In this document: positions 1 through 28,223 of the stretch, piece by piece
Layout of the letters: each line of letters begins with the position of its first letter
How positions within the stretch are numbered: the stretch's first letter is position 1
Translations under genes and position numbers: made by a program
The notes under the pieces: generated by a model
Database searches by the model: none
Told to the model about the DNA's origin: nothing
The model's input: only the letters and a program-made list of their open reading frames with translations
Source: a virus
Lineage: Duplodnaviria; Caudoviricetes
Strand: one strand, 5' to 3'
IMG/VR virus record: IMGVR_UViG_3300020045_002403
Location: 1-28,223 of that record
Length of the DNA stretch: 28,223 nt

Positions 1-76
1 AAAAGTTAACCAAGACACCACCCGAAAAACCATTCTCAACATTATTCTTTACAAAGTTTCCAACTTCAGCATCAGC
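1..76. repeat. 76-bp exact direct repeat, copy 1 (copy 2 at 502-577); probable contig-end chimera
   Basis: aaaagttaacc...cttcagcatcagc is identical at 1-76 and 502-577. The offset is 501 nt, in frame within the portal. Confidence 0.9.
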
Positions 77-1243
77 GCCAAGTTGAACCATGATAGGGTC
101 TAATCGCTGTAAATAAACTTTTCCTTTAATCTCGTTATATTCAAGAACGCTATTCATAAATTCGTTGAATATTTCCTGAATTGGTTTTACATAACTCTCG
201 GTAAAATCTTCAATCGCTGTTCTCTTTTCGTCTGCATTATTTGAAAATCCATTATCGCCCTTCATCCCAACCACCAAAGGTGAAACGGTGTGAGCCGTAA
301 ATATTTCATCCCTAATTTGGTTGTTTAAATTTATGTATCTATCGTCCTGACCGTTGGCGTTTAACGGAGTAATTTCTACCCCTGCATCCTTATTGTCATT
401 GAACGATAAAATGTTTGTTCCTGCGTTTTCTGTGCCGTGTTTTTTAGATGCCCATTGCTTTTCAATCTGTGCCTTTTGTTCGGGTGTTGGGTCGCCTTTG
501 TAAAAGTTAACCAAGACACCACCCGAAAAACCATTCTCAACATTATTCTTTACAAAGTTTCCAACTTCAGCATCAGCAGCAATATAAGGAATACCACCCA
601 TATACTCAGGTAACGGATATTCTTTTTCGTTTGGTTGATAACCTGCATAGTAAACCAAATAACGTTTTGATTTATCCATCTTCTCAGCACCCCAAGTAAA
701 CGGATGAAAAGTTACAAAGTCTTTATTATTCTTTGATTGTGTGCCTCTCGACCAATCGGAAGTATAGAAATATTTTTCAGGTAGTAATTCGTCAGTTTTA
801 CTATACTCTGGTTTTGATACTCTGACGTTTCCAAAATCAACGTGATGCGGCATAACCTGTCCGCCTTCGTTCTCAATCATCTCAGCACAAAATCCGTTTT
901 GAATCTCACGGTCTAAAATTGCCTTTGGTGTGAATTTATTTTTTTTGACCTTCTTTAAAAAAGAATATAATTCAACGCCCTGTGTTTTTGGGTCAATACC
1001 ACCGTAATCAATAGCCCAACCTTTACCGTAAACGTAACGAGACTTCGCTTTAATGATTGCGTTGTTCTTTGCAGACGCTTGAAATAAATAATTATAGTAG
1101 TTAGGTTGGTTGTTGTTCCAATCTTTTTGAACCCCATTAATAACCCAATCAATTGAATTGACTATTTTAAATTCAGGTAAAACAATAGCGCCAAACTTTT
1201 CTAGTTTGCCACCTCGACCCATTAAAAAAATGTTATTGCTCAT
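1..1243 (-). CDS. Phage portal protein, 3'-truncated at the window edge (missed by the ORF track)
   Basis: Manual translation from the ATG at 1243 (MSNNIFLMGRGGKLEKFG...) is open to the window end. It contains YPLPEYMGGIPYIAADAEVGNFVKNNVENGFSGGVLVNF, HGTENAG and IFTAHTVSPLVVG, segments typical of portal proteins in this phage type. The last ~25 codons come from the duplicated 76 bp. Confidence 0.85.
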   Translation of the reverse strand, partial: MSNNIFLMGRGGKLEKFGAIVLPEFKIVNSIDWVINGVQKDWNNNQPNYYNYLFQASAKNNAIIKAKSRYVYGKGWAIDYGGIDPKTQGVELYSFLKKVKKNKFTPKAILDREIQNGFCAEMIENEGGQVMPHHVDFGNVRVSKPEYSKTDELLPEKYFYTSDWSRGTQSKNNKDFVTFHPFTWGAEKMDKSKRYLVYYAGYQPNEKEYPLPEYMGGIPYIAADAEVGNFVKNNVENGFSGGVLVNFYKGDPTPEQKAQIEKQWASKKHGTENAGTNILSFNDNKDAGVEITPLNANGQDDRYINLNNQIRDEIFTAHTVSPLVVGMKGDNGFSNNADEKRTAIEDFTESYVKPIQEIFNEFMNSVLEYNEIKGKVYLQRLDPIMVQLGADAEVGNFVKNNVENGFSGGVLVNF

Positions 1244-1631
1244 AAGCCACGTAGGTCACATCTGTTTCATATTGTACATAAATCGAAGCCTCACTATCAA
1301 TAAGTCTCATTTGCCCTCTCTCAACAATCGTCAACCCTGTTGGTGATAAATTGCTTGAACTTGATTGTTCGTAAATTGCGTAATGGTAAAGTCCTGTATT
1401 CCCTAAAATAATTTTATTCGCACCGCTACCCGAATTTATTACTTCGATGTTAAAAAGGTTTGACCGATTTCTTTGCGCTCCTGCCGTTGAAACATCTGTA
1501 AAAATTTGATAGTACTTTACATTCGTAATATCGTTTCTAAACTCAAATAAATAATACGGGTTCACAATCGTTGTTTTTTCAACGAGCGTTAATGCTACAT
1601 TCGTGTTATTAGTTGCCTTTGTTAGAAGCAT
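1233..1631 (-). CDS. Hypothetical virion-module protein
   Basis: 132-aa ORF between the putative tail tube and portal; overlaps both neighbouring genes. Confidence 0.7.
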   Translation of the reverse strand: MLLTKATNNTNVALTLVEKTTIVNPYYLFEFRNDITNVKYYQIFTDVSTAGAQRNRSNLFNIEVINSGSGANKIILGNTGLYHYAIYEQSSSSNLSPTGLTIVERGQMRLIDSEASIYVQYETDVTYVAYEQ

Positions 1632-1833
1632 TTTTTACCTTTGCTTTTGGTATTTCACTCACACGCTCTACAACTTTAGCCTTAAAAACAGGCGTATTAT
1701 CAAACACGTCTAATTTAAGTAGTTTGTAAAGTTCAAATCTATCCGTGTTGTTCTCAATCGTTACATCAATGTTAACCCCATTCGGAGCAGTAACATTAAA
1801 CTTTAACCCTATACATTCAGTTCTAATTCTCAT
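1609..1833 (-). CDS. Hypothetical protein
   Basis: 74-aa ATG ORF filling the gap in the operon. Confidence 0.6.
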   Translation of the reverse strand: MRIRTECIGLKFNVTAPNGVNIDVTIENNTDRFELYKLLKLDVFDNTPVFKAKVVERVSEIPKAKVKNASNKGN

Positions 1834-1846
1834 AGTTCAAATATAC

Positions 1847-1880
1847 AAAAAAAGGTGTCAGGTAATTAACCAAAACACCT
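1847..1880 (-). terminator. Probable intrinsic terminator after the putative tail tube gene
   Basis: Minus strand reads AGGTGT..GGTTAATTACC..ACACCT followed by a T-run. Confidence 0.6.
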
Positions 1881-1903
1881 CTTAATTTTTAATCTTTTAT
1901 CTA

Positions 1904-2446
1904 TTAAGAGTTAACACCCTCAATCAAAATCGTTGCCATTAATCCTGTTGACACGGTGTAAAGATTTTTTGATTTGTCAGTAAACCCTAAAGTGTACCCG
2001 TTCATATCTCCAAAAGCCTTACCTGATGCAGCCTGATTTGTGCCGCCGAATTTCTCCATTCCAAACTCCAATCCAAAAATATGATAAATCGAGTTGTTGT
2101 CTTGAACGATAATTACAAGCGGTTTAGCAGCAAGTAATTTCATCTCAACAGATTTCTCTTTTGACATATTGTTTAACTGAATGTTCAAAACAGTTTCCCA
2201 ATAATAAGTCCCGTTAACAGGGTCATGATTCTCAGTAGAAACAAAATCCATGATTTCTTTTTTAATTTCGTAAGAAAGAAAAGAAGTTCCAGCCGCCTGA
2301 GTCATTGCTGTAATCTCACCTGACGTATTTGTGTACGCTGTGATGTTCTCAAACTGAGTAACTAAAAATGAATTTTGTTTTAACCCTCCTGTTGCATCAT
2401 CGCACTCCTGAGGGAATCCTGTTGTAAGTAAGCAAGTTGTTGCCAT
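1904..2446 (-). CDS. Virion structural protein, putative major tail (tube) protein
   Basis: 180 aa, directly after the capsid gene and flanked by terminators. Has an N-terminal C-x9-C..GG motif and C-terminal G.A.GD.NGYTL.F. Tail-tube assignment is inference. Confidence 0.6.
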   Translation of the reverse strand: MATTCLLTTGFPQECDDATGGLKQNSFLVTQFENITAYTNTSGEITAMTQAAGTSFLSYEIKKEIMDFVSTENHDPVNGTYYWETVLNIQLNNMSKEKSVEMKLLAAKPLVIIVQDNNSIYHIFGLEFGMEKFGGTNQAASGKAFGDMNGYTLGFTDKSKNLYTVSTGLMATILIEGVNS

Positions 2447-2459
2447 GATTTTTTAATTT

Positions 2460-2485
2460 AAAAAAGTGGGGAATTGCACCCCACT
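2460..2485 (-). terminator. Intrinsic terminator after the major capsid gene
   Basis: Minus strand AGTGGGG-TGCAATT-CCCCACT-TTTTT. Confidence 0.8.
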
Positions 2486-2504
2486 AATTATTATCTTTTA
2501 ATTC

Positions 2505-3437
2505 TTATGAGTTAGCGAAAGACCACTCAACAACATCTTCAACAAACATCACCTGAGTACCACGTGTGAAACGTGTATCAACAAGAATCTTAACATTTGT
2601 AACAGGGTCAACTCTGTATATAAAATCTTGGTCACCTTCGCCATCAATTCCTAATACTAAGTTTGATGCGTAAGTCAAGAACATTCTATCAACACCCGTT
2701 AAACCGAATGTAGGTACAAGCGTAATGTTAGTTCCGAATAATTTAGACTCACCGTCTTTACCTGCAAAATGAAATAGGTTAGCGTTAATCAAAGCGATAA
2801 CATACAAATCATAATAAGTTTGAGGTAAGAATAATTTAAGGTCTGATTTGTTTCTAATTGCAGGCGGAATAAGCAAGAACATACCTTGTAACGCTGGAAT
2901 AATTTTAGCCGCATCCATTGAGTTAACCGCCGCTGTGTTACCAGCAACCGCTGACCCTGCATCAATCCACTTTATCCAACCATCATAGAAAGATAAGTTG
3001 TTTACTGCGCTCAAAGTATCACCTTGCCAGTCACTTGTATCAAGTTCCTGAGCCATCAAAACTCTTTTTTGTTCAAAGTAAATTTTTGCAATTTCTTCAG
3101 GTAATACTTGAAGACCTGTTGTAGCACCTTGCTTCAACATAATTTGATCCCATTTACCATCTAAATCCGCCAAACATAAATCTTCAGCAGATTGCATTTT
3201 CGCAACTGTTAAGGTTTTGTCTGTACGTGTAGTTGTTCCTGATGCTGTACGTGTACAACCTGTGCCACTTGACCAGATAACATCTGTATCTAAGAAGTGC
3301 ATTTTTGTACTTCCCTTAACTCCTGCCTGTACAGTAACCATACTTGCAGTCATTTTCGGGTCTAATTGAATTGCGCCAATCAAAGGGAACTGTGAGTTCT
3401 CAATGTAGGCTGTAATGGTAGCTAAATCAAATGCCAT
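2505..3437 (-). CDS. Major capsid protein
   Basis: 310 aa, follows protease and scaffold, followed by a strong terminator. Contains WQGDT...FYDGWIK, typical of capsids of this phage type. Confidence 0.8.
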   Translation of the reverse strand: MAFDLATITAYIENSQFPLIGAIQLDPKMTASMVTVQAGVKGSTKMHFLDTDVIWSSGTGCTRTASGTTTRTDKTLTVAKMQSAEDLCLADLDGKWDQIMLKQGATTGLQVLPEEIAKIYFEQKRVLMAQELDTSDWQGDTLSAVNNLSFYDGWIKWIDAGSAVAGNTAAVNSMDAAKIIPALQGMFLLIPPAIRNKSDLKLFLPQTYYDLYVIALINANLFHFAGKDGESKLFGTNITLVPTFGLTGVDRMFLTYASNLVLGIDGEGDQDFIYRVDPVTNVKILVDTRFTRGTQVMFVEDVVEWSFANS

Positions 3438-3462
3438 GATATAAAGTTTTAAATTGTTTTAA

Positions 3463-4062
3463 TTATTTTTTTCTAGTTAAGAACGGGTTGTTTTTTTCAA
3501 CTTTTGCAAAAGCGTTCTTAACTTTTACAACAGGTTCTTTTGTTGGCGTGTCAAGCACTGAAGCCATGAACTCACTAACAAGATTATCCGACTCAGCCAA
3601 ACGAGCAGTTACTGCTTCGATTTGTTTGTGAAGAAAATCAGTTTCTTTTTTGAACTCTGCTTTTAATTCGGCATTGTATTTAGATACCGTTTCAACACGT
3701 TCAATTAATTCTTTTACTTTCGCTGCCGAATCTGAAGGAGTTTCTTTAGCCTTTGGCTTACCCTCTGCATCAAGTTCTGCTTCGACAACAGCGTCATTAA
3801 TAGCGGCTATAATGCCGTCCATTTCAACAACGATAATTCTACCGTCTTCTAATTCGTATTCACCCATTGGAGCAGGAACAACCGTTCCGTCCTCAGCGGT
3901 TAAAGCAATTGCGCTACCCAACTCTAAAGCAGGTTCAACAGTTACTTTTGTTTTGCCGTCAACCAAAAGCAGTTCTTCAAACTTGGCAACCACCGCAATC
4001 GGTAGTTTATTATCGGTCATGAACTTTACAAATTTTTCGTATGTTTCTTTTAGTTTTGACAT
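3463..4062 (-). CDS. Capsid scaffold-like protein
   Basis: Acidic, with PAPMGEYELEDGRIIVV..GII and a coiled-coil C-half; lies between protease and capsid. Confidence 0.65.
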   Translation of the reverse strand: MSKLKETYEKFVKFMTDNKLPIAVVAKFEELLLVDGKTKVTVEPALELGSAIALTAEDGTVVPAPMGEYELEDGRIIVVEMDGIIAAINDAVVEAELDAEGKPKAKETPSDSAAKVKELIERVETVSKYNAELKAEFKKETDFLHKQIEAVTARLAESDNLVSEFMASVLDTPTKEPVVKVKNAFAKVEKNNPFLTRKK

Positions 4063-4079
4063 AATTGTAATTTTTATAA

Positions 4080-4104
4080 AAACGATTTGATTAATTTATT
4101 GTAA
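4080..4104 (-). promoter_or_regulatory. Candidate late promoter TTACAA-N14-CGTTT (upstream of scaffold/capsid)
   Basis: Minus strand TTACAA TAAATTAATCAAAT CGTTT; same motif and spacing at 4660-4684 and 13828-13852. Confidence 0.7.
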
Positions 4105-4651
4105 CTTTTAAATCAGATAGGAACACGTCAACTGCGCTCATTTTTTCCTCTATCAATTTGCACTCAATTGAGAAACCTCGATAAGTTTCATCAACTACCT
4201 TTTGCCAAACAGAATCATTTTCTATTTTCATAGAAATAAACCAACTCCCGTCAGGTTCTTGTTTAAATCCGTCAGGTGCTTTTACGCCACGAGCCGAATC
4301 AATAACCATACTTTCAAAAACATAAACGCCCTCAGCAAATTGATTTGTTTGGTGCATTTCGTTTGTGTTGGTGGTTAATCCGTGTCTAAAGAAATTGTAA
4401 ACGATATTCCAAATACTGTCTTTTGTAAACACAGCGTTGTAGTATTCTTTGGTTGCTTCGTTGTAACGTGGTATTTTTAAATCCGCAATCATTGCGTAAC
4501 CTGAAACAATCCTACGTTCAGCGTCTTGAACTTTGAATGAATGTTCTTTGTTGAACTTAATCCAATCAGATTTAATTGCGGGGTCTGTAACGACTGCAAT
4601 TTGAAAATCAATTTGCGCTCCCTCAGGGAAAACCATTTTGAATAAGTCCAT
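4091..4651 (-). CDS. XkdF-like prohead serine protease
   Basis: Motifs RRIVSGYAMIAD..IPR, TNEMH, VFES, PDGSWFISMKIEN..VW..V and RGFSIE resemble the XkdF-like phage protease family. Confidence 0.85.
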   Translation of the reverse strand: MDLFKMVFPEGAQIDFQIAVVTDPAIKSDWIKFNKEHSFKVQDAERRIVSGYAMIADLKIPRYNEATKEYYNAVFTKDSIWNIVYNFFRHGLTTNTNEMHQTNQFAEGVYVFESMVIDSARGVKAPDGFKQEPDGSWFISMKIENDSVWQKVVDETYRGFSIECKLIEEKMSAVDVFLSDLKVTIN

Positions 4652-4659
4652 TACCTATT

Positions 4660-4684
4660 AAACGGTAATGAATTATTTTTGTAA
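4660..4684 (-). promoter_or_regulatory. Candidate late promoter TTACAA-N14-CGTTT (upstream of protease)
   Basis: Minus strand TTACAA AAATAATTCATTAC CGTTT AATAGGTA ATG. Confidence 0.7.
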
Positions 4685-4688
4685 AGTA

Positions 4689-6668
4689 TTAACCGAACGA
4701 AGCTAACCCTTCAATAGCCTTTACTTTTTTCTGCATTGAGTTTACATCTTCAACGACTAAAACCTGTTGCGTTTTTTCTTGGTTTAAGAAAGTTGAGCCC
4801 GCATTAATTGGATTTACGTTTGGTTCTGTTGAGCCTAAATCACTTATTGATGCTGACACATCACCACCGCCTGTTGATGTTGTTGGATTTGATACCGCAC
4901 CGAATTTTGATGAAGCAATTTGCGCTATGTTCGCTGCTCCTGCTGCCGCTACTCCTGCCGCTGTCGCAACACGTAACACTGTGGCGTATGGTTCTGGAAT
5001 CATTGACTTTGCCGACAAAGCATTTACAACGCCATTGATAGTTGATATGGTAGCCTCTGAAATTGATAGTGCTTTGCTTATCTCAAATTGTCTTTTGGCT
5101 CTTTTTTCTTTTGCCGCTTCGTCTTGTTTTCCGAATCTATTTGTAAGAGTAAAAACTGTTTTTGCTAAATCAATAGTTGATTGCGCTAAATTTTTGGCAA
5201 TGTCAAATTTTGCTTGTTGAGTTTGTTTATCAATTTCTAATTGTTGTTCTTTGAGGGCGTTTTCTCTATCAATATTTTCCTCCATCAAATCAAACTCAGC
5301 GTTAAGCCGTTCTTCTTTTTCAGCAAGTAATCGTTCGTTAAATAATTTATCAGCGTCATTATTTCTTTGACGAATCATTTCATCAAATTCTAATTGTGCT
5401 TCTGCTTCTTGTTTTAATCTTTCAACTTCAGCAAGTCGTAACGCTTCTGCTTCTTCAAATGCCGCTTGTGCATCTGCCGAACGTTCTTCATTTTGCTCAC
5501 GTTTAAATTTAGTGATTGCGTTTTCGGAACGTTGTACTGAGGCTTCGTTTTGAATGATTAAATCATTCGCTTTTTGTTGCAACAAATCCAAATCAATTCC
5601 TTGATTTTTCATTCGTGCTTTAAACGCTTCGTCACTTTCACCTGACAAGGCGGCTAAGTTTGTATAGTAGTCAATCCATGATTGGATTTTTTCTTTGTTG
5701 GCATCAAGTACCGCTTTTGTTTTTTCAAGTTCCGCCTCTAATATTTTTACCGTAACCGCTTCCGAACTTTCACCGTTTGCCTCTAGTGTATCTTTTTCTA
5801 ATTCGAGTGCGCTTATTGTTTTGTCCGCTGCATCAATTCTCGCTTTCTTTTGTTCGTCAATTTCCGCTAATCGTTTTTTGTGTGCTTCGCTTTCTGCTTT
5901 TCGACGTTCCGCTTTCTTGCCCTCCTCAACGGCTTCAATTGCCGCCTGTGTATTGAATATTCCAGCCATTGCTTGAAAAAAGTAAATAGCCTTTTCAAAC
6001 TTCTGAATTAAGTAAACAACTCCTGCCGCTAGTGCCGCAACAGCAACAATGACAATCCCAATAGGGTTAGCAATCATCGCACCGTTTAAGGCTATCTGAG
6101 CAGCCGTTTGTTTGACCGTTGTACCCGTTAATAATAATCTTGCCGTTGCCGCTAATCCATCTTGAACAATTCCCTTTGTAGTTAGGTATTGTCCGACTTG
6201 TTGAACACCGTTTAAGATCCCTTGTACCGCAATAATATTTTGAATTGCCTTTTGAACTTTTACAGAATCAGTACCGAATAAAGCCATTGCACCCTGAGCA
6301 GCTTGAAAACCACCAGCAACCGCTGAACCAAATCCAACAAGCGCATCTAATTTTTTCGTGTCACTTGCAAGCGCACCGACCTTTGTTGATATGTCTGAGA
6401 TTTTATCTTTGAGCGCCCCCGCATCTTTTGTCAATTGTTTGAAGCGTGGTGAACTTTCATCGAGCGTTCCAAGCTCCATCATCATCGCTTTTAATTGCGA
6501 CTTTAAACTACCCGCTGCTTTTTCTGCCGTTCCTAATCCTTGACTCAAAGAATCGCCCGTTGACTTAGCAACCTTTTGCGTGTCCTCTAATTCCTTACGA
6601 ACTTCAGCAACGGTTTTTTTTCCGTTACCTGCCGTTATGTTGACCTCTAAATTTATTTCTTCTGCCAT
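4689..6668 (-). CDS. Tail tape measure protein
   Basis: 659 aa, Ala/Glu/Lys-rich helical protein with ANPIGIVIVAVAALAAGVVYL and long coiled coils. Confidence 0.85.
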   Translation of the reverse strand: MAEEINLEVNITAGNGKKTVAEVRKELEDTQKVAKSTGDSLSQGLGTAEKAAGSLKSQLKAMMMELGTLDESSPRFKQLTKDAGALKDKISDISTKVGALASDTKKLDALVGFGSAVAGGFQAAQGAMALFGTDSVKVQKAIQNIIAVQGILNGVQQVGQYLTTKGIVQDGLAATARLLLTGTTVKQTAAQIALNGAMIANPIGIVIVAVAALAAGVVYLIQKFEKAIYFFQAMAGIFNTQAAIEAVEEGKKAERRKAESEAHKKRLAEIDEQKKARIDAADKTISALELEKDTLEANGESSEAVTVKILEAELEKTKAVLDANKEKIQSWIDYYTNLAALSGESDEAFKARMKNQGIDLDLLQQKANDLIIQNEASVQRSENAITKFKREQNEERSADAQAAFEEAEALRLAEVERLKQEAEAQLEFDEMIRQRNNDADKLFNERLLAEKEERLNAEFDLMEENIDRENALKEQQLEIDKQTQQAKFDIAKNLAQSTIDLAKTVFTLTNRFGKQDEAAKEKRAKRQFEISKALSISEATISTINGVVNALSAKSMIPEPYATVLRVATAAGVAAAGAANIAQIASSKFGAVSNPTTSTGGGDVSASISDLGSTEPNVNPINAGSTFLNQEKTQQVLVVEDVNSMQKKVKAIEGLASFG

Positions 6669-6952
6669 TATGCTATGAGTGCTATAAGTTTATTGTATAA
6701 ATCTGAATTACTCGAAGGTGCTGCTCCTGCTACAGAATCAACTATAAAGCAATTTGTTGTTGCTGCATAAGCTAAATTCCATTGTGGCTCACCATCATTC
6801 TGAGCAGTCACATAAGCATCAGAAGCCTCTAACGAAAAGTGTAAAATATGCGCTTTATTATACGTTGCTTTCTTTGGTATATCTCCACCAACATAAACGC
6901 CGAAATCTACTATAATCGAATTGGTTGTGCTTGTTATTACTATATTTGCCAT
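6668..6952 (-). CDS. Small putative virion protein
   Basis: 94 aa, TAATG-coupled to both neighbours in the tail module. Confidence 0.65.
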   Translation of the reverse strand: MANIVITSTTNSIIVDFGVYVGGDIPKKATYNKAHILHFSLEASDAYVTAQNDGEPQWNLAYAATTNCFIVDSVAGAAPSSNSDLYNKLIALIA

Positions 6953-8184
6953 TATCTGATTTCTTTAATTTTAATGACCCCTCTTGTTGCGCTTGTGCCG
7001 CCCAGCCCTGTTGTTAATAAAGTAAGTGTACCTAGTGAGCGCACCGCCCCAGCCTTATTTAAGGTTAACGGGTATCTTGCTGTTAAGGTCATGCTTTGTG
7101 TTCCTTTTGACGATGCTGTTGCTGCAACATAACCCGAATCAACAACTATCGCTGGGCTGCCAGATAAAGTTCCACCCGTTCCATACTCATTTGCCGAATA
7201 AGTTGTGCTAATATTGGCATAAGTAGGAGCTACCGAAAATGCTTGTCCTAAACACAACTCCCAATAAATAGGATTGTTTCCTGTTACTATTACATCAATT
7301 TCAATAAATGTTACGCTCGTTCTATTAGTAATCGAATTAAAGGTGGTGAGCGGTCTGATTGATACCAAATGTGTTCTTGTGGCACTACCTGACGTTATCG
7401 CTACATCAGGTGTTGAAAACTCATAGCCAATTGTTTCGTCAAATCCACCATTTGAAATTACAGAACAACATGAAAAATATAAATCCTTTGTTACCGTTCC
7501 ACCATTTGAAACCATGCCAATCGAAATCGGAAGATTTGCGGTTTGAACATACGGATAGGTTTGAATGTTGGCGTTTAAAAATTCATGACACCAAATAATT
7601 TTGCCATCAATATCAAATCCAAACCTCACCCTACCAACATAAAGAGCTTGTAAATCTATAACCAAAATCTGCGTCATGGTTAAATCTAATGTTATTCCGC
7701 TCGTTCCTGCGCCGTCTAATTTATCTAAATTCCAAGTTGATTGAACCGCGTCTTGGTCGCCTGCCGACGAAGTAGAAACTATAACAAAATAATTTAAACC
7801 GCCTGACCTTGTGAATTTAAAACCATTATCTAAATCTCCATACTGAGCAAAATCAATTACATTTGTTACGGCAGCACCAAAATTAAACGACATAAAAATC
7901 TGTTGTGCTTTACCTGGTTGGTATCTAAAATATTCATACGTCTGTAAATAGCAACTGTTGCCTGTTGGTGTAGCTGTAAAAGAAATCTTTGCTCTCCTGT
8001 TTGTTGAGTCATGAGTTATTGTTGAGCTAGCCCCATGCGAAATAATAGGCTCATAAAGCAACGGGTGTAAATCGTATGTAAACTGAGCGTCAAAAACAGT
8101 CTGTGGTTCGGCAACAGATAGACGACCAAAAGCATCGCTCGCACTATCTGCTATATTAATATCTACTTCTCTTAAATAAGCCAT
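6952..8184 (-). CDS. Putative virion structural (tail/baseplate-associated) protein
   Basis: 410 aa, beta-rich and T/S/G-rich, with DAFGRL, YFRYQPGK, WNLDKLDG.G.SG and GRVRFGF segments; located in the tail module. Confidence 0.65.
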   Translation of the reverse strand: MAYLREVDINIADSASDAFGRLSVAEPQTVFDAQFTYDLHPLLYEPIISHGASSTITHDSTNRRAKISFTATPTGNSCYLQTYEYFRYQPGKAQQIFMSFNFGAAVTNVIDFAQYGDLDNGFKFTRSGGLNYFVIVSTSSAGDQDAVQSTWNLDKLDGAGTSGITLDLTMTQILVIDLQALYVGRVRFGFDIDGKIIWCHEFLNANIQTYPYVQTANLPISIGMVSNGGTVTKDLYFSCCSVISNGGFDETIGYEFSTPDVAITSGSATRTHLVSIRPLTTFNSITNRTSVTFIEIDVIVTGNNPIYWELCLGQAFSVAPTYANISTTYSANEYGTGGTLSGSPAIVVDSGYVAATASSKGTQSMTLTARYPLTLNKAGAVRSLGTLTLLTTGLGGTSATRGVIKIKEIR

Positions 8185-8186
8185 GA

Positions 8187-11100
8187 TTAATTAATTATGT
8201 AATAAGTATTGTCCTGTGAATTATATTTCAACCTGATTGATTCATTTTCCAACAGGTCAAAAGTTGTTGCGGTGTTGTCGATTGTTATCGTACCACCGTC
8301 GATATAAACTCTGTTCGTTGCATCTGTGCATTTAAAAAAGAACTCGCTTGTTGAATTGTTTAATCTTGCCTGAACCGCTCCCGTTGCACCGTTTAAATAA
8401 TATCCGTAAATAGTATCGTCAACTAAAAATCCTGTGATTTTTTCAACCCAAGCACCTTGAATTTTTCCATCAATATAGGTCACATCGCTTTCGGTAATTG
8501 TTAGTCCGTTCGTGTTTATCAGTGTCACATTTTCAACGCCTGCCGAAATTAAATTCGAATCACCTTGAATTTTAATATTCTTTGCCTCTGCAAATACTTT
8601 GTTTGAATCTCCGTAAATCTCAACGCTCTTTGCCTTGCCTGAAATATAATTGAACTCACCTTTTACATCAATCGAACGTGCCGAATAATTATTATTATCA
8701 GGTTGCTCACTTGAGCGAACGCCCTTTGCTGGGGTTGTTTCTGTCATTCCAATTCCACCACCCTCTTGCAACGGATTTGTTTCGGTAGGCTTTCCTGTTG
8801 TTGGGTGTCCTGATGGAGTAAATGCACTTGCATTGTTCACTTTAAAGAAGGTACATAGCGTTGTCTCCTCACTTGTTGGATTGTAACCCTCAATTTTTTG
8901 AAGTCGGAAATAAGCGTAATCAAAATAGTATAATTTATCAAACGTGAAATTCACATAAGCCAAAGGCGTTAAGTGAACGTGGCATTTTAAGATACGACTA
9001 TTCGGGTCGGTCATTTCACGCAGTTGTTTAGCGTGGTATTTGTTTACTAAATTATTATCCGTTACAACGATGTCATGCAAATCGTCATCGTAAAACACCT
9101 CTTTTACAAGTCCAAAATTAATATCTAAAGTAGGGGCGTAAGGGTCATCGAAATGTCCTGCGTATGGATAAGTGACATAAGAATCGGTCAGCGGAATACC
9201 AAAAACAGAAACGTAGTTAGTGTGATTCCATGCGTTAGCACACGGTTTTAATCCTGCGTAATAAAGTGAACGAATATTAAACTTTGTCGTAACGGGTTGG
9301 TTGTAATCGTTGAGTGCGTAAATTGTAGGTAGTACCCTATCGTTTTGCGGTAATCCAACCATACAAGTAGGGGAAAATCCTAACTCTGTTTTTTTAACCT
9401 GATTAGCGAAGTCAGTCGTAACATCACACGTTCTTTGCCCGTAGATTTCCTGCCATGATTTTGTATATCGTTCGTTGAAATAATCGGTATCTTTTTTGTA
9501 AGTAAATAGATATTGTTTAGCGTCTAGAAGTTCCATTGGGAAGTCATCAATAGGTTTTGACCTATCAATTAATTCATGAATATTTAATACGTCAGTACCT
9601 AAATAATTATCACGTGTTTCGATTATTAACTGCGTTGGGTTGAGTGGGTCAACATCGACTATCAAATTGAAACGCTTAACGTTCCACATAAAATAATCAA
9701 TCATTTTTATTTTCTTTGGTATCACGTCCAACATTTGCAAAGTGTTGCCCTCTGTCATCGTTAGGTTTGAAACCTTATTATAAAATGATCCAACTGTAAC
9801 TTTAATAACAGCGTTGCCATTTGTTTTTGTTCCGACATTATTAATAAAAAATTCAGTGGTTGTTGATGAGTAAACAGATAGACCATCATTTTCCGCGAAC
9901 ATTCCGCCCTTCCATTTTATCGTAATCGTATCACTTGCTTGTAAAGGAACACCTGTTGCTGTCAACTGATAACGGTCTGGTGGGTTTACCGCCCGACCTA
10001 CGGGTGTGGTTTGAGCAATTTTTCCCCACGCTTTACCTGACATATAATCGTTATCGGCAGGTGGGTAGGTTGGTGTAACCGCTGTTGACCGCGCACCAAT
10101 ATAAAAAGTAGTGTCGTATTTTGTTATGTAAAACGGTAATTGGTCAATCAATACCGCTACGCCTGTCGAAATAGGAGTATGCCACATTTCAATAAATCCG
10201 TGAATATCTGCAATACATTTAACACTGCCTGCCGAATCAGGTGTGAATGTTGCATTGACATCAATTAGCGCGGTAATATCGTGAACCCCCGTTTGTATAG
10301 CGGTGAAAACACCTGTTGCAGGATTGTAATTTAATCCTGTATCAAATAATTCATTTGTAAACTTTATAATATCTGGTGTACTAAAAGTACCTTTCGGTAA
10401 ATTGTTTGAAGTAGTTGTTCCTGTCGATGTGAACTGCGGCGTATTGGCTGCAAACTCTCTACCTTCAATATCTGTTGACGTTAATTGATAACACTCAGGA
10501 GACGATGGTATAATCAAATGGTCAATCCATGTGTCGGTATCAAAGAACCCTCCTGCTTTAATTGTGAATCCCGCCCATGAAATGATTTTAGTCATGTACT
10601 CCTTTTCGTATATCGAAGGTGCAATTTGAGTATAAATAAAATCTGTTGCGTTCTGTGAATAACCAAAATCAACAAGTGCGTAAACATATCCCGTCCCGTA
10701 TGCAAACGGAATTAATGCAGGATAGTTTTTGATTATCTCGAAATCCCAGCTCCACGCTTGTAACTCTTTTGTTAATGGATGGTCGTACACATCTAAACCC
10801 TCATAAGAACCTGCAGACGGGTACAAATCAGTTAGGTAATTTCCTGCGATTTCGGCAAAGAAATTAGCAACCTCGCTATACATTGTGCAATCATAAACGA
10901 TATCCTGAAAATCGTTAACCGATATTTGATTGAGTTTTAAATAACCCTGAATGATTGTTTCAGAATCCACCTCATATCTACAATCTGCCTTTGCTTGAAT
11001 ATTAAATTCACCACCTTGAATCAAAACGTTAATCTCGAATATGTGAGAGAATATTTTATCTGCCTCTTTACTTCGTGGGATGGAAACCGTTTTAGAATAT

Positions 11101-11216
11101 GAAGCCTTTTGCTTGTCAGGTTCGGCAAGGTTTTTAAGTTCTTTTGTGATAGACGGATTCAACCCCTGTGATAAAGGAATGTAAGTATTTTCAATATAAA
11201 GTCTCTCAACTGCCAT
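8187..11216 (-). CDS. Large tail (hub/tip) protein
   Basis: 1009 aa, N-terminal SYSKTVSIP motif and C-terminal beta-helix-like GxxN repeats; located in the tail module. Confidence 0.7.
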   Translation of the reverse strand: MAVERLYIENTYIPLSQGLNPSITKELKNLAEPDKQKASYSKTVSIPRSKEADKIFSHIFEINVLIQGGEFNIQAKADCRYEVDSETIIQGYLKLNQISVNDFQDIVYDCTMYSEVANFFAEIAGNYLTDLYPSAGSYEGLDVYDHPLTKELQAWSWDFEIIKNYPALIPFAYGTGYVYALVDFGYSQNATDFIYTQIAPSIYEKEYMTKIISWAGFTIKAGGFFDTDTWIDHLIIPSSPECYQLTSTDIEGREFAANTPQFTSTGTTTSNNLPKGTFSTPDIIKFTNELFDTGLNYNPATGVFTAIQTGVHDITALIDVNATFTPDSAGSVKCIADIHGFIEMWHTPISTGVAVLIDQLPFYITKYDTTFYIGARSTAVTPTYPPADNDYMSGKAWGKIAQTTPVGRAVNPPDRYQLTATGVPLQASDTITIKWKGGMFAENDGLSVYSSTTTEFFINNVGTKTNGNAVIKVTVGSFYNKVSNLTMTEGNTLQMLDVIPKKIKMIDYFMWNVKRFNLIVDVDPLNPTQLIIETRDNYLGTDVLNIHELIDRSKPIDDFPMELLDAKQYLFTYKKDTDYFNERYTKSWQEIYGQRTCDVTTDFANQVKKTELGFSPTCMVGLPQNDRVLPTIYALNDYNQPVTTKFNIRSLYYAGLKPCANAWNHTNYVSVFGIPLTDSYVTYPYAGHFDDPYAPTLDINFGLVKEVFYDDDLHDIVVTDNNLVNKYHAKQLREMTDPNSRILKCHVHLTPLAYVNFTFDKLYYFDYAYFRLQKIEGYNPTSEETTLCTFFKVNNASAFTPSGHPTTGKPTETNPLQEGGGIGMTETTPAKGVRSSEQPDNNNYSARSIDVKGEFNYISGKAKSVEIYGDSNKVFAEAKNIKIQGDSNLISAGVENVTLINTNGLTITESDVTYIDGKIQGAWVEKITGFLVDDTIYGYYLNGATGAVQARLNNSTSEFFFKCTDATNRVYIDGGTITIDNTATTFDLLENESIRLKYNSQDNTYYIIN

Positions 11217-12499
11217 TATCTACGTTGTCTAAAGTTTGCTTGTGATAATTTCAGTTCCAATTCTAAATTAAATACTTTGTCAATCGTTGAATCCTTTTCA
11301 ATCCAAGAACTTGAATTTACCTTTTCGTATGCTAAATAATTTTCTGCGCCCGTCGGGTCTGTAAACTGAAGATATAATTCAGGTGATTCAATCAATTGTT
11401 TGAGCCAAGTGTTTTGAGCCGTTGATAAATATTCAGAACGAATCGTTAAACTATCCTGCGTCTTTACAAAATTAGTTACCTGTGATTGGTCTTGATAACT
11501 TCGTGAAATACCTGCGCTTACAATCGGGTACTTATCGTATTTATATCCTTTGCGTTCAACCTCACGTTTACCCTGACTTCTTAAATCGAAGTTGAAATAA
11601 TCAAAACCACCAAAACGATTTTCAAAAGCAACCCTTCGTTGTTCATATCGGCATGGTTCTTCAATTGTAAAGTAAAGTATTTCACTTGCTACTGCGCCAG
11701 CTGAATTGGTTAATTGAACGGTGTAACTTGCAACTGAAGATGTAATAACGGGTTGCGCTCCCGTAATCCATGCACCCGTTAAATTGTTTATTTGTTCTGG
11801 TGCTGTTGCCACCTGATACATCCGTGAAGATGTTAACACTTGTGATACTGCATTTGCTTTGGTTGCCGTTTGAATTAACGTTCCTGCCGAATCATAAGTT
11901 TTATAAACCACATAATCAATATCAGTAGGTGTATCGGTTAAAAAAGCGGTAGCACCTAAATTATTTATTGAAACCATGTTGGTTTTCATGTCAGTTAAAA
12001 ACTCAGCATTCGCACCGTTGGCAATGTTGCACAAATAATCATTCGGTGTCCATCCCATTAACTCCTGTTCGGTTAAAGAACCTTGAAACATGTACCTTGT
12101 CGAACCGACTAAAATATCAGGAACAGCCGTATAAACGCCTGCGTTCAAATAAGAGTAACCATACTTTACCGTCACTTTAATAATTGATTGTTGCCCTGTT
12201 GCTCTCGCTCCTAAAATTACAGGCGTTACTGTATCGTAAGGAAACAAAACAGAATTACACGCACTCTCGCAATACCTACCGATGTCAACCGTTCCGTAAT
12301 AAGTTGACCCCGTTGGGTCGGGTGGAACTTGAAACCTTTTATAAGTAGGTGAAGAAACGTTTTCAATGTAAACATCAAAAATATATTGCATACCCGTTAA
12401 TGCCAAAGTCACACCATCTGCAACTACGCAAACCTCCTGACGATTATACACAGGTGAAAAAGAAACTAAATCAGTTTTGATTGTTATTGATGCTGCCAT
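11216..12499 (-). CDS. Tail structural protein
   Basis: 427 aa with F.NRFGGFDYFNF and WLKQLIESPELY motifs; coupled to the large tail gene. Confidence 0.7.
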   Translation of the reverse strand: MAASITIKTDLVSFSPVYNRQEVCVVADGVTLALTGMQYIFDVYIENVSSPTYKRFQVPPDPTGSTYYGTVDIGRYCESACNSVLFPYDTVTPVILGARATGQQSIIKVTVKYGYSYLNAGVYTAVPDILVGSTRYMFQGSLTEQELMGWTPNDYLCNIANGANAEFLTDMKTNMVSINNLGATAFLTDTPTDIDYVVYKTYDSAGTLIQTATKANAVSQVLTSSRMYQVATAPEQINNLTGAWITGAQPVITSSVASYTVQLTNSAGAVASEILYFTIEEPCRYEQRRVAFENRFGGFDYFNFDLRSQGKREVERKGYKYDKYPIVSAGISRSYQDQSQVTNFVKTQDSLTIRSEYLSTAQNTWLKQLIESPELYLQFTDPTGAENYLAYEKVNSSSWIEKDSTIDKVFNLELELKLSQANFRQRR

Positions 12500-13068
12500 T
12501 ATTTTATTATTGCTTTAAATCCCTTTGATAAAACTATTTCAACTTCTTTTGCTCCTGCCTTTTCAAGTTCCTTTACAAGACCTTTAACTAATTCCTGATT
12601 GATTACCTTGTCAAAAAAATGGGTTGCTCTTATCCCTTCTCTAAATATTGATTCACGAATTGCGTACTGATTAAATCCGTAGGTGTTTGCCCATAGACTT
12701 AATCCTGTTCCGAATCTTAACGGTGGTTTTTTATCTCTAAATTTAAAAGGTGACTGTGGCGCTTTGTTTACAAATGCAGTTCCTTTGCTTTTGTTCTGAC
12801 CACCAACACCGCTTACACCCTCATTTATAAATTCCCAATAGTCTGCTGCGGTAAATTGCAAAGTCCAAGTCTGGTCTTGGAATTGAACTGGCAAAGCCTT
12901 AATTGATTGTTGTAAGTGACCTGTGCCACCCTTTCGTGTATTATCTTGAACTGATTTAATTAATGCATCCTGAACTTTATTGCCCCACTTTTGCAGAACT
13001 TCAGCCATTGAATCTTGACCGCCTCCGAAATCTAATTCCGAATCGTTTTGTGCAAATAAACTAGCCAC
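12499..13068 (-). CDS. Putative neck/tail-completion protein (HK97 gp10-like)
   Basis: Motifs TGHLQQSI, YWEFINEGV, IFREGIRATHFF. Confidence 0.55.
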   Translation of the reverse strand: MASLFAQNDSELDFGGGQDSMAEVLQKWGNKVQDALIKSVQDNTRKGGTGHLQQSIKALPVQFQDQTWTLQFTAADYWEFINEGVSGVGGQNKSKGTAFVNKAPQSPFKFRDKKPPLRFGTGLSLWANTYGFNQYAIRESIFREGIRATHFFDKVINQELVKGLVKELEKAGAKEVEIVLSKGFKAIIK

Positions 13069-13336
13069 GTCTTTTCATTGATTCAAGTTTCATTATTCTT
13101 TGTTCTTCTTCCCTCTTATCACAATAGTAAGTAAGCACGTTTAAAAATTCAATCACATTCATTCGTAAAAAAAAATCCCACCGTTCGGGTCTGCCGTCAC
13201 TGAGTGAATCCAAAGTAACTATCCATCCATATCTTTCAAACATTCGATTTCCTCTCTTAACGTCTTGTTCACTTGATTCATCTTGTCGATTGAATAATCT
13301 AGGATAGCGTCCGTTAAGTTGTTTGAGAGAGTCCAA
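13061..13336 (-). CDS. Trans-frame (T) portion of the tail assembly chaperone GT
   Basis: -1 frame ORF beginning inside the T9 slippery run; no ATG at its 5' end. Confidence 0.7.
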   Translation of the reverse strand: MDSLKQLNGRYPRLFNRQDESSEQDVKRGNRMFERYGWIVTLDSLSDGRPERWDFFLRMNVIEFLNVLTYYCDKREEEQRIMKLESMKRRG

Positions 13337-13818
13337 AAAAAAACCGCAATCGGATTGGCAATTTTTAAAGGCAGTTGTTTAAAGTCTGCAATTCTCTTTT
13401 CAACATCCTCTGGTTTGATAGTCATTTTCTTACCGTACCATTTTCGGGGTTGTGCAATATTGAAAAGAATCTTATGTAAGTTTTCAAGACTTGAATCTTT
13501 GGCGGTGTTCATGATAGTCATGTATTCGTCTGCCGATAATTTATTCGGGTTCATTCTAAAAGTATAGAGTTGACCGTTAAGCCGAAATTGATTTATGATT
13601 TTACCTTCAGGTAACGGAGTGTTCATTAAGGCATCAACCTTGATTAGTTCTTCCATTGACCAATTCATAACGTCTTCAGGTTCTTCATCAGTTAAGTAAC
13701 AGGCTCTTTTGATTCTCAAATCAATAGCCGCTAATTCATTTGCAGGAACTTCGTTTCTAGTTTTCTCAACTAAAACAAACTGTTCGACTGTGACGTTATC
13801 CCAAGATTTCGGTATCAT
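13219..13818 (-). CDS. Putative tail assembly chaperone (gpG-like)
   Basis: 199 aa (MIPKSWDNVTVEQF...), containing GCG GTT TTT TTT TGG with an overlapping -1 ORF. Confidence 0.7.
   Translation of the reverse strand: MIPKSWDNVTVEQFVLVEKTRNEVPANELAAIDLRIKRACYLTDEEPEDVMNWSMEELIKVDALMNTPLPEGKIINQFRLNGQLYTFRMNPNKLSADEYMTIMNTAKDSSLENLHKILFNIAQPRKWYGKKMTIKPEDVEKRIADFKQLPLKIANPIAVFFWTLSNNLTDAILDYSIDKMNQVNKTLREEIECLKDMDG
13333..13347 (-). other. Programmed -1 ribosomal frameshift slippery site (T TTT TTT)
   Basis: Nine T on the minus strand (a-run 13335-13343). The 0 frame reads A-V-F-F-W; the -1 frame continues L-D-S-L-K-Q for 91 codons. Confidence 0.7.
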
Positions 13819-13827
13819 ATACCTTTA

Positions 13828-13852
13828 AAACGGAATAGCAAGAAATTTGTAA
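13828..13852 (-). promoter_or_regulatory. Candidate late promoter TTACAA-N14-CGTTT (upstream of tail operon)
   Basis: Minus strand TTACAA ATTTCTTGCTATTC CGTTT TAAAGGTAT ATG. Confidence 0.7.
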
Positions 13853-13859
13853 CCGTAAT

Positions 13860-15080
13860 TTATACTACTGAAATATTGTAACTTCCTGAAGTTTTAAATT
13901 CTTTTAGGGCGTTGTTGGCAATCGCTCGGCTCATAACATAATCATCATGTAGTCCTGTTGGTGCGGAGTATTTAATTTGTCTTGACTTTAGATTATATTC
14001 ATAAGTGAACGTTTCCAATTCGCTTATCTGAAATTCATTACCAAGTATGCCAATTGATTTTTCTTCAAAGCACACAATCAAATCCTCAATTATAGATTGT
14101 TTGTTTTTAGATGTTGTGATAAACGGTTGAATATTTCCTTTGCCGTAGTTAACCTTAGATTGAATCATTTCAAATATAGCATCCTGCGCTCCGTTGCTCT
14201 CTACAAATCCCTTCGGTTTGTATTCGTTCAATTTATTTACGCATTGATTTACTATTGCAGACCAATCCATGTGCCTCCAACGTTCGCAATAAACTTCTTC
14301 ATTCTTATCATTAACAATTGTCAAGACGGTATAATCGTTTGCCCGTCCTAAATCTATACCGAAATAAAGTTTCGATGTTTGGTTAATGGGTTTTATTGAT
14401 TCTTTGATGTTCCTGAATACGCTACCACCGTCATCCAAAAATTCAGCAAGGTATTCCTGACGAAAAATATGGTCGGGTAATGTTGCGCGCGCGTCATCAA
14501 TTTCCTTTGGGTCAATAAATGGATTATCGTAACTTGACATCTTGAATGATTTGTATCTGTCGTTCGTATGGCATAGTTGCGAAAGTTCAAAGAATAAGTT
14601 CTTACCCTTTGGTGTTGAAATCAAAAGAACCTTTTTACCATGTACCAAAACAGTTGCGCGTAAAACTTCAGTCCACGCCTCGCGCGCTATAAAAGCAAAC
14701 TCATCTATGATTAAGAAGTCGAAAGTGTTACCCCGAATGTTATCGTAACTCTCCGCTGAAAAGAATTGAATTGTTGAGCCTGTCACATATTCGATTATCA
14801 AATCACCTTTGTTTACGCTTCGATAAATGTGAGGCTTCTTTTCAAACGCCTTTACCGTTTCTTTAAATACTTTTTTTGATTGTGCATAGATTGGAGAAAC
14901 CCAACCGATTTTCGCGCGTTTGTTTTTGAGTGCCCAAAATAACATTTGATTAACAGCTAGTAAAGTTTTGCCCCACTGCCGCCCAATGTTGATTACATAG
15001 TACTTATAATCTTCATTGTTTATCGAATCATGGATTGTCCGTTGATTCTTGTGTGGTGTGTAAAGCGTCGCTGTTGCCAA
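13860..15080 (-). CDS. terL: Terminase large subunit
   Basis: Walker A GRQWGKT, Walker B FLIIDEFAF, motif III ISTPKGKN, nuclease GIDLG..ND and HDDYVMS. Confidence 0.95.
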   Translation of the reverse strand: MATATLYTPHKNQRTIHDSINNEDYKYYVINIGRQWGKTLLAVNQMLFWALKNKRAKIGWVSPIYAQSKKVFKETVKAFEKKPHIYRSVNKGDLIIEYVTGSTIQFFSAESYDNIRGNTFDFLIIDEFAFIAREAWTEVLRATVLVHGKKVLLISTPKGKNLFFELSQLCHTNDRYKSFKMSSYDNPFIDPKEIDDARATLPDHIFRQEYLAEFLDDGGSVFRNIKESIKPINQTSKLYFGIDLGRANDYTVLTIVNDKNEEVYCERWRHMDWSAIVNQCVNKLNEYKPKGFVESNGAQDAIFEMIQSKVNYGKGNIQPFITTSKNKQSIIEDLIVCFEEKSIGILGNEFQISELETFTYEYNLKSRQIKYSAPTGLHDDYVMSRAIANNALKEFKTSGSYNISVV

Positions 15081-15438
15081 AATCTACTTTGAATTTCATG
15101 TTACCTTGAATCTTATGGTCTTGCAATTCGATATATCCACGCTTACGCGCCTTGCATTTTAAAAAGAACATCGTTGATAAAGGGTTGCCTTTCTTTATTT
15201 GTTGGTGTAATGCGCTCTCAGCAAAATCTAAAGCGGCGTTTTCAATCTCTTTTACCGACCTCTTATAATCCTTATCGGTTCTCATCCAAAGATAATGAGT
15301 AGTGCGTTCAATTCCTACTGCATTTGCCGCTACCGTAATCACACCTAAAGATTGTTCCAATGCTTTTAACATTGCCTCCTTTTTTATTAGTGTTGATTTG
15401 AGTTGATTATCTACTTCGACCTCTTTTTTCTTTGCCAT
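15028..15438 (-). CDS. terS: Terminase small subunit (putative)
   Basis: HTH-like ITVAANAVGIERTTHYLW and FFLKCKARKRGY; overlaps the terL start. Confidence 0.75.
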   Translation of the reverse strand: MAKKKEVEVDNQLKSTLIKKEAMLKALEQSLGVITVAANAVGIERTTHYLWMRTDKDYKRSVKEIENAALDFAESALHQQIKKGNPLSTMFFLKCKARKRGYIELQDHKIQGNMKFKVDFGNSDALHTTQESTDNP

Positions 15439-15451
15439 GATTATCAGTATC

Positions 15452-15565
15452 TTAGTCTCGGTTGCTCAGTACAAAAACAAAATAGATTACCGCTGTGATT
15501 ATCATACAAGGTATTTCAACCGTATAGAACGCAGGAGAGGTGTATTTTAGAATCTTGTCCATCAT
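15452..15565 (-). CDS. Small membrane protein (37 aa, below ORF-track cutoff)
   Basis: MMDKILKYTSPAFYTVEIPCMIITAVIYFVFVLSNRD; ATGA-coupled and fills the gap. Confidence 0.5.
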   Translation of the reverse strand: MMDKILKYTSPAFYTVEIPCMIITAVIYFVFVLSNRD

Positions 15566-15852
15566 ACTAAATGATATTTGCCGTACATTTTTACCGCCTT
15601 TCTAATCCGTAGGTCTTTAATCTTTACCGCATCTATGAATTGCTGCGCTTCTATTTTTGAAAACGGTGTGCTTTGTTCGAGGGTTGGGTTATATCCAAAC
15701 TCTTTGCCGTTTATTACAATGAAGTAAGGGCGTGGTGCAGTCCAGCGTTTGAACTTTAGCCTTAGCCAATTCTTAAACCAACGTCTGTATGTTAGTTTAA
15801 ACTTCATATCACGCTGTATAACGTACTTATGTATTGATTTAACCTTTGCCAT
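15562..15852 (-). CDS. Hypothetical basic protein
   Basis: 96-aa ORF overlapping its neighbours. Confidence 0.6.
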   Translation of the reverse strand: MAKVKSIHKYVIQRDMKFKLTYRRWFKNWLRLKFKRWTAPRPYFIVINGKEFGYNPTLEQSTPFSKIEAQQFIDAVKIKDLRIRKAVKMYGKYHLV

Positions 15853-16318
15853 TCAATAGTTTAATCAGTTGTTCTTTGGTTGTCTTGTTTGAATATACAA
15901 TCGAAACCTTTTTAGCAATAGACCTGAGTTGGTGCATTTTCATTTGTGAAAAATCAATCACAGGAACATTGACAGTTGATGGTTTAATTGTTGGTTTAAC
16001 AACCTCTGTGACCTTTGCTTTTGGAACATCGGGAACGCCTTTAAAGTAAACCGTTGCTTCAGCGTTTAATCTTGTTTGCCAAGTCTTAATGTTGTTTATC
16101 ATTCGACTAAAGCAATCATTACAAGCCAAATCAGTTGGTGGTATGTTTGAAGATGTACGGACGTTAGGATAGATAACCGCTTTCACTTCGGGTAGGTTCT
16201 TGAACTTATCCCAAATGTTTGCAATCGCTTGTTGCTTTGTTCGGTCTGTCATCCCCATTCCTTTTAAGTAACGGTCAATGTCTGCCTGGTAAGGTTCAAT
16301 TTCTTTTAGTAGGTTCAT
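15839..16318 (-). CDS. Hypothetical protein with CxxC and C-terminal Rho-N/HeH-like domain
   Basis: CNDC motif; C-terminus MKMHQLRSIAKKVSI...TTKEQLIKLL. Confidence 0.6.
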   Translation of the reverse strand: MNLLKEIEPYQADIDRYLKGMGMTDRTKQQAIANIWDKFKNLPEVKAVIYPNVRTSSNIPPTDLACNDCFSRMINNIKTWQTRLNAEATVYFKGVPDVPKAKVTEVVKPTIKPSTVNVPVIDFSQMKMHQLRSIAKKVSIVYSNKTTKEQLIKLLNGKG

Positions 16319-16425
16319 AGGATAAGTAAATAAATTGATGCTGCGATTAACGCAACTAATAACACCGCTGTTACAATTGATTGAACGGGGTGCATTGGTG
16401 GTTTGTCATCTGGTGAAGTTGTCAT
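16315..16425 (-). CDS. Small membrane protein (36 aa, below ORF-track cutoff)
   Basis: MTTSPDDKPPMHPVQSIVTAVLLVALIAASIYLLIL; ATGA-coupled on both sides. Confidence 0.55.
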   Translation of the reverse strand: MTTSPDDKPPMHPVQSIVTAVLLVALIAASIYLLIL

Positions 16426-16688
16426 AACTGTTTATAGATTAACTTGTAAAACAAAGGTAAAGATAAATAAAATATTTGATAGTCGAATATAAAAAATAAT
16501 ATTAATCCAATCCAAAAACTTAAACACGTTCCGCAGTTGATTGGTTTACGGTCTATCCATTCAGTGAACTTATTACGATAAGAGTATTGGTCTAACTTAT
16601 TTCGTTTAAGAAACAATACGGGAGTTATCTTATCAGTCCAAAGATAGACTGCAGTTATTGAGGCAAGTAAATATCCAAGTGTTTCCAT
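16422..16688 (-). CDS. Membrane protein with CxxC (DUF1360-like)
   Basis: KPINCGTCLSFWIG between hydrophobic segments. Confidence 0.6.
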   Translation of the reverse strand: METLGYLLASITAVYLWTDKITPVLFLKRNKLDQYSYRNKFTEWIDRKPINCGTCLSFWIGLILFFIFDYQIFYLSLPLFYKLIYKQL

Positions 16689-17191
16689 CGTTCTAAAATT
16701 TCTTTAATCCTGTCATCTATTTTTTTTCTGCTGATATTGTTTTTGCGGTGCATTTCTAGTACGTTCATTCCGCTATCAATGTAATCCCTTATCCAAATTC
16801 TTTCAACAAATGTTAGTTCGTTCATCATACCCTCAAAGGTCTTTATTTTTTCTGTTGGGTCTGGGGTTTCTTCTGCCTCAAAATAAAAAAGAGCGTCTTG
16901 AAAGTCTGTTACATTGCTAAAATTATCGTCACCTGTCTCAATATGAATAAAATTATTTACATTTTTTGATGCTAATTTTGGTTGTAAACATGAAGACTTG
17001 CGCCTTTTTTTATCCGTGTATAAATTTCTTGCAACAATAAACACCCATCCTTTAACCTTATCCTTTGGCAGTGCCTTGACTTTCGTTTCGTTGTCGTAGC
17101 ACTTTAGCACAACCTCTTGTATTAATTCATTCTGTTCGTCGATGTTATTAGTCACTACCTTTGCGACCTCTTTAATATCGGGTAATATCAA
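16655..17191 (-). CDS. ECF-like RNA polymerase sigma factor
   Basis: Region-2-like NELIQEVVLKC...KGWVFIVARNLYTDKKRRK and region-4-like LTFVERIWI...NISRKKIDDRIKEI; TTG start. Confidence 0.7.
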   Translation of the reverse strand: MILPDIKEVAKVVTNNIDEQNELIQEVVLKCYDNETKVKALPKDKVKGWVFIVARNLYTDKKRRKSSCLQPKLASKNVNNFIHIETGDDNFSNVTDFQDALFYFEAEETPDPTEKIKTFEGMMNELTFVERIWIRDYIDSGMNVLEMHRKNNISRKKIDDRIKEILERWKHLDIYLPQ

Positions 17192-17196
17192 AATGA

Positions 17197-17829
17197 TTAA
17201 TTCGTTCGTAAAGCAACTATTTGTTTTGCTAAGTTAACTTGATTTATTTGATTTCCTTTCATTTCTGACTTCATAATTGAACTTTCAACGTGTTGCGCTC
17301 TTATCCAATTGCTTTCGTGTGACGCACAAATAAGTTGTTTACCTTGCTTCTTTGCCTCTAAACTAAAAACTAAGTCACTCATGCGCTTATATTCGCTTTT
17401 GTATATCTCAGTTGGATTAAAGTAATCCGTTCTAAATGCCGCTACTCCCGTCCCAACCACGTCAACAATCTTATCTGTCTTTAGTTCTGCCCTATAATCA
17501 AATACCGTGTGAGTGTTACCGTAGTACTTTGTTATTGGTTCAATTAATATACGACCATGATAGGTTATGATAGCGTTGTACTTTTCAATCAGTCGAATAG
17601 TATTCTGAATATAATCGGAGGGATAGATGATGTCGGAATCGCAACAAAAGTAATACACGGGCTTCCGTAAGAACTGCAACTGATAGAACTTTGCATTGTC
17701 TGCATAGTCAGGGTTGGTTGAGTTATTGTATATATGAAGTTCATCTACTTGTTTAATTAAAGATTTAACCGTGTGTTTTAAAGTCTCGGCTCTGTCGTTT
17801 GTGGTTGCTATGCCTACAATAATTTTTAT
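17197..17829 (-). CDS. GT-A fold (GT2-like) glycosyltransferase, probable ATA start
   Basis: Frame is open 50 codons upstream of the listed TTG (IKIIVGIATTNDRAETLKHTVKSLIKQVDELHIY...). DxD motif CDSDIIYP; GTG..AF. Confidence 0.75.
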   Translation of the reverse strand: MKIIVGIATTNDRAETLKHTVKSLIKQVDELHIYNNSTNPDYADNAKFYQLQFLRKPVYYFCCDSDIIYPSDYIQNTIRLIEKYNAIITYHGRILIEPITKYYGNTHTVFDYRAELKTDKIVDVVGTGVAAFRTDYFNPTEIYKSEYKRMSDLVFSLEAKKQGKQLICASHESNWIRAQHVESSIMKSEMKGNQINQVNLAKQIVALRTN

Positions 17830-18455
17830 CTGTAACGTTTTTTAATTGCGTCAATCTTTATTTTTCTTGCCACTTGGTCAACGTCCTTACCTAAACTTTT
17901 TTGGTCAACGTGCCGCCTGTAAATGTAAAGGAATTTATCAACGTAACCAAGTGTGTAACCGTTTTTTAATAGCCATAAGTTAACATCATATTCCTCTGCA
18001 CAACTCAATGACTCATCGAATGGTTTTAAAGATAATAGTTCACGCTTATAAAATAAAGTACCGCCATGAATAACATTATTATCTAACATCATTTCAAGTG
18101 ACGGGTTGCGGTGCGTTGGTAATTGCTTTTGAATGTTTGAACCTATTTTATTATAAGCGTTGCCATGTAAAAAATCACAACCTAATAACTCCATTGCATC
18201 TACCGAATCCTTTATTGAATTAGGCGTTAACATATCATCTTCACTTAAATACTTAATATAGTCTCCCGTTGCTAAATTGATAAGGAAATTAAGATTCTCG
18301 GAGGCACTCATGTTCGCATGATTAGGACAAAGCAAATCGGAACGGAGTAACTCTATTTCAAAATCACCGGCTTGTTGATTGTAAACAGAATCTATTGCAT
18401 CCTTTAACCAACCTCTGTCTTTGTGAAAATATACGACAACACTTACCTTAATCAT
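17826..18455 (-). CDS. GT2-family glycosyltransferase
   Basis: VSVVV, AIDSVYNQ, ATGDYIKYLSEDD, FDESLSCAEEYD, YRRH. Confidence 0.9.
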   Translation of the reverse strand: MIKVSVVVYFHKDRGWLKDAIDSVYNQQAGDFEIELLRSDLLCPNHANMSASENLNFLINLATGDYIKYLSEDDMLTPNSIKDSVDAMELLGCDFLHGNAYNKIGSNIQKQLPTHRNPSLEMMLDNNVIHGGTLFYKRELLSLKPFDESLSCAEEYDVNLWLLKNGYTLGYVDKFLYIYRRHVDQKSLGKDVDQVARKIKIDAIKKRYR

Positions 18456-19345
18456 TCAATCAGTTTTAGTATCCGTTTACCCGTGTTCACAAAGCTATGA
18501 TTTTCTTTCATCAATTCATAATTTTGAATCTGAATCTGTTTAATAAATTCAACATCCAACTTTAAAAACTGCCGAATGTAGTTTGAAAAGTTGTCTTCAG
18601 TGTTGATAATTGTCATCGGACACGTACCATAAGCATCAGTATAAACTTTAGGATAAAGATTGTTAGTGATTACCACTTTGCCCATAGCACAGGCTTCTAA
18701 TCCCGTAACTCCAAAACACCCGTAAGGATTACCATTCAATTCGGGTTTAAATAGTTCTATGTAAACGTCACACTTTGCCATTCGTTCCAACTGAAAGTAA
18801 TGGTCAACCTTTTTGTTTGAATACAATAACTTAAAATCATCTTTGAACGGTTGCAACATCTCTAAAATCTTTGCCGTTCCTTTTACGTCCTCATTCGATG
18901 GGTAGTGCCCTATCTTAATAGGCTTGTCTTTTATCGTTGGTGCTAATTCAAATTCAACAGGTGAAACTATGTAAGTAAGGTTCTTGTTGAACGCAAAGAA
19001 CTCACTCTGGTCACTTATGCAAACCGTATCTTTAAAAAGAATGTCTAAAGCCTCATGACCTTCACGGTAACGTGTGCCCGTATGTGTAACTATCACTTGA
19101 CCTTTACAGTTGTTCTTTGCTAATTCAAATAAGTGAGGGTGTGAATGATGAACTACTACTACATCTGATTGTGTCATGGCGTGTGTCATTTGCCAAACAC
19201 TTGCCTTTTGCCCTTGACTAGCATAATTAAAATCGTGTAACGTGTTCACCAAGTCAACCGAATCAACACCAACAGAACGTAATGCGTTTGAGAATTGATG
19301 CGCAAAATTTGCGTAATCTATTTGAGATATGTTAAGCACTCTCAT
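18452..19345 (-). CDS. GT-B fold (GT4-like) glycosyltransferase
   Basis: Likely start MRVLNIS (TAATG overlap at 19343-19347). Motifs HYPSN..KGT..I, CDVYI, FGVTGLEACAMGKVVI. Confidence 0.8.
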   Translation of the reverse strand: MRVLNISQIDYANFAHQFSNALRSVGVDSVDLVNTLHDFNYASQGQKASVWQMTHAMTQSDVVVVHHSHPHLFELAKNNCKGQVIVTHTGTRYREGHEALDILFKDTVCISDQSEFFAFNKNLTYIVSPVEFELAPTIKDKPIKIGHYPSNEDVKGTAKILEMLQPFKDDFKLLYSNKKVDHYFQLERMAKCDVYIELFKPELNGNPYGCFGVTGLEACAMGKVVITNNLYPKVYTDAYGTCPMTIINTEDNFSNYIRQFLKLDVEFIKQIQIQNYELMKENHSFVNTGKRILKLIE

Positions 19346-19893
19346 TATTGCGTACACCCTTTACAGATAAACCAACTCTCAAACTTTTCAACATGACTAA
19401 ATCGAATCACGTTTTTGTAACGCTCAACCACCTCGTTAATCGAATGGAAATAACGAACGTGCGCAGGGTCGTTAAAGTCAGGTACGGTAAAGATAATTTC
19501 TTTGCCTAATCCTAAGTTTTTAATAATTTGATAGTCGTCTGTATGTTCAAATATTTCTAAGGCAACGAAAAAGTTATGATCTGTTCCGAATTTTGTTTTG
19601 GTTAAATCAGCAACCTCGAATTGATAATCTACCAACCCTTTCATGTTGCATTGGTTTATTGCCTCTTGGCTGAAGTCATAACCTGAATATTGTATTCCAC
19701 CCCTAGTGTCAGCAACAAGTTCTGCAAACTGCCCTGTGCCACAACCCAACTCTGTCATGTCTACGGCTAAAGGAATTAAATCCAACACCCTTAACCATTG
19801 ATAAATATAAACCGATTCTCTATAATTCTTTTTATACTCATCCGATTCTTTGTAGATGTTATCGTAGTATTCGGGTTCTCTGTTTATACTCAT
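19345..19893 (-). CDS. Class I SAM-dependent methyltransferase
   Basis: ELGCGTG, GYDFSQEAI, LEIFEH, IIFTVP. Confidence 0.9.
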   Translation of the reverse strand: MSINREPEYYDNIYKESDEYKKNYRESVYIYQWLRVLDLIPLAVDMTELGCGTGQFAELVADTRGGIQYSGYDFSQEAINQCNMKGLVDYQFEVADLTKTKFGTDHNFFVALEIFEHTDDYQIIKNLGLGKEIIFTVPDFNDPAHVRYFHSINEVVERYKNVIRFSHVEKFESWFICKGCTQ

Positions 19894-20405
19894 AATGTAA
19901 ATTCAAAAAGGAATAATTTAGGGGATAGTTCTACTTCTAAAGTTGGTTCACCAAGCACATCCGTTAAATCTTTGCGGTCTATTTGGTGGGTGTGATTTTC
20001 GTCCTTTGGAACTCCGATTGAAGTCAGTATAATAATGTTTTCTTTTGTTACGTGTTTTAATCCTTGTAATGATTTAGAAACATTCTTGACGTTATCCAAA
20101 GCAGACAACATGAATGCACTATCAAATTGCTTACCTTCAAAATTTAATAGTTCTTCTGCGCTTAACTTTTGTGTGGGTTCAACGATTGGAAACGGGTCAA
20201 TGCCAAAATAGTCGCCTGTATAATCTGAATCTTTTAAAACCGTGTGTAAATGTCTTTGTCCACAGTCAAGAACAAAATAACCAACATGAACCATTGAAAC
20301 AATCTTTTTGTATAGGTCTAAGTTAGGTGGTGAGGTTCTCTTCTCTCGCCACTTAGTTAGGTTGTTAGCTTTCTCTCGCCATTCTTTATCGGTTACTTTT
20401 TTCAT
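19890..20405 (-). CDS. Methyltransferase-like protein with shortened motif I
   Basis: VLDCG, YFGIDP, FDSAFMLSALDNV. Confidence 0.65.
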   Translation of the reverse strand: MKKVTDKEWREKANNLTKWREKRTSPPNLDLYKKIVSMVHVGYFVLDCGQRHLHTVLKDSDYTGDYFGIDPFPIVEPTQKLSAEELLNFEGKQFDSAFMLSALDNVKNVSKSLQGLKHVTKENIIILTSIGVPKDENHTHQIDRKDLTDVLGEPTLEVELSPKLFLFEFTL

Positions 20406-20641
20406 AATCCAAAATTAAACGTGTTGCGAATATCCCTAATATTTATTAAAACATCATTCTTTATGTCAGCAACAAATTTACACTGCTTAACGATGTTACC
20501 AGCATTTGTTGTTTCTATATGGGTGACCACTCCTTTTTTATCAATCTCGACCTCATATTCATTTTCAGCAACCATGTATATTTTACCCAACCTATTTACA
20601 CCAAATAGTTTTCTTGATATTATTTTTGGAGTAAATTTCAT
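20402..20641 (-). CDS. Hypothetical protein
   Basis: Likely start MKFTPKII at the ATGA overlap 20638-20641, not the TTG at 20701. Confidence 0.6.
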   Translation of the reverse strand: MKFTPKIISRKLFGVNRLGKIYMVAENEYEVEIDKKGVVTHIETTNAGNIVKQCKFVADIKNDVLINIRDIRNTFNFGL

Positions 20642-20769
20642 GCTATCAAAGATATTAAATAAATCCAAAAGGCAATTGTTAAAATACAAATACTTATCCA
20701 AAATATCTTGAAAGCAAATCCCGTCGGTGTTGGATTGGTTCTTTTAAATATTCTTTTTGGTAGTGTCAT
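20638..20769 (-). CDS. Small membrane protein (43 aa)
   Basis: MTLPKRIF...FWISICILTIAFWIYLISLIA; the ATG follows site S1 and an A-rich leader. Confidence 0.55.
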   Translation of the reverse strand: MTLPKRIFKRTNPTPTGFAFKIFWISICILTIAFWIYLISLIA

Positions 20770-20782
20770 CTCTTTTCTTTTT

Positions 20783-20848
20783 AACGGCTTATAACAGTCA
20801 CTATAAAGCCATTGAAACGGCTTATAGTTTGGTATTATACGCAAGCAC
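20783..20848 (+). repeat. attC-like hairpin site S1 (short core; putative resident site of array A)
   Basis: aacggcttaTAAC agtc actataaagccatt ga aacggcttatagt ttggt ATTAtacgcaagcac. Confidence 0.7.
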
Positions 20849-21230
20849 TACCATCCTGCTCCGTATTGACGATTTCACAATGGAGTAAGTCCAGAAATGG
20901 TTGTTCGCCAAAAATGACACCGTGTTCTATAAATTCTACAAAGTTTTCGGTATCAAAAACACGTTCACCGTTTAAACCAGTTCCATTGCAACTTGGGCAA
21001 TCAACATCACCAACTCCACCTTCACAGATGTATAAAAAACCATTGCATCTTGAACAAGTGTTTTCTTCACTTTCATCATCTTCATTAAACTTATCTTTCC
21101 AATTGCTACTATATCCATCCATTATAGCTTGTAGCATTGAACGTGTTTTTTGAATGAACTCGTCTTTAGTCATTTTTGGCGGTTGTGAATTTTCTTCCAT
21201 TGTGAAATCCGTATTAAATATATCTTCCAT
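20835..21230 (-). CDS. Cassette protein with DnaJ-type zinc-finger-like motifs
   Basis: CSRCNG and CPSCNGTG; its TAA stop lies inside site S1. Confidence 0.7.
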   Translation of the reverse strand: MEDIFNTDFTMEENSQPPKMTKDEFIQKTRSMLQAIMDGYSSNWKDKFNEDDESEENTCSRCNGFLYICEGGVGDVDCPSCNGTGLNGERVFDTENFVEFIEHGVIFGEQPFLDLLHCEIVNTEQDGSACV

Positions 21231-21337
21231 TTTTGTTGAGTTTTGTTGTTAATAATCCGTGCCAGCGTATAACAGCAGCTATACGCAATTTTCCCACCAC
21301 ACAAAGCCGACACACAACTGCGTATAGCTGCAAAACG
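20835..21337. mobile_element. Putative gene cassette 1 (503 bp)
   Basis: Left end ttatacgcaagcac is complementary to gtgccagcgtataa on the other side of the gene; carries one ORF plus the core of site S2. Confidence 0.65.
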
Positions 21338-21349
21338 TTATAAGCCATT
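21259..21349 (+). repeat. attC-like hairpin site S2 (long core)
   Basis: gtgccagcgtaTAAC a gcagctatacgca [loop] tgcgtatagctgc aaaac GTTAtaagccatt; perfect 13-bp stem. Confidence 0.8.
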
Positions 21350-21868
21350 CCCACAATAGATAATTTTACAATCCGTACCTATTCCAAGTTTAGGATAGTT
21401 GTCCTTAGGGTGCATTAAAAAGTCTATTGACATTTCGTACTTTGCATTCATCGCGTCATGCGCGACCCAATATCCGTTAACGTTTGGATGTTCCTTTGAA
21501 TAAATTTCTATTGTGTCGCCGTAATGAAACTCACCGCCCCAACGATGTAAAAGGTCACGGCTTAACGCAACCCATCTTTGAGGGTTGTTAGGGTCAATTA
21601 CAGAACCGTCTGCCGTTGTGAATGGATTAGAATCACATTGCGAAGTATCGCACCAATAAGTTGTAGCCCGTTGTAAATGTATCGTATCACTTTCAACTAT
21701 TATAGGTCTAAAAATTGTCAATTGATTTACGGTAGGTAAGGGTTGAGGCTTATTATAATTCTTTAAAAACAAATGCGTGCAAAGTAATAACAATATGATT
21801 GCCATAAGGATTGCGAAGTGAGGTTTGAAATCATTTTCAACCTCTGTGTTATGTTCGTATTCTATCAT
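21338..21868 (-). CDS. Membrane-anchored 3D-domain (three-Asp) putative cell-wall hydrolase
   Basis: N-terminal TM; ATTY, TADG, VALSRDLL, YGDTIEI, HDAM, IDFL. Confidence 0.75.
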   Translation of the reverse strand: MIEYEHNTEVENDFKPHFAILMAIILLLLCTHLFLKNYNKPQPLPTVNQLTIFRPIIVESDTIHLQRATTYWCDTSQCDSNPFTTADGSVIDPNNPQRWVALSRDLLHRWGGEFHYGDTIEIYSKEHPNVNGYWVAHDAMNAKYEMSIDFLMHPKDNYPKLGIGTDCKIIYCGNGL

Positions 21869-21894
21869 TCTATTTAGTTTTAGTTTATTCTAAA

Positions 21895-22404
21895 TTAATC
21901 AATTCCATTATTACGTGTTCTATTTTCTCTCAATTGCCCATTCAATCTTTCAACCTCTGATTTCAATTCAGAAATTTGTTTTTCTAAATCGGGTACAACA
22001 ACCTCTAATTGCCAATCACGTTCACGCATTACAACTTTTGTGAATTCATCTAAGATCGGCAACTCACTAACAATCTTCTCAGGTTGTTCCTCTTTTGGTT
22101 GTGAGAATTGGTTGGCGTACTCGTGCATTGATTTAATTAACGCTTTTACTACATTTGGATTTCTTACTGTTGCTGTTCCAAACGGTGAAACTATAATTAG
22201 ATTTTCGTCTAATATTTCCTCAGCCGTCTTAACTGCTTTTAATTCAGGTTGGGATAACTCAGGACATAGAATAAGTGCTAATTGTTTTAGATTCTCAATT
22301 TCAACCTGAACAACATCTCCGTTCTGCCAAATCTCAACAATATCTTTTTCGATATGTTGGATGTCAATTAATAGGTAATGTTCTTGTTGTATTTCTGCCT
22401 TCAT
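21895..22404 (-). CDS. Hypothetical protein with C-terminal coiled coil
   Basis: 169-aa ATG ORF. Confidence 0.65.
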   Translation of the reverse strand: MKAEIQQEHYLLIDIQHIEKDIVEIWQNGDVVQVEIENLKQLALILCPELSQPELKAVKTAEEILDENLIIVSPFGTATVRNPNVVKALIKSMHEYANQFSQPKEEQPEKIVSELPILDEFTKVVMRERDWQLEVVVPDLEKQISELKSEVERLNGQLRENRTRNNGID

Positions 22405-22426
22405 ATTTCTAATTTAATTACTGTTC

Positions 22427-22684
22427 CTACAATCTTGATTGAAGTTCTTTTAAAATGTTTTGATGATACTCTAATCTACCTGCAAAAATATCTGAGGCAT
22501 TACAAGCCGTTGATTTTATTTTTAGATATTCCAATTCATCCACCACTCTCTGCTGTGAGAGGGTGGAAAGGTTGATTATTTTGTGTTGCCAGAAAGGTTC
22601 ATGTTTGAGAGAATCTTTATTTATTCCAATTGATTCTCTAACTGATTCAATTATTTTGTCGGCTTCTTCTTTATAGTCGGTCAT
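22427..22684 (-). CDS. Hypothetical protein
   Basis: 85-aa ATG ORF. Confidence 0.6.
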   Translation of the reverse strand: MTDYKEEADKIIESVRESIGINKDSLKHEPFWQHKIINLSTLSQQRVVDELEYLKIKSTACNASDIFAGRLEYHQNILKELQSRL

Positions 22685-22827
22685 AGGTTAGATTTTAATT
22701 GATTTAAAATAGTTCTGCAATTGAAGTATTGGTCAGCATGAAATTCAAAACCAAGTTCGTTATTACCATAAATAATACGCAACATTTTAACGTATTGCAA
22801 TGATATTCTTTTTAGCTTCTTTGCCAT
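22681..22827 (-). CDS. Hypothetical protein (48 aa, below ORF-track cutoff)
   Basis: MAKKLKRISLQYVKMLRIIYGNNELGFEFHADQYFNCRTILNQLKSNL; ATGA-coupled. Confidence 0.55.
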   Translation of the reverse strand: MAKKLKRISLQYVKMLRIIYGNNELGFEFHADQYFNCRTILNQLKSNL

Positions 22828-22858
22828 ACTCTCTGCTTATTTGGTTTTAGGGGGGTTA

Positions 22859-23119
22859 CTAATCATACCATCGAATAACTTTTGAGTCTTGAATAACTCT
22901 GTATTTACCATTCTCAGGACATACGTGTTTTTTTGTACGCATTTCCTTACGTTCAGTGACCCTAAAAGATTTATTCATAGTCTTAACAACCATATTAATA
23001 TCTTCTTTTGATGCTGACGGGTTAAACAACCATTTAGCTTCATGCGAAGCAAATCCCCACAAACCTTCACCCGTTATTAAGACAACTTTGTTTCCAAATA
23101 TTTTATCTAACACTTTCAT
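22859..23119 (-). CDS. Hypothetical protein
   Basis: 86-aa ORF, ATGA-coupled. Confidence 0.6.
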   Translation of the reverse strand: MKVLDKIFGNKVVLITGEGLWGFASHEAKWLFNPSASKEDINMVVKTMNKSFRVTERKEMRTKKHVCPENGKYRVIQDSKVIRWYD

Positions 23120-23580
23120 CTCTTACTTTTTATATCGGTTAGTTGTATATCAATTAGCATTTGTTTTAATTCTAAATAATTATCACTGCCTTTAAGCCAC
23201 AAGTTTTTTAAAAGAATTTCCTCCGCTTTCCTTTCTGCCTCATTTTTATTTTTATCGACGGATTTAATAAATGCTTCAAATAATTCTATCAACTCCTCAG
23301 AAGTTTGATAAACACAATGAACATCAGACCAATATTTACCAACGTGTTTGGGGTGTGTTGCATCACGTCTAACCCATCTGTTATCACTAAACCATTCAAG
23401 GAACTCAACCAAATCAACCGCTTTCCTTTCTACAATTTTCTCAGGTGTTTCGGTAGGGAGCATTGAGCGAAGTTTTTTATCAATTCTTAAATGAGTTTCA
23501 ACCATTATTGAATCTTTATCATTCCACTCAATCAACTCGTTAATCAACTCTGTTCTTATTTGTTCCTTTGTTTCTAACAT
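23116..23580 (-). CDS. Hypothetical protein
   Basis: 154-aa ORF overlapping its neighbours. Confidence 0.65.
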   Translation of the reverse strand: MLETKEQIRTELINELIEWNDKDSIMVETHLRIDKKLRSMLPTETPEKIVERKAVDLVEFLEWFSDNRWVRRDATHPKHVGKYWSDVHCVYQTSEELIELFEAFIKSVDKNKNEAERKAEEILLKNLWLKGSDNYLELKQMLIDIQLTDIKSKR

Positions 23581-23837
23581 AATTTACGTTTTTTCATTTC
23601 GTGTTTAAACCTTCTATTCAAATCTGAATCAGTGGTTTTATTTGCCTTTAAATTTAATTTTCCGATTATGTGACCCTTGTAAATAAAAGGGGTCTTGTAG
23701 CGTGAAGCCTTCTGTTGAATCACAAATCTTTTTTGTTCATCAAAATATTGCAGACAGAACGATAAGTAAGTCGTGAATGTCTCAACCCTACCGTCAGGAA
23801 ATATTACTCCTATGCTATGCTTCTTTTGTTCTCCCAT
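23574..23837 (-). CDS. Hypothetical protein
   Basis: 87-aa ORF, TAATG-coupled to recT. Confidence 0.6.
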   Translation of the reverse strand: MGEQKKHSIGVIFPDGRVETFTTYLSFCLQYFDEQKRFVIQQKASRYKTPFIYKGHIIGKLNLKANKTTDSDLNRRFKHEMKKRKLC

Positions 23838-24739
23838 TAGATTTCACTTTTTAATTTGTCAGAGATTTCCTTTTGTCCGTAGTTACGACCTGCCGAAATT
23901 GCCTCAACTTGGTTTTCTTTTAAGTATTGAATTAGTTCTGTTGCCCTGTCACTTGACAAAGATTCTAATTGAGAATAATAGATTCTGCTTTCTTCAGGTT
24001 CGATACACGCATTCATTAAAAGACTTTCTAAATAGTCAATCTGTTCGCTTGACGCTTTGTAATCTTCATTGTCTAAATCAATTGCAGTTCCTAATTTATC
24101 CCACATTTCGGTTTTAGGTAACGACTTAACCAAACGCTTTACAACTGTCTTGCGTGCCATTTCTCCGTAGTGGTCAGACCAAATACAAGACTTTGATTTA
24201 CCAGCCTTAAATGATTTGTAAGATTCTGAAACGTCACGAATATCATTTACTTGTGAGGCTGTCATTACTTCAATCATTTTCGAGCCGTCAGATAATGTTG
24301 CGACTGCGTAAACGTGTGTAAATGTTTCAGACTTGAATTGTGGTTTGTGTTTAATGCTTGTTTCAGTTCCTAAGTTTACTTCAAACTCATCGCCTTCGTA
24401 AACGACTTGACTTGATACTGAACGGGCACTACCCGTATCTGTAACCAATTTAACCAGCCCTTGATAGGAAGGTTCTAAAAAGCATTCTACCTTACCGTTT
24501 GAAAATCTTGGTACTAAGTATGCCAACTTCAAAACAGGATTCAAAGTTAATCCAACCTGCGCAACGTTCATTACCGCTTGTAATTTACTTTCAGTTGTTG
24601 ACCCGTTCAAATAAGAGTTTTTACCAAAGTGTTGCAGGGCAAATGAACATTCTTTTGTAAATGTATCTGCGTTTGTCAACGCTACAAACCTATCTTCAAT
24701 AAGTTTGAATTGGTCTTTTAATGTTAGTTCGTTGCTCAT
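23837..24739 (-). CDS. recT: RecT-family single-strand annealing recombinase
   Basis: GLTLNP..AYLVPR, SYQGL..L, VYEGDEF, W..HYGEMARKTVVKR..K.LP. Confidence 0.9.
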   Translation of the reverse strand: MSNELTLKDQFKLIEDRFVALTNADTFTKECSFALQHFGKNSYLNGSTTESKLQAVMNVAQVGLTLNPVLKLAYLVPRFSNGKVECFLEPSYQGLVKLVTDTGSARSVSSQVVYEGDEFEVNLGTETSIKHKPQFKSETFTHVYAVATLSDGSKMIEVMTASQVNDIRDVSESYKSFKAGKSKSCIWSDHYGEMARKTVVKRLVKSLPKTEMWDKLGTAIDLDNEDYKASSEQIDYLESLLMNACIEPEESRIYYSQLESLSSDRATELIQYLKENQVEAISAGRNYGQKEISDKLKSEI

Positions 24740-24741
24740 AA

Positions 24742-25038
24742 TTAAAATGGTAAATCCGTATCGTTTGCTACTTTGTCTACTGACTCAGATTTTGTGGCTG
24801 TGGTAATTTTGCCGTCATTCCAAAACACTTTACCGTTACCAACAAAAAACCGTTCTACTTTTGCCTCACGTTGTTCTTTTGTTTGACTCACATAACCCGA
24901 AACATTTTGACCGTATTGGTTAGATTCGTCTTGAATCGAAATAGTCAAAGAAATTCCTTTCTCTTTTTTTGCTGTGATTGTTTTTAGAAGCGTTTCCAAC
25001 GTTTCTTTTTTAATGTAAAATTCTGTTAATGCGCTCAT
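24742..25038 (-). CDS. Putative single-stranded DNA-binding protein
   Basis: NQYGQNV, SQTKEQREAK, VGNGKVFW and an acidic DTDLPF tail; adjacent to recT. Confidence 0.6.
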   Translation of the reverse strand: MSALTEFYIKKETLETLLKTITAKKEKGISLTISIQDESNQYGQNVSGYVSQTKEQREAKVERFFVGNGKVFWNDGKITTATKSESVDKVANDTDLPF

Positions 25039-25041
25039 AAT

Positions 25042-25200
25042 TTATGGTTGTGTTTGTTTGTGTTTCGGTTCTAAGCAGTTAATCATTGAAGTCATCCAAT
25101 CAATTCTTTGCTTCTCTTTTTGTTCGGCAGTTAGTACATCCCAACTGTTATTCTTTGCTATTTCCTCTAACTGTTCTAACTCTTTTCTAACGTCTTTCAT
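25042..25200 (-). CDS. Hypothetical protein (52 aa, below ORF-track cutoff)
   Basis: MKDVRKELEQLEEIAKNNSWDVLTAEQKEKQRIDWMTSMINCLEPKHKQTQP. Confidence 0.6.
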   Translation of the reverse strand: MKDVRKELEQLEEIAKNNSWDVLTAEQKEKQRIDWMTSMINCLEPKHKQTQP

Positions 25201-25204
25201 GATG

Positions 25205-25233
25205 CTAAGTTAATACATTATTTTAATATACAA
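25205..25233 (-). promoter_or_regulatory. Candidate Bacteroidota housekeeping-type promoter
   Basis: TTG-N18-TAACTTAG (one mismatch to TAnnTTTG) with an AT-rich upstream tract, 4 nt before the ATG at 25200. Confidence 0.5.
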
Positions 25234-25267
25234 CAATTTTATTTTAATTATTTTTTAATTTAATTTT

Positions 25268-25346
25268 ACGACTGCGAATAACATTCAATATAAGCAATCG
25301 AAAATGACTGCTTATATTTCGGAGTTATACGCAAATTTTAAACACC
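25268..25346 (+). repeat. attC-like hairpin site S3 (short core; putative resident site of array B)
   Basis: acgactgcgaaTAAC attc aatataagcaatcg aaaa tgactgcttatatt tcgga GTTAtacgcaaattttaaacacc. Confidence 0.75.
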
Positions 25347-25900
25347 GCCAACGCACACCTGTTTCGCTTTATCAGGATTAGAAGCAAAGTATGGTTGCCC
25401 CCATTCCCTTCCTAATTTATCAATGCACATAAAACGATACCACGCTTTATTTAGCGGTCTGATATTGTAATCATCAATCAATCTTCCTACATAGCTTGGA
25501 TGCACATTTTCGTCATCAATAGTTTGTTGAAGCCATTTGTGGTCAATGTGCTTTTGTGCTAACTTTAGAAGATTGATTTGAACCTTACGCAAAATCGTTT
25601 TATCGTGCTGAACAAATCCTTCTCCATTTGAAAATCGGCAACCATCATCTTTCGGTAATGGGGGCAACTCAGCCATTATGTTATCCACTTTTTTAATTAA
25701 GTTTTCGTAGTCCAAACATTCATTTTCGTTGTCGAACTCTGTGCCGTCAATGGCTTCATACTTTGCAATCTTTTTCATCTTATTTTTGTTTTTAGTTAAT
25801 AATTCCTTCGCTCAAAAGGTGTTTAAAATCAGCGTATAACAGCACCTTAGCGCAATTCCCCTCCCACAAGCCAACGCAAACTGCGCCAAGCTGCAAAACG
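25325..25900. mobile_element. Putative gene cassette 2 (576 bp)
   Basis: Arms 25324-25346 and 25818-25840 are complementary at 21 of 23 positions. Confidence 0.7.
25338..25778 (-). CDS. Hypothetical cassette protein
   Basis: 146 aa; stop codon lies inside the cassette terminal arm. Confidence 0.7.
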   Translation of the reverse strand: MKKIAKYEAIDGTEFDNENECLDYENLIKKVDNIMAELPPLPKDDGCRFSNGEGFVQHDKTILRKVQINLLKLAQKHIDHKWLQQTIDDENVHPSYVGRLIDDYNIRPLNKAWYRFMCIDKLGREWGQPYFASNPDKAKQVCVGGV

Positions 25901-25915
25901 TTAGCTTCAATTGCC
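25818..25915 (+). repeat. attC-like hairpin site S4 (long core)
   Basis: ggtgtttaaaatcagcgtaTAAC a gcaccttagcgca [loop] tgcgccaagctgc aaaac GTTAgcttcaattgcc. Confidence 0.8.
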
Positions 25916-26368
25916 TCCAACCGCACAGTTTCTCGTTTCTAAAATTTCTCCAAGTTTAAAAACAAAATAGGTTTCGTGTGGTTCTGCCCCCCAATGTGTT
26001 TTGCCTTTAGCTATTTTCACACCTTTAAACTCTATTACAAATTGTGGTTTATCACTACCATATCCATTTGTAAATGTGATAGTCTTAAATTGTAGCTTAT
26101 CCCAATTTAAAGAGTGTTCAAAAATTTCAATCTCAAATGACTGCCAATTTCTAAGGCAAAACCTATTACACCAATAGTCTTTTAACTCTCGGTATTCTTC
26201 TTTTTTATAGCCTGATAGTATCATATCAAACCATTTCTTTTTTAGTGTTAAGTGTATTGTTTCCATATTTTAATTTTCGTTAATAAATCCCACACAAGGC
26301 AACTAAAGCTAACAGCACCTAAATCGCAAATTTTATGAAGAACAAAATCAGCGTTTAGCTGCAAAACG
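25901..26368. mobile_element. Putative gene cassette 3 (468 bp)
   Basis: Arms 25900-25915 and 26298-26313 are complementary at 14 of 16 positions; both mismatches are G:T on the minus strand. Confidence 0.7.
25907..26266 (-). CDS. ASCH (PUA-like) domain protein, cassette-borne
   Basis: LTLKKKWFDMILSGYKKEEYRE, ITFTNGY, WGA. Confidence 0.8.
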   Translation of the reverse strand: METIHLTLKKKWFDMILSGYKKEEYRELKDYWCNRFCLRNWQSFEIEIFEHSLNWDKLQFKTITFTNGYGSDKPQFVIEFKGVKIAKGKTHWGAEPHETYFVFKLGEILETRNCAVGGN

Positions 26369-26383
26369 TTATATCGCAATCGT
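26298..26383 (+). repeat. attC-like hairpin site S5 (long core)
   Basis: ggcaactaaagcTAAC a gcacctaaatcgc [loop] gcgtttagctgc aaaac GTTAtatcgcaatcgt. Confidence 0.8.
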
Positions 26384-27169
26384 TCACTTCCTTATTAGTA
26401 TTGTTATTATCTCTCTTAAATTGGTTTCGTTGAAGCTACACTCTTCTATCCATCTCTTAAACATCATAGCGTGAGCAACCTTTAAAATGCGTCTATCATG
26501 GTCTTCAGTCGTTTCTTCAGGTTGCATTGGTGAATCCCGTTTCTTTTTTGGTGTGATAAGTCTTGCCTGTTGACCAATTGCAATTCTCGTTTCTTTGTCG
26601 CCTGACATCTCAGGAAAATATACTTTTAAGTCATCAAATAAAATCCACCCGTTTAAATCTGTGAATGGATAAACGCCAGTTTCACAAAACTTTTCATAAG
26701 GATCAAATAAGTTCCTTTCGTAATAATCCAATTCGTTAAAAGGTTTCTCAATATAAGTAACCGTTTTTAGTTGCGATAGTTCAAACGCCCTGTATCTTTT
26801 GAACGCTCCAAGAACGTTGCCTAAAAATAGATTTGAAAGTTTATTAAAGTGACTTTCTTTGTAATCTAATTTTCCAGCACAGTACAAATCAAAAGCGTTG
26901 TCTAATTCAAATCGGTTTATATCCTTACATTCTTTGAAAAGGAATCTACAAAGTTCTTTTTCTTCTGCCTCTGTGACGGGTTCGTGTATTCCGATTCTAA
27001 ACTGAATCGCTATTAAAGTCTTACGAACTTCAAGCCACTGAGAATCATTCGGACGGTTTGGGTATTGTCTAAACTTTATCGAACGTTTCGACTGTTCCGC
27101 TATTCTCATCGGCTCTGTTAAAAGCGGATTCAAATTTGTCGTGTCTTGTTTGCTTGGTAGGTTTTCCAT
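26384..27169 (-). CDS. Hypothetical protein, possibly replication-associated
   Basis: 261 aa with ELDNAFDLYCAGKLD..HF..LS..FLG.VL..F..YR; function is inference from context. Confidence 0.65.
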   Translation of the reverse strand: MENLPSKQDTTNLNPLLTEPMRIAEQSKRSIKFRQYPNRPNDSQWLEVRKTLIAIQFRIGIHEPVTEAEEKELCRFLFKECKDINRFELDNAFDLYCAGKLDYKESHFNKLSNLFLGNVLGAFKRYRAFELSQLKTVTYIEKPFNELDYYERNLFDPYEKFCETGVYPFTDLNGWILFDDLKVYFPEMSGDKETRIAIGQQARLITPKKKRDSPMQPEETTEDHDRRILKVAHAMMFKRWIEECSFNETNLREIITILIRK

Positions 27170-27515
27170 TGTTAAAAGTTTTTTGGTTCTTATTCCATCT
27201 CTCCAATCTTTTTTTTATGTCGAATACTTTTTCTTTTTCAAAGCGCATCTTCTTTGAAGTAACACTATGTTCGCTCCAATAATGAAAGAACTCACCAAGC
27301 ATTAAAGATGGGTAATCATTTATAAATTCTAAAATCGAATCGTTAAATATCTCTCTTCTTTCTTCAATGGTCTTTGATTCTTTCTTTGGAGTGAATTGAG
27401 AGGCGTATTCAGATAAAATTTTTTCAATAACTTCTCTCTTTTGAAATAACCAATCGTTAGGATTGTTATTGTGATACAACGTTAGGAAGTCTTTTATTGA
27501 TTCTGGTGTTTTCAT
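27069..27515 (-). CDS. Hypothetical protein resembling the C-terminal part of phage replication proteins
   Basis: EFFHYWSE...KMRFEKEKVFDIKKRLERW. Confidence 0.6.
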   Translation of the reverse strand: MKTPESIKDFLTLYHNNNPNDWLFQKREVIEKILSEYASQFTPKKESKTIEERREIFNDSILEFINDYPSLMLGEFFHYWSEHSVTSKKMRFEKEKVFDIKKRLERWNKNQKTFNNGKPTKQTRHDKFESAFNRADENSGTVETFDKV

Positions 27516-27527
27516 AATTTATTTATT

Positions 27528-27833
27528 TTATTCTGCGATATAGATTGCTGTTGGTTTAATATGCGTTTCCACTTTATCGTAATTCCATTCTTCAACTGGC
27601 TCTGTGTTTGGCGTTTTTTCGCACCTAACCGCATAATGAATCTGACACCCAGCAACAATTACGTGGTTTTCGTGTGTACCTATTTTGGCAAACCAATTAG
27701 CGGAATTTCGATTAGTCGCAACGCCTAAAAAAGAATCACTTAGTATTTCGATGGTTCCCCAAACTGCTCTGTAAAGTTTTCCGTCAGGAGCAAAAAACCA
27801 TTCGTTTGTTGTAATTAAATATTTTCCCTTCAT
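27528..27833 (-). CDS. Hypothetical protein
   Basis: 101 aa (WFFAPDGK.YRAVWG...IVAGCQIHYAV). Confidence 0.7.
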   Translation of the reverse strand: MKGKYLITTNEWFFAPDGKLYRAVWGTIEILSDSFLGVATNRNSANWFAKIGTHENHVIVAGCQIHYAVRCEKTPNTEPVEEWNYDKVETHIKPTAIYIAE

Positions 27834-27862
27834 GTTTTTAGTTTAGTGTTTTTAATCAATGG

Positions 27863-28087
27863 TTAAGTGTGAATTATTTTAGGTTGTTTAAGTAGTTCTA
27901 ACCTTTCTTTTGCCTCAATCAAATTATCATATTCCGCAATGGCTTTGTAGTAAAAATAAGAGTAGCGTAGTGACGGTTGCCAAGTGTATTGCTGAATGGT
28001 AAACTTTCCATCGTATTCTAATATTCTAAATTCGGGCTGTGATAACTCAACCACATTTTCTTTTTTTATTCTTCTAAAGATATTCAT
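27863..28087 (-). CDS. Hypothetical protein
   Basis: 74-aa ATG ORF. Confidence 0.65.
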   Translation of the reverse strand: MNIFRRIKKENVVELSQPEFRILEYDGKFTIQQYTWQPSLRYSYFYYKAIAEYDNLIEAKERLELLKQPKIIHT

Positions 28088-28152
28088 ATTCTTTTTTTTA
28101 GTGTTTCAATCCTTTGTTTAATCCAACTGACTAAAGGGGTTAATAAATTATT

Positions 28153-28223
28153 TTACACATGAATTATTGCTGGTAATTTTAATTTTTCTAACCGTTCTTT
28201 TGCTTCTTCCAGAGTATTATATT
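28153..28223 (-). CDS. 5'-truncated paralog of 27863..28087
   Basis: Translates ...YNTLEEAKERLEKLKLPAIIHV*, versus ...YDNLIEAKERLELLKQPKIIHT*. Confidence 0.6.
   Translation of the reverse strand, partial: YNTLEEAKERLEKLKLPAIIHV

What the first reader, a model, noticed from the sequence alone, without database searches (positions are those of the whole stretch)
25268..26383. Array B: two tandem cassettes nested in a reconstructable empty site
Seen: the S3 right arm gttatacgcaaattttaaacacc (25324-25346) pairs with the S4 left arm ggtgtttaaaatcagcgtataac (25818-25840) at 21/23. The S4 right arm gttagcttcaattgcc (25900-25915) pairs with the S5 left arm ggcaactaaagctaac (26298-26313) at 14/16. 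The leftover outer arms, acgactgcgaataac (25268-25282) and gttatatcgcaatcgt (26368-26383), pair with each other with one bulge and one mismatch. Joining 25324 to 26369 restores one self-complementary hairpin site. Inference: successive insertion of 576-bp and 468-bp cassettes. The arms of 15-23 bp are much longer than the 7-bp R boxes of classical attC.
Basis: partly seen in the sequence, partly recalled or inferred. Interest (0 to 1): 0.85.

Follow-up and report, generated by a model that had tools for sequence, protein, structure and literature searches.

The report
Phage gene cassettes inside closed hairpin
A tailed phage carries two small gene cassettes, one also found in other phage DNA with the same end points, set inside a DNA hairpin whose outer arms pair with each other; they are likely swapped by an integron-like recombinase, probably from the host, of a kind that the standard integron definition misses.

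Summary
In detail: arms pair 21/23, 14/16 and, for the outer pair, with one bulge and one mismatch; the units are 576 and 468 bp. Cassette 1 is mobile. It occurs in another phage between different neighbours, with the same end points and a compensatory arm change. Run contigs also change sequence at 25325 and 26367. The sites belong to a large Bacteroidota family of attC-like hairpins: 14-bp boxes, a fixed mismatch at position 10, and genes reversed in phages but mostly forward in host chromosomes. Related arrays end at a tyrosine recombinase lacking the IntI insertion. This contig (84% complete) has none; 65 of 201 sampled host-phylum genomes do. Long arms are therefore a family trait. What is unusual here is closure: both arrays of this phage have pairing outer arms, against 0 of 51 other arrays. 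No empty site was found, and the insertion order is unknown. It works like an integron CALIN but is not a canonical one. This scan found the family before on other DNA; my 10 paper searches found no description of it.

The parts
25268..25282 (+). S3 left arm (R''-like box ending in AAC); pairs with the S5 right arm
25283..25324 (+). S3 hairpin body (41 nt plus the G of G^TT); short head class with spacers 6/7; folds equally on both strands; stem also scores as terminator-like on the coding strand (weak)
25325..25900 (.). Cassette 1, 576 bp: right arm of S3, reversed gene, left arm and hairpin body of S4
25338..25778 (-). 146-aa phage protein of no known family; its stop codon lies inside the arm; 92 homologues
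25818..25900 (+). S4: left arm 25818-25840 and hairpin body (59 nt, spacers 6/10); minus strand folds better
25901..26368 (.). Cassette 2, 468 bp: right arm of S4, reversed gene, left arm and body of S5
25907..26266 (-). 119-aa protein, PHROG 625, ASCH-like by a weak lead; stop codon inside the arm; a 46%-identical gene sits in a cassette of Polaribacter phage Leef_1
26298..26368 (+). S5: left arm 26298-26313 and hairpin body (54 nt, spacers 6/10, one bulge)
26369..26383 (+). S5 right arm: backbone feature that stays with the flanking gene in related contigs while the hairpin before it differs
   Evidence: X1, X2
26384..27169 (-). Flanking 261-aa backbone gene; its stop codon abuts the S5 right arm; the orthologue in complete relative G008 has no site after it
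20783..21349 (.). Companion array A: second 6/7 head (S1), one 503-bp reversed cassette, S2, and a right arm that pairs with the S1 left arm

Best explanation
The region is a two-cassette array of an integron-like gene-swapping system of Bacteroidota phages, set inside a short hairpin (S3) whose outer arms pair and which likely served as the landing site, with a tyrosine recombinase probably supplied by the host. Shown: each cassette runs from TT after the crossover G to the next hairpin; its two ends are complementary 14-bp boxes with a fixed mismatch at position 10; its gene lies on the strand that folds; cassette 1 recurs elsewhere with the same ends. Inferred by analogy with integrons: the minus strand, single-stranded during replication, folds into a hairpin with two boxes; a short IntI/Xer-like recombinase without the IntI insertion cuts at AA^C; a cassette circle, whose junction pairs fully, is joined in and replication resolves the product. 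Inferred: G.T pairs (A.C on the other strand) rather than flipped-out bases select the strand. Here a folded, self-paired head stands where most related arrays have an unstructured attI-like head. Co-orientation with the phage's genes would let cassettes be read from the upstream operon. The order of the two insertions is unknown.
For: Arms and controls. L001 carries cassette 1 at 86.7% identity from the crossover G into the S4 stem, with other neighbours and one compensatory arm change. Contigs from two studies (X1, X5) start matching exactly at 25325; contigs from one study (X1, X2) keep the S5 right flank behind a different hairpin. Family: 121 viral and 52 genome loci match the site pattern. 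A at box position 10 in 265 of 273 outer arms and 42 of 42 inner boxes; minus strand more stable in 141 of 143 rebuilt junctions. L105 and L121, 94% identical on both flanks, hold 1 and 3 different cassettes behind a 6/7 head. Recombinase directly at the array head in 6 of 80 viral loci, plus L001 (fragment), L002, Leef_1 and Freya_10. Host homologues in 65 of 201 genomes; 18 of 35 examined have a family site within 1.5 kb.
Against: No recombination was observed. No empty site, circle junction or S3-flank relative was found. Cassette 2 was not found as a unit elsewhere: among the 80 best of 456 viral homologues of its gene, only 4 weak, chance-like arm pairs appeared. The recombinase link rests on adjacency in other genomes; this contig has none, and 16% of it is missing. 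Closure is absent from 51 other arrays, including the two other 6/7-headed ones, so a paired head is not required. The closing arm pair of array A is a common cassette arm pair (6 of 266 and 5 of 261 foreign arms reach its score). L105 and L121 differ already directly after AAC, which a single G^TT crossover does not explain.
Confidence: 0.75

Rival explanations
1. The cassettes are real, but the pairing outer arms are leftovers rather than a landing site: remnants of older cassettes from the same arm family, or a cassette-circle junction captured by homologous recombination (the phage encodes RecT), later split by insertions.
For: Arm pairs are reused with unrelated genes: the cassette-2 pair in L093, and the array-A closing pair in L096, L106, L112, L120 and L153. 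The S2 right arm and the last codons before it resemble the L153 cassette end. RecT at 23837-24739. No closure in 51 other arrays.
Against: Closure occurs twice in one genome, both times at the rare 6/7 head. No foreign arm among 266 and 261 reaches the array-B score. The flanking gene is intact against its site-free orthologue, so it is not a split cassette gene.
Confidence: 0.3
2. A canonical integron CALIN: ordinary attC sites served by a true IntI.
For: AAC...GTT cores, crossover at G^TT, a preferred folding strand, and CALINs reported in phages including Polaribacter phage P12002L (PMC9892861).
Against: Spacers 6/10 and no conserved extrahelical base. Genes reversed. Adjacent recombinases score below the TIGR02249 cut-off and lack about 43 residues against IntI4. 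The published P12002L_attC1 is a site of this family and was the one of six sites that IntI1 did not recombine (one site, cloned with short arms).
Confidence: 0.08
3. The hairpins are RNA elements (terminators or processing signals) and the genes are exchanged by homologous recombination between similar intergenic repeats, without a site-specific enzyme.
For: The coding strand is the folding strand. The S3 stem scores as terminator-like (2 found against 0.9 +/- 0.9 in shuffles). RecT is present.
Against: The complementary arms lie at opposite ends of one cassette, not around one hairpin. End points fall at one base in independent contigs. A recombinase sits at the head of related arrays. No Rfam family matches.
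Confidence: 0.07
4. Chance complementarity in AT-rich DNA, or an assembly artefact.
For: A score of 9 arises about 4 times per shuffled window. The contig start holds an 81-nt duplication that looks like an assembly artefact.
Against: 0 of 75,812 shuffled pairs reach the cassette-1 score. The same unit occurs in independent records.
Confidence: 0.02

Closest known systems
Integron cassette arrays and CALINs (attC clusters without integrase), including phage CALINs of PMC9892861
   Same: Gene-sized units between hairpin sites with AAC...GTT cores, crossover at G^TT, complementary cassette ends, one strand folding better, no integrase in the record.
   Different: Boxes of 14 bp with a fixed position-10 mismatch, spacers 6/10 or 6/7, no conserved extrahelical base, the hairpin lies 5' of its gene on the coding strand, and the head is a self-paired hairpin.
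Integron integrases IntI (TIGR02249; VchIntIA/IntI4, PDB 2a3v)
   Same: Recombinases at related array heads carry the Phage_int_SAM_4 domain and hit TIGR02249 in two stretches.
   Different: 135-187 bits against a cut-off of 265; 30 profile positions span what is 73 residues in IntI4, so the IntI insertion is missing. Not encoded in this contig.
Polaribacter phages P12002L and Leef_1 (cultured)
   Same: Same site family with reversed genes. P12002L has about ten such sites. Leef_1 has an array ending at its short integrase, with an ASCH-like cassette gene.
   Different: The papers did not describe them as this system: two P12002L elements were taken as divergent attC sites (PMC9892861), and the Leef integrase as a sign of lysogeny (PMC8776804). 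The P12002L array head looks unstructured by eye.
Archaeal XerA and XerC/D
   Same: Best continuous structural-sequence matches of the recombinase (4a8e, 5hxy).
   Different: Below the XerA and XerC/D cut-offs. From memory, Xer acts on double-stranded dif sites, apart from hairpin attP sites of CTX-type phages.

Membership tests
Integron / CALIN (canonical attC) | Inverse core RYYYAAC and core GTTRRRY around an imperfect palindrome | tested here: met
   AAC and GTTA cores with a hairpin at S3, S4, S5; the RYYY/RRRY part is only loosely followed.
Integron / CALIN (canonical attC) | Cassette ends complementary; crossover between G and TT | tested here: met
Integron / CALIN (canonical attC) | Conserved extrahelical bases in the folded bottom strand (PMC3053210 passages) | tested here: not met
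   Most of 42 family sites pair in an ungapped register; the conserved feature is a position-10 mismatch. S3 and S4 have no bulge in the inner box; S5 has one.
Integron / CALIN (canonical attC) | Gene on the top strand with attC downstream (usual layout, recalled) | tested here: not met
   Both genes reversed; 173 of 204 viral cassettes reversed, 5 forward, 26 unassigned.
Integron / CALIN (canonical attC) | At least two sites and no integrase nearby (CALIN rule, PMC9024848 passage) | tested here: met
   Three sites; no recombinase match at E<=1 in an 84%-complete record.
Integron / CALIN (canonical attC) | Detected by IntegronFinder or HattCI models | not testable with these tools
   Neither program is on hand; Rfam gave nothing.
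Integron integrase IntI | IntI-specific insertion in the catalytic domain (PMC8138268 passage) | tested here: not met
   Tested on recombinases of related arrays, not of this phage.
Integron / CALIN (canonical attC) | Single-strand recombination resolved by replication | not testable with these tools
   Only folding asymmetry was computed.
Rfam RNA motifs (Flavo-1 and others) | Match to a covariance model | tested here: not met
   One chance hit elsewhere in the window; none in 16 family loci at gathering scores.

The most novel reading that the evidence does not exclude
Short, strand-symmetric, self-paired 6/7 hairpins are a dedicated third kind of attachment site, neither attI nor cassette attC. 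They let integrase-free phages tap a phage-specific pool of reversed cassettes using a host recombinase that lacks the IntI insertion and reads 14-bp boxes with a G.T pair instead of flipped-out bases, possibly a pre-IntI stage of integron evolution.
Probability: 0.3. Interest if true: 0.82.

Novelty: new variant of a known kind. Interest (0 to 1): 0.62.

Why it matters
Integrons are reported as rare in Bacteroidetes (PMC9024848 passage), yet the recombinase of this system occurs in 65 of 201 sampled genomes of the phylum, and one narrow site pattern hits over 100 viral records. If the mechanism holds, Bacteroidota phages have a site-specific route to gain accessory genes from a pool distinct from their hosts' cassettes, even without their own enzyme. 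It also makes an open question testable: whether hairpin recombination can work without the IntI insertion and extrahelical bases. Cultured phages (Leef_1, Freya, P12002L) and small defined substrates from this locus are available for that test.

Tried and rejected
Empty-site searches failed. S5-arm pattern: 1 chance hit in viral contigs, 0 in metagenomes. Flanking 261-aa gene: none, then one distant relative with no site. S1/S3-type pattern: 15 loci, none a family site. 98-aa left-flank gene: 16 loci, no S3-like head reported.

No sequencing run held more than 9% of the words. I laid 4 of 12 runs, on 25275-26600 only, so the left flank of S3 was not covered. The X5 joint from 25816 back to 25324 is not a circle junction: 23 letters stand between, there is no hairpin body, and other genes lie on both sides.

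A first detector missed S1 and S3. The array-A reconstructions used wrong offsets and are replaced. blastn of S4 against cultured phages found nothing.

I rejected the idea that reversed cassettes are host cassettes inserted by the top strand: that would flip the hairpin too, but the same oriented pattern heads forward genes in hosts and reversed genes in phages. I rejected the idea that the two closed sites come from recombination of two circles: cross pairs score only 4 and 5. Flavo-1 was a recalled lead; Rfam does not match. No structure or complex was predicted.

Full report
Setting. The window is a whole linear virus record of 28,223 bases, 84% complete by CheckV. It encodes terminase, portal, tape-measure, RecT and sigma-like genes, and all genes with a family match lie on the minus strand. 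The host is not established. Bacteroidota is inferred from the record titles of genomes that share the site family and from cultured relatives.

Observation. The arms pair as described: 21/23, 14/16, and the outer pair with one bulge and one mismatch. Units are 576 and 468 bp, and the rebuilt empty site is one hairpin. Among 75,812 anchored pairs in 25 shuffled windows, 0 reached cassette 1's score, 10 cassette 2's and 100 the outer pair's. The outer pairing therefore counts only as a prediction for one pre-specified pair. Against arms of the same family, 0 of 266 and 0 of 261 reach the outer-pair score.

The cassettes are mobile. Of 4 viral homologues of the 146-aa gene, L001 and L002 lie in cassettes, while L003 and L004 show no convincing one. 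L001 matches from 25324 to 25852 at 86.7%. It keeps both S4 stems, has different neighbours, and shows one compensatory change between the two arms. I laid 4 of 12 runs, on 25275-26600. Contigs of X1 and X5 (two studies) begin matching at 25325 after unrelated sequence. Contigs of X1 and X2 (one study) keep 26367 onward behind a different hairpin; no run covered the S3 body. That is alternative occupancy, not an empty site. Cassette 2 was not found as a unit: among the best 80 of 456 homologues only 4 weak arm pairs appeared. Its arm pair recurs with another gene in L093, and a 46%-identical gene lies in a cassette of phage Leef_1.

The site family. One pattern from S2, S4, S5 and L001 gave 121 viral loci (scan stopped early; about 150 estimated) and 52 genome loci. 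I walked arrays in the 80 viral loci with long flanks and in all 52 genome loci, giving 204 and 69 distinct cassettes. Cognate ends pair at positions 1-8 (partly built into my threshold) and at 11-14 (0.63-0.76 against 0.26-0.40), fail at position 10 (0.09) and fall to background from 15. Position 10 is A in 265 of 273 right arms. The inner boxes repeat this: A in 42 of 42 non-seed sites, A/G mismatch in 33, right spacer 10 in 32. On the minus strand this mismatch is a G.T pair, and that strand is more stable in 141 of 143 rebuilt junctions. Viral cassettes: 173 reversed, 5 forward, 26 unassigned. Genome cassettes: 42 forward, 15 reversed, 12 unassigned. By locus, using only arms with 11 or more matches: viral 55 reversed, 0 forward, 3 undecided; genome 10 forward, 5 reversed, 5 undecided (loci are not independent).

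The enzyme. A short tyrosine recombinase gene sits directly at the array head in 6 of 80 viral loci, in L002, Leef_1 and Freya_10, and as a fragment in L001. Three tested proteins score 135-187 bits on TIGR02249 (cut-off 265) and align to IntI4 with about 43 residues missing at the IntI insertion. A profile of them finds nothing in this contig or in complete relative G008, which also has no sites. It matches 65 of 201 sampled genomes of the host phylum at E<=1e-60. Of 35 host loci examined, 12 have a family site downstream on the same strand and 6 upstream on the opposite strand within 1.5 kb. A similar detector gave 0-3 hits per shuffled 28 kb. That this enzyme acts on the window's sites is inferred.

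What is special here. Many related arrays begin at an unstructured attI-like head (read by eye). This phage's two arrays begin at short hairpins (38 and 41 nt) with spacers 6/7, a class also seen in L105 and L121. S3 folds equally on both strands, unlike S4 and S5. Outer arms score 9 or more in 2 of 53 arrays, both in this window; swapped arms do so in 0.8% of 636 trials. Arrays with under 460 nt on the left or no defined right end were dropped, and 22 of the other 51 may be cut short. Both closing pairs show the position-10 signature (array B after allowing its bulge). Against a general role: L105 and L121 are not closed, array A's pair is a common one, and L105 and L121 differ right after AAC, which hints at a second crossover position that I cannot explain.

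Mechanism. Most likely the folded minus strand of S3 was a target for a non-IntI recombinase, probably the host's, which inserted cassette circles at G^TT; replication would resolve the products. Anatomy and mobility are shown. Single-strand chemistry, the enzyme, strand choice by G.T pairs and the landing-site role are inferred.

Literature. PMC9892861 (abstract, introduction, methods 2.1-2.2, section 3.4, passages and supplement rows read) reports phage CALINs. Its P12002L_attC1 is a site of this family and was the one of six that IntI1 did not recombine; its attC2 maps by eye to the array head read in the opposite direction. For PMC3053210, PMC8138268, PMC9024848, PMC8618304, PMC8776804, PMC9723704 and PMC2864571 I saw passages only. 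Ten searches (listings only) showed no paper on reversed cassettes, 14-bp boxes or insertion-less integrases in Bacteroidota phages. Subscription journals are mostly missing and bioRxiv supplements could not be seen, so a description may exist. The 7-bp R box and the usual cassette layout are partly recalled. Earlier AI notes of this scan describe the same family on other DNA and one solo site with empty relatives. I read them after forming my reading and do not count them as support.

Verdict. A real, mobile, integron-like array; a new variant of a known kind, not a canonical integron. The empty site remains a reconstruction. Interest 0.62.

Noticed in passing
window 20783-21349: Array A: a second 6/7 head with one 503-bp reversed cassette (131-aa gene) and pairing outer arms. 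The inner boxes of S1 repeat the sequence of its own outer arms.
   Followed up: partly
window 1-81 and 502-582: The contig's first 81 nt duplicate 502-582 at 98%, so the portal ORF ends in a repeat of its own sequence; probably an assembly artefact at the contig end.
   Followed up: no
window 25338, 25907, 21338, 20835: Stop codons and last residues of the cassette genes and of the 176-aa backbone gene are encoded inside the arms.
   Followed up: partly
L001 1811-2130: An 87-aa ORF lies wholly inside the loop of a site; in Leef_1 (L261 5634-5930) an ORF starts in a loop and reads through the arm.
   Followed up: no
L001 2646-3095: Recombinase N-terminal domain fused to unrelated sequence at the array head: a decayed enzyme.
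   Followed up: partly
L105 3689-4070 and L121 (reverse strand) 3487-4541: Two 94%-identical phages differ in cassette number and in the head hairpin directly after AAC; L121 also has a tRNA-like insert beside the array (by eye).
   Followed up: partly
L291 (P12002L) 29200-40950: About ten family sites, all with reversed genes and several beside DNA methyltransferase genes, most not reported in PMC9892861.
   Followed up: partly
L278-L283: These host recombinases have an extra N-terminal domain (350-383 aa); in 4 of 6 a family site lies downstream on the same strand, a different layout from the phages.
   Followed up: partly
L259 (Freya_10): Freya isolates differ in length (44.0-48.9 kb) and in the DNA before the integrase; whether this is cassette variation or assembly start was not checked.
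   Followed up: no
window 17197-20405: Cluster of glycosyltransferase-like and methyltransferase-like genes next to a sigma-70 region-2 gene.
   Followed up: no
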